A stretch of DNA of 64,000 bases from Candidatus Poribacteria bacterium (GCA_963665235.2 CAXXLX010000001.1:1344001-1408000); one strand, 5' to 3'; positions 1 to 64,000 are shown, numbered from the stretch's first letter. The notes: a model not told the origin generated them from the sequence alone. Made by a program: numbers and translations.

Positions 1-389
1 ACGAATCCCTAGAGACGTTGCTAAAAAAATATAAAATGCCCGAAGGTGTCACCACCGAGGCGCTCACGGTTCAAGAGAGCAACCTTTTTAATCTGACTGC
101 CGGGAGCAGCTATGTCTCCGGTATGGGAAACGCTAAAGACGTAATGTTTGCAGCGTTTAATATGGGGAAAGGGGACGTGCAAGGGCCATTCGCCGGAGAA
201 ACCGCTGCTTACATCGTTGAATTGGTTGAGCAGGAGGAGGCTGACCTTGAATTGTTCCGGACAGACCCTGCTGAAAAGACGAAGCGGTCTCAGACGCTCC
301 TGCAAACGAAAAAGGAGAAGGCTTATAACAATTGGTTTGCCGCTCGCAAAAACCGTGCGAATCCCTGGGTTCATGAGGACTATCGCTAA
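1..389 (+). CDS. C-terminal part of a SurA/PpiD-like peptidyl-prolyl isomerase/chaperone (5'-truncated by window)
   Basis: Open frame from window edge; 'AAFNMGKGDVQGPF..ETAAYIVELVE' and 'AYNNWF..RK..A..V..Y' resemble rotamase/PpiD C-termini. Confidence 0.5.
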   Translation, partial: ESLETLLKKYKMPEGVTTEALTVQESNLFNLTAGSSYVSGMGNAKDVMFAAFNMGKGDVQGPFAGETAAYIVELVEQEEADLELFRTDPAEKTKRSQTLLQTKKEKAYNNWFAARKNRANPWVHEDYR

Positions 390-1453
390 TTGAGAATGTC
401 GTAAAAAAAGTTCCTACGTTTCGGAACATATCCCAATTCTGAGATGGTTCGTTCGATTTCGGCTGATGGCATGCAGTAAACGGTGCCGGCTTTGCTGACG
501 ACGTTTTCCTCTATCATGGTGCCGCCCATATCGTTGGCACCGAACTTGAGCGAGAGCTGACCAATTTTTGGGCCTTGGGTGACCCACGATGACTGGAAGT
601 TATCGAAATTATCGAGAAATAAGCGGGAAATCGCTAAGGTTTTGAGGTATTCAAAACTGCCCGCGGGCGGAATGTGTGCCAGTTCTGTATTGTTCGGTTG
701 AAACGACCAACAGATAAAAGCGGTGAAGCCGCCGGTTTCATCTTGTAGGTCACGCAGTTTCATCAGATGTTCAACCCGTTCGGTGTAGCTTTCGACGTGT
801 CCATACATCATAGTGGCACTCGATTTGAGTCCGATAAGATGCCCCTGGCGCATGACTTCGAGCCATTCCGCTGCGGTGCATTTCTTAGGACTAATTATGT
901 TTCGGGCATGGTCGGTTAAGATTTCGGCACCGCCGCCGGGGATGGAGTCGAGCCCAGCGTCGCGTAACCGTGTGAGCACTTCTTGCAACGACATTCGATT
1001 AATTTTAGCAAACCAATCTAATTCGGGTGGCGAGAATCCGTGAATGTGAATTCGATAGTTCGCTTTAATCCATCGGAGGAGGTCTTCATACCACTCTAAC
1101 TTAAGTTTCGGATGTAAACCGCCTTGCATGAGAATGAGTTCGCCTCCTAAGTCAAGCGTTTCCTGTATTTTTTTTCCGAGCTCCTCCCGTTCCATTACAT
1201 AAGCGTCGGGGTCTTTTCGATGGCGGTAGAAGGCGCAAAACTCACAATCTACATAGCACCAATTGGTATAGTTAATGTTTCTATCTACTATATAGGTGAT
1301 GTAGTTTTCAGGGTGCTTTCGCTGCCGCACAATGTCTGCAGCCTGTCCGAGTGCTAGTAAATCGTGGCTCTTGAAAAGGGTGAGGCCATCATTGAAATCC
1401 AAACGTTTTCCGGCGAGTGCTTTCTCTAAAATAGGTTGAGTGCTGTTGTCCAT
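386..1453 (-). CDS. mqnC: Cyclic dehypoxanthinyl futalosine synthase (radical SAM, futalosine menaquinone pathway)
   Basis: 'DRNINYTNWCYVDCEFCAF' CxxxCxxC, 'DSIPGGGAEIL', 'QSSWVTQG', 'GGTMIEENVV'; ATG 1453 preferred over 1510. Confidence 0.88.
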   Translation of the reverse strand: MDNSTQPILEKALAGKRLDFNDGLTLFKSHDLLALGQAADIVRQRKHPENYITYIVDRNINYTNWCYVDCEFCAFYRHRKDPDAYVMEREELGKKIQETLDLGGELILMQGGLHPKLKLEWYEDLLRWIKANYRIHIHGFSPPELDWFAKINRMSLQEVLTRLRDAGLDSIPGGGAEILTDHARNIISPKKCTAAEWLEVMRQGHLIGLKSSATMMYGHVESYTERVEHLMKLRDLQDETGGFTAFICWSFQPNNTELAHIPPAGSFEYLKTLAISRLFLDNFDNFQSSWVTQGPKIGQLSLKFGANDMGGTMIEENVVSKAGTVYCMPSAEIERTISELGYVPKRRNFFYDILN

Positions 1454-1500
1454 CGGTTTTCTATTGTCCTTTTTGTATAGGTTTATTGATTGTAATAAGA

Positions 1501-1566
1501 ATTTTACCATTTTAACGCGGATATGTCAAATTTTAATTTGACATTGTCAGAAAAGTTGGGTATAAT
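1501..1566. promoter_or_regulatory. Back-to-back sigma70-type promoters for mqnC (-) and rpoZ (+)
   Basis: +: TTGACA(1538-1543)-17-TATAAT(1561-1566); -: TTGACA(1529-1524)-17-TAAAAT(1506-1501). Confidence 0.8.
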
Positions 1567-1600
1567 TAAGGATTGAGTTTGCAAATAGCGGAGGAATACA

Positions 1601-1933
1601 ATGGCGATTGTTTACCTTGAAGAATTGGTAGAAAAGGTGTCGAATAAAAATAAATACCTGGCCGTTAATATTATCTCAAAACGTGCGCGGGCACTAAATG
1701 ATGAATTCGCAGGCATCAGTTTAGCACAAAAACAGAAACCTGTCTCTGTTGCGACTGAAGAATTGGCGGCGGGTGAACTGACATACAAACAGGGGACATC
1801 AGAGCAAGAAACATCTCAACCGGCGGCGGTCTTTGCATCGGAGTCCGAGGATTTTGATGCTGTGGATGGCGATGAACAGTTTGCAGCCCTCTACGGTATT
1901 ACTGACGATGCTGATACGCAAGAAGAAGAGTAA
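1601..1933 (+). CDS. rpoZ: RNA polymerase omega subunit with acidic C-terminal tail
   Basis: 'NKYLAVNIISKRARALN...KPVSVATEELAAG'; GGAGG RBS. Confidence 0.85.
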   Translation: MAIVYLEELVEKVSNKNKYLAVNIISKRARALNDEFAGISLAQKQKPVSVATEELAAGELTYKQGTSEQETSQPAAVFASESEDFDAVDGDEQFAALYGITDDADTQEEE

Positions 1934-1983
1934 TATGGAACGGGGGGTCTTTTCTCTAAGTCCTGCGTAAAATTAAAATTTTC

Positions 1984-2012
1984 TTGACAAACTCGGAAAA
2001 ACGGTGTATACT
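1984..2012 (+). promoter_or_regulatory. Sigma70-type promoter of the tRNA/ribosomal protein operon
   Basis: TTGACA-17-TATACT. Confidence 0.75.
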
Positions 2013-2065
2013 TATATATAGGGAACCGTTCCGTTGTTTCGTCACTGAGCGTAAAAACAGGTGAC

Positions 2066-2137
2066 GCTGACGTGGCTCAATGGTAGAGCAAGTGATTTGT
2101 AATCACTAGGTTGGAGGTTCGATTCCTCTCGTCAGCT
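2066..2137 (+). tRNA. tRNA-Thr(TGT)
   Basis: Cloverleaf GCTGACG...CGTCAGC, anticodon loop TTTGTAA, TTCGA T-loop. Confidence 0.95.
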
Positions 2138-2147
2138 TTTTAAAATT

Positions 2148-2229
2148 CGGGGTGTGCTTGAGCGGTCAAAAAGGGCAGACTGTAAATCTGTTGGCTATGC
2201 CTACGGTGGTTCGAATCCATCCGCCCCGA
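2148..2229 (+). tRNA. tRNA-Tyr(GTA) with C1:G72 pair and long variable arm
   Basis: CGGGGTG TG CTT GAGCGGTCAAA AAG G GCAGA CTGTAAA TCTGT TGGCTATGCCTAC GGTGG TTCGAAT CCATC CGCCCCG A. Confidence 0.95.
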
Positions 2230-2240
2230 TTCGCTTTTGT

Positions 2241-2313
2241 GCGGGAGTAGCTCAGCTGGTAGAGCATTGGCCTTCCAAGCCATGCGTCGCGGGTTCGAAT
2301 CCCGTCTCCCGCT
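2241..2313 (+). tRNA. tRNA-Gly(TCC)
   Basis: GCGGGAG...CTCCCGC T, anticodon loop CTTCCAA. Confidence 0.95.
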
Positions 2314-2332
2314 TGGGGTCCGTTTTTAAGGT

Positions 2333-2405
<73 letters not shown>

Positions 2406-2412
2406 TCACGTT

Positions 2413-2520
2413 AATTGGCAAATGGCGATTGGCAGCAATTAGCAAGAGTTGGTGATTCATCAAAGATATTTGAAGAGCATCAGATATTTCTTGCCAATAG
2501 CCAACGCTCATAAGTCAACA
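2413..2520. repeat. Heptamer-armed inverted repeat element ((TGGCNAT/TAGCAAT)n-GCAAGA ... TCTTGC-(CAATAGC)n)
   Basis: Degenerate 7-mers flank GCAAGA/TCTTGC; same family at 5845-5970, 7362-7460, 58575-58616. Confidence 0.7.
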
Positions 2521-2587
2521 GTTTCTAATAGTCATTGTCGGATTGGACTTTGTTCAACCCGACCTACAACAAAATAGGACAGTAGTT

Positions 2588-2740
2588 ATGCCTAGAGATA
2601 TTGTGACCTTAGCCTGTGATATATGCAAACAACGGAATTACGTTACAACTCGGAATCGGCGAACACACGAAGCCCGGTATGAACGGAAAAAGTTCTGTCG
2701 ATTCTGCAGGAAACATACACTCCATAAGGAGACACGTTAA
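2588..2740 (+). CDS. rpmG: 50S ribosomal protein L33 (Zn-binding C+ form)
   Basis: [18 protein letters not shown]...[17 protein letters not shown]. Confidence 0.95.
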
Positions 2741-2753
2741 AACGCAGCCTTGA

Positions 2754-2827
2754 AGGCCAGTAGCTCGAACTGGTAGAGCGCCGGTCTCCAAAACCGGATG
2801 TTGGGGGTTCGAATCCCTCCTGGCCTG
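2754..2827 (+). tRNA. tRNA-Trp(CCA)
   Basis: AGGCCAG...CTGGCCT G, anticodon loop CTCCAAA; canonical position between rpmG and secE. Confidence 0.95.
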
Positions 2828-2879
2828 CTTCTCATCGGGGGCACCTGGGTGTTCCGATAAAAGAGGGTTTCTTTGTTCT

Positions 2880-3257
2880 ATGATCAAACGTATTAAACAG
2901 TATATTCAGAATATCCTTTTAGAATGGCAAAAGGTCTCTAAACCTGATGCAGAACAGGTCCGCGGCAGTACTATTGCAGTTTTAGTTGCCACCGCGCTGC
3001 TCGGTCTGTACATTTGGCTCGTTGATGGAAGCGGTAGTTATCCAACGTGGGATTCACCCCTGACCCTGCTTCTACTAATTTTAATTCCGCTGGGAGTCTT
3101 TTTTATGGGTGAGGACGCTTTGGCAAATAGACGTTTTCTGATAACCGCTATCGCGTGTATTCCTTTAATCATTGTTCTCATTAACAATTACGCGCTTAAA
3201 CTTTCACACCTTGAAGGTTTTGGGATGTCTTTTTTAAGGCATCTCTTTATCCGTTAA
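2880..3257 (+). CDS. secE: Preprotein translocase SecE with C-terminal extra TM segments
   Basis: 'EWQKVSKP...STIAVLV....LGLYIWLVD' motif; synteny trnW-secE-nusG. Confidence 0.85.
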   Translation: MIKRIKQYIQNILLEWQKVSKPDAEQVRGSTIAVLVATALLGLYIWLVDGSGSYPTWDSPLTLLLLILIPLGVFFMGEDALANRRFLITAIACIPLIIVLINNYALKLSHLEGFGMSFLRHLFIR

Positions 3258-3296
3258 CTTCAGGCTCGGGCCTATATAGATACGTGAGAATTAACT

Positions 3297-3869
3297 ATGG
3301 ACGGTTACTGGTACATTGTTCAAGTCTATACGGGACATGAAAAGAAAATAGAGCATAACCTCAAGACGCGTCTTGCTACCGATTCAGACGTAGATAAGGA
3401 ACTCCAGGACGAAATTCTACAAATTAACGTTCCGATGTCTAAGACTGTTAAAAATGAGGATGGAAAACGCAAAGTGCGAACCGTGCCGACGTATCCGGGG
3501 TATCTGCTTGTCAACTTTCTTCATGAAACGGGGCCTTATACGGAAGACCCAATTGGACAAAAGAGTTGGGCGTTCATTAGAGAAACGCCTGGCGTTATGA
3601 ATTTTTTGGGGAACGCCAATCCGACCCCGCTCGGGCCTGAAGATGTAGAGCAGATGCTGCAAAGTTCAACGGTTGAAGAGGAAGAGCCGGTCCTCGAAGT
3701 TCCATACGCAGTAGGTGATAAAGTTCGCGTGATTGAAGGGCCGTTTAGCTCGTTCACTGCTGAAATTCTCGGAATTGATGAGCAGCGGAACCGATTAAGC
3801 CTCTCTATTACTATCTTTGGCCGTTCAACACCGCTTGAACTCGGATTTCTCGGCGTGGAGCGTCTCTAG
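3297..3869 (+). CDS. nusG: Transcription termination/antitermination factor NusG
   Basis: WYIVQVYTGHE, YPGYLLV, TPGVMNFLG, KOW 'GDKVRVIEGPF', 'IFGRSTP'. Confidence 0.95.
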   Translation: MDGYWYIVQVYTGHEKKIEHNLKTRLATDSDVDKELQDEILQINVPMSKTVKNEDGKRKVRTVPTYPGYLLVNFLHETGPYTEDPIGQKSWAFIRETPGVMNFLGNANPTPLGPEDVEQMLQSSTVEEEEPVLEVPYAVGDKVRVIEGPFSSFTAEILGIDEQRNRLSLSITIFGRSTPLELGFLGVERL

Positions 3870-3900
3870 CATGTTTGTAGAGATACGGAGACATTAACAA

Positions 3901-4323
3901 ATGGCAAAAAAAGTAGCAGGTGAAGTCAAACTTCAATTAGTGTCCGGGCAAGCCACACCGCAGCCGCCTGTCGGCCCAAGTCTTGCCCCGTATGCAATTA
4001 ATCTGCAAGAATTTATCAAATCCTTCAACGCACAAACACAGCAACAGAGCGGGATGGTTGTTACAACAATCATCACCTGTTATAGCGACCGGTCCTTTAC
4101 ATTCACAGTCAAATCGCCCCCGGCGGCTGTCCTGCTTAAAACCGCTGCAAAAATCGCAAAGGGGTCAGGTGAACCGAATCGGAATAAGGTCGCTACTATT
4201 ACCGAAGCCCAAATTCGAGAAATCGCACAAACCAAATTACCAGATCTCAATACCACCGATATAGAGGCAGCAGTCCGAATGGTTGAAGGGACAGCACGTA
4301 GCATGGGTTTAACTATTGACTAA
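3901..4323 (+). CDS. rplK: 50S ribosomal protein L11
   Basis: MAKKV...[11 protein letters not shown]...GTARSMGL. Confidence 0.97.
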
Positions 4324-4337
4324 TTTGAGGAAAAAAC

Positions 4338-5036
4338 ATGGCGAAAAGAGGAAAACGGTACCGAGAGCTTCAGCAACATGTGGAGCGGCTCCAATTATAT
4401 ACAGTGGATGAAGCAATTTCACTCCTAAAAAAGACAGGCACAGCGAAATTTGATGAAACAGTCGATTTAGCCTCCCGCCTCGGCGTTGATGCCCGCATTG
4501 CTGAACAGAATATACGCGGCACTGTTTCGCTCCCCCACGGAACGGGGAAAAGTGTACGCGTCGCTGTCTTCGCTGAAGGCGATAAAGCACAGGAAGCTGA
4601 GGAAGCTGGTGCAGACTTTGTCGGAAGTGATGACCTCGTCGATAAAATCGTTGAGGGATGGCTCGATTTTGACGCAACAATCGCAACACCCGACTTGATG
4701 CGCAGTATCACCCCAAAGTTAGGACGCATCCTCGGACCACGCGGATTAATGCCTAATCCAAAAGCTGGCACTGTCACTATCGATATCACCGAAACGCTGC
4801 AGAACATCAAAGCTGGGCAAATTGAATATCGCGTTGAACGTACATCCGGAATTGTACACGTGCCCATCGGTAAAATCTCTTTTGAGGAGCAGCAGATTAA
4901 GGAAAACTTGACCACTGTGATGGACGCGCTTGTCAAGGCACGCCCCGCATCAGCAAAAGGACGATACATTAGAAGCGTGGCTGTCTCATCAACAATGGGA
5001 AGCAGTATCCGAATTGACCCGCAGCAATTTGCATAA
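4338..5036 (+). CDS. rplA: 50S ribosomal protein L1
   Basis: [30 protein letters not shown]. Confidence 0.97.
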
Positions 5037-5089
5037 TTTCAAGTGAAGGAAGAATAAGTAAGAAGACACATTCCGAAAAAACAGAATAG

Positions 5090-5200
5090 AGTCGTAGACA
5101 GTAGGTGCCGTTGGCTTAATAACCTGCCGAGGCTCGGATAGGGTCGCAAAATACACCGTCTCTTTTAAGACGGTCCGTGTTTGTCCCCCCGAAGTTCGGT
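5090..5200 (+). promoter_or_regulatory. Ribosomal protein L10 leader (autoregulatory RNA)
   Basis: 'GTCGTAGACAGTAGGTGCC...TTAATAACCTGCCGAGGC' resembles the L10-leader kink-turn consensus, in the rplA-rplJ spacer. Confidence 0.75.
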
Positions 5201-5270
5201 AAAGCCTCCAGGGACCTGGAGGTTTTTCTATTTCTGGACGGAATAGTCACGAAATAAAAGGAGTTGCCCT

Positions 5271-5837
5271 ATGCCGAATGAAGCGAATATTCAGCAGGTT
5301 GGACAAATTCGAGAGCTCTTCGAAAATTCGGATGTTGTCCTTTTAGCAGATTTTCAAGGGCTCACCGTCGCGGAGGTAAACGCGTTACGCCAACAGCTGC
5401 GCGAAGCGAATATTCAATACAAAGTTTGCAAGAATACCTTGATAAACGTCGTCGCGCAGGAACGAGGCGTTGAAGGAATTGAACCCTATCTAAAAGGGAA
5501 CACCGCCCTGGCAGGTAGTGATGACCCGGCAGCCGCCACCAAAATATTGCTCGATTTTAGTGAGGAGCATGAAAACTTGGAAATTAAAGGCGGCATCCTT
5601 GGACAACGGGTAGTTGACGCTGAAGCTGTTAAAACCTTCCAAGATTTACCCTCAAAGGATGTCCTGATTGCTAAAGCTATCGGGAACATTAGCGCACCGC
5701 TCGCCGGACTTGTCGGTGTCTTGAATGCTGGGTCGCCTATCACAGGGCTCGTCAATGTGCTTAACGGCACAATACGTCAGGTGACAACTGTCCTAACACA
5801 GGTCACCGAACAGAAGAAAGCAGCCGAAGAGGCTTAA
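5271..5837 (+). CDS. rplJ: 50S ribosomal protein L10
   Basis: ADFQGLTVAE..LR..LR...YKVCKNTL; synteny. Confidence 0.95.
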   Translation: MPNEANIQQVGQIRELFENSDVVLLADFQGLTVAEVNALRQQLREANIQYKVCKNTLINVVAQERGVEGIEPYLKGNTALAGSDDPAAATKILLDFSEEHENLEIKGGILGQRVVDAEAVKTFQDLPSKDVLIAKAIGNISAPLAGLVGVLNAGSPITGLVNVLNGTIRQVTTVLTQVTEQKKAAEEA

Positions 5838-5844
5838 TTTTATC

Positions 5845-5970
5845 GCTGGCTATTGGCTTATGGCTTATAGCAAATGGCAAGAGGAAGAAACAAAGAGAAC
5901 GCTTATATTTCTTGCTAATTGCTAATCGCCAACTGCTAATTGCCAATGAGCTAATCGCCAATCGCCAAAT
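5845..5970. repeat. Heptamer-armed inverted repeat element in rplJ-rplL spacer
   Basis: tggctat tggctta tggctta tagcaaa tggcaaga ... tcttgctaat tgctaat cgccaac tgctaat tgccaat. Confidence 0.75.
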
Positions 5971-5987
5971 TGAAAGGATTGAAAAAC

Positions 5988-6380
5988 ATGGCAAACATAG
6001 AACAATTGATTGATGAAATCAGTAATATGACCGTTTTGGAACTCTCCGAATTGGTCAAAGCGTTAGAGGACAAATTCGGTGTCAGTGCTGCCGCAGCACC
6101 CGCAATCGCGGTGCCGGGAGCGGTCGCAGCTGCGGCCCCAGAAGAAGCCGCTGCGGAAGCGGAAGAAAAAACCGAATTTGATGTGCAACTCAAGGAATTT
6201 GGTGCCCAGAAAATTCCGGTTATCAAAGAGGTCCGCGCCCTTACCGGCCTCGGCTTAAAGGAAGCCAAGGAAAAGGTTGAAGCAGCCCCGGTCGTCATTC
6301 AAGAGGGTATCAGCAAAGAGGATGCGGAAAAAAGTAAAGAACGGCTTGAAGAACTTGGTGCTGTCGTCGAAATCGTCTAA
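5988..6380 (+). CDS. rplL: 50S ribosomal protein L7/L12
   Basis: [23 protein letters not shown]...[20 protein letters not shown]. Confidence 0.97.
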
Positions 6381-6411
6381 CCTCACCTATCAACATCAAA
6401 CGCTCGTCTAA

Positions 6412-6455
6412 AAGAAACCCATTATGGTTCACCAGCTATAATGGGTCTTCTTTTA
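6412..6455 (+). terminator. Intrinsic terminator after rplL
   Basis: AAGAAACCCATTAT...ATAATGGGTCTTCTTTTT hairpin followed by a T-run. Confidence 0.65.
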
Positions 6456-6516
6456 TATCACATTTGAAAACGCGGCGCCACGCCCCCATTTTCGGAGGAG
6501 ACTTCACTAAGCGACC

Positions 6517-7362
6517 ATGTTTAGTATCGTTGACGTTTTTTATCTCGTTTTCAGCCAATTGGCAGTAGGTGGATTCGGTATCCTTCTAATGATACCGAAA
6601 GGGGTAGTCGGCGCGAACTATTATCGCTTGATGGGGGGCATCTATCTCCTTGTTAGCGGTTTAGCCCGTTGCGCGAACCTCTCTTTCCATAAACAGGCTG
6701 TCACCTTTCGCAATTTTTTCGGATTTTTACCGGACATTGAATCTATTTTGCTCCTCAGCTTTGTTCTACTTGTCTTTGCCTATACGCTCAGTTGGTGGTT
6801 TAAAGGGGGGTGGGTTAGACAGCTCCTGTTTTTCGGCGGGATGCTCAGTGGGATTGCCTGGGTTTGTTTCAGCACCCCACGTTACCTTGAAGTTGTTCAA
6901 TTTCCCGGTGAGATGTTCCTTGTCCCGCTCCAGTTCTTGACAGCAGCTCTTCTGCTCGGCACAGTTCACAGTGGGATGTGGTTTGGGCACTGGTACCTCG
7001 TGGTTCCCGAATTGCCGGTAGCGTATTTACGGCGGTTTAATACCGTTCTGCTTTACAGCCTTTTAGGGATGACCTTTCTTTTATGCCTCAATATATTTTT
7101 TAGATGGCAATCTGCTGAGGATGTTGTTCCTTTTAACCTTTTTTATGGACTTATCCTCGGCATGCGTGTTGGTATTGGGCTCGGTGGGACGTTGTTTCTC
7201 TATTTTATTAGCTGGGATTGTTTACGTCCTAAATCGGTTGCCCGCGACGAACTCGGTGCGACCCGTGCGGCGACCGGCTTCCTATTTATCGCTATCATTA
7301 CGGTGTTTATAGGTGAGTTTTGCAGTCGCCTACTGTTTTTTGAAATGCAGTTTATATTTTAA
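6517..7362 (+). CDS. Polytopic membrane protein with GHWYL motif (function unknown; loosely DmsC/NrfD-like)
   Basis: About 8 hydrophobic segments; 'MWFGHWYL', 'RAATGFLF...GEF..R'. Confidence 0.6.
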   Translation: MFSIVDVFYLVFSQLAVGGFGILLMIPKGVVGANYYRLMGGIYLLVSGLARCANLSFHKQAVTFRNFFGFLPDIESILLLSFVLLVFAYTLSWWFKGGWVRQLLFFGGMLSGIAWVCFSTPRYLEVVQFPGEMFLVPLQFLTAALLLGTVHSGMWFGHWYLVVPELPVAYLRRFNTVLLYSLLGMTFLLCLNIFFRWQSAEDVVPFNLFYGLILGMRVGIGLGGTLFLYFISWDCLRPKSVARDELGATRAATGFLFIAIITVFIGEFCSRLLFFEMQFIF

Positions 7363-7460
7363 TGGCTATTGGCTATTGGCTATTAGCAATTAGCAATTAG
7401 CAAGATGTTGTGATTCTAAGCAGATTTCTGACGCGCGTCAGAGACCTCTTTCTCTTGCTA
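7362..7460. repeat. Heptamer-armed element directly after stop codon
   Basis: (tggctat)3(tagcaat)2 tagcaagatgttgtgattctaa ... tctcttgcta; 7400-7419 is identical (inverted) to 58575-58594. Confidence 0.75.
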
Positions 7461-7468
7461 GAAAAGGA

Positions 7469-7604
7469 CTATAGTTTGGACAATTTCTGTGGGCCTGATA
7501 CCCAATTTTCAAAGCATTTCTCATTTTTCTCTAAGTTCCTCACACAAGGACAAATAGGAGAAAAATAGGATAGGATGCGCGAAAACGCAGCCCCAGCGGG
7601 GCGA
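7469..7604 (+). mobile_element. Truncated copy of the MITE at 55330-55501 (opposite orientation)
   Basis: ctatagtttggacaatttctgtgggcctgatacccaa...cacacaaggacaaataggagaaaaata aligns by eye with the reverse complement of ~55362-55501; no second terminal IR seen. Confidence 0.75.
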
Positions 7605-7666
7605 CATGTTTATAGCAAACCCAAACAAAACAGAAGCTAGCCCCATCGGGGCGGAATGTTTATAGA
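7589..7666 (+). repeat. Pair of REP-like palindromes
   Basis: agccccagcggggcgacatgtttatag and agccccatcggggcggaatgtttatag in direct orientation. Confidence 0.65.
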
Positions 7667-7778
7667 CTACACAACCCCCTCTTTTCCCGCGTTCTCTGTG
7701 TCCTCCGCGATAATCCGCGATTTGCGGCGTACTCGCCCAAATGCGACGTGCATTCAGACAACCCACGCGAAATCCCTT

Positions 7779-7890
7779 TTCCACCCTTCCCCTCTTCTAC
7801 CCCTCCATCCTTCCACCCTTCCCCTCTTCCATTCTTCCCCTCTTCCCCTCTTCCATCCTTCCATCCTTCCCCCCTTCCATCCTTCCACCT
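7779..7890 (+). repeat. Degenerate octamer tandem repeat (TTCCMYCY)x14
   Basis: ttccaccc ttcccctc ttctaccc ctccatcc ... ttccacct. Confidence 0.9.
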
Positions 7891-7993
7891 ATCATAGTAC
7901 AAAAACTTTACACACCCCCGCCAATTAAATTTCCTTGTCAATTAAATAAAAATATGCTAAACTAATAGTATTCATTAAATAAGGAGGCACATA

Positions 7994-9064
7994 ATGAAAT
8001 CTCAAATTTTCTATGAACCTGAATCCATGAGCCTCGAGGACCGGCCCGTACCGGAAGCTAGTGATACTGACCTATTAGTTGAGGTCCGGTCGGTAGGCAT
8101 CTGCGGTTCGGATGTTGCTTACTATTTCGGCAATAGTTCCCTTGAAACCGACGACGGCAAAGGCCCACTTATCCTCGGGCACGAATTTACCGGTGAAGTG
8201 GTAGCGGTGGGAAGTGTAGCTAGAACAACAGGCGGCTTTAAAGTCGGCGACCGGGTTGTAGTGAATCCTGTGCAATCGAACCCAGATTCTTTTTGGAGTC
8301 AGAGAGGATTGTCCAACCTATGTCCTGAAAAGCGCGTTTTAGGGGTAGGCGTTGATGGCGGTTTCGCTGAATACGCTGTCTCCGATTACCGCTGGACAGT
8401 CAAACTGCCCGACAACGTCACTTATGACCAAGGCGCACTAACTGAACCGCTTGCCTGCGGCTTATATGCTGTCAACAACCTCAACGCTGAAGAGGGGCAG
8501 ACCGCCGTAGTCTTCGGCCCCGGGCCTATCGGTTTGATGATGGTTCAAGTGCTAAAAAGCCGGGGTTTGAAGAACGTCCTGCTTGTCGGAACGCGCGACT
8601 ATCGATTGGAATGTGGAAAGGAGCTCGGCGCAGATGTTATCGTCAACGTCAAGGATACCAGCTCACCACACTACGTCCAAGACCTCGGCGAAGCAATTCA
8701 GGATATCAATAACGGTGAACTAGCGGACCGCGCCATTACGGCTACCAGTTCCCTAGATGCAATTCACACTGCACTTGAGGTTACAGGAAGGCACGCTACC
8801 GTCGTTATCTTTGGGCTCCCAGGCGATGAAGATGTTATGGAGGTTCCGATCCTTGACACTATCCTTATGGACAAGACTATCAGATTCTCCTGGCTCGCCC
8901 CAAATACTTGGGAAGAAGCCGTGCAACTCATCTCTAGTGGCGATGTCGACATGGATACCATCATCAGCCATGAATTCCCACTGGAATCGCTTGTTGAAGG
9001 AATTACAAAGGTACGAAACCGCGAGGATAACTGCACGAAAGGGTTAATTAAAGTCTCTGATTAA
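7994..9064 (+). CDS. Zn-dependent medium-chain alcohol/polyol dehydrogenase
   Basis: GICGSD, LGHEFTG, TEPLAC, GPGPIG. Confidence 0.9.
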   Translation: MKSQIFYEPESMSLEDRPVPEASDTDLLVEVRSVGICGSDVAYYFGNSSLETDDGKGPLILGHEFTGEVVAVGSVARTTGGFKVGDRVVVNPVQSNPDSFWSQRGLSNLCPEKRVLGVGVDGGFAEYAVSDYRWTVKLPDNVTYDQGALTEPLACGLYAVNNLNAEEGQTAVVFGPGPIGLMMVQVLKSRGLKNVLLVGTRDYRLECGKELGADVIVNVKDTSSPHYVQDLGEAIQDINNGELADRAITATSSLDAIHTALEVTGRHATVVIFGLPGDEDVMEVPILDTILMDKTIRFSWLAPNTWEEAVQLISSGDVDMDTIISHEFPLESLVEGITKVRNREDNCTKGLIKVSD

Positions 9065-9080
9065 CTTCGGTACATAAGCA

Positions 9081-9425
9081 ATGGGTATCCCATTTTTTAC
9101 TGTCTTTATCCTTTCAATTGCTTTTTTATCACTCGGAATTACAGGGTGGGGGGACTTCGTTTCGGTGGAGTGGCCCGGACAGGACTCCCTCGAGACCACT
9201 CAAAACGACATCGCTGTCACCCCTTACCTGTCCTTGAAACTTGATTATTGGGCGATGGGACGGTGCTTCATCGGTTTTCTACTATTTTTGGTAAGTCTTT
9301 ATCTCATGGGGTTTTTTCTCTATCTTGAAGAACGCGAAAGCGGCAGGATAATGAAAAATGTGAAAAGCTTTGCGAAATTAAGGCAGCTCCTAGAACGACA
9401 TCAGAACCGGGATACTTCACCATGA
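9081..9425 (+). CDS. Small two-TM hypothetical protein
   Basis: ORF fills the gap in a co-oriented gene run; two hydrophobic helices. Confidence 0.5.
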   Translation: MGIPFFTVFILSIAFLSLGITGWGDFVSVEWPGQDSLETTQNDIAVTPYLSLKLDYWAMGRCFIGFLLFLVSLYLMGFFLYLEERESGRIMKNVKSFAKLRQLLERHQNRDTSP

Positions 9426-9435
9426 AACTTTTATC

Positions 9436-10524
9436 ATGACAGAAATGGCACAGCAATTAAAAAATGATCTTCTTCTTCGCGCCGCGAAATACCGACCTGT
9501 GGAACGCGTACCTGTATGGATGATGCGACAGGCGGGCCGCTCGGACCCGCTCTATCGGCAAATTCGTGAAACGTGTAACCTTCCGTTGGAACGGCTTTTC
9601 CGAACCTGTCCCGCCCCGATGTCGGATACTGATGTGGAATGGGCAGTAAAAATTTCACTTCTGCCCAAACGTATCGGTGTAGACGGTATTATTGTATATA
9701 AAGATATTCTTACACCGCTCGCCCCTATGGGGGCACACTTCCGATTTTTACCCGGTCCCATTCTGAATCCCCCGATACGGACGCAAGCGCAAGTAGACGC
9801 ATTATGCCCACTAGATGAACCCCCTGTACAATTAGAGTACACAGGAGCGGTTATTCACAAGCTTCGTGAAACATTGGCTGGCGACCTACCGCTTATCGGT
9901 TTCGCGGGCGCGCCTTTAACGCTCGCTTTTTTTCTCATAGCGGGGGAAAGTCCTATGAAAAGGGGGCGCGAAATATCCGATAAAGCAACGCCTATTTTGG
10001 AAATGATGACTGAGGCACCGGCCCTTCTGCATCAGCTATTAGATAAGTTGACCGACATGACAATTAACTATCTGAATTACCAGCTCAGCAAGGGGGTGCA
10101 GATTGTGCAGCTATTTGAGTCCATCGCTGATGTGCTATCGCGGCAGATGTATGAAAATTTTGCCCTGCCGTACCACCAACGCATCTTTGCAGAACTCCCA
10201 GAGGCGGCTCCCAGCATTCTCTTCGCGAAGGAGTGCCCTTATGTGGATTTAATGGCCCGCAGCGGTGCAAGTGTCCTCAGTATCGGCAAATGTGTCAATC
10301 TCCAAAAAGCCAAAACGGAAATAGGTAAAGGTATCGCATTTCAAGGAAATGTGGATAACGATATCCTTCGAGATGGCACATGTGACGATATAACGGAGGC
10401 TGTCCGCACGTGTCTGAAGCAGGGGGAAGGAATAGGGCACATTCTCAATCTCAGCCACGGTCTTCACAGAGATACACCTTTTGAAAACGTTAAACATTTC
10501 GTCCACATCGCAAAGACGCTATAG
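9436..10524 (+). CDS. hemE: Uroporphyrinogen decarboxylase
   Basis: PVWMMRQAGR, LIGFAGAP, QGNVD, ILNLSHG. Confidence 0.93.
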   Translation: MTEMAQQLKNDLLLRAAKYRPVERVPVWMMRQAGRSDPLYRQIRETCNLPLERLFRTCPAPMSDTDVEWAVKISLLPKRIGVDGIIVYKDILTPLAPMGAHFRFLPGPILNPPIRTQAQVDALCPLDEPPVQLEYTGAVIHKLRETLAGDLPLIGFAGAPLTLAFFLIAGESPMKRGREISDKATPILEMMTEAPALLHQLLDKLTDMTINYLNYQLSKGVQIVQLFESIADVLSRQMYENFALPYHQRIFAELPEAAPSILFAKECPYVDLMARSGASVLSIGKCVNLQKAKTEIGKGIAFQGNVDNDILRDGTCDDITEAVRTCLKQGEGIGHILNLSHGLHRDTPFENVKHFVHIAKTL

Positions 10525-10537
10525 GATAAAGAATATA

Positions 10538-11983
10538 ATGCAAAACCCTTTCGCGCCACGCCAATATGGTCAACTTGTTAAGGTAACAGAGCGGGTCTAC
10601 CTGTTTCGCAATATTGTTAACTCTTCTATTGTTATCGGAGATAGCGGTGTTGCTGTAATTGATACACAGGTAAACCAAATGATGGCGAAACGGCTGCTTC
10701 ACGCGATTCGGGACATCACAGATAAACCGATTCTCTATGCAATTAATACACATTATCACTGGGACCACACGAACGGAAACCTTATTTTTCAAGAGACGGG
10801 GGCAACTGTCGTCGCCCGCGAAATGACGAAAGATTTTATGGTCAACCGCGCACCTCGACAGGAAAATTTCCTACGGTCACGGGGGTTTACGCTTGGTGCT
10901 CCCCCGTTTCTGCCGCAGCAAACGTTCAAGCACGAAATGGAACTCAATTTAGGGAATCAACCGCTGCACCTAGTCAACTTAGGAAAGGCGGAAACAGATG
11001 ACGCAACGGCTATCAGAATTCCCGCAGAGGGGTGTATCGTTTCTGGCGACACAGTTATGACCGGCAGTTTTCCCATTTTTGGGCAACCTGTCATGAATGA
11101 AGGTCTTATGGCAAACCACGATTGGGTTAATACGATTCGCGAACTCCGAACGTATCAACCTGAACACGTCCTACCAGGGCACGGGCCCCTGGCACATGAC
11201 GCGGAAATCGACCTTTTACTCAAAATTGAAACCTATTTCCTTACAGAGGTACGAAAACGGGTTGAACAGGGGATGTCCTTAGCCGAATTGCTCGCCGACA
11301 TGGAAGCTAACATGCCGAACTGGATTAGAGACATAGCGGAAGTTTGGGGAACACCCCGCTATGCAATTCTACGGGTCTATCGAGGCTGTATCGACGAGGC
11401 AGAACCGGGATGGCAACATCTCAAACCCTCGGCTATTCCGACAGCGGATACCGAAGTCCTACACAAACGGACACGAGAACTCAAAGACTTTGAGGCCTAT
11501 CGAGAAACGGCTGAAGAGGTGGCTGAAGGAAATGACTTCGGATTGGCTCTCGCTATTTTGAAGACCGCCACCGAAAAATTTCCTAACCTTCCGGAGGCCT
11601 GGACAGAATACGCGAATTTACTCACAAACGCTTCACGCACCGTGTCAAGTGTACTGGAAAAGGGGGATTTTTTCTATGAAGCAAAAAATGCCCTCAATAT
11701 CGCTCTCGAATTGAAAACCGACTACGCACCCGCACATCTTTTGCGCGGATACACCCAAATCCTAGCGGCATATCGAAATGGAGATGACCCAAAACCTGGG
11801 ATTGACTCCATATATAAGGCTCTCGTCAGCGGACTTAACGGCACACAACTCGCCCAAGCATACTTTGCTATCGGACTTGCACATCGCACAAATGGCGATG
11901 AACCCCTTGCACATCAAGCGTTTGAACAGGCACTCGCTGCTGACCCACGGTATATGCCGGCACAATTCGCGAAGGGGGCGTAA
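10538..11983 (+). CDS. MBL-fold metallo-hydrolase fused to TPR repeats
   Basis: NTHYHWDH, SGD, LPGHG; C-terminal TPR-like helices. Confidence 0.85.
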   Translation: MQNPFAPRQYGQLVKVTERVYLFRNIVNSSIVIGDSGVAVIDTQVNQMMAKRLLHAIRDITDKPILYAINTHYHWDHTNGNLIFQETGATVVAREMTKDFMVNRAPRQENFLRSRGFTLGAPPFLPQQTFKHEMELNLGNQPLHLVNLGKAETDDATAIRIPAEGCIVSGDTVMTGSFPIFGQPVMNEGLMANHDWVNTIRELRTYQPEHVLPGHGPLAHDAEIDLLLKIETYFLTEVRKRVEQGMSLAELLADMEANMPNWIRDIAEVWGTPRYAILRVYRGCIDEAEPGWQHLKPSAIPTADTEVLHKRTRELKDFEAYRETAEEVAEGNDFGLALAILKTATEKFPNLPEAWTEYANLLTNASRTVSSVLEKGDFFYEAKNALNIALELKTDYAPAHLLRGYTQILAAYRNGDDPKPGIDSIYKALVSGLNGTQLAQAYFAIGLAHRTNGDEPLAHQAFEQALAADPRYMPAQFAKGA

Positions 11984-12005
11984 AATTTTGTCAATAGGAG
12001 AAGAA

Positions 12006-12947
12006 ATGAAATACGATAGTGTGTTATTAGTAGCATTTGGGGGACCGACCCCAGGCTGCTGTAAAAAATACGATACCGATGCATGCCCCGGCGAAGCCTA
12101 CTGTTTTGTAGAAGGCATTGCTGGCGAAGCAGAATCTCAAAAAGGGCGGGTCAAGGATATAGCGGGCCATTACATAAAGTTGGGCGGATTTTCACCTTTC
12201 AACGAATTAACCTTCAAACAGGCAAACGCACTACAAAACGCATTACGCACGCGCGACCTCCCGCTGCCTGTTTACGCCGGATTTCGGCATTGGGCCCCCT
12301 ATTTAAAGGAGGTCATCGCGGAGATGGCACAAAAAGGTCACCGTAAAATACTCGGCATTATCATGGCACCCCACCAATCTAAAGTCAGCTGGGAGTGGTA
12401 CCAAAAAACTGTCAGACAGGCGATTGATGCCATCGAGACAGAAAAACCGAGTGTTGATTACCTTGACCCTTGGTACACACACAACGGTTATGTCGGGGCA
12501 ATTGCTGAAATTATTAAGTCCGCCTGTGGCGACAAGTTAGAACGTGCCGAGCTCGTTTTCACCGCCCATGCAATTCCGCAAGCTGCAGCGGATAGCTCAC
12601 CTTACACACAACAGTTTCAGAAAACAGGTAAAGCGGTCGCAAAAGAGATAGGCAAAACACAGTTCGGATTTGCATATCAAAGCGAGGTCGAAAACAGCCC
12701 GGTGCCATGGACGCAACCCGATATCAACGATTGGCTTAAAGCGAAGAGTGCCGAAGGCGTTGACACCGTTGTCGCATCCCCCATCGGTTTCCTCTGTGAC
12801 CACGTCGAAGTGCTCTATGACCTAGATATAGAGGCGACAGAAACCGCGGAAGCATGTGGCATCGATTTTATTCGGGCTGGCACTGTCGGCGCACATCCTA
12901 AATTTATTAACATGTTAGCAGATTTTGTCCATGAAAAATCTTCATAA
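12006..12947 (+). CDS. hemH: Ferrochelatase (HemH/CpfC type)
   Basis: LLVAFGGP, GGFSP, VFTAHAIP, AYQS, PWTQPDI, PIGFLCDHVEVLYDLD. Confidence 0.92.
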   Translation: MKYDSVLLVAFGGPTPGCCKKYDTDACPGEAYCFVEGIAGEAESQKGRVKDIAGHYIKLGGFSPFNELTFKQANALQNALRTRDLPLPVYAGFRHWAPYLKEVIAEMAQKGHRKILGIIMAPHQSKVSWEWYQKTVRQAIDAIETEKPSVDYLDPWYTHNGYVGAIAEIIKSACGDKLERAELVFTAHAIPQAAADSSPYTQQFQKTGKAVAKEIGKTQFGFAYQSEVENSPVPWTQPDINDWLKAKSAEGVDTVVASPIGFLCDHVEVLYDLDIEATETAEACGIDFIRAGTVGAHPKFINMLADFVHEKSS

Positions 12948-12958
12948 GGTGTTAGGTA

Positions 12959-14383
12959 ATGGAATCTGAAAAAAAACGTGCCATCGTTATCGGCGGTGGG
13001 ATTACAGGATTAACTGCCGGGTACCGTCTCATGCGGGAAGCGAAAAAACGGAATATCCCCCTTAAACTCACGCTCCTTGAAGCGAGCAACCGAGTCGGCG
13101 GCACTATTCAGACCGAACACAGAGATGGATTCGTCATCGAACACGGGCCCGATGCATTCATCTCTACAAAACCCTGGGCGAAAGCCTTATGTGATGAACT
13201 CGGTATCGCGGACAAATTAATAGGCACAAATCCGAACGTGCGCCAAAGTTTTGTCTGCCGTAACGGAAAACTGCTACCGGTACCCAAAGGCTTTTACATG
13301 ATGGCACCCGGCGCATTTTTACCCTTTTTAAAAAGCCCTATTTTCAGTTGGCGTGGAAAACTCCGTATATCGCTTGACCTCTTTATCTCACGTCGACAGG
13401 AGATAGATGATGAATCGGTGGCTGATTTTGTGAGACGTAGACTCGGCACCGAGGCGTTCGAACGGATAGCACAACCGATGATAGGCGGAATCTATACCTC
13501 AGACGCAGAAAATTTAAGTCTAAACGCAACGTTTCCGAGGTTTCTGGAAATGGAACAGGAACACGGAAGTATCATCAAAGCACTCCTAGCACGAAAACGC
13601 AGTGCCACTCAGACAAACCAAGACACTAGCGGGCCCCGCTACAGCCTCTTCCTATCGTTTGCCTCCGGAATGCAGACGCTCGTTGACGCACTCGCGGAAC
13701 ACCTCACTGAACAGATTCGGCTCGGTACCCGCGTGGACACTATCCAACGCGGAGAAAGCGGCATAGGATGGCGTGTCGCCGTGGCGGATGGTGAAATATT
13801 GGAGGCGGAACTGCTCTGCATTGCGCTTCCCGCACCGCAGGCAAGTAGAATCCTGAAAAGTACGTCTCCACTGCTTGCTGAAAAACTGAACGCAATTCCA
13901 TATTCCTCCTCTACAACGGTTAATCTAGCATTCCACCGCGAAGACATCGCACACGCGCTCAACGGGATGGGATTCGTGGTGCCCATAACAGAACAAATTG
14001 ACCTTATCGGCTGTTCGTTTAGCAGCGTCAAATTTGAAAACCGCGCCCCTGCCCAATACGTTTTGCTACGGGCTTTTGTAGGAGAAAAACAGGACCTTAC
14101 CAGCAGTAGACCGGACCAAGAAACGTTGGCAGCATCGGTATTACAGGATGTGAGCAAACTCCTCGGAATTAAAAAACAACCGCTGTTCTCTATCGTTAGT
14201 CAACATTCGCAGGCTATGGCACAGTATTTGGTGGGACATCAAAAGATTGTAACGGAGATTGAAACCCTAGCAAAAGATTTGCATGGGATTGCTTTAGCAG
14301 GGAATGCATACCACGGTATCGGCATTCCGGATTGTGTTCACAGTGGTGAACAGGCGGCGGAGGCTCTTCTTAATAGTAGCTAA
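12959..14383 (+). CDS. hemY: HemY-type FAD-dependent proto/coproporphyrinogen oxidase
   Basis: IGGGITGL, EHGPDAF, GIGIPDCVHSG. Confidence 0.92.
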   Translation: MESEKKRAIVIGGGITGLTAGYRLMREAKKRNIPLKLTLLEASNRVGGTIQTEHRDGFVIEHGPDAFISTKPWAKALCDELGIADKLIGTNPNVRQSFVCRNGKLLPVPKGFYMMAPGAFLPFLKSPIFSWRGKLRISLDLFISRRQEIDDESVADFVRRRLGTEAFERIAQPMIGGIYTSDAENLSLNATFPRFLEMEQEHGSIIKALLARKRSATQTNQDTSGPRYSLFLSFASGMQTLVDALAEHLTEQIRLGTRVDTIQRGESGIGWRVAVADGEILEAELLCIALPAPQASRILKSTSPLLAEKLNAIPYSSSTTVNLAFHREDIAHALNGMGFVVPITEQIDLIGCSFSSVKFENRAPAQYVLLRAFVGEKQDLTSSRPDQETLAASVLQDVSKLLGIKKQPLFSIVSQHSQAMAQYLVGHQKIVTEIETLAKDLHGIALAGNAYHGIGIPDCVHSGEQAAEALLNSS

Positions 14384-14439
14384 TTACGCACGTAACGTAC
14401 AACGCAAATCTGACGTTTCATGTACACATTACGAATGAC

Positions 14440-14468
14440 TTGACATCGTAAGTCCTGTCTGTTATACT
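14440..14468 (+). promoter_or_regulatory. Sigma70-type promoter
   Basis: TTGACA-17-TATACT upstream of GAGGAG RBS and TTG start at 14490. Confidence 0.75.
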
Positions 14469-14489
14469 ACCATAAAAGAGGAGTCTATT

Positions 14490-14954
14490 TTGGAAAAGCA
14501 AACGCGTGTACCGATTCTTTCGGCAAATCCAACGTTGATAAGTTTAGAGATTATCATTATTTTCTGCACGACCGCCATCTATGCTATATTCGTGGGGCGA
14601 CATGTAGGGCCGAAAGAGGCTGAGACGATGGACGCAGTCATAGAGACTGTTGGCCCCGTTTCCGATTCTATATTGTTGATTATTATTAGCGTCGCTGCGC
14701 TATTTGAAATTGGAGGTGAACTGATGTTACGTTATACCGCAGTCCTTGCAAAAACACGAGCCGAAGGTAAAGCCGAAGGGATAGTCGAAGGTAAAGCCGA
14801 AGGGATAGTCGAAGGTAAAGCCGAAGGCAGAGCCGAGGTCTATAAAGAGTGGCGTGCTGACTGGGAGAGAAGACGACAGGAAGCACAAGTAAAAGGGATA
14901 CCCTTTAGCGAACCGCCGCCACCTAACCCCGAAACCAATAACCATAAACCCTGA
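14490..14954 (+). CDS. Two-TM protein with (A/V)EG(K/R/I) repeat tail and internal RBS/ATG at 14724
   Basis: TM helices, then 'EIGGELM' (GGAGG-N7-ATG), AEGK/EGIV repeats, 'WERRRQEA..KGIPFSEPPPPNP'. Confidence 0.75.
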   Translation: MEKQTRVPILSANPTLISLEIIIIFCTTAIYAIFVGRHVGPKEAETMDAVIETVGPVSDSILLIIISVAALFEIGGELMLRYTAVLAKTRAEGKAEGIVEGKAEGIVEGKAEGRAEVYKEWRADWERRRQEAQVKGIPFSEPPPPNPETNNHKP

Positions 14955-15067
14955 GCTAACGGGAAACCGCATTAACACTGGCGTTGCACGCGCGATGACT
15001 TCACCCGATTCTATATTGTTGATTATTATTAGCGTCGCTGCGCCATTTGAAATTTGGAGGTGAACCG

Positions 15068-15403
15068 ATGTTCCGTTATACAGCAGCCCTTGAAAGAGCA
15101 CGAGCAGAAGGCTGGGCAGAAGGGATAGCCGAAGGCAGAGCCGAAGGCAAAGCCGAAGGGATAGCCGAAGGCAGAGCCGAAGGCAGAGCCGAAGGCAGAG
15201 CCGAAATCAAAGCTAAGGCCAAGGCTTATCAAGAGTGGTATGCGGCAGGCAAAGCCGAAGGCAGAGCCGAGGTTTATCGAGAGTGGCGTGCTGACTGGGA
15301 GAGAAGACGACAGGAAGCACAAGAAAAAGGAATACCCTTTAGTGAACCGCCACCACCAAACCCCGGCATCTCAGCTAATTATTCAGATTCGGCAACGAAT
15401 TGA
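15068..15403 (+). CDS. Duplicated stand-alone C-terminal unit of the 14490 protein, with expanded AEGR repeats
   Basis: GGAGG-N7-ATG; near-identical DNA to 14662-14930 with more 12-nt gccgaaggcaga units. Confidence 0.65.
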   Translation: MFRYTAALERARAEGWAEGIAEGRAEGKAEGIAEGRAEGRAEGRAEIKAKAKAYQEWYAAGKAEGRAEVYREWRADWERRRQEAQEKGIPFSEPPPPNPGISANYSDSATN

Positions 15404-16115
15404 AACCGAGCAGCCGTTTTAGTGTCGGTGTTGCACGCGCAATAACCTCATCCGATACCAATTGCAAATGGTTCTGTTGCGGTTTCAGAATAGACCGACA
15501 GAAAAAACCGAGCAGCGCAACGCGAGGCGTATCCGTTCTATTTTCTGACGAACCGTGCCATACCGAACCGTTGACAATCAGCACAGACCCCCGAGGGCCG
15601 CAGACCTGTTTCGCATCAGCGTATTCAACACCCGGCTCCGGCAACGCTTCAAGCCGTTGATGGCTCTCCGGCACACAGCGGGTCGCACCGTTTTCACGCG
15701 TAAAGTCATCTAAAAACCACACACTGTTCGCAACCATAGGAAAAGTAGGACGCGGTGTCGGAAGACCAGATAACGGATAATCAATATGGAGCCCCGCATC
15801 GGGTGCCCCCGGATAAAGCACATTTGCTGTAAACGAACTCAGCGTGCAATCAGCTCCAAGCAGATACTCCATGGCGGCAAGCATTTTCGGTTGTTGGATA
15901 GCCGCTTCAAAGACCTCGCCTTTGTCAATGAGATTCCAGACGCGCTGCGCACGTCCATCAGTTAAATAGGTGTGCCCCTTACCGGCCGCCTGCTCCGAAT
16001 TCGCAAGGAATAGAGCGCGTTCCCGGAGTTCGACCGCTGCATCCGATGTTATTAAATTTTCAAGGAGCAGAAAACCGCTTTGCATAAGTTGAGATTTTTC
16101 GGAAAGTGTCAACAT
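15375..16115 (-). CDS. Phytanoyl-CoA dioxygenase (PhyH) family Fe(II)/2OG oxygenase
   Basis: LHID, ENGAT..VPESH, VWHG, R. Confidence 0.88.
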   Translation of the reverse strand: MLTLSEKSQLMQSGFLLLENLITSDAAVELRERALFLANSEQAAGKGHTYLTDGRAQRVWNLIDKGEVFEAAIQQPKMLAAMEYLLGADCTLSSFTANVLYPGAPDAGLHIDYPLSGLPTPRPTFPMVANSVWFLDDFTRENGATRCVPESHQRLEALPEPGVEYADAKQVCGPRGSVLIVNGSVWHGSSENRTDTPRVALLGFFCRSILKPQQNHLQLVSDEVIARATPTLKRLLGFNSLPNLNN

Positions 16116-16127
16116 AGATAAATTTCC

Positions 16128-16337
16128 CTCTAACGATTTAACGTGAGCTTGATAATAAATATCCATTTGCTCTAAACCTTTTTCACCGCGAAAAAAGCGG
16201 TATACTTGTAGCATAAACTTCTTAGTTTGTGCTCTAACGATTTAACGTGAGCTTGATAATAAATATCCATTTGCTCTAAACCTTTTTCACCGCGAAAAAA
16301 GCGGTATAATTGTAGCATAAACTTCCTAGTTTGTGCT
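16128..16337. repeat. 104-bp direct tandem duplication in divergent promoter region
   Basis: ctctaacgatttaacg...tagtttgtg at 16128-16231 and 16232-16337, 2 substitutions. Confidence 0.92.
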
Positions 16338-17012
16338 GTTTTTTGCTAAAACTACCACAGAACGCTCTAGGTCAAAACTTTTTTTCAAACTCGCGTTTAA
16401 GGATTTAACGATTTTTTTTCTTGACAATATTATAAGGTTTTTGGTAACATGTCAATTAGTTTAGTTTTTAATTGGATAAACAAAAGTTTTTATGCAAAAA
16501 AATGTATTTTTGACTTGACATATCTTGCAAATTGTGGTATCATATTAAATACGTGTTCAATTTAATCGATGATAATACCCACGGATGGGGGAATTTTGCC
16601 AAATTTCGGTAAAAAATACCGCATACCGATTAAAATGCTTGATTAATTTTGTCACTTTATGCTAAAATAAAAGATATGGGCAAATTTTACAAAATACATC
16701 GGATTGATGATATATAATCACCCCAATCTGTGATGCAATTGTCTAAACGGATTTTCATAGGTCAAATATAGAGCTTCGGTGCCCAATTTTTACCTGCTTT
16801 GACCTTAAGATTACGGAATAATTAACTACGGAGATGTTGACTCCATCCCAGGGTCGATTTTACGTATACGGAAAATTTAGCACTGGGTAGTAGGATGGTT
16901 AGATGGGCAAACACCTACCTCCGGTTGTTTTTGTTGTGTTTCCCGCTTGCCCATCTAAAAACTTCAGTATTTAGTCTTGTGTTTGCACAGACTTAACGAG
17001 GAGGATGAGTTA

Positions 17013-20000
17013 ATGAAAAAACGAACACTTGTTTGTTTTTTGATTTTTACATTGTGTATTTTTTACAGTTCGATTCCGAACACCGTGTTCGCGCAAGATG
17101 GTAAATCTCTCGCCCAACAGGTGTTTGACAAGCACAGCGAGACGCTTTTACGCGACGACGTTAAAGTCCTTTTGCCAGAGCTGTTCGACGGTCTTAAGGG
17201 TTCAAACGTAGATGATCTCCCGGGGCTCATAAGTCTGGCTATCATTTTACTGAACGCTAATCAAGACGCGGCCGTAAAAGCGCAGGCCGCCAATAACGGT
17301 GTCACGCTAACAGATGATCACATTAAGCTTCTTAAAGACTCAGCTGTCCAAGCTGTCCTCAATGATGAAGCTACGAAGAGTTTACTTGGACTTAAAGGGG
17401 ACGGACTTGGGACAGCAATTGACGAACTTTCTAGGTTGATTAATGAGGCTGGCACTGACCCAGGTGATGGAACCGACCCAGGTGATGGAACCGACCCAGG
17501 TGATGGAACCGACCCAGGCGATGGAACTGACCCAGGTGATGGAACTGACCCAGGTGATGGAACTGACCCAGGTGATGGAACTGACCCAGGTGATGGAACC
17601 GACCCAGGTGATGGAACCGACCCAGGTGATGGAACCGACCCAGGCGATGGAACTGACCCAGGCGATGGAACTGACCCAGGTGATGGAACTGACCCAGGCG
17701 ATGGAACTGACCCAGGCGATGGAACCGACCCAGGCACAGATCCAATTATCCCTATTGATTCAGACCTAAATGGCACTTCACGACTTGGTGGACTTTCCCT
17801 TAACAAGGTTCATTTTGAACAGTTTGTGCAAGATATCATTGCTGCAGTGGACCCTTCAGGGCCTTCGGGTGCTCTAAGTTCCCTTATAAAACCGGATGAG
17901 ATAGATAGTCTGATAGATGGTATTCTACGTCTACCTCAGATTAAAGGATTTCTTCCAGCGGATCAGATTTCCATGATTAGTTGGCTTTTAAAGAATGAAT
18001 TTTCTATTTTCCAGGATGAACCCGCAGGATTAGATTCTGAGAACTTTGGAAATGCTATTATGCCTAGCCTTTCTGAGCTCCTCTATTCTGATGTTCCTAC
18101 CAAAAGCAAGTACCTGACAAGCGATAATCTGAATCTCTATGTGCGTGTTCCATCAGCACTGAACGGTGGTAAAGTTGAATTTAGACTCAATGGTCAGCAA
18201 GTAGCAGAGGCTACAAGAATTACCCCGGTTGAATTCCAAAAGGATACTATTCCTTATACCTTCCGGTTGGAGGAGACTCTCGCTGCTACCAACCTGCCTG
18301 CATTACCAGCACATGGCAATCAGATTTTCTCGGGTGTTGTGCTTCGCTATTCACAAACCGGATCAGATGGAGATTATATCGCTGTTGATATGATGCCGAT
18401 GCATGAGGGTAAAGGGGTTGTATGGAAAACTGAGATAGGCATTTTACCAAAAGGTAGTACCTATTACTATTTTGAAGTCACCCTCGCCGAGCCGGTTTAC
18501 CTTGAGGTTGTCAATCGTGAAGCACTTGCTGAGGCTGTATCTTCAGCAAACGCTACGCACACCCAAGAGCTAACAAGAACATATAAGATTGAGAATTGGG
18601 CAATGCCCGATCCGCATAACCTCCAATTGGTTGATCGGGGTATTTTTAAGGCACTCTTCACCGTCGATATTTTAGGAATTTTAGCTCTGCCCGAAGTCGG
18701 TAACGCCATTCGGAGTGGAGATCTAAGCGGGATTCGCCAAGAAACTTGGAATAGACTTCAGGGTTTATTCCTGCGCAATGCCGAAAAATTGACCAGCGAG
18801 CTTGAAGGGATGCCTATGGAAGAGGATGGAAAGCAGGTATATACTGGTGGTCTGTTTGATCCGTTGCTGGCTTCTGTCTTCAGCGTGCCAAACGTTGATG
18901 TAGAAACGCAGTCCCTTTGGTATGCTGATATCGGTTCAATTGCGGACAATTCAAGGTCTAATCCAATCCACACGCTGGAAGCTGTTGTACGCGATGCAAA
19001 TGGGGATGCAGTTGATGTAATTGCTGCTGCCTTCAGTAAGGATACCACTGCACCGGAAGCTACAATTGAGATTGCGCCTAGCGAAAATACGGCTGGTTAT
19101 ACGAACAACGATCGCATTTATGTTGCTACAGTTCCCTCAAGAGATGCTGCCGCGCTGCTAAGCATTAGAAGTCAAGTGCAAGCTGATGAGGTGGGACTGG
19201 ATAAAGGTTCTCTCATTTATCAAATTGCGCGGACAGATGAGGCTGGAAATCCTGTAAGCACTTGGATGCCTTTGGATGTTCAGGGTACTATGTTAGCCTC
19301 TGAGCTTTGGGATGTCGCTAGAGAGCGATTGACCTTAATTCCAGATGAAATTAAAGACCCAGCTACAGGTGCCTCCATTAAACCCAAAGAATTGTCTTTA
19401 GATGCACTTTTGGCACTGCTAAGCTCCCCGCTTGTGCAGCCTACATTGATAGGAGCCCTCAAGAACCTTGGTCTAACGAATGCTGATGAACAGCACGCCG
19501 CAGTGTTAACAGGGCTGCTAGGTGCAATCGCCGGGGATATTAACCTTGTACCGCTAACCTGGGATGCATCTCAGGAGATGACGATGGCTATTCAAGGTGA
19601 GAACATGCCGCTCCTTACCGGGAACTATCGTATTCGTGCCCTCGGTATCGATTCGCTCCTCAATATCAGTTCTCATGACCAGGGACAGCATCTCAGAATC
19701 GTCGCGCCTGAAGAAAATTATGATCGGGCAAGCGTCATCCTCGCAAGTTTAGGCGATGTCAACGATAATGGCAAGGCTGATGATTACGAAACGGGGACTA
19801 TCTACAAAAATACCACCGACAATGTCATGTTAACTGTTAAGTTCAGCGAGCGTTCAGTGCATCCTGTTACTCTCCAAGTTCAATACATGGATGCAGATGG
19901 CATCACGTGGAATAACATCGGCGACCTGCTTTCCCTTGCCGAAGGGGTGGACGAAGTTGCCCCAATTTCTTGGAACGTCACCGATTTTGATGCATTAGTC

Positions 20001-23000
20001 GCAGCTGGCGATACTGTCAAGGTCCGTGCAGTCGCAGAAAACGCCCTTGGACTCCCAGATGACGACCCAATGGTGCTCTCCATTAATTTGGATGACGATG
20101 TGCATCCAGTCGATCCGGTGGTATTAGCTGTTGACGTTGATGCAACGTCCATTATGAAAACGAATCAGGATAGCGGTGCCCCGCAAGGGACAATCAACCT
20201 TATCGGGTATACACCACGTCGGACGGTCCCAGCAACTGACATAATTCGTGTTGAAGCCAAACGGATGACTGACGAAATGTGGATGGAAATCGGTATTGTT
20301 GAAGTCAGCGATGCTAACGGTATGGGAGGCGGAGATACCGCTGCTATTCCCTTTAAAGGTAAAACACTGGCAGATGCGCATTCCGGGCTCCATATAGATC
20401 CGACCAGTAGTTATCTCAAATGGGTGGTTACTGTAGATACGACCGCCTTAGCGGATACCATCACGAAGGATAGCCCCGGCGCACGCGATGTAGCACTTGA
20501 TGACAACCGCTACATGGTGCGGGCTTATGCTGTCGGTGAGGACGGTAGTGATGTTTCTCCTGTCCTTGAAGGTGATAACACTGAAATGTTCTCCGTTGAC
20601 AACGATGACGATGTCGCACCACTCGGGCCGACAAAAGTTGTAGTAGTTTCTACTAGGGTTGACGCAGTTAATCCCCACTTTGTAGACCATGGCGAAGGTA
20701 AGTACGAAGCAGGTGGCCTCGTTGACAAATATGACGATACCTCACCTGTTATTACCTTGATGCTTACGCCAACAGCCAAGCGGTCAACTTATGCAGGGGT
20801 GAAGTTGATAACGACTCTTCCTGAAGGTGCTGTGATAGTAGGACCGACTGAGACTGCGGAAGGCAGTGGTGTCTTTAAAGTAACAGTTGATATCGGCACA
20901 CTTATGGACGAAGACGATATGGTCCACAACGACGTATATCTGCCAAACGGTGATTATATGTTCCACGCCCTGGCTTATGACAAGGCGGAGCCATACAATG
21001 ACGAGACTGCTGCTGACGAAATGTTTCTCGAATACGGAAATATTCAAGCCGATACTTACGACGATGATGAAATCACGGTGACTGTCAAGAACACTTACCG
21101 TCCCGCTCCGGGCGTAGTAGCAATCACCGTCGACAATTCAGACGAGATGATGAATCCGGATAGCAGCGCGCCGCAAGGCGAACTCACGCTCAATGCATAT
21201 TCGCACGATATCACTTCACCGCCAACAGAAGAGGTTCGATTTGAAGTCAAACGTTCTGGCGATGAAGCTTGGACTGTCGTTGGCACTGCAAGTGAATCCA
21301 CACCTGTTACGAAAGCGGATGCGGATATAGCAGATGTTTTAAATGGGCTTGTCGGAATTACAGAAAACGGCACAATGTCGGGTGAGGAATCAGAAACCGA
21401 CATCCTTGAACCCTACCAGAAATGGTCTATTACCATTGATACTGTTGCTCTTGGATTAGAGGATACTATCGCACGTGGTGATGCCGCGCAACGCGATGTC
21501 AAGTTAGATGATAACCAGTATGAGGTCCGCGCGATTTCACTCACGCCGAAAAACCCCGAGATGCCCGAACATGAGCAGCTGGCCGGTGTGGCAGCATCCT
21601 TCTCATTAGATAATGTTGATGATGTTCCCCCACTCGGACCGACAAACATCACCGGTATTTCTGATATTGCAGGGGACATCGCTCAGAACGAAGATGGCAG
21701 CTACACTGTCAGTTTAATCGTTGATGAACCAGCCCTCGCAGCAACGACAGATGTCACATTTACCATTAAACCGACTGCTGATGAGAAAACTTATGTCGGC
21801 GGTAAGGTTATCTTGGTTCAAACTGCGCCTGATGGCACAGTCATGGAATTTGAAAATGCTGTTGAAGCTGGACAGGTTACGATTAACGTCAATCAGGATG
21901 CAAACGAAAACGGCATCTACACGTATTACGCGCTTGTTGAAGATAGTGAAAGCAATAGGCAAGCAAATACAGAAGAGGAAGGGATTTCTCCAGTCATCGA
22001 TGTCCATGTCAAAAACTTCCGTGCAAGTGACATTCAGGAACTTATGGTCACGGCAGTTGATGGCAAATCGGTGGATGAGAATGGTTTCCTTGAGGTGGAT
22101 GGCAAACTTCTGAAGGTAAACGGCGAAGATGCTGTCCGAATTCCGCTCCGAGACTCAATCGATGTGAGTTTCAATGTTGCTGATACCTCATGGCTAGCAG
22201 TTGGAGACCTCACAGGTGTCCTTGTCGCTCAAAACGAGGTAATGTTCACCGCAAGTAGCGATGCTGAGAATATGTTCGCACTGATGGCAGAAAAGCTTTC
22301 AGAGCTGGACGATGGCTGGTATACAGCAGAAGGCGAAATCACAAAACGGAACGGTTCTATAATCTTCCCGTTAGCGGACATTAATTTGGATAACACCGGC
22401 CCAATGATCGTTATTAAAACGCCAACAGTAGGGGCTACAGTCAATGACTTGCCAACACTGCTTGCTAGTTTAGACGATGGCGAATTGGGTAGTGGTGTCA
22501 GTGCACAAGATACAGCTGTTGTGACCCTCGTCCGGATTCGTCCGAAACATGAGGGGCAGGTAGAAGTTGATGTTGATGTCGACGATAGCCTTGTTGAGCA
22601 AAATCTCGACTCGCTCGTCTACACTGGCACTAATAACCTTTCCGGTGGCGCATATACGTTTAAAATCCAGGTTGCAGATAGTCTAGGAACCGTTGGTACA
22701 GAGTCGGTAACGTTTGCTATTGAAGGTTTAAACCCAACAGTTGTCATTACCGCACCTGCTTCCGGGCAAACTTTTGATGCGAGCCCAGAAAGCATTACAG
22801 GTTTCTTTGCTGGTGGCGGCGAGGTTAGCGTTACGAAGTTTTCCGTTAACGACGTGGATATGGATATAACGCCAGATGGAAACAACTTCACTTATATGCC
22901 AGCTGAAGGATTCAGTGAAGGCGACCACAAAGTCAATGTTGAAGTTACGGATGGCAGCGGCTTAACGGCTGAAACCTCCTTAACCTTCACAGTAGAATTA

Positions 23001-26000
23001 CCGATTCCGACAGTGTCTATAGCAGCACCTGCTCCTGGTAGCATTCATGACCATGAGTTCAGTCATATCGCTGGTGAATTCAGCGGTGTCGGTGATGTTG
23101 AAATCACACTGATGGTCGGTGATAAGGAAGTTGATGTAACCCAAAAGGGTAATCAGTTTACCGCTACATATCCAGAGAAGTTAGCTGAAGGCGACCATAA
23201 GGTATCTGTCATGATTACCGATGCGAATGAAAAAACCGCCAACGCATCAGCCGCATTCTCCGTAGTCTATCCTGTCCCAACGGTGTCTATAGCGTCACCC
23301 GCTGCAGGTAGTGCTCACGACCATGAGTTCAATCATATCGCTGGCGAGTTCAGCGGTGTCGGTGATGTTGAAATCACACTGATGGTCGGTGATACAGAGG
23401 TTGATGTAACGCAAAAGGGTAATCAGTTTACCGCTGCATACCCAGAGAAGTTAGCTGAAGGTGACCATATGGTATCTGTCATGATTACCGATGCGAATGA
23501 AAAAACCGCCAACGCATCAGCCGCATTCTCAATCGCCTATCCTGATGCGATGATATCTATAACCTCACCCGCTGCAAGCGGTGCTTATGACCACGAGTTC
23601 CGTTACATTGAGGGTGAATTTACTGGCGTTGGTCCAGTAGATATCAGCCTGATGGTTGGGGAGACCGAGGTTAAAGGTGTATCTATAGCAGGCATGCAGT
23701 TTAGTGCTACATTGCCAGATAAGCTGCCCGAAGGCGACCATAAGGTAACCGCCAAGATTAAGGATGCAAATGATGAAGAGGCCGCAGCATCGACCGAATT
23801 CAAAGTTACGTATCCTGATGCGATGGTGTCTATAGCGTCACCTGCTGCAGGTAGCACACACGACCATGAGTTCAGTCATATCGCTGGCGAGTTCAGCGGT
23901 GTCGGTGAAGTCGAAATCACACTGATGGTCGGTGATATGGAAGTTGATGTAACGCAAAAGGGTAATCAGTTTACCGCTGCATATCCAGAGAAGTTAGCTG
24001 AAGGTGACCATACGGTATCCGTTATGATTACCGATGCCAATGGGGAAACCGCTAACGCATCAGCCGCATTCTCAATCGCCTATCCTGATGCGATGATATC
24101 TATAACCTCACCCGCTGCAAGCGGTGCTTATGACCACGAGTTCCGTTACATTGAGGGTGAATTTACTGGCGTTGGTCCAGTAGATATCAGCCTGATGGTT
24201 GGGGAGACCGAGGTTAAAGGTGTATCTATAGCAGGCATGCAGTTTAGTGCTACATTGCCAGATAAGCTGCCCGAAGGCGACCATAAGGTAACCGCCAAGA
24301 TTAAGGATGCAAATGATGAAGAGGCCGCAGCATCGACCGAATTCAAAGTTACGTATCCTGATGCGATGGTGTCTATAGCGTCACCTGCTGCAGGTAGCAC
24401 ACATGACCATGAGTTCAGTCATATCGCTGGCGAGTTCAGCGGTGTCGGTGAAGTCGAAATCACACTGATGGTTGGTGATAAGGAAGTTGATGTAACGCAA
24501 AAGGGTAATCAGTTTACCGCTGCATACCCAGAGAAGTTAGCTGAAGGCGACCATACGGTATCCGTCATGATTACCGATGCCAATGAGAAAACCGCTAACG
24601 CATCAGCCGCATTCTCAATCGTCTATCCTATGCCGATGGTGTCTATAGCAGCACCCGCTGCAGGTAGCACACACGACCATGAGTTCAGCCATATCGCTGG
24701 TGAATTCAGCGGTGTCGGTGAAGTCGAAATCACACTGATGGTTGGTGATAAGGAAGTTGATGTAACGCAAAAGGGTAATCAGTTTACCGCTGCATACCCA
24801 GAGAAGTTAGCTGAAGGCGACCATACGGTATCTGTCATGATTACCGATGCCAATGAGAAAACCGCCAACGCATCAGCCGCATTCTCGATTGCATATCCAA
24901 TGCCGACAGTGATGATCCAATCACCTGCTGCTGGCCACATGTACGGTCATAGCGAATCGGTGGCAATCCTGGGTGAATTTACCGGTGTAGATAAAGTTGA
25001 TGTCGATGTCACACTTGATGGTAAAGCCGTTGAAGGCGTATCTGTAAAAGATAACCAGTTTACCGCTAACCTTAAAGCGGCAACATTAAGTGATGGTGAA
25101 CATAGGATTGATGTTACAGTCACGGATGCGAACAAGAAAACCGCGCAAACATCGACTATCTTCAAAGTCAATGTACCAGGGCCGACAGTTGAACTCCTCT
25201 CACCGGCCGCGGGTCAAACCTATGACCACGGTAAACCGGTTGTTCGGGGGACATACACAGGCGTTGGTGACATTACGCTAATGCTTGCTATTGACGACGG
25301 TGACCCGTTTGAGGTTGCAGGCGAAGATAACCAATTCACTTATATGCCTCCTGAAGAGCTAGGTGGCGGTGAACACACCGTTTCTGTTACAGCGGAAGAT
25401 GCCAATGGCAAAACGGCGCATGCAACCGTTGTCTTCTCAATAGAGCTAGATTCAACACCGCCTGTCATTTCAGAGGTATCGCCATCTGGTGTGGTGAGGC
25501 TCAATAAAGCGGATGTCCTCGCGGAGAACTTTGCCATAACGATTTCGGCAGTTGTCAGTGATGACGAGTCTGATATCTTAGACGTTAACTACGTAATTGA
25601 CGGTGGAGACACAAACACTTATCCTGTCAACCGCGTTAAGAATAGGTTCGAGATTGTAGAAAGCTTTACCGCCGGTCCACACACAGTTAAACTGTCAGTG
25701 ACCAGTAAAGGTGGCACTCGGGAATTCAGTTGGCAATTCGTATTAGAGGTTGATGATGTTGCCCCGGTAATTTCGTCAATCACGCCTACGGGTACCCTCC
25801 ATGCGGGACTTCCGACAATTTCGGCAAGTGCTGTGGATGCATCCGGTGTAACCGAAATGGTTATCACACTGATGGATAGCAGTGGCGAAGTGGTGGAAGG
25901 CGAGACCCAAGATGATGATGAAGATAGAATTAACCCAGGTATCACCCGTTTAGACTTCCATCCGGCTGAACCTCTCGCTGAGGGGACTTACGTGATTGAG

Positions 26001-26750
26001 GTTAGAGCGACCGATGCGTTCGGTAATTCTGCTACGGCAAAAGGCGGTTTCACAATTGATTTCGATACCGCTGCGCCTATCATCACGATGGCATCGCCAC
26101 AGAACGGCGCACGCTTGATGTATGATATGGATGAAGCACGGCGCCCGACGATTTCAATCACCTACGCCGATGCTGAAACTGGGATAGATGTTGATTCCAT
26201 CCGATTCGTTTTGAATGACAATTTGATTACCCTCACAGCCGCGCAAAAGTCAGCTTCACAGGTAGTGTATGTACCAGATGCTGACCTTGAGCCTGGACAG
26301 TATGCTGTGAAGTTGGAAGTGTCTGACAGAGCGCATCAACAGGGCAACGTCTCTGATGAGAACGAAGGGGCTCGGAAGGCTAATATGGCCGTCTACGAAT
26401 TCGGCTTCTCTGTTGAAGTCAAGGACGGACCGATATTGGCAGCACGTCCCATTAACTACCCCAACCCGTTCAAAGAGAACACTCGGATTTCCTTCACGCT
26501 TGCACGGCAGTCAACCGTTACGATTGTCATTTATGACGCAACGTTACGACCTGTCCGCGTGCTTGTAGATAACGAAGTCTGGGATGCAGGCGAGTATACC
26601 CACAAGCCTGACGGTTCAGATGCAATCGGGTGGGATGGAAAAACAAGCGGTGGCGAAGACCTGGCACGAGGCATCTATTTCTGCCAGATTACGGTAGCCG
26701 ATGGCTTCGAACCAGAGACCGCTATTCTTAAGCTCGCTCTGACGCGCTAA
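17013..26750 (+). CDS. Giant secreted surface protein (3245 aa): signal peptide, GTDPGD linker, Ig-like repeats, C-terminal T9SS/FlgD-Ig-like domain
   Basis: GAGGAGG RBS; MKKR + hydrophobic + VFA; ~90-aa Ig-like repeats; terminal 'NYPNPF...ISFTL...IYD...WDGK...LARGIYF'. Confidence 0.85.
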   Translation: MKKRTLVCFLIFTLCIFYSSIPNTVFAQDGKSLAQQVFDKHSETLLRDDVKVLLPELFDGLKGSNVDDLPGLISLAIILLNANQDAAVKAQAANNGVTLTDDHIKLLKDSAVQAVLNDEATKSLLGLKGDGLGTAIDELSRLINEAGTDPGDGTDPGDGTDPGDGTDPGDGTDPGDGTDPGDGTDPGDGTDPGDGTDPGDGTDPGDGTDPGDGTDPGDGTDPGDGTDPGDGTDPGDGTDPGTDPIIPIDSDLNGTSRLGGLSLNKVHFEQFVQDIIAAVDPSGPSGALSSLIKPDEIDSLIDGILRLPQIKGFLPADQISMISWLLKNEFSIFQDEPAGLDSENFGNAIMPSLSELLYSDVPTKSKYLTSDNLNLYVRVPSALNGGKVEFRLNGQQVAEATRITPVEFQKDTIPYTFRLEETLAATNLPALPAHGNQIFSGVVLRYSQTGSDGDYIAVDMMPMHEGKGVVWKTEIGILPKGSTYYYFEVTLAEPVYLEVVNREALAEAVSSANATHTQELTRTYKIENWAMPDPHNLQLVDRGIFKALFTVDILGILALPEVGNAIRSGDLSGIRQETWNRLQGLFLRNAEKLTSELEGMPMEEDGKQVYTGGLFDPLLASVFSVPNVDVETQSLWYADIGSIADNSRSNPIHTLEAVVRDANGDAVDVIAAAFSKDTTAPEATIEIAPSENTAGYTNNDRIYVATVPSRDAAALLSIRSQVQADEVGLDKGSLIYQIARTDEAGNPVSTWMPLDVQGTMLASELWDVARERLTLIPDEIKDPATGASIKPKELSLDALLALLSSPLVQPTLIGALKNLGLTNADEQHAAVLTGLLGAIAGDINLVPLTWDASQEMTMAIQGENMPLLTGNYRIRALGIDSLLNISSHDQGQHLRIVAPEENYDRASVILASLGDVNDNGKADDYETGTIYKNTTDNVMLTVKFSERSVHPVTLQVQYMDADGITWNNIGDLLSLAEGVDEVAPISWNVTDFDALVAAGDTVKVRAVAENALGLPDDDPMVLSINLDDDVHPVDPVVLAVDVDATSIMKTNQDSGAPQGTINLIGYTPRRTVPATDIIRVEAKRMTDEMWMEIGIVEVSDANGMGGGDTAAIPFKGKTLADAHSGLHIDPTSSYLKWVVTVDTTALADTITKDSPGARDVALDDNRYMVRAYAVGEDGSDVSPVLEGDNTEMFSVDNDDDVAPLGPTKVVVVSTRVDAVNPHFVDHGEGKYEAGGLVDKYDDTSPVITLMLTPTAKRSTYAGVKLITTLPEGAVIVGPTETAEGSGVFKVTVDIGTLMDEDDMVHNDVYLPNGDYMFHALAYDKAEPYNDETAADEMFLEYGNIQADTYDDDEITVTVKNTYRPAPGVVAITVDNSDEMMNPDSSAPQGELTLNAYSHDITSPPTEEVRFEVKRSGDEAWTVVGTASESTPVTKADADIADVLNGLVGITENGTMSGEESETDILEPYQKWSITIDTVALGLEDTIARGDAAQRDVKLDDNQYEVRAISLTPKNPEMPEHEQLAGVAASFSLDNVDDVPPLGPTNITGISDIAGDIAQNEDGSYTVSLIVDEPALAATTDVTFTIKPTADEKTYVGGKVILVQTAPDGTVMEFENAVEAGQVTINVNQDANENGIYTYYALVEDSESNRQANTEEEGISPVIDVHVKNFRASDIQELMVTAVDGKSVDENGFLEVDGKLLKVNGEDAVRIPLRDSIDVSFNVADTSWLAVGDLTGVLVAQNEVMFTASSDAENMFALMAEKLSELDDGWYTAEGEITKRNGSIIFPLADINLDNTGPMIVIKTPTVGATVNDLPTLLASLDDGELGSGVSAQDTAVVTLVRIRPKHEGQVEVDVDVDDSLVEQNLDSLVYTGTNNLSGGAYTFKIQVADSLGTVGTESVTFAIEGLNPTVVITAPASGQTFDASPESITGFFAGGGEVSVTKFSVNDVDMDITPDGNNFTYMPAEGFSEGDHKVNVEVTDGSGLTAETSLTFTVELPIPTVSIAAPAPGSIHDHEFSHIAGEFSGVGDVEITLMVGDKEVDVTQKGNQFTATYPEKLAEGDHKVSVMITDANEKTANASAAFSVVYPVPTVSIASPAAGSAHDHEFNHIAGEFSGVGDVEITLMVGDTEVDVTQKGNQFTAAYPEKLAEGDHMVSVMITDANEKTANASAAFSIAYPDAMISITSPAASGAYDHEFRYIEGEFTGVGPVDISLMVGETEVKGVSIAGMQFSATLPDKLPEGDHKVTAKIKDANDEEAAASTEFKVTYPDAMVSIASPAAGSTHDHEFSHIAGEFSGVGEVEITLMVGDMEVDVTQKGNQFTAAYPEKLAEGDHTVSVMITDANGETANASAAFSIAYPDAMISITSPAASGAYDHEFRYIEGEFTGVGPVDISLMVGETEVKGVSIAGMQFSATLPDKLPEGDHKVTAKIKDANDEEAAASTEFKVTYPDAMVSIASPAAGSTHDHEFSHIAGEFSGVGEVEITLMVGDKEVDVTQKGNQFTAAYPEKLAEGDHTVSVMITDANEKTANASAAFSIVYPMPMVSIAAPAAGSTHDHEFSHIAGEFSGVGEVEITLMVGDKEVDVTQKGNQFTAAYPEKLAEGDHTVSVMITDANEKTANASAAFSIAYPMPTVMIQSPAAGHMYGHSESVAILGEFTGVDKVDVDVTLDGKAVEGVSVKDNQFTANLKAATLSDGEHRIDVTVTDANKKTAQTSTIFKVNVPGPTVELLSPAAGQTYDHGKPVVRGTYTGVGDITLMLAIDDGDPFEVAGEDNQFTYMPPEELGGGEHTVSVTAEDANGKTAHATVVFSIELDSTPPVISEVSPSGVVRLNKADVLAENFAITISAVVSDDESDILDVNYVIDGGDTNTYPVNRVKNRFEIVESFTAGPHTVKLSVTSKGGTREFSWQFVLEVDDVAPVISSITPTGTLHAGLPTISASAVDASGVTEMVITLMDSSGEVVEGETQDDDEDRINPGITRLDFHPAEPLAEGTYVIEVRATDAFGNSATAKGGFTIDFDTAAPIITMASPQNGARLMYDMDEARRPTISITYADAETGIDVDSIRFVLNDNLITLTAAQKSASQVVYVPDADLEPGQYAVKLEVSDRAHQQGNVSDENEGARKANMAVYEFGFSVEVKDGPILAARPINYPNPFKENTRISFTLARQSTVTIVIYDATLRPVRVLVDNEVWDAGEYTHKPDGSDAIGWDGKTSGGEDLARGIYFCQITVADGFEPETAILKLALTR
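17451..17744 (+). repeat. 18-nt coding tandem repeat (GTDPGD)x~16
   Basis: ggaacYgacccaggYgat repeated with only synonymous variation. Confidence 0.95.
23000..24900 (+). repeat. Array of seven ~90-aa Ig-like coding repeats (order A-A-B-A-B-A-A) with a 543-bp near-exact duplication
   Basis: A='HDHEFSHIAGEFSGVG', B='YDHEFRYIEGEFTGVG'; antisense ORFs 23603-23857 and 24146-24400 are identical. Confidence 0.9.
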
Positions 26751-26825
26751 GTAAACGATAGACCGCAAATCGGGGCTGGACATCACGTCCAACCCCCGAT
26801 AGCGCGGCTATGAAGGAGAATATGA

Positions 26826-27854
26826 ATGTCTATCACAAAGCAAAAATTGCTATGCGGTGTAATACCCGTTTTACTTCTTATCCTAGCTGTGTCACCTGTC
26901 TGTTTTGCCGAAGGGGAAGTTAACGCTATGCCCCATTTACGGCTTGGCGCAGGGGCCCGCTCGATTGGCTTAGGCGGCGCTTTCACAGCTATTGCGGAAG
27001 ATGCTACCGCCACCGTCTGGAACCCAGCCGGCCTCGGTTCATCATCCGACCTGAATCTTAATATTTCCACACAGCGGCTCTCCTTAGATAGAAGCCATAC
27101 GTTCATCGCGCTCACAAAAACGCTCGGCACTTATGGCTCCATCGGAATCGCTGCAACGAATTTCGGTGTCAGTGATTACGACTTATACGACGCAAAAGGC
27201 GAATACGGCGGTCAATCTAATTACAGCGCAAACGCCTACTCCCTCTCTTACGGAGTCGCCTTCGGACAATTCAATGCTGGACTCACAGGCCGAATATTGA
27301 CAGACAACTTCGGCGTTGAGAGCGTCGAAAACCAAAGCGGTTTCGGCGGCGTAGATATCGGATTGATGGGACATGCACTCCCTATAGATGTACCCGCAAA
27401 ATTTAAGCACCATGCACTACACGTACATGAAAACGGCGCAGAGGGAGAAGACCTGAGCGTGCCGACTTTCCATTACGGGCTCGCTGCGAAATACCTCGGG
27501 GCATCCCTTGGTGAAGCCACGGTCCCCATGGTCGTCAGCTTCGGACTAGCTTATGACCTCTATATGGGCAACGCTGTCACATTCGCTGCCGATATTGAGC
27601 ACGAGTTTGTCAAACTTGACGAGAGCACGACAAGCCTGCGCGTCGGCACAGAGTACACCATTGTTACTACGAAACACACAGCATTTGCCATCCGTGGCGG
27701 AGTCAAAGCCTCCCGCGACGCGCAAAATCTATTCGGTGGATTTGGTATAAACATCGGCGGTTTGCAGATTGACTATGCTATCCAAGATGGCATGGCAAGT
27801 GAAATCAACGGAGTCGGATCAACGCATTTTGCTTCTGTCTCCTATAGATATTAA
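26826..27854 (+). CDS. PorV/PorQ-like (FadL-superfamily) outer-membrane beta-barrel
   Basis: Signal peptide; 'GARSIGLGGAFTAIAEDATATVWNPAGL'; terminal 'IDYA...HFASVSYRY'. Confidence 0.8.
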   Translation: MSITKQKLLCGVIPVLLLILAVSPVCFAEGEVNAMPHLRLGAGARSIGLGGAFTAIAEDATATVWNPAGLGSSSDLNLNISTQRLSLDRSHTFIALTKTLGTYGSIGIAATNFGVSDYDLYDAKGEYGGQSNYSANAYSLSYGVAFGQFNAGLTGRILTDNFGVESVENQSGFGGVDIGLMGHALPIDVPAKFKHHALHVHENGAEGEDLSVPTFHYGLAAKYLGASLGEATVPMVVSFGLAYDLYMGNAVTFAADIEHEFVKLDESTTSLRVGTEYTIVTTKHTAFAIRGGVKASRDAQNLFGGFGINIGGLQIDYAIQDGMASEINGVGSTHFASVSYRY

Positions 27855-27874
27855 TACCTAAAAGGAGGAAACCG

Positions 27875-28738
27875 ATGAAAATGATAAAAGCCACTCTCAA
27901 GCTAGCACTGATTCTCTATATCTGCGCGGCACTCAGTGGCGTTTACGTGTTATCCGCATCCGCGAGAATCACACCCCACGATGGCGATGAAAGCACTACG
28001 CTCATCACCATCGAAAAGGGCGATACCCTCTGGCATCTCTGCCAAGAACATTTGAAAGATCCGCTCCGATGGCGTGAATTGAGCAAATACAACGACTTCA
28101 CGAATCCACACCTCATCTATCCAGGCGAAAAACTCCGTATCCCCATCGCTATGATGAAAGAGATGGAAGATGAACTTGGAAAAGAAAATGAGGAACTTCA
28201 GTCACAACTTGACGAAGCAGTCGCCAAGTCAAAACAACTTGAAGCGAAAGTCGCAGCTGCCGAAAAAGACGCTAAAGGCCTTCAAGCTCAACTTGATAAA
28301 GCCGCAGCACAACTTAAGGCTCTTGAGGCCGCATTGAAATCACAAGAAGCACTCACACAAGCAGTGACCAAATCTGTGGACAACGTGAATGATAGCCTCA
28401 AAAAAGAACTGGCCGCAGCCCATGAAGCACTTCAGAAAAAAATGAACCAAGCCAACCGACGCGTCAACGCATTAGAAAAGATGCTCACTGAACAGAATGC
28501 TGCTCTGGAAGAATCGCAGAAAAAACTGATGGCGGTTCATCAAAGTACTGAAGCACTTTTAAAACAGATTGAAGCGAACCAGCAAGGCATCGCAGAAATC
28601 AAAAGACTAATCGAAGACGCAAAAGGGTTCCACGAGAAACCCTCCCCCGGGAAACGGGCACTTGTGTTCGTTACCACAGTTGCAGCGGGTATCGGATGGT
28701 TTGCAATCAAGGCTATCGGCGGAAGAAGTAGTGACTAG
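27875..28738 (+). CDS. LysM peptidoglycan-binding protein with coiled coil and C-terminal TM anchor
   Basis: IEKGDTLWHL...NPHLIYPGEKLRIP; heptad coil; terminal hydrophobic helix. Confidence 0.85.
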   Translation: MKMIKATLKLALILYICAALSGVYVLSASARITPHDGDESTTLITIEKGDTLWHLCQEHLKDPLRWRELSKYNDFTNPHLIYPGEKLRIPIAMMKEMEDELGKENEELQSQLDEAVAKSKQLEAKVAAAEKDAKGLQAQLDKAAAQLKALEAALKSQEALTQAVTKSVDNVNDSLKKELAAAHEALQKKMNQANRRVNALEKMLTEQNAALEESQKKLMAVHQSTEALLKQIEANQQGIAEIKRLIEDAKGFHEKPSPGKRALVFVTTVAAGIGWFAIKAIGGRSSD

Positions 28739-28831
28739 CAGCAACCTAGCCGCTAATACCGATTTACAAAAAAGCAGGGAGGGTGTTTGTATGCCTTCTC
28801 TGCTTTTTTCTTATTAAGTAGAGATACGCCT

Positions 28832-29698
28832 ATGAAAGCAATCTTTAACCGCCGAACCCATTCAACACAGCACAGCATTATCGCAGCTGTCCTTACTCTC
28901 ATGTTAACCTTTGGTACGGGGTGTGCCTTTAGCCTCAGCACCCTAGGAAGTGCTGGAAATGCTGCCGTTGAGACGTTGCGTGACATCAACATCTTCACCG
29001 ATGCTGAGGAGGTACAATTCGGTCTAGCATACGTTGCGGAGCATGAGAAGGAGATAAGACTTTACCATGACCCTGTTGTGAACAACTATATCAACGGGCT
29101 TGGTCAGTCGCTCGTTCGGCACAGCAAACGTAATAATATCCGCTACACGTTTAAGGTTGTTGATACAAAAGGAGCTAACGCCTATGCTATACCGGGAGGG
29201 TTCATTTACATTCACCTCGATCTCATCCGAATAGCGAAAACAGAATCGGAGTTAGCGGCTGTTATCGGACACGAAATTGGGCACATTGTTGGGCAACATT
29301 CTATGAAACAGCTCACACAAGTTTACAGTCTTGAGCTTGTAAAGCAGCTTATCTTAGATGAAGACTCAGGCGCGCTGAAAAAGATAATTGCGGATATCCT
29401 CGCTGCAGGGCTTCTCTTCAGATACAGTCGCGATTATGAGCGGGAAGCGGATAGATACGGGGTGCAAAACATCTATGATGCAGGTATAGCCCCTGAGGGA
29501 GCAGCAAAATTCTTTGAAACTTTGCGGGCACAACAGAGACGAAACCCGACTACCCTGGAAAAATTGCTTTCAACGCATCCAGTTCATAGCGAGCGCATCG
29601 CAAATGTTAATTCGCAGATTAGGAGTTTACCCTTTAAGCCTGGACTTCGCACAGACTCCACCGCTTTCCGGCAGGTGAAGCGACGGCTAGGCCAATAG
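28832..29698 (+). CDS. M48 family (BepA/YfgC-like) metallopeptidase, probable lipoprotein
   Basis: NAYAIPGG, HEIGH, YSRDYEREAD, LSTHP. Confidence 0.9.
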   Translation: MKAIFNRRTHSTQHSIIAAVLTLMLTFGTGCAFSLSTLGSAGNAAVETLRDINIFTDAEEVQFGLAYVAEHEKEIRLYHDPVVNNYINGLGQSLVRHSKRNNIRYTFKVVDTKGANAYAIPGGFIYIHLDLIRIAKTESELAAVIGHEIGHIVGQHSMKQLTQVYSLELVKQLILDEDSGALKKIIADILAAGLLFRYSRDYEREADRYGVQNIYDAGIAPEGAAKFFETLRAQQRRNPTTLEKLLSTHPVHSERIANVNSQIRSLPFKPGLRTDSTAFRQVKRRLGQ

Positions 29699-29956
29699 TG
29701 ACGAGAATATGTTTAACATCGCTCTGATGGGCAATGTTTACACACTTTTGCGGTTCTGTGGTTGTAATTTACTTGACAATTTTTGACAAAAATTGTATCA
29801 TGTGCGTTAATATTAGAAAATGGACAGCACCAGAGCTAAATGGTTTATTCGCCAAATATTTATGATATATAAAACTCAGGTAATAGCACCAAAAATCCTT
29901 CCCCCCCGCCTGCTGGGGGGTTAGGGGGGGTATTTAGCGCGTTTAAAAGTTAAAAC

Positions 29957-30568
29957 ATGGTATCAAATACTTCAACAGATGTCCTGCTTCTCTCGAACAA
30001 GGCAATCCAGCTCTACGGAGATAGAGCCGGTAGACGGGGCAACTTCAAATTCGCAGGGCTCGCTGAGCTCCAATCGGCAAAAGTCGTTTTACTACAAGGC
30101 GACGTTGAGAGTCTTTATCAACCCGCCGATTGGCGGCGCTGCTTGCGTCTCGTAACCCTTGCAGACCGACTCAAAAAACCGCTAGTGTTCTGGAACCTGC
30201 CGCTTGTACGTATCGCTACGACGCAGCATCCAACTTCATTAGCATTGGGCACAGCAATTCAGAAAGCCGAAGTGCAATTATTAAAGTTTCCGCACCCTAT
30301 TCTCACTGTTTTCGATCAGGAGTACGAATTGCAGAACGCCATACAGGAATTGGGATGGGGAGACGGAACCGTTCTCGTCAAACCGCCTGAAGTAGACCTA
30401 CCCGAATTGCCGGATGTTCAGCAGTCCAACGTGAAAATTGTTTATCGCCAAGCAGACGTTCCAGCACAAATTGTGGAACTTTTACAAGACCTGTCCGAGA
30501 TTCCGGGCACGGAATTAGTTGCGAACCGGTTAGAATCGCTGCGCTTGCTCACAGAGAGGGACCGTTAG
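29957..30568 (+). CDS. Degenerate AccA-like (carboxyltransferase alpha) protein
   Basis: 'QLYGDR', 'PADWRRCLRLVTLADRLKKPLV', 'ELVANRLESLR' follow the AccA scaffold; DTPGA and GEGGSGGA motifs absent. Confidence 0.55.
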   Translation: MVSNTSTDVLLLSNKAIQLYGDRAGRRGNFKFAGLAELQSAKVVLLQGDVESLYQPADWRRCLRLVTLADRLKKPLVFWNLPLVRIATTQHPTSLALGTAIQKAEVQLLKFPHPILTVFDQEYELQNAIQELGWGDGTVLVKPPEVDLPELPDVQQSNVKIVYRQADVPAQIVELLQDLSEIPGTELVANRLESLRLLTERDR

Positions 30569-30610
30569 CCTGAGGCAAGTCCAATCCATCTGGTAGGGAG
30601 TACCGCCCGC

Positions 30611-31234
30611 ATGTTTGAAGTTAAATTAAGACCCCGTCTTGAGGCGATGCTTGCTGTTGTCGCCAAAAAAATGGTTGCTATAGGAATCACCGCAAATATG
30701 GTGACGTTTTCCGGATTGCTCGTTAACCTCGTTGCAACCTTCTGTTTAGCAAGAGGATATTTGGTTGCAGGCGGTATTCTCTTACTGTTTGGGGGGAGTT
30801 TTGATATGATAGATGGAGCTGTGGCACGGGCCCAATCCACTCGTCATCCCTCCGGGGCACTCCTGGACTCCGTAATTGACCGCTATTCGGAGGGGTTTCT
30901 CTTTCTTGGTGCCCTCATCTATTTCTACAGCTTGGAAAATCTGCTGGGCATAATTTTTGCGTTTGGGGCGTGGTTCGGTTCAATCCTCGTCAGTTATGTG
31001 AGAGCAAGAGCCGAAGGATTACAAGCAACTTGTAAGGTAGGGCTCATGCAGCGTCCGGAGCGTATTGTCCTCTTCGGTTTTGGCGTTCTGCTCCAAGGCG
31101 CGCTTTCACCCTTTATCCCCAGGCTCAGCACCGACGGCTTAATCCTGCTCTGTGCACTCGGCATCTTGACGCTTTTCTCACATATCACCGCTATCCATCG
31201 GCTGATTTTCTCCTACCGCGAATTGGAACGTTAA
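30611..31234 (+). CDS. CDP-alcohol phosphatidyltransferase (PgsA/PIP-synthase-like)
   Basis: D..DG.VAR....G.LLDS..DRYSE; SYVRARAE; RPERI. Confidence 0.9.
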   Translation: MFEVKLRPRLEAMLAVVAKKMVAIGITANMVTFSGLLVNLVATFCLARGYLVAGGILLLFGGSFDMIDGAVARAQSTRHPSGALLDSVIDRYSEGFLFLGALIYFYSLENLLGIIFAFGAWFGSILVSYVRARAEGLQATCKVGLMQRPERIVLFGFGVLLQGALSPFIPRLSTDGLILLCALGILTLFSHITAIHRLIFSYRELER

Positions 31235-32073
31235 GGCGTAAGGTTGAGAAGGGATTTAATATCCCAACCAAGCGGTTTCAAAGCCAGATCAGCGGCGTAA
31301 ACCGTGACAGTGATAACCAGCACGACTTTAATCCATTTTTCGCCTGCGTTGACTGCCCAATGGCTGCCAATCCAAGCACCCGTAGCGTTCCCAAACGCCA
31401 ATGTTATTCCTAACACCCAATTGACCTGTCCTTGACTGACGAAAATACCGAGGGCAATAATGGTATAGAAGAAAATAATAAAGACCTTTAATGCGTTAGT
31501 AATAATCAGGTCATCCCCATCAATAATTCGCAACGCGGCGATAATCAACAAACCAACGCCTGCCTGAATAAACCCGCCATAAATTCCGACAAAAAAGAGC
31601 ACCACGCTTGTGATAATTCTGTGGTGTGTATCGCTGGGGTTAATTTTATCGTGCAGCCATTCTGTCGGGTTGAAAAGGGTTAAAAGGAGCATCCCGATCA
31701 TTACAACTGCCAGAATGGGTTCAAAAACATTATCCTCTGTCTGGGTAGCAATGTAAGCACCAATAGCTGCGCCAATAGCTGCGGGTATCGTGAGTGCGAT
31801 TGCGTATCGAAAATTTGAAACGCCTTTTCGGCGAAATCCAAAAATCGCGCTAAAGGTTTGCAAAAGAATCGCCACCCGATTTGTACCGTTCGCTAGGGGC
31901 GTTACGTTTGTTTTTATGCCAGTGGCAAAAGGTAAAAGAAATATGAGTGTGGGCAGCGTCAACAGTGACCCGCCACAAGCGAGTGTATTTAGAAAACCAG
32001 CAAACATCCCGACTCCTAGCAGCAGCGGAATAAATAAAAAATTAAATTCTGGCCCAAATAGTGCTTCAAACAT
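31231..32073 (-). CDS. TauE/SafE family sulfite exporter
   Basis: AGFLNTLA.GGSLLTLP, ANGTNR, GIYGGFIQAGVG. Confidence 0.88.
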   Translation of the reverse strand: MFEALFGPEFNFLFIPLLLGVGMFAGFLNTLACGGSLLTLPTLIFLLPFATGIKTNVTPLANGTNRVAILLQTFSAIFGFRRKGVSNFRYAIALTIPAAIGAAIGAYIATQTEDNVFEPILAVVMIGMLLLTLFNPTEWLHDKINPSDTHHRIITSVVLFFVGIYGGFIQAGVGLLIIAALRIIDGDDLIITNALKVFIIFFYTIIALGIFVSQGQVNWVLGITLAFGNATGAWIGSHWAVNAGEKWIKVVLVITVTVYAADLALKPLGWDIKSLLNLTP

Positions 32074-32081
32074 CTGAATTT

Positions 32082-32372
32082 TTATTTCCTTTCAATAGTT
32101 TGGGATGCGTGCCGGGCAGTTCGCCGATATTTTGCAACCCTGATTAAGAAAAAGGCAACAAAATTGCCTAATACAACTGCACTGCCGACCCCTGTAAGCA
32201 CCAGAAATCCGCCAATCTGAAGGATACCGTTTCCGAAGGGGCAGTGCCACCCTTGAATGAGCATCGCAAGGCCGGGAATCAGCACGCCGAGGACAAATCC
32301 TACGCAAGCAGCAACACCAGCAATATTCTGATATTTCTTCAATGCTGGCAATGGAACTTTAAGCATATCCAT
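32082..32372 (-). CDS. Small two-TM hypothetical protein
   Basis: Co-oriented operon member with RBS. Confidence 0.6.
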   Translation of the reverse strand: MDMLKVPLPALKKYQNIAGVAACVGFVLGVLIPGLAMLIQGWHCPFGNGILQIGGFLVLTGVGSAVVLGNFVAFFLIRVAKYRRTARHASQTIERK

Positions 32373-32387
32373 CCTCTCTACATTTGG

Positions 32388-33401
32388 CTATGCAAGCCCG
32401 AGATATGTATCCCTACCTTGCACAAGTGCCTCTATTTTCCGGTCTACGACAGAACGTTTAAGCATCCAAAAGCCGCAGTCCGGGTGTACCCAGCCGATTC
32501 GCCCGGAGCCGACCATTTTTTCTGCTTTTTCGATGCTCGCTGCGACATCATCGCGGGTTTCAATCCGGTTGACCTTCACATCAATAACGCCGATGCCAAG
32601 AACGATATCCGATGTAACCGCCTTGAGTGCCGCCAAATCGGTTTCGGGTCGATGTTTCAGTTCCAGAACGAGATGGTCGCATCGGAGTGCATTCAAAAAA
32701 TCGATGAGTGCTGTCCAACTCCCTTTTTGGATAACCTGTCCACCGTAGTTGCCGAAGCAGAAATGAACAGCTTTCTGTCCCTGAAACGCGTCAAGGACAA
32801 TGTTAATCGCCTTAGCAGCAAGCGGTGCGTCCTCAGGATTGCCGGGTATATTCGCTTCGTCAACCTGAAGACAGGCACAATCAAGTTCAGCCGCCTGTGC
32901 GGCTAACACCTCTGCTAAAGCGATGAGCAACGTTTCAAAGTCGCCGTAATGTTTATCAAGCAACGTGCGTGCAAGCATATACGGGCTAGTCACTGTAAAT
33001 TTAATGTTCCTACCAGCGGTGTTAGTAGCGCGCGTGCAATCGGCAACGAGGTTTAGTACACCTTCACCTAAGGGGCCCTCAACGACCCCCGCTGGTTTTG
33101 CCCGAAACGCCATTGTCTGCATTTGCCGGAACTCGTACCACTCCTGCCGTCCCACTTCTGCTCTCACGCCTGAAAGCGGCCTGATAAAATAGTCGATCAT
33201 TCCGTTCGTATCCGGATGATTCACATCAAAGCGATACAGTTCACCATCTGTCGGCAGTTCAATGCCATGTTGCCGCTGAATATCTACCACAACGCGTGTA
33301 GCATCAATCAGTGCCTGTTCTGTAGGCATCGCTAAAAGCCACGCCGGTGCTGGATAAGACCCAACAGTTGTGGTTAAAATTTCTGGTTTTGTAGTATTCA
33401 C
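32388..33401 (-). CDS. Cobalamin-independent methionine synthase II family (single-domain MetE core)
   Basis: TTTVGSYP, TDGE, QVDE, HFCFGN, HPDCG. Confidence 0.85.
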   Translation of the reverse strand: MNTTKPEILTTTVGSYPAPAWLLAMPTEQALIDATRVVVDIQRQHGIELPTDGELYRFDVNHPDTNGMIDYFIRPLSGVRAEVGRQEWYEFRQMQTMAFRAKPAGVVEGPLGEGVLNLVADCTRATNTAGRNIKFTVTSPYMLARTLLDKHYGDFETLLIALAEVLAAQAAELDCACLQVDEANIPGNPEDAPLAAKAINIVLDAFQGQKAVHFCFGNYGGQVIQKGSWTALIDFLNALRCDHLVLELKHRPETDLAALKAVTSDIVLGIGVIDVKVNRIETRDDVAASIEKAEKMVGSGRIGWVHPDCGFWMLKRSVVDRKIEALVQGRDTYLGLA

Positions 33402-33443
33402 CGAAGTGCCGCCTTTTCTAATCTGCCTACAAGCCGGGTGTCC

Positions 33444-34520
33444 TTAATTGCCTATAAGTTCAAAAGATTCAAGTTCAAAAACGGTTTCAACTGTCACATC
33501 GTTACGCGTCTGTGATTGCGTAAATTTGATGATACCGACATTCGGGGCAACCCACTTTTTCACGATAGTTGTATCAAGTGAAAAATCCATGCCGCCTCCA
33601 ACGTCGAACCCCCACCAGAATGACTCCTGAACCACGAAAACGTTCTCGAAAGTGCCAGCCGGCACGGTGACTGTCTCTTCAGCGAGCACCTCAAATTCGT
33701 CAATGCCCCAGCCGAGCGGAAAATTTTCAGGCGGCAGTTGCGCTTCAAAGTGAGTTGTCCATTTCGCACCTGTAATCAGTGGGAATTGGTACAAAGAGAG
33801 AAACGGTTTGAACAGCAGCGTGTCCTCCGTGCCGGAAGTCATATTTTGCGCGTGCTGAATAATGCCTATAACCTCTCCTTCTTCATTAAAATCCTTACCG
33901 AGGTAAGAGTAATTCACCACGTTCTCCAACCCTACCGCTGTGCTGGATTTCTGTAGGACAAAGCTATCAACTGTTGTCCCACCTTCTAATTGGATTTGGA
34001 TAGTATCCACGATTTCAAACGTAACCCCCGTATCCTCTAAATTATTGTCGTGCGTGGGGCCAAACCTAAGCACCGTATCTTCTAAATCATTGTCGGGCGT
34101 AGGGTCTTTAGCACTGCGGTACCGCCAGATATTTCCGACCGCGAGCGGATAATAGTCGCCCGGCCGAATTCGCCAGACGTGAATATCAAGACTACGAGTT
34201 GTGACGTTTTCACCATCGCTCACCGTCACCCGAATGTGGTGCAGCTGCTCCTCTTCAGGGGCGGTCCAAAGGGCACCCGAATCCTGTTCCACTAGCGTGC
34301 CGCCGCTAGCCCCCCAAGTGAATGTCATGAGGTCATTCTCAAGGTCATAAACCTCCAATTGGATGGCTATCTGTCCCCCCGGCGGAACAATGTTGGATTC
34401 CGCTTCGAACACTGAAACCACGGGTGCCCGGTTCGTATCGTCCGCTGCGTCCCCGCAACCGATAGCTAGGGGTAGAAGCAGAAACCAAAAAAGATTGTAG
34501 AAATAACGGACCTTTTTCAT
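33444..34520 (-). CDS. Lipoprotein with Ig-like and beta-sheet (VTVPAGTF) domains
   Basis: Lipobox AIGC; YYPLAVGNIWRY; ETVTVPAGTF; WVAPNVGIIK. Confidence 0.7.
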   Translation of the reverse strand: MKKVRYFYNLFWFLLLPLAIGCGDAADDTNRAPVVSVFEAESNIVPPGGQIAIQLEVYDLENDLMTFTWGASGGTLVEQDSGALWTAPEEEQLHHIRVTVSDGENVTTRSLDIHVWRIRPGDYYPLAVGNIWRYRSAKDPTPDNDLEDTVLRFGPTHDNNLEDTGVTFEIVDTIQIQLEGGTTVDSFVLQKSSTAVGLENVVNYSYLGKDFNEEGEVIGIIQHAQNMTSGTEDTLLFKPFLSLYQFPLITGAKWTTHFEAQLPPENFPLGWGIDEFEVLAEETVTVPAGTFENVFVVQESFWWGFDVGGGMDFSLDTTIVKKWVAPNVGIIKFTQSQTRNDVTVETVFELESFELIGN

Positions 34521-35257
34521 GGTTCAAATCCTACACCCCGCAGCACCTCACGAGATTGAGAAGTACCGTTGCCTGTAACGTTATACGCAAACGTGTTCAT
34601 CAGCCGGTCATTTTCCGAATTGTTTGGCGCGGACCCGTGAATAATAAGGGCGTTGAAAAATACAGCGTCCCCCGGGGCCATTTCAACTGCGACCGCGTCG
34701 TCCCGTTCCTGATAGTGTCCCGGTAAAAATACGCCGAACGTTTGCTGTTTCCGTTCATGCTCCTGCAAACCCCAGTTATGGCTACCCGGAACAAATTGGA
34801 TACACCCGTTCTCTAGGTTTGCCTCACTGATGGCGAGTTGACAGTTGACCATGACCGGCTTGTTCTGGTCGTTTTTCCAATAAGCGTAATCCTGATGCCA
34901 TGGAATAGCAGTGCCATCGCCCCCTGCCTTCGGCAGCAATTTGCTGTGATAAAGCGCAATGTCCGGGCCCATCATCTGCTCAAGCACATCCAGCACGGCA
35001 TCCGAGCGAAGCAACTGATTGAGCGTAGGACTTACCAACTCGCTGTGCATAAGCTGCTTGATGCGTGGCGGATGGTCAGATGTATCATAGACCTCCCACG
35101 AAATTCCGATGCCCTGGGTAGGATTTTCTGCCATGCGGTTGTGTATATCTTCAATTTCAACCTGAATTTGCGCGACATCTGTTGACGAAACAAGGCTCTT
35201 TTTCAAGAGATAACCGTTCATTTCATAAAAATCTTTTTCTTCCGCTGTAATACCCAT
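34517..35257 (-). CDS. PhyH family dioxygenase
   Basis: WHQD, ENGC..FVPGSH, IHGS..N.S..R. Confidence 0.9.
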   Translation of the reverse strand: MGITAEEKDFYEMNGYLLKKSLVSSTDVAQIQVEIEDIHNRMAENPTQGIGISWEVYDTSDHPPRIKQLMHSELVSPTLNQLLRSDAVLDVLEQMMGPDIALYHSKLLPKAGGDGTAIPWHQDYAYWKNDQNKPVMVNCQLAISEANLENGCIQFVPGSHNWGLQEHERKQQTFGVFLPGHYQERDDAVAVEMAPGDAVFFNALIIHGSAPNNSENDRLMNTFAYNVTGNGTSQSREVLRGVGFEP

Positions 35258-35440
35258 CTGCTTTTCCCTTAATTCAGTAAGATTTATATTTTAAAGTATA
35301 TAATAAGTTTCGCAAAAAGTCAAGGTATTTTTTTGTAATTACCGTCACTAACTAAACGTTCACCGCTGGAAAAAGGTTTACTTTTTCGCTGAATGCTGCT
35401 ACAATATCAACATATTTTTTGAAACCGAACGGAGAATCCT

Positions 35441-35794
35441 ATGGATTACACACTCAAAAATTGCCAAAAAATAGTGGATGACTGGATTCATACCATCGGC
35501 ATCCGCTATTTTTCTGAATTAACCAATACCGCCATTCTCATGGAAGAGGTCGGCGAACTTGCAAGAATTATGGCACGTCAATACGGCGAACAGAGCTTTA
35601 AAGACACCGAGCATAATCTAGACCTTGGCGAAGAAATAGCTGATATCCTATTCGTCCTCCTCTGCATTGCAAATCAAACGGGGGTTGAACTTGAGGAAGC
35701 ATTCGAAAAATCCATGGAGAAAAAGACACACCGAGATAAGGAACGTCACAGCCAAAATCCGAAACTTCTAGAAAACCTTGGAGATAAACAGTAA
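35441..35794 (+). CDS. MazG-like nucleotide pyrophosphohydrolase (YpjD-like)
   Basis: EEVGELAR..ARQYGEQS...EEIAD..FVL.CIANQ. Confidence 0.9.
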   Translation: MDYTLKNCQKIVDDWIHTIGIRYFSELTNTAILMEEVGELARIMARQYGEQSFKDTEHNLDLGEEIADILFVLLCIANQTGVELEEAFEKSMEKKTHRDKERHSQNPKLLENLGDKQ

Positions 35795-38511
35795 TGTTGC
35801 GCATGAGCTATAATTTTCTCACCATAACCGTACTTTTTATGCTCAGTGGGTGTGCGCTTTTCCCGAAAACACCGCCTGCTTCCCCAACTGACCCGTTGAT
35901 TGTGCGGAATCAGAAATGGCGCGAGTATATCGCCCAAGGCACTAGCGAATTAGAGAACGGCAATCTGCGAAGCGCGCTTATCGCTTACCAAGCTGCCCAA
36001 GCAATCCGTCCAGATTCCAGCCAAACGCAACATAAAATCGCTCAGATTTATTTTCAACTTGAAGAGTATGAAAACGCACGGGACGCATTTGTAGCCGCTT
36101 TGGCATTGGCACCGAACAACATCGTAGCTCTTAACGCTATCGGATACATCTCCGAAAAACTAAACGATTATGCAGCCGCAGCACAGTACTATGAACGTGT
36201 TCTCACGATTTCATCAGATAATCTCTATGCGTTGAATCACCTCGGTTTGGCATATAAACAGTTAAACCGGTTTGATGAAGCATTGACGATGCTACGAAAG
36301 GCGTTAGCACTTGACCCGAAGTGTCAGCAGCCTGAAAGTCAAAATTTACACAATTACTTGGGATTAATCTATCTCGAACAGGGGGAGGTTGGCGAAGCCA
36401 TCGCGGAACTGCGGGAATCCATTCGGTTATTTCCACAAGATGTTTGGGCAAGGCAGCAGCTCGCCTCGCTTTACGAAGACCATCAGCGGTACTTTGAGGC
36501 ACGCCTGCAATATCAGCAACTCTTGGCGGTTGACCCAGACAACCTTCTCGCCGTGACGCGGCTGCAAGCACTATCACAATTGAACCCCACACCGCTTCAG
36601 GCGGTCAAAGTCCCCCCCGTACGGCTTTTGACTCCGGCGGTTGAAGAAATTATCGAGAACGCCCCGGATGCTAGCGATTATCCAAACGCTGATGCACTTA
36701 TTCTATTCAACCACTTCAGCCATGATGTTTTGCCGACAGGGAGGTCGCGCTACACCACCCATCAGGTCGTTAAACTTCTCACGGAAAGAGGTATCCAAAA
36801 ATACGGGGACATTGCCATCCCGTATCAACCGAACGCCCAAAATATCCAAGTGAATATTGCCCGAACAATCGCAGCGGACGGCACAGAACTCCAACCGCCC
36901 GATGAGGCATTCAACGACGTAACACCCCCCGGCTTATTGGCGCGAAACCTCTATTCCGATATGATGTGGCGAGTCATCTCCATGGTTGGCCTCACACCCG
37001 GGGTCTGCATTGAATATCAGGTGACGCTTGAAGATAAAACAGAGCAGGCTGCAGGCAGCGAAACGTGGATTACGGGGGGATACAATTTCCAAGGCACAGA
37101 ACCAACCCTTGAGACAACTTACGCCCTCCGAATCCCGCAGGCATTCCCCCTCCAATGGAAATTTGATAACTCTGAATTAACCCCGAAGATATCTTACCAA
37201 GAAAATGATACCGTTGTGTATATTTGGCACACCGGTTATATGCCACCCCTGAAAATAGAGGAAGGCATGCCACCTATTAATGACATTGCACCCCGATTAC
37301 GGTACTCTACTATCGCGTCATGGAACGATGTCTATGCCTGGTATAAAGAACTCGCGAAAGATAGGTATGCCCCGGATACACACATGGCGGAAACTGTTCA
37401 GCACTTGACAGAAAATCTAACAACTGACGCAGAGAAAATTCGGGTTATCTACCACTTTGTCACGAAACAGATTCGGTATGTCGGCATTGAACTTGGCCAG
37501 AGCGCATATCAACCTACACATGCTACCGAAGTCCTTCAAAACCGATATGGAGATTGTAAAGATAAAACAACGCTTCTCATCACAATGCTGGAACTGGCGG
37601 GTATTAAAGCATACCCTGTTATGATTAGCGCAGCCCCTTACGAACGGGTTAATACCGATTTGCCTTCGCTAAACCAATTTAATCACATGCTCGCCGCAAT
37701 TCCTCTTGGCGGTGATAATTATATATGGATGGACGCAACCTCTGACACCTGTACATATCGCGACCTGCCCTATAGAGACCAAGGGCGTACCGGGTTTCTC
37801 ATAGGCGATACGCATGGCACCTTCGTCGATATACCTATCTTTCCAGCGGAATCCAATCAACTTCTGTCAACGACAGAATTATGGATAAATAGAGATGGCA
37901 ACGGACATGGCGAAATTCGCATTCGGCTGAAAGGAGAGTACAGCCAGAACGCACGTTGGACATATCAACAGGTGCCCCCGGAGGAGTGGAAAAATACCTT
38001 CGCCGCTGAACTGAGCCAGCAATTTCAGGATATTCATATCGAGGCTGTTACCATCTCCGAATTGAGCAATCTTGACGTACCGGTGGAAATCAGTATCGGT
38101 TTTCAGGTCAGTAATCACCTGACGCAGTTAGAGAACCGAAGCCTCCTTCCGTTGCCGATTGATGAGTTTGGAGATTACGCAGCTTTAGTCGCCGCAGCGG
38201 AACGGACATATCCGCTTAACATGGGGCATCCCATGAAACTTGAAAAGACAATCCAGATTCATCTGCCAGCGGGATGGACAGTCGCGCTACCGCAGAATAT
38301 ACAACACGACACAGATTTCGCAACGTTGGAAAGAGAGTGCACCCAGCTTGACAATTTAGTCTCTTACCGGCTCACCTTTACGCTCAAGCGGGGGACAATC
38401 CCTGCAACAGCATACTCAGCCGCAAAAATGTTTTTTAAACAACTATCGAGTGAAGATGGAAGCCGCTTGCTCCTAAACATAGAGAGGGACAGCGGGCAGA
38501 CGTTACAGTGA
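35794..38511 (+). CDS. Lipoprotein: TPR repeats + DUF3857 + transglutaminase-like domain
   Basis: LSGC lipobox; TPRs; IRYVGIE.G; GDCKDK, FNHM, MDAT (Cys-His-Asp). Confidence 0.85.
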   Translation: MLRMSYNFLTITVLFMLSGCALFPKTPPASPTDPLIVRNQKWREYIAQGTSELENGNLRSALIAYQAAQAIRPDSSQTQHKIAQIYFQLEEYENARDAFVAALALAPNNIVALNAIGYISEKLNDYAAAAQYYERVLTISSDNLYALNHLGLAYKQLNRFDEALTMLRKALALDPKCQQPESQNLHNYLGLIYLEQGEVGEAIAELRESIRLFPQDVWARQQLASLYEDHQRYFEARLQYQQLLAVDPDNLLAVTRLQALSQLNPTPLQAVKVPPVRLLTPAVEEIIENAPDASDYPNADALILFNHFSHDVLPTGRSRYTTHQVVKLLTERGIQKYGDIAIPYQPNAQNIQVNIARTIAADGTELQPPDEAFNDVTPPGLLARNLYSDMMWRVISMVGLTPGVCIEYQVTLEDKTEQAAGSETWITGGYNFQGTEPTLETTYALRIPQAFPLQWKFDNSELTPKISYQENDTVVYIWHTGYMPPLKIEEGMPPINDIAPRLRYSTIASWNDVYAWYKELAKDRYAPDTHMAETVQHLTENLTTDAEKIRVIYHFVTKQIRYVGIELGQSAYQPTHATEVLQNRYGDCKDKTTLLITMLELAGIKAYPVMISAAPYERVNTDLPSLNQFNHMLAAIPLGGDNYIWMDATSDTCTYRDLPYRDQGRTGFLIGDTHGTFVDIPIFPAESNQLLSTTELWINRDGNGHGEIRIRLKGEYSQNARWTYQQVPPEEWKNTFAAELSQQFQDIHIEAVTISELSNLDVPVEISIGFQVSNHLTQLENRSLLPLPIDEFGDYAALVAAAERTYPLNMGHPMKLEKTIQIHLPAGWTVALPQNIQHDTDFATLERECTQLDNLVSYRLTFTLKRGTIPATAYSAAKMFFKQLSSEDGSRLLLNIERDSGQTLQ

Positions 38512-38582
38512 GGGGGAGGGGACCTCGCCCCTACGGCACACACAAATGAAACCGGTGAGGGCGAAGAGACCTCGCCCCTACG
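38511..38582. repeat. REP-like palindromes (GGGCGAGG-N3/4-CCTCGCCC-CTAC family)
   Basis: Two copies here; relatives at 54472-54491, 56035-56054, 56099-56121. Confidence 0.7.
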
Positions 38583-38611
38583 ACACAATTTGATGAGGAG
38601 ATTTTTAAAAT

Positions 38612-40216
38612 ATGAACGAAAACAGAAAGCCGAACATAGTTCTCATTCTGAACGACGATATGGGATTCTCCGACCTAGGCTGCTACGGCGGCGAAGTCCA
38701 TACGCCACACCTCGACCGGCTCGCCGCAGGCGGGCTCCGGTTCACGCAGTTTTACAATACCGCGCGCTGTTGTCCCTCTCGCGCCTCCATGTTAACCGGG
38801 CTACACCCGCATCAAACCGGTGTCGGCCACATGATGGGGGACGATGGCCTAGACGGATATCGTGGCGACCTCAATGACCGATGTATTACAATTGCTGACG
38901 CTGTGCATTCAGAAGGCTACGGCACATATATGAGCGGCAAATGGCATATCTCCCGACACACCGGCCCGGACGGGCCGAAACACAGTTGGCCCTGCCAACG
39001 CGGGTTTGATAACTACTACGGAATCATCACCGGGGCAGCGAACTTTTGGAAACCAAATACATTGACGCGGGATAACACGCGGATAGAGAATAGTGAACTG
39101 CCAGAAGGCTATTTCCTTACGGATGCTATCAGCGATGAAGCGGTGAAATTTATCCAGAATCATCACGATAAGAAAGCAGATAGTCCGTTCTTCACCTATG
39201 TGGCATATACTGCCCCCCACTGGCCCCTGCATGCACACGAAGAAGATATCGCCACATACAATGGACGTTTTGCAGCAGGATGGGATGAACTGCGGGAAGA
39301 ACGGTTAGCACGGATGCGTGAGATGAAAATTTTGGATGAATCGTGGCGACTCACCGAACGCGACCCGTCACAACGCCCGTGGTCTGAAGCGGAACATAAG
39401 GCGTGGAATCAACGCCGTATGGAGGTCTACGCTGCACAAATCACACGCATGGACGCAGGCATCGGACGAATTATCAATACACTCGAGGAAACAGGACAAT
39501 TGGATAACACGCTTATCCTATTCTTAGCGGATAACGGCGGTTGCGCGGAAGAACTCGGCGGCCCCCCAGCGAGACGGGATGGCGGTTCACTTATCAGCAC
39601 ACAGACCACCTCCGATGGACAACCGGTCTACCGTGGGAACGACCCCGGTATTATGCCCGGCCCTGAAACAACCTATCAGAGCTACGGCGTTCCCTGGGCA
39701 AATCTGTCCAATACACCGTTCCGTTTATACAAACATTGGGTACATGAAGGCGGTATTGCTACCCCCCTCATCGCACATTGGCCCGATGCGATAAAATCGG
39801 CCGGTGAACTCCGCCATCAACCCGGCCAGCTTCCCGATATTATGGCAACGTGCCTTGAGGTTTCAGGCGCGACATACCCCGAAGAACACAACGGTAAACC
39901 GATTTTGCCATTAGAGGGCACGAGTTTAGTCCCAACTTTCGAGGGAAATGATAACAGCAAGGATATCCTGCTTTGGGAACATGAAGGCAATTGCGCTGTC
40001 CGTCAAGGCGATTGGAAACTGGTCTGTCGATTTCCTGGCGATTGGGAGCTCTACGATTTGCAAGCGGAACGCACAGAACTCAACAACATCGCTGACAAAC
40101 ATCCGCAGAAGGTAAAAGAGCTAGACGGTTTGTACCAAGACTGGGCAAACCGCTGCTTTATCTATCCGTGGGACAAGCTCCAAGAACACCGTAGACAACG
40201 TCGGCAGCAGAGATAG
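38612..40216 (+). CDS. Arylsulfatase (formylglycine-dependent)
   Basis: DDMG, CCPSRASMLTG, GKWH, TAPHWP, ADNG. Confidence 0.93.
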   Translation: MNENRKPNIVLILNDDMGFSDLGCYGGEVHTPHLDRLAAGGLRFTQFYNTARCCPSRASMLTGLHPHQTGVGHMMGDDGLDGYRGDLNDRCITIADAVHSEGYGTYMSGKWHISRHTGPDGPKHSWPCQRGFDNYYGIITGAANFWKPNTLTRDNTRIENSELPEGYFLTDAISDEAVKFIQNHHDKKADSPFFTYVAYTAPHWPLHAHEEDIATYNGRFAAGWDELREERLARMREMKILDESWRLTERDPSQRPWSEAEHKAWNQRRMEVYAAQITRMDAGIGRIINTLEETGQLDNTLILFLADNGGCAEELGGPPARRDGGSLISTQTTSDGQPVYRGNDPGIMPGPETTYQSYGVPWANLSNTPFRLYKHWVHEGGIATPLIAHWPDAIKSAGELRHQPGQLPDIMATCLEVSGATYPEEHNGKPILPLEGTSLVPTFEGNDNSKDILLWEHEGNCAVRQGDWKLVCRFPGDWELYDLQAERTELNNIADKHPQKVKELDGLYQDWANRCFIYPWDKLQEHRRQRRQQR

Positions 40217-40266
40217 CACGTTGTATAATTCGGGTGGATATGTCCAATATCCACCCATACCCTAAG

Positions 40267-41364
40267 TTACGAGCTACACGGAAGCATCTTCAAACAGACC
40301 GGTGCCGGTACCTCTACAACATCTCCTGTCGCGGTCAGTTCACCGGTATCCGCATCAACCGCAAACGTAACAATCGTATCTGTTTGCTGATTGGCGGCTA
40401 GGAGAAAAGTGCCAGCGGGTGTCAATCCAAAGTTCCGTGGGGTTTTCCCTTGCGTCGATTCACAATCGATGTAATTCAACATGCCGGTATCCGCATCAAT
40501 CGCATAGATAACGATGCTATCATGCCCACGATTTGACCCGTAAACAAATTTACCAGAGGGGTGGACGTGGACATCCGCGCAGTGACTGGTACCCTCAAAA
40601 TCCTCGGGGAGCGTTGATAGTGTTTGGATTTCAGTGAGTGTTCCCGTATCCGCGTCATACCGAAACGCCGTGAACGTAGAATCCAACTCATTAATCACGT
40701 ACGCATATTTACCGCTCGGATGGAAATCAAGGTGCCGTGGGCCTGCCCCCGGATGCACCTGAGCCGAAGGTTGGGCATTAGGGATAAGTTTACCCGCCTC
40801 CAAATCCAATTGATAGATGAGGACTTTATCAAGCCCGAGGTCAGGTACAAAGGCGAAACGGTTGTCAGGGGCAATCATAATCGCATGGGCATGCGGGGCC
40901 GATTGTCGACCCGGGTTGACGCTGGAGCCGCTGTGCTGAACGAAATCGGAGGCTTCCCCAAGCCGTCCATCTTTCCCAATAGGCAGCGCAGCGACACTCC
41001 CGCCCCCGTAATTTGCTACAAGTAGATATTTGCCTGTAGCGTCTACACTCACATGGCAGGGCGCACCGCCACCCGTAGCACGTTGATTAAGATAGCTAAT
41101 CTCTCCCGTAGCCTGATGGATGTAAAACGCTGTGACCGCACCACTAGCTTGCCCCTCAAATTCACCGACTTCATTGACCGAGTAGAGATAACGACCGCTT
41201 GGATGAATATCCAAAAACGAAGGATTTTCAACGCCTATAACCTTACTCGAATATTCTAAGGCACCTGTCTCGCTATCCAAGCGATAAACGTAGATTCCTT
41301 CGCTATCGCCGTGCGTATAGGTGCCAACGTATACATAATAGTCTTGATTGTTCTCTTGAGCCAT
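40267..41364 (-). CDS. pgl: 6-phosphogluconolactonase (beta-propeller lactonase)
   Basis: YVGTYT, NPSF, PHAH, GAGPRH, SNRGHDS, TPRNF. Confidence 0.85.
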   Translation of the reverse strand: MAQENNQDYYVYVGTYTHGDSEGIYVYRLDSETGALEYSSKVIGVENPSFLDIHPSGRYLYSVNEVGEFEGQASGAVTAFYIHQATGEISYLNQRATGGGAPCHVSVDATGKYLLVANYGGGSVAALPIGKDGRLGEASDFVQHSGSSVNPGRQSAPHAHAIMIAPDNRFAFVPDLGLDKVLIYQLDLEAGKLIPNAQPSAQVHPGAGPRHLDFHPSGKYAYVINELDSTFTAFRYDADTGTLTEIQTLSTLPEDFEGTSHCADVHVHPSGKFVYGSNRGHDSIVIYAIDADTGMLNYIDCESTQGKTPRNFGLTPAGTFLLAANQQTDTIVTFAVDADTGELTATGDVVEVPAPVCLKMLPCSS

Positions 41365-41565
41365 TGTTGATATTCTCCTTTTACCGAGCCCCGGGAGGTG
41401 CGGTTTTCAAGCCACACCATCAAGCGCAAACTGTACGTTAAATTAAGACTGCTAGGAAATTTATGTTGTTTTTACAGAAATTAGTATATCACATTCAACG
41501 AGAAAAGACAAACCTTTTTTGGGCAACTACCCTGCTGCACTATCCCCGTGGGTTGAAACCCAACG

Positions 41566-43170
41566 CTAAAGCCTTGCGATTTTTAAGCAAGTCTCTTCAC
41601 TCTCTTGATACCCGATGCGAATCGCTTTTGCCCGAACGGTAGTTTCACCCTCCGGTAAACGCAGCGGTTCCGTATATAACCGCCAGCGCACATCTTCACC
41701 CTGCTCTGTCGTGTAGGCAATAGATGCACCTTGTGTGGAACAGTGGAGCTGTAAAAGTAGGGGCCCTTCCCACTCCCCGCTCTCATCTGCGACCGCTCTT
41801 CCCGGATTGGACGCGTTAATTGGAATAAAGATAGGCGCTGCCGTTCGCGGTTGTGTCCCATTGGGGTACCACCTACCAACCATCTGTTCCTCTGAAATAT
41901 CCCCCATATCTCCAAACTCAGATTGCCACTGTGTGAGTGCTGCACGCATCCGCTCAAGCACTGTTTCATGGGCTGCATCCGCTGCTAAGTTGTTGAGTTC
42001 ATACCGGTCATTTTCAACGTCATAAAGTTCTTCGGCAGGTCTCGGTGAACGGAACATAACCGATTGTGCTTCGTTCAGTTTACCTTCAGCATGAAGTCGC
42101 CACATCTCCTGCATCACCGGGTGACGGTTCCGATAAGGAATCCAGAGCAGGTAAGGCTTCTCTATGTAATAATTTCGGATGTATTTATACTTTTTATCAC
42201 GAACAGCACGCACCATGTCGTAAGATTCATCGTACCGGTCACGCGTTGCAAAGATATACTCGCGTTCCCTCCGTTGCGGACCGAGGAAGGGTTGTCCCTG
42301 TAAGTGTTGCGGTGCCTGCACCCCACACAGCGAAAGCACAGTTGGGCCAAGGTCAATCAAACTTACCAATTGATTGACCTCACTTCCTGCCTCAAGTGCT
42401 CCGGGCCAACGCACGATTAACGGTATCCGGATTCCTGCATCATAGGGCCACCGTTTTCCGCGGGGGAGGCCCTCACCGTGGTCGCTCCAGAGAAAAACGA
42501 TAGTGCTTTCTGCAAGTCCATCCTCTTCCAACTGGTCTAACAATTGCCCGACACGTGCGTCAGCTGTGGCGAGGTTATCGTATTGACGTGCTAGTGCAGC
42601 GCGTGCCTTCGGTGTATCCGGCAGATAGGGGGGTAGCTGCACGTCATCTGGGTTCGTCGTAAGCGGTCTATCGTCTCGTTCCCACATTCCGCTTTCATGC
42701 GTAACGGTTGGGTTAAAGACTGAAAAGAAGGGTTGTCCCTCCTCACGATTTCGCCAATGCCCTTTGTTGCTACAGTCATCCCACGCGGTAATAGGCGGTG
42801 TGAACTGATAATCTGTCTTGCTGTTGTTCGTGCAATAGTAGCCCGCGGCTCTCAGGTATTCCGTAAACGTTTTGACATAAGGCGGGGGGACAGCAGAATA
42901 AGGTGTTGGCATATCCGGTGTGTTTCGGTTCGTATGTGTTGTCCGCATGTGATGGGTGCCGATAGATGTTTGATACATGCCGGTAATAATGGCGGAACGG
43001 CTCGGTGCACAGACCCCGGCTGTTGAAAACGCATTGGGGAATCGGCATCCCCCTACAGCGAGTCTATCGATATTTGGTGTGCGCGCCAATGTATCGCCGT
43101 AGCAACCGAAACGCGGTGTTGTGTCCTCTAAAGAAATCCAAAGAATGTTTGGACGGTTTTGTGTGCTCAT
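41566..43170 (-). CDS. Sulfatase with C-terminal FN3/chitobiase-like domain
   Basis: CAPSRSAIITG, SDHG, DRYDE; C-terminal 'GASIAYT...LYTEP'. Confidence 0.9.
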   Translation of the reverse strand: MSTQNRPNILWISLEDTTPRFGCYGDTLARTPNIDRLAVGGCRFPNAFSTAGVCAPSRSAIITGMYQTSIGTHHMRTTHTNRNTPDMPTPYSAVPPPYVKTFTEYLRAAGYYCTNNSKTDYQFTPPITAWDDCSNKGHWRNREEGQPFFSVFNPTVTHESGMWERDDRPLTTNPDDVQLPPYLPDTPKARAALARQYDNLATADARVGQLLDQLEEDGLAESTIVFLWSDHGEGLPRGKRWPYDAGIRIPLIVRWPGALEAGSEVNQLVSLIDLGPTVLSLCGVQAPQHLQGQPFLGPQRREREYIFATRDRYDESYDMVRAVRDKKYKYIRNYYIEKPYLLWIPYRNRHPVMQEMWRLHAEGKLNEAQSVMFRSPRPAEELYDVENDRYELNNLAADAAHETVLERMRAALTQWQSEFGDMGDISEEQMVGRWYPNGTQPRTAAPIFIPINASNPGRAVADESGEWEGPLLLQLHCSTQGASIAYTTEQGEDVRWRLYTEPLRLPEGETTVRAKAIRIGYQESEETCLKIARL

Positions 43171-43198
43171 ATCCTTTCCTTTTGTGAGTGTTCCGATA

Positions 43199-44035
43199 TT
43201 ACGGGTTCCAGCAACCTTCGGTATACCCATCTCGCATGAACAGTTTTTTCCGTTCCGGTGTTGCCCGTTCTATCCATTCCGCAGGAATTTCTTGGGTGTA
43301 ACGATGCGGCGGTCCTGCTTCTTTGAAAATGTCTATGTTGAAGATACGGTAGAGCTGCGGGGAATTTGCTGGTTTTGCCTCTACTGCATGGAAGATACGT
43401 GCGTCGATGTAGACCATACTGCCCGGTGGCAATTCGAGTCGTCTCTCTTCCAAGGTGCATCCCGCCTCTGCGTCAAATTCACCTGCAAGCATTCGTTCCG
43501 GTGTCGCTTCTCTTGTAGGTGCGACCCGATGGCTGCCCGCTATAACCTTGAGATTCCGATCGCCGCGGGTGAAACCGTTCGGATAGTACAAAATCTGGAT
43601 ATAATAGTTATCACGCTCCGCAAGGTTGACCGGGTTCTCGTGTTTCCAATGGTGGTGGTCTTGATGATACTGAATGGGGCCGATACCACGAGGTGCAATG
43701 TTAAGGGCGGAGTGACAGAAGTGGTACGCGTCCCCGATAGTTGCCTGTATCAATGCTGTAATAAACGGATCATCGATGAGGCGGTCGCTATAATCCCCGC
43801 GCTCGTTCCAGGGACGAATAAAATAGGCGCGCTGCTGTTCATCACCGTTGTTCAACGCCTCAATGTACCGACGCACCGGCTCAAAATGTTGTGTGATTTC
43901 TTCAATTAAGCCTTCCCTGCCAACGTCAGTGAAAACATCCGGATACGCAATGTATCCATCGTTATGAAATGAATCAATGTCTTCCTGAGAGGGGCCTGAT
44001 AAGCGAAAGAGTGAATCAAATTTGACTGTTCCCAT
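43199..44035 (-). CDS. PhyH family dioxygenase
   Basis: YHQD, IAGSH, IFHA, R. Confidence 0.85.
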   Translation of the reverse strand: MGTVKFDSLFRLSGPSQEDIDSFHNDGYIAYPDVFTDVGREGLIEEITQHFEPVRRYIEALNNGDEQQRAYFIRPWNERGDYSDRLIDDPFITALIQATIGDAYHFCHSALNIAPRGIGPIQYHQDHHHWKHENPVNLAERDNYYIQILYYPNGFTRGDRNLKVIAGSHRVAPTREATPERMLAGEFDAEAGCTLEERRLELPPGSMVYIDARIFHAVEAKPANSPQLYRIFNIDIFKEAGPPHRYTQEIPAEWIERATPERKKLFMRDGYTEGCWNP

Positions 44036-44191
44036 GATGTTCCTCCTGTTATTGTTTTTATTCATCCAGCCTGATAGATTTCGTTTGACTTTTAATTCGT
44101 TTATAAGGTACAATTCTGTTATGTTTTGATGTGTGCAAAAAATATTTTCGTACTAACACGTCCAATCTGATGGGACGATAGGAGAAAAACA

Positions 44192-44434
44192 TTGCAAAAT
44201 TTCGACCGTATAACATTCAATCCAAATGTGATGGGCGGTAAACCGTGTATCCGTGGCATGCGGGTTACCGTTGGAACAGTTGTTGGATTAGTTGCCTCCG
44301 GCTATTCCAATGCGGAGATTCTGAAAGCCTACCCTTATTTGGAAGAAGAGGATATTCGTCAATCCCTCGTCTATGCTGCATGGCGAGTTCAAGAAATCGA
44401 AGTACCGTTGAACACTTATGAAAGTGCTAATTGA
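44192..44434 (+). CDS. DUF433 antitoxin-like protein
   Basis: GGKPCIRGMRVTV...YPYLEEEDI...L.YAA. Confidence 0.9.
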   Translation: MQNFDRITFNPNVMGGKPCIRGMRVTVGTVVGLVASGYSNAEILKAYPYLEEEDIRQSLVYAAWRVQEIEVPLNTYESAN

Positions 44435-44792
44435 TATGAACCTCTCGCCTGAGTGGGTTAATGTGCTTGAACAGCACGGATTATACGCTGCTCATTGGCG
44501 AGAAATAGGTGACCCGCGCGCGTCAGATAACACTATCATGGCTTGGGCGCGCGAAAACGGTTATATTGTTCTTACACAAGATCTGGACTTTGGAACACTG
44601 CTGGCAACCACTAATGTACGAGGGCCGAGTGTGATTCAAGTTCGCGCAAAGGATGTTATGCCTCAGACCTTGGGAGAATTATTAGTCAAGATAATTTATC
44701 AACACAAGTCTACTTTAGAAAAAGGTGTTTTGATTACAGTGACCCAAGATCGGGTTCGGTTACGAACTCTCCCTTTTGTAGTAAACAGTTGA
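44418..44792 (+). CDS. DUF5615 PIN-like toxin (partner of DUF433)
   Basis: MKVLIDMNLSP, D..I..WA, LTQDLDFG, PSVIQ. Confidence 0.88.
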   Translation: MKVLIDMNLSPEWVNVLEQHGLYAAHWREIGDPRASDNTIMAWARENGYIVLTQDLDFGTLLATTNVRGPSVIQVRAKDVMPQTLGELLVKIIYQHKSTLEKGVLITVTQDRVRLRTLPFVVNS

Positions 44793-44843
44793 GCTTCAAA
44801 CTACGCCAAAATTTTGCTTTGCCAAATCTCGCGATGTATTGCA

Positions 44844-45524
44844 TCACAATTGCCTTGCGACAATAGCTTTCAAAATCTGAACGATGCATTCAGCTTCAAA
44901 AAGTCCGTTATACACTCGCGAGGAATCAACAGTAAAGGTCGGTTTCTCTGTCTCAATACCGTCGACGATACCGCGAACAAAGGTCCAGCTTTCGTAGACA
45001 GTATAGCAGCCAAAGATTTCCTGTAATCCTTCAGATGGCGTTTCCGATTGCGGTCCTGCATCACTTTTCCAATTGAGCCATGCAGCGGCGAGCATTTCAC
45101 CGTAGAGTTGAACCTGCGGGTCGGAAGCGTGAACGCCACGTTTTGCCTCATGCACGATGATGAAATAGGGAGCTTGCGGTTTTCCTGCTGCAGCGGGAGC
45201 GAGCGCACCATCTGCCTCCCCTTCAAGTTGAAAAGCAGGATAGGTGGCCTTCAGGGAAATACCTGACCAAGCTTGAACGTAAGACCGCTCTGCAAGAACT
45301 AAAAACGGATAGATTGCACGTGCCCAAAGCGTGGCTTCATTCATAACGACGAGGTCACGTTCGCGCAGAATTGATTTAAGATAGTCAATCTGTGCATCTT
45401 CTGCCGGTGTTAAGCCGCCCCTCTGTAGGTCCACCCATGTGTCAGATACACCGACCTGTATCCGTAGGGTTACAAGCGTTCTGAGCGTTTCCTCAGACAG
45501 CTGTGATAAAGTATAGGTTTCCAT
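44844..45524 (-). CDS. Hypothetical protein, possible PD-(D/E)XK-fold
   Basis: 'LEGEADG...VHEAKRG...DPQVQLYGEMLAA...FGCYT...WTF'. Confidence 0.55.
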   Translation of the reverse strand: METYTLSQLSEETLRTLVTLRIQVGVSDTWVDLQRGGLTPAEDAQIDYLKSILRERDLVVMNEATLWARAIYPFLVLAERSYVQAWSGISLKATYPAFQLEGEADGALAPAAAGKPQAPYFIIVHEAKRGVHASDPQVQLYGEMLAAAWLNWKSDAGPQSETPSEGLQEIFGCYTVYESWTFVRGIVDGIETEKPTFTVDSSRVYNGLFEAECIVQILKAIVARQL

Positions 45525-45539
45525 GCCTTGAACCCCCTT

Positions 45540-47012
45540 TTACATTCTACTATGTCCTTCCTGTTCAAACCTATCTAGCAAGGCGGTTAACCGTTGCACA
45601 ATTTCCGGACGATTTGACCAGAGATTGTCAGTTTCCTGCGGGTCGTTATAGATATGATAGAGCTGCCCGGGGGTGTCCGGTTTGGGCCCGCCATCGCTCG
45701 GTGGTGGCCATCCGCCTGAGCCCTGTGTGCCTATAATCAATTTCCATTCGTTATGCCGTATAGAAAAAACGCCATTACTGGAGTGATGCACGATTGCCTC
45801 GCGAAGCGGTTTTTCTGTCTCTTCACCCAACAAAGCGGGCAAAATGTTGCAACTATCCTGTCCTGCATCGTCGGGAATATCCGTTCCGACAATTGCTGCG
45901 CATGTTGCCATCAGGTCTGTTAGGCAGGCGAGTGCATCGGTTTCAGTATTCGGTTCAATGACACCGGGCCAACGTGCGATGAGCGGTTCACGATGTCCAC
46001 CTTCCCAGATGTGTGCCTTATAGCCGCGCCAATCGCCGCAGGATTTATGGTCGTAAAGATTGTACGGCATCGGACTATTAGTGCCGCGAATTCGGTCACC
46101 GGGCAACGCGCCGTTATCGCTCGTAACGAAAATCAGCGTCTCATCGGTTTTACCTGTGCGGTCTAACGCCTCCATCACCTCACCGACCATCCAATCTACT
46201 AACCAGACCAAATCGCCCCGCGGTCCAGCACTGCTTTGGTCACGTGCAAATTCCGGTACAACCTCTACAACACACGGTTCATGGGGTGCGGAGGGGGTTA
46301 GATAGAGAAAAAACGGCTCATCTGAATCGGCTTGTGCGTCAATATATTCCACAGCCTTCTGTGAAATCATTGGGTCAGCATCTTTATGTTGCCAACTTGG
46401 TGCGGTCATCCCCGGTCGTCCCGTAAAATCTGGTACGCCGCGGTATTCACTCGGAATTTCAACGAAAGCGTCATTCTCAATAAAACCGTAAGGGGGCTGG
46501 CACGTTGGGCACCCGGAGGTTCCGTAGAAATAATCGAAACCGATTGCATTCGGTCCACCTGTCAATGGCGCGTGAAAATCGATATGTTCCTCCAATTCAC
46601 GTTTCGCATTGCCCCAGGGCAGTGGGGCATCGAAATCGTAGTCGTAGCCCGGTGTCGTTGAAAAACCGAGTCCTAAGTGCCACTTCCCGACGCAGGCGGT
46701 ATTGTATCCTGCATCTTTCAGCAAACCTGCCACTGTCAAACGTTCCGATTCAATTAAAGGCGGTTCGTATCCGTAAAGCACACCTCGCTTGAGGCGGCTT
46801 CGCCAGCAATACCTCCCTGTTAAAACCCCGTACCGTGTAGGTGTGCAGACTGCGGAAGGGGAGTGCGCGTCAGTGAACCGTATTCCTTCCTGTGCAAGTC
46901 TATCCATATTCGGTGTGGGAATTTTTGAGTCGGGGTTATAGCAACCGACATCGCCGTATCCCATATCGTCTGCCATGATAAAAACAATGTTCGGTAATTT
47001 TTGATTGTGCAT
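45540..47012 (-). CDS. Arylsulfatase
   Basis: ADDMGYGD, CTPTRYGVLTGR, GKWHLG, TSDNG. Confidence 0.93.
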   Translation of the reverse strand: MHNQKLPNIVFIMADDMGYGDVGCYNPDSKIPTPNMDRLAQEGIRFTDAHSPSAVCTPTRYGVLTGRYCWRSRLKRGVLYGYEPPLIESERLTVAGLLKDAGYNTACVGKWHLGLGFSTTPGYDYDFDAPLPWGNAKRELEEHIDFHAPLTGGPNAIGFDYFYGTSGCPTCQPPYGFIENDAFVEIPSEYRGVPDFTGRPGMTAPSWQHKDADPMISQKAVEYIDAQADSDEPFFLYLTPSAPHEPCVVEVVPEFARDQSSAGPRGDLVWLVDWMVGEVMEALDRTGKTDETLIFVTSDNGALPGDRIRGTNSPMPYNLYDHKSCGDWRGYKAHIWEGGHREPLIARWPGVIEPNTETDALACLTDLMATCAAIVGTDIPDDAGQDSCNILPALLGEETEKPLREAIVHHSSNGVFSIRHNEWKLIIGTQGSGGWPPPSDGGPKPDTPGQLYHIYNDPQETDNLWSNRPEIVQRLTALLDRFEQEGHSRM

Positions 47013-47052
47013 ATTTCACCAATAGAACGTAGTGTTTACCAAAGGGCATCTT

Positions 47053-48096
47053 TTACTGTAATTTTGCCTTTAAGTCCGCGAGGTCCTTCTCGATTGAGGC
47101 TTCTTCAGCATACCCGGTAAATTCATCGCTTACCTTCATATCTGTCAACTCGCTATCCGCTTCGACCGCTGCTTTTGCTAGGGTAGCGGCTTCAGTTGCA
47201 TTTTGTTCCATTTTATCGATAATTTCAAACGCTGCGCCATCCTGTACTGCTGTCAATGTGTCCTGAAGATGTTGGTGTGCCTCGACGTTTGTGCTTTGTG
47301 CGACAATAACATCCCTTTTTCTTTCTGCTTCCTCTGCTTTTTTCTGAAGTGTTTCCAATAAGGTTGTGAGTTCCGCGACGACCTGTTTCTGTTCTTCCCA
47401 CTGTGCTTTGTAACGGTTTGCGAGTTGGCGGTATTCGTTGCGTTGTGTGAGGTCTTCCCGTGCAAGGTCTTCCCGACCTGCTTGAATAGAGATAGCTGCT
47501 CGCTCTTCACACCTTTCGGCTTGGACGATTGCCCCCTCGTAAGCGTTCTGAAACTGTTTTTCAATTCCGATAGAGGCATCGACCTTCTCCCTTGCCTCGG
47601 CAAGCCGTTGCGTTATCTCATGGATAGCACTGTCTAAAACCTTCTCCGGTTCTTCCGTTTCGGTTAACACCTTCTCCAGGTGGGGTTGAGATTTGACAAC
47701 GACTGTACCCGCAAGTTTATCACCCATTCGTTGCCGTTTGTCACCGAGGCAGAAAAGCAGGTCAAAAGGTTGAAAAATTCCGACAAGCCTGCGAACGAAG
47801 GAGTCCTTAAAGGTACACGGTTTGCCATCTTTTAACCGGATAACTTTGAGCGATAACAATTTTTTACCGAATCCCTGCCCGTTTTTGAACCCATCCATTA
47901 AAAGGAATCCGAGACTTCCGAACGCGAGACTTAGGGGGCCCGCAATCCACTCGTTTCCACCGGTGATTAACCCGAAGAGAAAAAATGAAATGACATAGCT
48001 CCAAAATGCGAGCACGGTGTCCAGCAAAAGTGCGACTGTCCGCTCTGTTCGAGAGCCCAATCTGAATTTTTTCCGTGCAATTTCAATTAGCTTCAT
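47053..48096 (-). CDS. RDD-family membrane domain fused to PspA/IM30 coiled coil
   Basis: R..A.LLD, GQGFGK, QRMGDKLAGTVVV; then EPEKVL...AIQAGREDLARE.L..R. Confidence 0.8.
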   Translation of the reverse strand: MKLIEIARKKFRLGSRTERTVALLLDTVLAFWSYVISFFLFGLITGGNEWIAGPLSLAFGSLGFLLMDGFKNGQGFGKKLLSLKVIRLKDGKPCTFKDSFVRRLVGIFQPFDLLFCLGDKRQRMGDKLAGTVVVKSQPHLEKVLTETEEPEKVLDSAIHEITQRLAEAREKVDASIGIEKQFQNAYEGAIVQAERCEERAAISIQAGREDLAREDLTQRNEYRQLANRYKAQWEEQKQVVAELTTLLETLQKKAEEAERKRDVIVAQSTNVEAHQHLQDTLTAVQDGAAFEIIDKMEQNATEAATLAKAAVEADSELTDMKVSDEFTGYAEEASIEKDLADLKAKLQ

Positions 48097-48214
48097 GTTG
48101 GCACATCCTCTTTTTTGTTGAGAAAACCCGTGTGCCGTTAGCACGAAAAGTCGTTTTTTTCCGGGTTTCCTCTGTTGACCATCTAGCTATAGAGGCTGCT
48201 GGGAACTAAATTGG

Positions 48215-49273
48215 TTACAACGTCGGCACCGTTACCTCTACCTCGCGGCCGTTTGCCTCTGAGGAATCGATAACCCCTTGGATGATAACGTTTGTCAGCA
48301 AAACCCCGTACGGGTCGATAGGGGAGGGTTTTCCTTCTCGGACTGCGTCGATAAACGCGCTATCCTCCTCATGGAACACACTGACCGATTCAAACTCGGT
48401 GTAGGTTTCATCGTGAATTTGGCCATCCTTGTCGCCATAGACGCGAACCCCCTCTTGCGGTCCGCGAACTTCGCCTATACCGATACGCAGCCCGGCTTTT
48501 TTACCGAGGAAAATTGTTCCGCCAAGCGAATCCATATTCATGCACCAACAGGTTTTGAACACCATACGCGCGCCGTTGTCAAAAACAACCCAACCGACAC
48601 CGAAATCTTCTACCTCGGTCTCCCGCAATCCAGGGTTCCATGTATTGTGCAGACTCAGATAGTTGGAGGTAATCCCGGAGACAGCGACAGGTTTCGGGTG
48701 CCCCATCAAGTAGAGTGCGGTGTCCAAAGCGTAGACCCCGATATCTGCGGATGCTCCTAAACCGGCTGTGGCTTTTCGGATAAAGCTGCCCCCCGGATTT
48801 CCGCGCCGCCGGTCCGCCACGGTCTCAACGTAGTAAATATCACCGAGTGTCCCCGCATCAACAATTTCTTTCGCCTTGATGACTTGCGGTGAATAACGGA
48901 GTTTGAGTCCAATCATCAGGATTTTATCGTTTTCTACTGCAGCTCGCCACATAGCGGTTGCGGCATCCAACGTTGCCTCCATCGGTTTTTCACAGAAAAC
49001 GTGTTTACCCGCATTTAGCGCAGCAACGGTCGGTGCTGAATGGACACCTGTCGGCGTACAGACATAGACCGCCTCAATTTCGTCCATCTTGAGCATTTCG
49101 TTGTAATCGTCAAACGTGTGTTCGATACCCCACCGCTCTTTTGCGCGTTCTAAGTGTGCTGGCACAAGGTCAGCCGCGGCAATAATCTCCGCACCTTCTA
49201 TATTAGCAAGCGTCCCGCAGTGTGCTTGTGAAATACCACCTGCTCCAATTAAACCTAATTTCACTGTTCGCAT
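48215..49273 (-). CDS. Gfo/Idh/MocA family oxidoreductase
   Basis: IGAGGI, GKHVFCEKP, DIGVYALD. Confidence 0.9.
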   Translation of the reverse strand: MRTVKLGLIGAGGISQAHCGTLANIEGAEIIAAADLVPAHLERAKERWGIEHTFDDYNEMLKMDEIEAVYVCTPTGVHSAPTVAALNAGKHVFCEKPMEATLDAATAMWRAAVENDKILMIGLKLRYSPQVIKAKEIVDAGTLGDIYYVETVADRRRGNPGGSFIRKATAGLGASADIGVYALDTALYLMGHPKPVAVSGITSNYLSLHNTWNPGLRETEVEDFGVGWVVFDNGARMVFKTCWCMNMDSLGGTIFLGKKAGLRIGIGEVRGPQEGVRVYGDKDGQIHDETYTEFESVSVFHEEDSAFIDAVREGKPSPIDPYGVLLTNVIIQGVIDSSEANGREVEVTVPTL

Positions 49274-49428
49274 AGTTGTCTCCTAATCATGGATTGTATG
49301 TTATAGATTTTATCCTATTTCTGCTATGAAGTCAAGCGAAATTTCTGAAACCTTTAACTTCTTTCTTGCTTTTTACAAAAATATGTGTTATAATTAAATA
49401 AACATTTGACAAAACACAGAGATATATC

Positions 49429-50169
49429 ATGCAATTGCGACCGGAATTTCTGCAGCAGGCCGTTGAAGCGGCCCTTACATTCGTCTACCCTGCTCAATGC
49501 CGGGTGTGTGACAAATCGCTTGGACTCGAAACTGTGCCGTATATGTGCGACGCATGCTGGCACGACATTCAGTTTGTCGAACCACCCTGGTGTGAAATAT
49601 GCGGGACACCGGATATAGAAAATGAAAATACCTGTGAGGCATGCGCCAGCAACCCGCCACGATACGGAAAACTGCGCACAATTGCCCTTTATGAAGCAGC
49701 ACTCCAACAAGCAATACATCTTTTTAAATTTGAGAAGCGAAGAAGGCTTGCTAAACCGCTCACGCAACTGATATTAGCACATATACCGAACGATTGCAGT
49801 ATCGGAGACTATGACTTCATTCTACCGATTCCGATTCATAAAAAACGGTTGCGGGAACGCGGTTTCAACCAAGCCACTCTGCTCGCCAAAGGGATTGCTA
49901 AAGCTACAGGGGTGCCGATTGCTACAGATGTGCTATTTCGCCACCGGTACACGGCACCGCAGAGCAGTTTGGATAGAGAAGCACGACAGACAAATATTGT
50001 TGATGCTTTTCAGCTCCGTGCGGAAGAATCGATACGCGGCAAACACCTGCTGCTCATAGATGATGTTTTCACTACTGGTGCTACTATCCGAGAGGCAGTA
50101 AAAGCGTTATGGCATGCTGACCCTGCTGAAATTGATGTGCTGACCCTGGCGCGAGCTTTACACGCCTAA
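49429..50169 (+). CDS. comF: ComF family protein (double Zn ribbon + PRTase)
   Basis: CxxC x4, RGFNQ, LLIDDVFTTGAT. Confidence 0.9.
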   Translation: MQLRPEFLQQAVEAALTFVYPAQCRVCDKSLGLETVPYMCDACWHDIQFVEPPWCEICGTPDIENENTCEACASNPPRYGKLRTIALYEAALQQAIHLFKFEKRRRLAKPLTQLILAHIPNDCSIGDYDFILPIPIHKKRLRERGFNQATLLAKGIAKATGVPIATDVLFRHRYTAPQSSLDREARQTNIVDAFQLRAEESIRGKHLLLIDDVFTTGATIREAVKALWHADPAEIDVLTLARALHA

Positions 50170-50271
50170 ATGAAACCTTTTCAGGACATTTTGCGTATAA
50201 ATAGTAGGGTTAAAATACAAATTGTCTGTCACAAAAAAATATACACGTGTTAAACTGAAAGGAGGTTACCT

Positions 50272-53200
50272 TTGCATTTAAATCGCATCAAAATCAGCGG
50301 ATTCAAGAGTTTTGCCGAAGAGGTTGAGCTAATCCTGGAGCCTGGCGTTACGACTATTGTTGGGCCTAACGGTTGTGGGAAGAGCAATGTCTCGGATGCA
50401 ATTCGGTGGGTGCTTGGCGAACAGAGTGCCCGCGCCCTTCGGTGTACTAATATGCGCGAGCTCCTTTTCAACGGAGGTGCGAATTTCAGTCCAGCCCGGA
50501 AAGCAGAAGTCGGCCTCTTTTTCTCAGATATCTCCGAGAATCTTACGATTGGGTCCCCGGAGGTAGAAGTGCAGAGACAGTTGACCCGTGATGGAGAAAG
50601 CAGCTATCTTATCAACCAGACCCCCTGTCGTTTGCGTGACATTAGCGAACTTTTTATGGATACAGGGGTCGGTGTCGATGCTTACTCCGTGATGGAGCAG
50701 CGCAAAATCGATGTGATTCTCAACGTTCGTCCAGAGGAGCGGCGATTCCTCTTCGACGAGGTCGCCGGTATCACGAAATATAAGCACCGCAAGAAAACTG
50801 CTATCCGCAAATTAGAGGAGACGGAACAGAACTTGGTCCGCATCAACGATATTATTAAGGAATTACAACACGAAACAGAATCGTTGAAGGCACAAGCGGA
50901 ACAGGCTGAACGTTATCAATCTCTACAAGCACAGCTTCGGGAGTTAGAACTGAGTCTCGCCTATCGGGAGTATATGCAGCTTGCTACAGAGTATAGAGAA
51001 ACGCAGAACAGCTTAGAGGCTGCTCTGAACGATGCAGCGGAGGCAAATCAACAGTTACAAGATGCCGAAGAACAGCTCGAAGGTGCATCGCTTCGCCGCT
51101 CAGAGTTGGATACGTCTATAAGTGGCGTTGAGGAAAAACTCCGCAGCATTTCAGAAGAAATTGAGAAAATTGAACGTCAGATAGTCCTTCACAAAGAGCG
51201 ACAGCTCAGCATCCAACAACAACGCCAGCGGGCACTCCAAACCTTGGAATCGTTGAAGGTACAACAAGAAAACCTGGTCATTCAGAAACGGGAGCGAACA
51301 CAAGAGCAGAAAAAACTTGAATCCGCTTTCAAAATAGAGGAGAGCCGATTGACAGCACGTCAACAACTGCTCACTCAACTGTCCGAACGGCTTAATGCAG
51401 CGAAGGAATCTGTCCAAGAGGCAGAAGCTGGCTTGCAGGAAACCGCTACTGAACTCACGCAACAGGAGAACAAACGTTTAGCAATTGAACACAAGGTAAC
51501 GAATACGTCAAGCAATCTCGAGCGAATTCAGGAAAATTCGGACAGTTTGAAAAGGCAATTAAAAACAGCGACGGATGCACGTTCAGAGGTGCAGCGTGCT
51601 GAAGTTCAGTTGAAGGCGGACTTACTTCAGATTGATACGGAGAAAAAGCAGGCAGAAGCGTCGCTTCGCGAAAACCAGGACGCGCTCCGCAAAGTTGAAT
51701 CCGAGATGCGCGGTTTACAAGATACGTTGGGCGGAAGCGTTTCGCGTCTTAAATCGCTGCAGGAATTGCAATCCGCTTACGAGGGCTATTACACAGGCGT
51801 GCGCGCAATTATGCAGGCAAAAACACACCTCCCTGACGAATTCAACGGAATTTGTGGCGTTGTCGCAGAGCTGCTTAGCACGGATACGGAATACGAACTC
51901 GCTATAGAGGTCGCCCTCGGCAGTGCCATCCAAAATGTTGTCACCGAAACGGCTGAAGACGCTGACGCTGGCATCGCCTTCCTCAAAAAACATCGCGCAG
52001 GTCGAGTGACATTCCTACCGCTTGACATCTTGCGCGGCAGAACGTTCTCCGATGACAGACTCCTCAACGAACCGGGGGTTATCGGCATTGCACAAGAATT
52101 GCTGGATTACGACAGCAGATATGAAATCGCTATGCAACACCTATTGGGCAATACACTCGTTATTGAGGACCTGGATGCCGCAGTTGCACTCACACGCCGA
52201 TTCCGACCGAACGCACGTTTAGTCACCCTAGATGGCGAGGTTATCAACACCTCCGGGGCTATTACAGGCGGACATAGCAATCAGAAGACAACCGGGCTGC
52301 TCAGCCGCGCACGCGAACTTGAGGTGCTGGAAAGTAGAATCGGGCAACTGCAGCAGCAGGCAACTGAGAAGGACGAAAAACGCAAAACTTATGCTGCTAC
52401 GATTGCTACCCTGCAACAGACCCGACAGAAGCTCACTACACAGTGGCAAAACAAACAGATTGAACAGACAGCACTTGCAAAGGATATTGAGCAGGCAAAC
52501 GAACAGGTGACACGTCTTGAAACGCAACTCGCTGCAGTTGAAGTGGAAAACAGAGAACTCCGAGAGACGATAGCGGTGTCACGCGAAGAACAGCAGACGC
52601 TTGACGTTGAAATCGCCGAACTCACCAAAAAACGGACACTCACCCAAAGACGCATTCAACGGATAAATGAACAGATTCAGAGTGAAACCCGCAAACAGGA
52701 AGAAGTTGCCACCGCATGTCAGCAAATGGAGGTCTTCCTAGCAGGACAACGCCAAAAATTGCAGGGGTTGACAGATGAAATTCAGACGCTCACTGAAACA
52801 CAACGGCAAACCGCAGAGAATATCGAAGAACAGCAAACCATTATCGACTCTGACGAACAGACGAAACACGACCTCGGTGAACAGATTGAAACTGCACAAC
52901 GCGAATTCCTCCGAATCGAGGGAAATCGGGCTGAAGCGGAAACGGAACGTGAAGAACGCATCGAAGAACGGAATACACTCATCGCGGAAATAACAAATCG
53001 CCAAAAGGAAATGCGGGCAACGCGCAGGCAGTTCGAGAAGCACAACCGTATCCGACATCAACTCGAGGTCAAAACCACGCAACTTGAGATGCAGATGAAA
53101 TCTAACTCAGCCCGTATCTTTGATAAATATCAACTCTCGCTCGAGGAAATTCCTCTGCCCCTCTTGGGGGAAGTCGCCCCCCCGGAGGCGCATCCTGAAA

Positions 53201-53964
53201 CGGAACACCCTCACACTGCTGAACCCTCGAACCAAGGCGTTGAAACGGTTGTCCCGCTTACCGCAATCGCCGAGCAGGATGTTGGCGAACTTCCTGAAGC
53301 CGCCACCCCGATGGACGATATTGACCTGATGGATAACATTGAAAAATTGAAGGCTGAAATCGCAGCGATGGGGGCAGTCAACCTAAAGGCAATTGAGGCA
53401 CATGAGGAGCATAAAAAACGGTATGACTTTCTCGTCTCTCAACGTGCCGATATACAAAAGTCCATTCAATCCACCTATCAGGCGATACAGAAGATTAACC
53501 AAACCTCGCGGGAGGTATTCCTGAAAACATTTGAGCAGGTGCAAACCAACTTCCAAGAGGTGTTCGTCCAACTCTTCGGCGGCGGCGAAACGGAGCTCCG
53601 ATTAACCGACGAGTCCGATGTGCTCGATTCGGGCATTGATATCATTGCACGTCCGCCGGGCAAACGTCCACAAAGCATCACACAGCTTTCTGGCGGCGAA
53701 CGTTCCCTTGTCGCCATCGGGTTGCTTTTCGCTGTTTTCAAAATCAAGCCGAGCCCGTTCTGTGTCTTAGATGAAGTGGATGCCTCACTTGACGAGGCAA
53801 ATGTCCTCCGCTTCACAAATCTTATCCGTGCTTATGCGGAGAACACACAATTTGTCATTATCACACACAACCGGCGCACGATGGAAATCGCTGACGCAAT
53901 GTACGGCGTGACGATGGAACAGGCGGGAATGTCAAAAATTGTCTCTGCCAAGTTTGCAGCCTAG
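50272..53964 (+). CDS. smc: Chromosome segregation protein SMC
   Basis: GFKSF, GPNGCGKSN, hinge GRVTFLPL, LSGGE, LDEVD, ITH. Confidence 0.97.
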   Translation: MHLNRIKISGFKSFAEEVELILEPGVTTIVGPNGCGKSNVSDAIRWVLGEQSARALRCTNMRELLFNGGANFSPARKAEVGLFFSDISENLTIGSPEVEVQRQLTRDGESSYLINQTPCRLRDISELFMDTGVGVDAYSVMEQRKIDVILNVRPEERRFLFDEVAGITKYKHRKKTAIRKLEETEQNLVRINDIIKELQHETESLKAQAEQAERYQSLQAQLRELELSLAYREYMQLATEYRETQNSLEAALNDAAEANQQLQDAEEQLEGASLRRSELDTSISGVEEKLRSISEEIEKIERQIVLHKERQLSIQQQRQRALQTLESLKVQQENLVIQKRERTQEQKKLESAFKIEESRLTARQQLLTQLSERLNAAKESVQEAEAGLQETATELTQQENKRLAIEHKVTNTSSNLERIQENSDSLKRQLKTATDARSEVQRAEVQLKADLLQIDTEKKQAEASLRENQDALRKVESEMRGLQDTLGGSVSRLKSLQELQSAYEGYYTGVRAIMQAKTHLPDEFNGICGVVAELLSTDTEYELAIEVALGSAIQNVVTETAEDADAGIAFLKKHRAGRVTFLPLDILRGRTFSDDRLLNEPGVIGIAQELLDYDSRYEIAMQHLLGNTLVIEDLDAAVALTRRFRPNARLVTLDGEVINTSGAITGGHSNQKTTGLLSRARELEVLESRIGQLQQQATEKDEKRKTYAATIATLQQTRQKLTTQWQNKQIEQTALAKDIEQANEQVTRLETQLAAVEVENRELRETIAVSREEQQTLDVEIAELTKKRTLTQRRIQRINEQIQSETRKQEEVATACQQMEVFLAGQRQKLQGLTDEIQTLTETQRQTAENIEEQQTIIDSDEQTKHDLGEQIETAQREFLRIEGNRAEAETEREERIEERNTLIAEITNRQKEMRATRRQFEKHNRIRHQLEVKTTQLEMQMKSNSARIFDKYQLSLEEIPLPLLGEVAPPEAHPETEHPHTAEPSNQGVETVVPLTAIAEQDVGELPEAATPMDDIDLMDNIEKLKAEIAAMGAVNLKAIEAHEEHKKRYDFLVSQRADIQKSIQSTYQAIQKINQTSREVFLKTFEQVQTNFQEVFVQLFGGGETELRLTDESDVLDSGIDIIARPPGKRPQSITQLSGGERSLVAIGLLFAVFKIKPSPFCVLDEVDASLDEANVLRFTNLIRAYAENTQFVIITHNRRTMEIADAMYGVTMEQAGMSKIVSAKFAA

Positions 53965-54540
53965 AAGTCATTTCATTTCGCAAAATTCACAATTATTTAT
54001 ACGCTACTGTTTATGAGTCGGCACACGCTATAGGCCGCCTCATAAACAGTTTTCAAAAGTGTGATGCGGAAGCACACTGCCCCAAGTCCGCGTCAACCGG
54101 AATTCAGCCAATTTCTTCCTTTTACCCTCTTCACATTTAACCTTAAAAAAGTTGACAAAACACAGAAATGAACGGATATATAGAGAAAGATGTCCTGTGT
54201 GATGGACAACACCCAAAAAAGTTGACACCGCACACGTGGGGTGTGTAAAGTTTTTGTACAAGGGAATTCTGTTTCTGATAGAAGGCGGAACATCGCTATA
54301 AAAAACGGCAAAACATCGCGTGCACAGCACGCTCCTACAGAAAAACAGGGATGCTATAATACACAAGGCAGAAAAAACAAAACTCTACAGTCTATCTCAT
54401 AAATCGTTTACCTGCTCTCTTTCAGAAAAATCACACTTTCATTAGTATTCGGGCAAACTGCCCGCTCCTTAAGGGCGAGGTTTCCTCGCCTTCATAAAGA
54501 ATAGCAATACGTCTATCGCAGGCGTTAAGGAGAGGAAAAC

Positions 54541-55323
54541 ATGTTACGTGACTACTTCACAAACCGATGGATTATCGGGGCGTTTTGTTTCCTGATTGTT
54601 TTCGGTATCGCTTGCTACTTCTACTATCAACATGAGCTGGCCCCCTATGAACAACTGGCAGAAGATAACGCTGAACTGCGCCGCCAAGCGGAACAAGCGT
54701 TTGCCGAGCGAAATGCGCGAAAACAAAAATTACCAGAGGCAATAGCAAACACACCCTCTGATGGTGTGTTGGAAACCGACACGCTTTTCACCCAGCAGGA
54801 GACTCCACTTCGGAACTCAGATGAAACTTCCGATTTGGTAACACACACCGCGGGTAGCACAGAGAACACCGTCAAGGTTTCCCCTTATGGGTTCGGACCG
54901 TATCCAGAGGTCCCTCAAGGGTTTATTGATGCCATAGGTCTTCCTTTTTGGCTTCATCCCGCTGAGTTACTCGATAGCAGGGCGAATCCCCCAAGTGCCG
55001 AAGTAGAGTTAATGCAACGCGTTATGGTTAAGCTTTGGAAACAAGGACGGACTGATGTAGAAGCTGCGTACATGGATAATGGAAGAGTTATAGTCCATTA
55101 CAAGAACCGTGCCTATGTCAGGTATGCTATGAAGAAAACTCCCGATGGCAAAGAGCTCCGTTGGCTCAAATCGTGGCGTTCGGGAAGCGTCCCTATCCCA
55201 ACTTGGAATCCAAGTGACCCTTACGATACAGGAGATCGAGACATCCCTCCTGGTGTGGAATTAATAGACTTGGACAAAGTAGATCCAAGCATAGACCCCT
55301 ATGAATTTTTAGGGTTAAACTAA
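54541..55323 (+). CDS. Membrane-anchored hypothetical protein (family typical of Poribacteria)
   Basis: N-terminal TM after 'NRWIIG'; 'SPYGFGPYPEVP', 'RVMVKLWKQG', 'IDPYEFLGL'; AGGAG RBS. Confidence 0.7.
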   Translation: MLRDYFTNRWIIGAFCFLIVFGIACYFYYQHELAPYEQLAEDNAELRRQAEQAFAERNARKQKLPEAIANTPSDGVLETDTLFTQQETPLRNSDETSDLVTHTAGSTENTVKVSPYGFGPYPEVPQGFIDAIGLPFWLHPAELLDSRANPPSAEVELMQRVMVKLWKQGRTDVEAAYMDNGRVIVHYKNRAYVRYAMKKTPDGKELRWLKSWRSGSVPIPTWNPSDPYDTGDRDIPPGVELIDLDKVDPSIDPYEFLGLN

Positions 55324-55329
55324 AGTAAA

Positions 55330-55501
55330 CTAAACTTTGGACAATTTTAGGAGTTTGCCTAATCGCTCCGCTGGGAAAACCGGACTTTTGCACATCGGAG
55401 GTTATTTTTCCCCTGTTTGTCCTTGTGTGTGCAACAGTGAGAAAAATCAGCAATGCTTTGCGAATCGGGCATCAGGCACACAGATATTGCCCAAACTATA
55501 G
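55330..55501. mobile_element. 172-bp MITE with imperfect terminal IRs and 9-bp target duplication
   Basis: CTAAACTTTGGACAAT...ATTGCCCAAACTATAG flanked by TAAAGTAAA at 55321-55329 and 55502-55510. Confidence 0.88.
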
Positions 55502-55698
55502 TAAAGTAAAAGGAGAGAACGACAATGCGTTTTATACGATGCAAAACGTCAAAGGCAAGAGTCATTTAGGGGCTAAAGCCATGGGCTGGATAATAAACGA
55601 AGTAAAATTTCAGACAAATACTGGCCGTAAGTACCCTCTGAATGATGTTGCTTCAACCAATGCAGAGATTTAGTAAACCCGAGCCTTAATGATATTTT

Positions 55699-55734
55699 GA
55701 CAGGCAGGCCCTCGTGGGGCCTGCCTGCCTTTTT
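55699..55734 (+). terminator. Intrinsic terminator
   Basis: caggcaggcc-ctcgtgg-ggcctgcctg followed by ccttttt. Confidence 0.7.
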
Positions 55735-56708
55735 AGCGCAAAGACGGATTCGCTACATAAGCCCGCAACACCTGTCTCCTCACGTTCTCACCGGAAAATC
55801 ATATTTCTGTTGCAATAACGATAACCCCAAATAGATGGAGATAGGCAGATGGGTGTGTCCAGTTTTTGTACTATATGTCAACTTAGGGGTTGATACTTCC
55901 CCCAACACACCGCGATATTTTTTCTGAAGAAAACTGGAACCGTTCGCAACTAACCTAACAGCACCGCCAAACATTTTTCGCTTACGGTGTGTGAAGATAT
56001 TTTCAGTATTCGGACAAACAGTTCCCCGCTCCTCAGGAGCGAGGTCCCCCCGCCCATTAGACGCCCGGCACCGTGGGCACGGCGCATGGGGTTACATCGT
56101 AGGGGCGAGGGCACCTCGCCTGTTATACCCTCTAAATCCCATTATCATATCGACTTATCAACGCGCTGCGTAAGGCCTGCGTAACTATACACCTACCTCA
56201 ACAGAGCACCGTCAACACACGATTCAAAAAAGTGTTGACATTTCTATATCATTTTGGTATCCTGTACATACATAATGGAAAAGCACGCCTGTTTTTACCA
56301 ATGCGAAAGGTGAGTACGGCTTCGAGCGTAAAGTGCCGGTCGGGTATAATAACCCAAGTTGCTACTTATAAGTTTTTAGACTTGGAAACACCGTCTTTAA
56401 TGAAAATATGCTGATAATTAGGTAATATTTGTACCGTCCACTTTTAGTTTGCAAACAAATATGCACAATCTGGAAGATTATGCTACTATGTGGCAACTTA
56501 GGTTATGTAGGTGAAATTGACGGTGTCAAATGGTTTCTTGGAATGCCTCGACTCCGGCTTCCCTTATCGTCAGGCATTCCGAAGCAGGTTGATTTTACGA
56601 TACCCACAGAGCTCAATTTAAGTGTCAACATAGACGACAAACCTGATAAGGATGCAAAGTAGGAGACACACGCTGCTGCGGTTTCCATCACCCATAAGGA
56701 AAAACGTT

Positions 56709-57671
56709 ATGTTCAACCGCAATCAACTCAAAATCCTGCCGCTCTCTGAACGCCAGCATAAGATGACTGTGGCAGATGTCTATCCCTTAGATGCCGAAAC
56801 CCTACCGTACCAAAATGAACGGCTCCGCAGCGTTGCCGAGCGTATCCTCGAAGCTCACCAGCACAGCAAACAGGTGATTTGGATGATGGGCGCGCACGTG
56901 ATGCGACGCGGCAACTCCCGCTTTATTATTGACCTGATGACGCGCGGTCTGATAACACATATCGCCACGAACGGCGCGTGTGCTATACACGATTTTGAAC
57001 TTGCACACATCGGGGCGACGCTTGAAGATGTTGAGGTCTACATTCGCGATGGCAAATTCGGCAACTGGGAGGAAACGGGTCGCTATCTGAACGAGGCTAT
57101 CGTCCGAGGCTATCGGGATAAAATCGGTTTCGGCGAAGCGGTCGGCAGATTAATTCAGGAGGGTGAAGCGGGTATCGCTTTTCCGCATCGGGACGTGAGT
57201 ATATTCGCTGCGGCATACCGATTAGGTGTCCCGCTCACTGTTCATAAAGGCATCGGCTATGACATTACCGACCAGCATCCGGCTGCCGATTTCGCTGCTA
57301 TCGGATGGACAACAGGTGAGGATTTTCTCCGCTTTGCACACAGGGTGTCCCAATTGGAGGGCGGCGTTTTTCTCAACTTAGGCTCCGCTGTGATGGGCCC
57401 GGAGGTCTACCTCAAAAGCCTTTCTATGGCACGCAACATCGCTGCACAAAACGACACGGAGATTCGGCACTTCACTACCGCCAACTTTGACCTTATCGAC
57501 TTTCCCGATTTTCAGGCGGAAGGAAAACCGACCGATGCACACTATTATCACCGGCCCAAAAAAACGATCCTTATCCGGACCGTCAAAGATGGCGGCGAAA
57601 GCTATCACATCTCTGGCGATTTTTCTGTTACAGTTCCGCAGCTGTACCGTCTTATTTGTGGGCAAATCTAA
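56709..57671 (+). CDS. Deoxyhypusine-synthase-like fold protein
   Basis: MMGAHV, IATNGA.AIHDFE, G.FG..EETG, PLTVH..IG.DI...HP, GSAVMGPEV.LK. Confidence 0.65.
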   Translation: MFNRNQLKILPLSERQHKMTVADVYPLDAETLPYQNERLRSVAERILEAHQHSKQVIWMMGAHVMRRGNSRFIIDLMTRGLITHIATNGACAIHDFELAHIGATLEDVEVYIRDGKFGNWEETGRYLNEAIVRGYRDKIGFGEAVGRLIQEGEAGIAFPHRDVSIFAAAYRLGVPLTVHKGIGYDITDQHPAADFAAIGWTTGEDFLRFAHRVSQLEGGVFLNLGSAVMGPEVYLKSLSMARNIAAQNDTEIRHFTTANFDLIDFPDFQAEGKPTDAHYYHRPKKTILIRTVKDGGESYHISGDFSVTVPQLYRLICGQI

Positions 57672-57675
57672 CTCT

Positions 57676-58455
57676 TTAATCGGACTTTGAAACCTTTATC
57701 GCTCCCCAGGTGAGTGTTAATTTCTGGGTCGGTTCGACGACAGCGAGTCCCACCGCGTCAAGATTGTTTTTAATCTCCGCTTGACTGAGGCCACGGTTGT
57801 AAATGCGAAGTTCGTCAAGAAGACCGTTGAAAGGAAGTCCCGCCTTTCTGTCACCCATCCAAAAGTTCTCTCCATTGTCTTTGAGAGCCCCTTCGAATTC
57901 CTTCTTACTATCCTCTTCGCCATTAATGTAAATTATCGCCTCAGCACCGTCGTAAACGCCAGCAATGTGATGCCATTTACCTACATCGAGCTGAGCTACG
58001 CTTTGAAAGGGCCACGTCTCTACCGCCCCGTTCCAGATATTAAAATCCACCTGATTTCGGTCTGACCATGCAATCACATAGGTATTACTTCCCGACCTTG
58101 ACAGGCCTGCGATAATCGCCCACCCGGGTTTTTCGGGTTTTATCCACATCTCCAATGTAATCTGAGCACCGAACTCGGTTAAACTCTTATCTGCTCCGCA
58201 ATCAACGTGCCCCCCACTAAACTTGAGTGCTTCACCGATTTTACCGTTAACCACCTCAACATTCCCGTTCATGGTTCCGCTGTTTGCACCGAAGAGGTCT
58301 TTAACCGTTTTACCCGTAATGGAATCCTTATTGAACGACCAATAACTCACCAAACCATCAGTAATTGCATCGCGCGTGTGTGCTACATTTGTAGCCATTA
58401 AAACGAGTCCTATTAGGACTATAACAAACATTTGTCTCGCAGTTCTGTTAATCAT
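57676..58455 (-). CDS. Secreted LamG-like jellyroll protein with C-terminal 'TWGAIK' motif
   Basis: GLVSYWSF, GKIGEALKF, WHHIAGVYDG, GLLDELRIYNRGLS. Confidence 0.88.
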   Translation of the reverse strand: MINRTARQMFVIVLIGLVLMATNVAHTRDAITDGLVSYWSFNKDSITGKTVKDLFGANSGTMNGNVEVVNGKIGEALKFSGGHVDCGADKSLTEFGAQITLEMWIKPEKPGWAIIAGLSRSGSNTYVIAWSDRNQVDFNIWNGAVETWPFQSVAQLDVGKWHHIAGVYDGAEAIIYINGEEDSKKEFEGALKDNGENFWMGDRKAGLPFNGLLDELRIYNRGLSQAEIKNNLDAVGLAVVEPTQKLTLTWGAIKVSKSD

Positions 58456-58574
58456 TTTGCCCTCCGTTTCGGCATGTTGAACGTGAGTTTGATAAACACA
58501 AGATACGTTAAAAAAGAAACCTTCACAAAAGAAGTTCTCCATGATTATTATATCACTTTTCTGTAAAATTGACA

Positions 58575-58616
58575 TTAGAATCACAACATCTTGCCAATAA
58601 CCAATAGCCAACGGCA
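58575..58616 (-). repeat. One arm of the heptamer-armed element after a stop codon
   Basis: Reverse complement gccgttggctattggttattggcaagatgttgtgattctaa matches 7400-7419. Confidence 0.7.
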
Positions 58617-58618
58617 GA

Positions 58619-59008
58619 TTAGTCGCTTGTGGTAGGATTTACGGTTACCTCGGGGCGCTCTGCTAAGACGCTGTCGAAGAGGGCGCGTCGCTCTGCTGCC
58701 AAATCTTCATACACAATCCTCGCGATGTCGGGCCCGACTGCCTGGAGTTTATCCTCCAAACCCGCCTCCTGGATACGGACAGTGGCAGTGAAGGCACCCT
58801 TATCCAGATCAAGCGGAAACCCCTCCTCCTGTTTGACACCATCTATGGCATACCGAACACGGCCCATGAAGAGCGGCCCATATCCCTTATGGTACCGGAG
58901 CTCTACGCTGAGCAGTTCTATAGAATCAGTGAAGGGCACACGGCCGGCCAGGTCAAGCGTCCTATACGTGATTTCGAGCCTATTAACGTTATCAACAATA
59001 TGTTTCAT
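58619..59008 (-). CDS. Hypothetical protein; host gene at the OMEGA insertion site
   Basis: ATGAAACAT start abuts the element's right end; its RBS (AAGGAG) lies at 60408-60413, beyond the element. Confidence 0.7.
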   Translation of the reverse strand: MKHIVDNVNRLEITYRTLDLAGRVPFTDSIELLSVELRYHKGYGPLFMGRVRYAIDGVKQEEGFPLDLDKGAFTATVRIQEAGLEDKLQAVGPDIARIVYEDLAAERRALFDSVLAERPEVTVNPTTSD

Positions 59009-59038
59009 CAAAATCTTCGGTGTGGAGACCCCGTTGCT

Positions 59039-59836
59039 TTAGCACGGGGAGGAAACACCGCTCCTATATTGAAAGTTCAAGCGTGTGAGGACTTGAAAAT
59101 CTGTGCGTTTCGCACCCGTTGTGAGGCGTTGACCTTCTAAGCTATAGATAGAAAACACCCCTTTCGCATTAATACCCGTAATAGGATGTCCTCGGTGGGA
59201 CCTCGGACGTGTGATACCGTGTTTGCCGTGCTTTATCAGCGTGTTTTTCACAAGTCCTTCGCCTAACACAGTTCCGCCATATCTTGACCGCATTCCGCCC
59301 TTTGCCGGTTGTTCTCGGTGCAAGTTCCGCCTTGCTACGGGTATCGGGGATATGCAAAAAACGGATGTATTGTCGGGTTTCAGTGCCATGGCTTTCTTTG
59401 TGTTGCCATTGACAACCGAATGTGCCATCACCCAACTATCAACACAATGTGCATAGAAGTCATCAGAGAGTTTGTCTTGGCTCTTCTCTAATCCTAATGC
59501 CTTCCTCCGCGCAGAAGTCCACCTGCCTTTATAGCAAAACACATTTCCAACGCCATAGCGTGCTATCAACTCAGAGACAAACCAGCGTTTACCGACTTCT
59601 AACGGGCTAAAAGATGTGTTCCATCGCTTCTTACCCGGTTTTGTTCTTGCCTTGATGTCCTCCACACAGATTTTTTTGACAGGATACAAGTCAGACAACC
59701 AATCCAGGATGCGGAGTTTCCAATCCCAACGGGCACGCGTGCCTAACGATAGGCGGAACACTAGCCCACAGAGGCTATCTCTAAATGTCCACGCCAATGG
59801 TGTCCGTAGATCCTTTGTTTTGACTGGCACAAACAT
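59039..59836 (-). CDS. isrB: IsrB C-terminal half (RuvC-II 'CVEDI', RuvC-III 'HCVDS', no HNH) with duplicated RBS/ATG
   Basis: Starts MFVPVKTKD from the copied start; TRARWDWKLR, FSPLEVGK, RRNLH, RYGGT. Confidence 0.75.
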   Translation of the reverse strand: MFVPVKTKDLRTPLAWTFRDSLCGLVFRLSLGTRARWDWKLRILDWLSDLYPVKKICVEDIKARTKPGKKRWNTSFSPLEVGKRWFVSELIARYGVGNVFCYKGRWTSARRKALGLEKSQDKLSDDFYAHCVDSWVMAHSVVNGNTKKAMALKPDNTSVFCISPIPVARRNLHREQPAKGGMRSRYGGTVLGEGLVKNTLIKHGKHGITRPRSHRGHPITGINAKGVFSIYSLEGQRLTTGAKRTDFQVLTRLNFQYRSGVSSPC

Positions 59837-60189
59837 AAGTTTGTTTTCTCCTTTCGGGTATATATTGCACACTTCCGAGAACGTCTCCCTCGGCGGAGTT
59901 CACGTCTTTTCTCAACCTTCTTGCCAACTTTGTTATGTGCATCTGCCTGCACGTTCAGATACGTATGGGCCTCAGATTTGACAGTAAATCCCTCTTTCTT
60001 ACTTCCCGGATCCACACCGACAACGATGTCTTGTGTTTCTCTATCACTCGGTTCTTTGTTGAGACGGACACAATAGACACCGTTGTTCCAATAAGGCGTT
60101 GCCTCACCGCGTTTGACAAGTTTCCTCGCACGTGCAGCATGCATCGGCATCAGCTGTTGTCCATCCTTTGTTTTGACTGGCACAAACAT
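59761..60189 (-). CDS. isrB: IsrB N-terminal half (PLMP, RuvC-I, bridge helix) ending in the RecG C-terminal peptide
   Basis: QLMPMHAARARKL, VGVDPGSK, RRELRRGRRSRK, then ...HWRGHLEIASVG* identical to the RecG end. Confidence 0.78.
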   Translation of the reverse strand: MFVPVKTKDGQQLMPMHAARARKLVKRGEATPYWNNGVYCVRLNKEPSDRETQDIVVGVDPGSKKEGFTVKSEAHTYLNVQADAHNKVGKKVEKRRELRRGRRSRKCAIYTRKEKTNLCLCQSKQRIYGHHWRGHLEIASVG

Positions 60190-60199
60190 AAGTTTGTTT

Positions 60200-60416
60200 T
60201 CTCCTTTCGGGTATATATTGCCCCATCCAGATCAGGGGTTCGTAGTGGGATCAGACTTGGGGAGCATCCGAAACATACTTTAGGCTGCCACGCCCAGAAC
60301 CCCCGATATATTACTGTAGTCAACAAGTTACCCTTGTCTCTGTGATAGCCTTGGCGGGCATCAAAGACAAGCCCCCATGCTTTAGCTGGGGGTTATTGAC
60401 TGGAGTTCTCCTTTTC
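60200..60416 (-). ncRNA. Predicted omegaRNA (guide ~60401-60416 from host flank; scaffold 60400 to ~60200)
   Basis: GTCAA...GTTGACTA pairing and 'GGATGCTCCCCAAGTCTG' motif, upstream of the PLMP ORF as in IscB/IsrB loci; ends approximate. Confidence 0.7.
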
Positions 60417-60419
60417 ATA

Positions 60420-60449
60420 AGTTTATCATGCACTATGGCTCTATGTCAA
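60420..60449 (-). promoter_or_regulatory. Host promoter reading into the guide/omegaRNA
   Basis: TTGACA(60449-60444)-18-TAAACT(60425-60420) with TG extended -10. Confidence 0.6.
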
Positions 60450-60526
60450 GGCGATTTCTATAGTGGGTGTGTAAAGTTTTTATACACCCGCAGAGGCATT
60501 TAGCTCTCCTAACGATAGGCGGAACG

Positions 60527-63199
60527 CTAGCCAACAGAGGCTATCTCTAAATGTCCACGCCAATGTGTCCGTAGCATCCGTTTTAAGAGCTGATGTGCCG
60601 GGGCATTTAACCCCGTATCGGACTTTACCAACGCTGCTGCTTCCTTCTTCGCTATCTCTAAGAGAGAAACATCACTGAGGATATTGGCAATTTTAAAATT
60701 AGGTACACCGGACTGACGCGTGCCGAAAAATTCGCCCGGCCCCCGAATGTTCAAATCTTCTTCTGCGATGTCGAACCCGTTATTAGAACGCACCATCACC
60801 TGAATTCGGCGGTATGCATCATCTGTCTTCGGGGTTGCGATGAGATAACATGCAGATTTGTCGCGCCCTCTGCCGACGCGACCCCGCAATTGATGCAGCT
60901 GTGCCAACCCAAATCGTTCCGCGTGTTCAATTACCATCAATGTGGCATTCGGAACATCAATCCCTACCTCAATGACGGTTGTAGAGACCAGTATGTCAAG
61001 TTCACGTGCATTGAATTTTGCCATAATCTCCTGCTTCTCTACAGATTTCATTTGTCCGTGCAGCAACCCGACCCGCAGATGCGGAAAAACATCCTGCTGG
61101 AAGTGTTCCGCCATGGTTGTGGCAGCTTTCAACTCCTCTAATTTCTCGGATTCCTCTACAAGTGGATAAACGATATATGCCTGTTTGCCACGGCGGACCT
61201 CCTGTTCAAGTTTGGCGTAGAACTGTCCTCTGCCCTTTTCTTTGATCCATCGGGTTTCAATTTTCTGTCTGCCGGGGGGCATTTCGTCAATCACAGACAT
61301 GTTCAGGTCACCGTAAACCGTTAAAGAGAGGGTTCTCGGGATGGGGGTGGCAGTCATGACGAGCACATCCGGTGGCAGCTGTGCTGAGGCGAGTGCATCT
61401 TGTGCTTTGCCGCGGAGCGTTGCACGTTGCATCACACCGAACCGGTGCTGTTCATCAATGATAATGAGCCCTAATTTGTGAAAATCCACGCCCTCCTGTA
61501 TCAACGCCTGTGTGCCGACGATGAGATTCGCTGTGCCATCGGCTATTGTCGCCAACGCCTTCTCCCGTTCCGCTTTCGGTAGGTCGCTTTTCAGTAGCAC
61601 AACCTTCACGTTGAAAGGGGCAAACAACGCTGAAAGATTAGTGTGGTGTTGTTCGGCAAGGATTTCGGTTGGGACCATCAGCGCGCCCTGATAACCGTTC
61701 TGAATTGCACATAAGAGTGCCATCGCTGCGACAACAGTTTTTCCGGAGCCGACATCTCCTTGAATCAATCGGTTCATCACGCGTTTGCTCCGCATGTCCT
61801 CTCGGATTTCGGCAAAAACCCGTTTTTGTGCACCAGTCAACGTAAACGGCAGCGCGTTCACAAATTGACTGAGGAGCGAATTGCTCTCCTGTTCACTTTT
61901 TTCAATCTGAAATTGGATGCCGGGCTGTGAAGTCCTGTCGTCCTTCCGGAGTTCCATGCCGAGGCTGAGCAGGAAAAATTCGTCGAACGCCAGCCGTTTC
62001 TGGGCTGCTGTTTGATGCGCTGTAGATGTGGGAAAATGGATTTCGTTAATGGCTTGCTGTCTGTCAATAAGTTGGCACCGTTGCCGAAGTTCGAGCGGTA
62101 AAATTTCGGGAATTTCGGTGCCGTGCTGATCTAATGCAATTCGCATCCAAGTACGAAGCATTTTCGCTGTCAATTTCGCTGTGAGGGGATATTTCGGCAC
62201 AATCCGCTTTGTATGTATCAGATTATCCTCGTCAAACAGTTCAAATTCATAATCTGTCGCCTGGATTTCGTTGTAACGGCGCGAGAACTTACCGCTTACA
62301 ACCACCTCCGTGTCAACAGGGAGTATGGACTTGATATAGCCGATGCGCCGCCCGAAATTGACGAGCACAGCGACACCTGTACCATCGTAAATTGAGACCT
62401 TACCGATGCTCTTTCGTCCTTTACCCGCAGGTTTGTTGGTCGTATGATTGACAACCCGTCCCTGAATCGTCTCCGGTTCACCATCTTCTCTTCTGCCGAC
62501 TTTGTAAATTTCAACGGTTTTTGACCTATCAATGTAGTCGCGCGGGTAGTATTCTAGCAACTCCCCGACTGTTTGAAAACCGAGTTCATTTGACAATATT
62601 TCGGCACGGCGGGGGCCTATGCCTTTGAGATACTGGAGCGGTTTACGCAGAAATTCGAGCGAGTCAACATCCGTTGATACAGGTGTATCTCCAAGTATCA
62701 CAGGTGTTTCGGGAGCCGCCTCGGCAGCCTCGGAAAGCGTGGGTGAGTGCACAGCAGCACTATCGCTGTTTTTAAGCGTGGTGGGCTCTACATCATAGGT
62801 AGCTGGTGCCGGTTCGGATGGCACAGGTGTTTCGCGAAGAACACCTGTGTTCCGAAAAAGGGATAGGTCTTCATGTCTTGCGTTTGTGTCGCGAGGTTGC
62901 TGTGCTGCAGCCTGTCCCGCTTCAGTCTCAGCGAGGGCCGCATCAAGCTGTTCGGTTGCAACCTGTAGCGTCTGTTGGCGTTCTGCTGGCGATAAACTTG
63001 CATAGTTCTCAAAGCGTGCGGCGAGCCCCTTAAGCACCTGTTTTTCATCGGAGGCGAGCGGAAGGGCGTTCCCCCGTTCTACCCAGAGCATCACATAGGC
63101 GCCCAAACCGTTGACGACGACACTGTCTTGACACCCCATGCGAATCTCTTGCTGGAACGGCCGACGGATGGTTGTCAATATTTCTCTTAAATTATCCAT
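60527..63199 (-). CDS. recG: ATP-dependent DNA helicase RecG with N-terminal extension
   Basis: QGDVGSGKT, DEQHRFG, MTATPIPRTL, QLHQLRGRVGR, RGPGEFFGTRQSG. Confidence 0.97.
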   Translation of the reverse strand: MDNLREILTTIRRPFQQEIRMGCQDSVVVNGLGAYVMLWVERGNALPLASDEKQVLKGLAARFENYASLSPAERQQTLQVATEQLDAALAETEAGQAAAQQPRDTNARHEDLSLFRNTGVLRETPVPSEPAPATYDVEPTTLKNSDSAAVHSPTLSEAAEAAPETPVILGDTPVSTDVDSLEFLRKPLQYLKGIGPRRAEILSNELGFQTVGELLEYYPRDYIDRSKTVEIYKVGRREDGEPETIQGRVVNHTTNKPAGKGRKSIGKVSIYDGTGVAVLVNFGRRIGYIKSILPVDTEVVVSGKFSRRYNEIQATDYEFELFDEDNLIHTKRIVPKYPLTAKLTAKMLRTWMRIALDQHGTEIPEILPLELRQRCQLIDRQQAINEIHFPTSTAHQTAAQKRLAFDEFFLLSLGMELRKDDRTSQPGIQFQIEKSEQESNSLLSQFVNALPFTLTGAQKRVFAEIREDMRSKRVMNRLIQGDVGSGKTVVAAMALLCAIQNGYQGALMVPTEILAEQHHTNLSALFAPFNVKVVLLKSDLPKAEREKALATIADGTANLIVGTQALIQEGVDFHKLGLIIIDEQHRFGVMQRATLRGKAQDALASAQLPPDVLVMTATPIPRTLSLTVYGDLNMSVIDEMPPGRQKIETRWIKEKGRGQFYAKLEQEVRRGKQAYIVYPLVEESEKLEELKAATTMAEHFQQDVFPHLRVGLLHGQMKSVEKQEIMAKFNARELDILVSTTVIEVGIDVPNATLMVIEHAERFGLAQLHQLRGRVGRGRDKSACYLIATPKTDDAYRRIQVMVRSNNGFDIAEEDLNIRGPGEFFGTRQSGVPNFKIANILSDVSLLEIAKKEAAALVKSDTGLNAPAHQLLKRMLRTHWRGHLEIASVG

Positions 63200-63370
63200 T
63201 CTCTCTTCATCAAAAAGTATTTAAGAATTTAGACGTAAATTTAGCGGTAAAGGTTGATTTTCATTGAGAGAACCAGATGTTTTTAGCGAAATTTAAATTT
63301 CCTTGACTTTAGCCAGCAACGAACGTTATAATTCCAGATGTGACGCGTCAATTTCAGAGGTTTTCATATT

Positions 63371-64000
63371 ATGTCAAAACAGAATTTCAACCAAAAGCTT
63401 ACCGCACTCCTCAAAACTCATCCCCGCTTTGTAGACGACTCCGGTGAACTCCTCAACACTGCTGTTAAAGACCACGCATGGCAGCTTGACCACACCCTCA
63501 TCAGATTGCTGCTATCCGATGAAGAGATAAAAGCGAAATTCTTTGACGAAATTGATGGACATTGGATTTCAACTACAACACCTTCATCAGTTATATCAAC
63601 GACAGAAACTTTCTCGCCAACTCCTATACGCAGTTTCGGAACAAAATCGGTTTGAACATTGACGATAAATTCCTGCCCGAACGCGGCGAAGTTTCACTCG
63701 TCTGGCCCTACAAAGATTGTGTGCTGGAGGGGGGACAAACAAAGGAGGCGGAGAAGCGAAAAGAGATTTTCTTCAACGAAATCCTTGCAATAGACGAAAT
63801 CAATCGGATGTTCGACCCGAAGGTGCTTACCAATTGGAAACGTCACACCACCGCAGGTGAAAAAGACGTAACGGACATCCGGCGTGATGAAAACGGCATC
63901 ATTCGCGAAAACCTTATCATCAAGGGGAACAACCTCATCACCCTCCACACCCTCAAACAGCAATTCCGGGGACAGGTAAAACTGATTTACATCGATCCAC
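63371..64000 (+). pseudogene. Type III R-M Mod-like DNA methyltransferase 5' part with apparent 1-nt deletion at ~63567 (runs off window)
   Basis: Frame 1 ends ...DGHWI; another frame continues NYNTF...NSYT.F.NKIGL...WPYKDCVLEGGQ...FFNEILA.DEI...NLIIKGNNL...VKLIYIDP. Confidence 0.75.

Follow-up and report, generated by a model that had tools for sequence, protein, structure and literature searches.

The isrB gene of a transposable element in a 64,000-nucleotide stretch of Candidatus Poribacteria DNA (here called the window) carries a 127-bp composite block in place of 54 bp of its coding sequence. The block is probably the scar of a recent, three-junction, microhomology-assisted template-switch event that broke the nuclease gene and left the non-autonomous element with an intact omegaRNA.

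The element is a member of the IS200/IS605 type and encodes an omegaRNA together with the IsrB nickase. It follows recG immediately on the downstream side and separates the next gene's RBS from its ATG. It is regarded as non-autonomous because neither ORF nor Pfam searches find a Y1 (HUH) transposase TnpA within it, and Y1 transposases are present only elsewhere in the genome (13 matches, 12 of them above the cut-off). The 5' flank (60401-60449, minus strand) includes a promoter-like site (TTGACA-18-TAAACT, 60449-60420, minus strand; no commoner than in shuffled sequences), an AAGGAG at 60413-60408 (minus strand), and a putative guide; by analogy with the IsrB biology reported in PMC9581776, the approximately 20 nt at 60420-60401 would serve as the omegaRNA guide. 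Homology among seven copies of the element begins at 60400. The putative HEARO-like omegaRNA scaffold (60190-60400, minus strand) is intact in the window's copy. Its RF02033 (HEARO) match at 60213-60400 scores 32.8 bits (E 2e-4), under the Rfam gathering score of 83; the stretch directly upstream of isrB is conserved among sibling copies, and the scaffold differs from that of the sibling at C1:1442407-1443734 by one substitution and by a single 3-nt indel that has another substitution next to it.

Subterminal imperfect palindromes (repeat D3) are found at both transposon ends. The omegaRNA-side palindrome (60372-60392, plus strand) is predicted to fold into a hairpin containing a single bulged base (-7.0 kcal/mol), and the palindrome on the isrB 3' side (59029-59049, plus strand) a one-bulge hairpin (-7.4 kcal/mol, z -3.8). 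Terminal inverted repeats are absent, as the repeat search returned 0 inverted pairs. The sequence common to the copies ends at ATGA, a TAM-like tetranucleotide (59005-59008, minus strand) whose ATG doubles as the start of a downstream 130-aa ORF. This shared sequence ends in GATGA in six of the seven aligned copies and in GAGGA in one; the TAM reported for DtIsrB is NTGA (PMC9581776).

The genome has 26 IsrB loci, 19 of which are open across the whole match. An intact sibling (359 aa) aligns to DtIsrB (8DMB) over residues 3-299 (E 6.8e-26) and matches Pfam RRXRR over residues 3-157 (E 3.4e-30); the N-terminal half of the window's copy matches the same family over residues 3-107 (E 8.4e-24). 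No HNH is detected between RuvC-II and RuvC-III, where the alignment is contiguous and Pfam gives no HNH family at E up to 1. All 19 full-length paralogues (64-100% identical) share a linker of 18 residues whose two ends, CPNRK and PAG (PAGTRARWDW), are invariant. Relative to a sibling some 39 kb distant, the window's copy shows just 3 substitutions and one small indel outside the block; the changes there amount to about 5 in about 1270 nt.

Alignment to intact IsrB copies, a check proposed by the first-pass annotation, sizes the replaced segment at 54 bp. In six aligned sibling copies this segment comprises 18 codons (PNRKNRTNKGANRQKLPA), which encode residues 108-125 of an intact protein of 359 aa. 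The annotation had described a foreign insert; the block is confirmed in the sequence, but it is a replacement (a delins) rather than a pure insertion. Residues 108-125 align to DtIsrB 113-131, which is the REC linker (113-129) plus two residues, and the 8DMB alignment indicates that the N-terminal half retains the bridge helix to its final residue. The domain limits are those given for DtIsrB in PMC9581776, with numbering checked on P17, P20, R100, R104, F119, and R124; the linker mutants F119A and R124A are reported there to reduce nicking. Whereas 19 paralogues encode one unbroken chain in which a REC linker connects the bridge helix to RuvC-II, the window's copy has other sequence in place of residues 108-125 and its ORF falls into two pieces.

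The block has two parts, both on the minus strand and both in direct orientation to templates in cis. The first (59810-59868) is an exact 59-nt copy (100% identical in the repeat search of the window) of 60163-60221, which comprises the omegaRNA 3' end, the RBS AAGGAG, the ATG, and isrB codons 1-9. The second (59742-59809) is a 68-nt copy of 60508-60574, the recG stop region, made up of the final 15 codons, the stop, and the next 19 nt. The repeat search pairs 59742-59799 with 60508-60565 (58 nt, 97% identical), and global alignment extends the pair to full length with 2 substitutions and a 1-nt insertion. Both copies had been noted in the first-pass annotation, and both hold exactly as described. 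The templates lie 353 bp (omegaRNA/start region) and 766 bp (recG) upstream of their copies on the same strand, and repeats of this length, exact and near-exact, are far beyond chance. The recG gene itself (890 aa, 60527-63199, minus strand) provides the template of the second part with its final codons and stop. Since the last 100 aa of the window's RecG match homologues through the final residue in 12 of 12 relatives, the recG end is the original and 59742-59809 the copy; no third copy of the recG-tail sequence is found in the genome.

The composite block was seen in none of 40 relatives, its junction words are absent from two public contig collections (metagenome_contigs and genome_contigs), and a search for runs containing it turned up none. 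The search of other strains and copies suggested earlier thus turned up no second instance, and the split form shows neither recurrence nor conservation across these relatives and collections. On these searches and the comparison with the near-identical sibling, the event is unique and recent.

Junction alignment gives no microhomology at the first junction (J1), an AGG microhomology at the third (J3), and, at the junction between the two copied tracts (J2), four more shared bases (GGAT) if a 1-nt deletion is allowed. In the proposed mechanism, a single recent repair or replication accident would have swapped 54 bp of the REC linker for two short tracts, the nascent strand changing template three times and copying first 59 nt of the omegaRNA/start-codon region and then 68 nt of the recG stop region. 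Two of these switches would have been assisted by microhomology (GGAT, within AAAAC..GGAT, and AGG), and the recG-derived tract would have been copied with errors. MMBIR/FoSTeS-type synthesis is error-prone, and at least 3 of the 68 nt in the recG-derived tract are affected by changes, against the background outside the block given above (binomial P 0.0025); the 59-nt tract has none. Of the two readings offered in the first-pass annotation, an inactivating multi-template-switch scar agrees with the cis templates, the microhomology at two of three junctions, the clustered changes in the recG patch, the unique and recent event, and the conservation of the lost segment in all 19 intact paralogues.

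The single-event account has two weak points. No microhomology is found at J1, and a single polymerase run offers no obvious explanation for an error-free 59-nt tract beside a 68-nt tract with several errors. A real scar with a history of at least two steps, or with a different origin, would accommodate this contrast, as the unequal error load fits two events or two polymerases. In one variant, a tandem duplication of 353 bp would have come first, and the recG tract would then have filled a later deletion; J1 is the junction expected of a tandem duplication of 60221-59869. Another is a reverse transcriptase that copies a read-through recG-omegaRNA-isrB transcript during end joining: one potential transcript holds both templates, the genome has one reverse-transcriptase gene, and no Ku is found in this genome, which is 92.6% complete. 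A bacterial group-II-intron-like reverse transcriptase has been reported in microhomology-mediated end joining (bioRxiv 10.1101/2022.03.14.484287). Yet no intermediate appears in the genome or in the 40 relatives, and the extra steps are less parsimonious; such histories are distinctly improbable.

It is also unlikely, if slightly less so, that the block is absent from the organism's DNA and reflects a library or assembly artefact (a chimeric molecule or a mis-joined repeat). The junctions are known from the assembly alone, and the more than 20 copies of the element in the genome make local assembly harder. Against an artefact, all three tracts are direct and lie within 800 bp on the same molecule, whereas amplification chimeras are mostly inverted; exactly 54 bp are replaced and the sequence is rejoined in the gene's own register. 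No errors mark the flanks relative to the sibling and 19 paralogues are fully open, and base accuracy is therefore high. Polishing with true recG-tail reads would, moreover, draw the copy toward recG rather than away from it.

Under the template-switch account, the gene would be broken: its N-terminal 107 residues run on to a stop, the copied RBS-ATG reopens the remainder by chance, and the REC linker is lost with its conserved CPNRK and PAG ends. The element could still be guided and moved because its omegaRNA and transposon ends are intact, with near-identical IsrB paralogues and Y1 transposases elsewhere in the genome acting in trans; served in this way, it would probably experience the loss of isrB as neutral.

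Two reading frames result from the replacement. The N-half ORF (142 aa, 59761-60189, minus strand) includes the PLMP motif, RuvC-I, and the bridge helix in full (residues 1-107), followed by 35 read-through residues. It terminates in RRGRRSRKC, AIYTRKEKTNLCLCQSKQRIYGH, and HWRGHLEIASVG, stopping at the copied recG stop, and its final 12 residues equal RecG's own C-terminal end, as the first-pass annotation had stated. The proposal that this tail is an interaction tag is not favoured, as its presence on the N-half is a coincidence of frame. The C-half ORF (265 aa, 59039-59836, minus strand) opens, as claimed, at the copied ATG (59836) with a 32-residue leader, MFVPVKTKD and then 23 residues through the recG copy, before continuing as TRARWDW and the remainder of IsrB residues 126-359. 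These residues comprise RuvC-II, the HNH linker, RuvC-III, and the WED/TI region, matched to 8DMB via the intact sibling. The 68-nt recG copy can be read through in frame 0 alone, which in the native gene is the frame of RecG itself and ends at its stop; the 1-nt insertion was correctly identified as what keeps the C-half open. By reasoning from this reading-frame analysis, the copied ATG has a chance of about 1 in 9 of both matching RuvC-II in phase and falling in the sole open frame, and an earlier figure of 1 in 3 is revised accordingly, both conditions being needed.

Several observations count against a scar. The cut matches domain borders within 0-2 residues, the restart is in phase and uses the sole open frame, no catalytic residue is lost, and the halves are predicted to dock. 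Together these make a working split less absurd than it would be for a random break; screening many windows will favour such coincidences.

A working two-chain IsrB would require that both ORFs be translated and that the halves reassemble with the omegaRNA to bind or nick guide-matched DNA in the absence of the REC linker. Translation signals are present for both halves, and at every letter the copied RBS, spacer, and ATG match what intact genes use; the local RNA fold near the copied start is similar to the native one, although not significantly so against shuffles. The three RuvC acidic motifs, whose retention had been claimed, align with DtIsrB residues (GVDPG/AVDPG, VEDI/TEDV, and HCVDS/HANDA), so that the catalytic D/E/D set is kept. 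The split falls after the bridge helix and before RuvC-II, a site that accepts large inserts in IscB: cleavage in vitro was reported to be kept in 12 of 14 IscB REC chimeras (PMC13180657). Structure prediction of both halves, another check put forward at the outset, docks them through the RuvC core with an ipSAE of 0.85 (best control, 0.00). Of 78 solved complexes, 51 attained that mark, as did 2 of 108 mismatched pairs; agreement between the runs covers at least 73% of contacts, with a partner pLDDT of at least 69. Such docking is expected because the halves are two pieces of one solved fold. The pass may derive from likeness to IsrB solved as one chain (8DMB), and the model points to complementary pieces of one fold rather than to assembly in the cell.

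The lost linker counts on the other side. In 19 of 19 paralogues its length does not vary and its ends are invariant, and it holds the counterparts of F119 and R124, reported as important for DtIsrB nicking (PMC9581776). In IscB, conserved motifs beside REC inserts are described as retained anchors (PMC13180657); their equivalents, as read from the 8DMB alignment, are deleted here. Two chains would need to build an RNase H-like RuvC core between them, the event is unique and too young for selection to serve as a test, the copy is dispensable alongside 19 open paralogues, and frame alone accounts for the N-half's RecG tail. Of the two-subunit nickase once suggested, there stand the two ORFs with starts and the predicted docking, a support that exists on paper only, and the conserved linker is gone. 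A functional two-chain enzyme is therefore very improbable. If real, it would be a live snapshot of foreign coding DNA landing at the very position from which Cas9 later developed its REC lobe, and it would offer compact editors a ready-made point at which to be split.

Among known systems, the intact sibling resembles DtIsrB (8DMB) in its PLMP motif, RRXRR/bridge helix, RuvC I-III residues, and lack of HNH, as does the element in its upstream HEARO-like RNA and in a terminal ATGA that fits the NTGA TAM on sequence. Unlike DtIsrB, the window's copy has unrelated sequence for the REC linker and an ORF in two pieces, and its omegaRNA match falls short of the Rfam gathering score. REC inserts in the IscB/Cas9 line are reported to occupy the segment after the bridge helix (PMC9581776, PMC13180657), and the foreign sequence here lies at that same site, which bears out this part of the first-pass annotation. 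However, natural and engineered REC inserts are in frame and retain their conserved flanking motifs, whereas this block breaks the frame and removes, rather than extends, the linker and its conserved flanks. Engineered split Cas9 consists of a REC lobe and a nuclease lobe as separate chains joined by guide RNA. The split IsrB would likewise be a two-chain, RNA-guided RuvC nuclease, perhaps held together by RNA and split beside the bridge helix; in contrast to the separation of whole lobes, the division here runs through the RuvC core, and a conserved linker is lost. A literature search on split IscB, split IsrB, and split TnpB returned no relevant paper. MMBIR, in which polymerase template switching at microhomology is reported to yield templated insertions (PMC8421209), shares with the scar nearby templates, 0-4 nt of microhomology, replacement of the original sequence, and extra point changes, yet MMBIR/FoSTeS is known mostly from yeast and human, whereas this case is bacterial, and its three switches are all direct and span no more than 1.5 kb. 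Like other non-autonomous IS200/IS605 elements with an OMEGA nuclease and no tnpA, the element has bulged subterminal palindromes at both ends, no terminal inverted repeats, a conserved tetranucleotide at one end, and Y1 transposases elsewhere in the genome. Nothing is unusual at the level of the element; the oddity is its internal scar.

The disrupted isrB gene lies downstream of recG (60527-63199, minus strand) on the same strand, and is best explained as one dispensable IsrB copy that was broken when a recent template-switch deletion-insertion replaced its REC linker; the omegaRNA and the transposon ends of this copy are left intact. The 127-bp foreign block consists of two copied tracts, both described in the first-pass annotation and both recovered by repeat search and global alignment. 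Positions 59810-59868 are an exact 59-nt copy of 60163-60221, and positions 59742-59799 share 97% identity with 60508-60565, a recG-tail pair that reaches 59809/60574 in global alignment with 2 substitutions and a 1-nt insertion. Sizing of the replaced segment against intact homologues, as the annotation had advised, gives 54 bp in an alignment with six siblings; the codons missing from the broken copy are those of residues 108-125, PNRKNRTNKGANRQKLPA.

The block leaves two open reading frames, and these read as first described. The N-half (59761-60189, minus strand; 142 aa) runs through SRKCAIYTRK at the junction and ends in HWRGHLEIASVG followed by a stop, which is RecG's own end. The C-half (265 aa, minus strand) starts at the copied ATG at 59836 with the leader sequence MFVPVKTKDLRTPLAW and continues into TRARWDW. 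The 68 nt derived from recG are open in only one of three frames, and the importance attached to the 1-nt insertion holds: without the extra base, the restart would follow the RecG frame into its stop.

The genome carries many copies of the host element (93 DNA matches), and tblastn with an intact copy finds 26 IsrB loci. The N-half matches the Pfam family RRXRR (E 8.4e-24), and 60213-60400 matches HEARO below threshold (32.8 bits vs a gathering score of 83; E 2e-4). The intact sibling (C1:1442444-1443520; 359 aa), which lies about 39 kb away, aligns to the solved IsrB structure, DtIsrB (8DMB), over residues 3-299 (E 6.8e-26); only its N-terminal part aligns to IscB structures, and Pfam finds no HNH domain in it. 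Sequence common to seven close copies begins at 60400 and stops at 59005, and six of the seven have GATGA at the end of this shared sequence, which fits the NTGA TAM of DtIsrB (PMC9581776). Repeat search and folds place an imperfect palindrome with one bulged base at both element ends, the repeat search of the element finds no inverted terminal repeats, and no transposase lies within it. Thirteen Y1_Tnp matches occur elsewhere in the genome, 12 of them above the cut-off. On these sequence features, the element is an ordinary non-autonomous IsrB element of the IS200/IS605 type.

Several further features of the element and its neighbors were observed. On one side of the element (60401-60449, minus strand) stand a promoter-like TTGACA-18-TAAACT, from a promoter scan that does not rise above shuffles, and AAGGAG; on the other (59005-59011, minus strand), the ATG of a 130-aa ORF (58619-59008) lies within a TAM-like ATGA. 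With the element flanked in this way, the signals of the host gene would drive the omegaRNA, whose guide would be the 5' leader of that gene, the 130-aa ORF. In two sibling copies (C1:2521948-2522060 and C1:3814675-3814780), about 62-68 nt of additional sequence separate the omegaRNA end from the RBS, and one of the two (C1:3813655-3814700) has many small deletions. An exact 28-nt repeat, ACGTCCGAGGTCCCACCGAGGACATCCT (about 59184-59211, minus strand), has its core at 19 places in the genome, among them C1:2521645, C1:893122, C1:727689, and C1:546732. The longer IsrB paralogues carry it as 8 in-frame codons of their TI-domain region, and the 342-aa paralogues lack it. Two other copies have it in inverted orientation within the bridge helix, and one of these is still an open frame of 367 aa. 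Outside IsrB genes it occurs in at least 7 places, with a tandem expansion near C1:893122. The repeat is identical even where flanks are just 64-75% alike, which suggests a very small module, either mobile or subject to gene conversion.

In 12 of 12 relatives, homologues align with the terminal 100 residues of RecG through to their own final residue, and the RecG of the closest relative ends in HWKGHLEIASIG followed by a stop (translated by eye). The tail is therefore native to RecG, and the copy borne by isrB derives from recG; a search of the genome finds no third copy of the tract. RecG itself is 890 aa long, with a long low-complexity N-terminal extension, and relatives have open frames of 848-957 aa around their RecG match. 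The two templates of the block are found 353 and 766 bp upstream of it, on the same strand. The junction from the gene into the 59-nt tract has no microhomology, that between the two tracts has GGAT (inside AAAAC..GGAT, with one base skipped), and that from the recG tract back into the gene has AGG. Outside the block, 3 substitutions, plus one 3-nt indel next to a further substitution, separate the broken copy from the intact sibling. Within it, the 59-nt tract is free of changes and the 68-nt recG tract has at least 3, for which the background rate gives a P of about 0.0025. A single episode of error-prone synthesis is the simplest account: the nascent strand would have changed template three times and so stitched the 59-nt and 68-nt tracts into isrB. 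Ku was not found in the genome, which is 92.6% complete, and there is one reverse-transcriptase gene, so the block could also have arisen by other routes.

A nick by IsrB at the linker was considered as the trigger. The 20-nt stretches preceding the 5' ends of 16 genomic omegaRNAs served as guides; at up to 5 mismatches over the 16 TAM-proximal nt beside NTGA, none matches the broken copy or the intact sibling. With 0 of 16 guides matching the site, there is no sign that such a nick started the event; any tie to the nick-and-repair cycle of the element is speculation. The 10-mer CATCCGTTTT, which stands beside the recG stop region, was rejected as a lead because its genomic contexts are unrelated. 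It is additionally found in an insert of two other element copies, and it occurs 84 times in the genome vs roughly 10 expected from genome size (an estimate). Among relatives that have recG, the nearest (G003) carries another gene downstream of it and so offers no empty target site.

An origin of the block in assembly or library preparation is improbable: although no public run was found to hold it, its tracts are in direct orientation, re-entry into the gene is clean, and the base accuracy of the surrounding assembly is high. Fourteen candidate runs were listed, the top one holding 0.49 of sampled words. The listed contigs of four runs (X1, X4, X7, and X6), placed on 59450-60700, neither cover nor bridge 59744-59868; missing contig cover cannot show absence, and these contigs neither support nor refute the block. 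The loose contig ends, at 59744 and 59869, read into the intact 54-bp form, which is expected from the other copies. In the RNA library X6 (a metatranscriptome), one contig links 59743 to 59869 through 54 other letters; it represents a related IsrB copy whose linker is intact, with DNA carry-over possible. Words across the first junction (27 nt) and the second (25 nt) have 0 matches in metagenome_contigs, from which the own genome may be excluded, and the second has 0 in genome_contigs, a scan that may likewise exclude the window's genome.

The structure of DtIsrB defines what was lost. With 8DMB numbering anchored by a phmmer alignment at six residues from the structure paper (P17, P20, R100, R104, F119, and R124), the bridge helix (DtIsrB 92-112) falls on residues 87-107 of the present protein and the REC linker (113-129) on residues 108-123. 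The N-half thus retains the bridge helix up to its last residue, and the deletion takes out the REC linker plus two residues. According to PMC9581776, linker residues 113-124 of DtIsrB sit in grooves of the omegaRNA and heteroduplex, and F119A and R124A reduce nicking. Within the genome, all 19 paralogues whose frame is open across the entire match (64-100% identity) have an 18-residue linker, with CPNRK before it and PAGTRARWDW after it invariant.

The annotation had offered both a repair scar and a working two-subunit nickase; the former stands as the best explanation, and the latter has against it the lost conserved linker and the search for a recurrence, which found none in 40 relatives or two contig collections. 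That the two halves act together as IsrB is highly improbable, even though the copied RBS-ATG is the same as the native one, the catalytic residues are retained, the cut coincides with domain borders, and the restarted frame is both open and in register, for which chance gives about 1 in 9. A complex model does dock the halves via the RuvC core (ipSAE 0.85 vs 0.00 for the best control; runs agreeing in at least 73% of contacts, partner pLDDT at least 69), at a mark that 51 of 78 solved complexes attained, as did 2 of 108 mismatched pairs. However, this pass is expected of pieces of a fold solved as one chain, and the model indicates complementarity of the halves, not assembly in a cell. A working pair would have to fold its RuvC core from two chains, the event is recent, and a scan of very many windows will surface coincidences of such size. 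Moreover, the nineteen open paralogues could load the intact omegaRNA of the broken copy, so nothing maintains the broken ORF. Native and copied start regions have similar folds, and neither departs from shuffles in Shine-Dalgarno accessibility. For the phrases searched, the literature gave no paper on split IscB, IsrB, or TnpB, and nothing specific on broken IsrB or IscB copies.

The element itself is of a known kind, and the scar, though neat, is one isolated mutational event, of modest interest unless the two halves prove active together. If they did, at low odds, editors of the IsrB type would gain a split point found in nature. Taken as a scar, the block offers a clean natural case of a three-switch templated deletion-insertion in a bacterium whose genome yielded no Ku, with templates, junctions, and an intact sister copy all at hand for comparison. 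The life cycle of the element that carries it includes excision, RNA-guided nicking, and recombinational repair; one event is not enough to establish a preferred route. The proposed event is of the kind described in PMC8421209 as microhomology-mediated template switching. In PMC13180657, engineered IscB tolerates REC inserts at the equivalent site with conserved flanking motifs retained, and 12 of 14 such chimeras still cut in vitro. In contrast to these chimeras, the broken IsrB copy has lost the equivalents of the flanking motifs, an equivalence read from the alignment.
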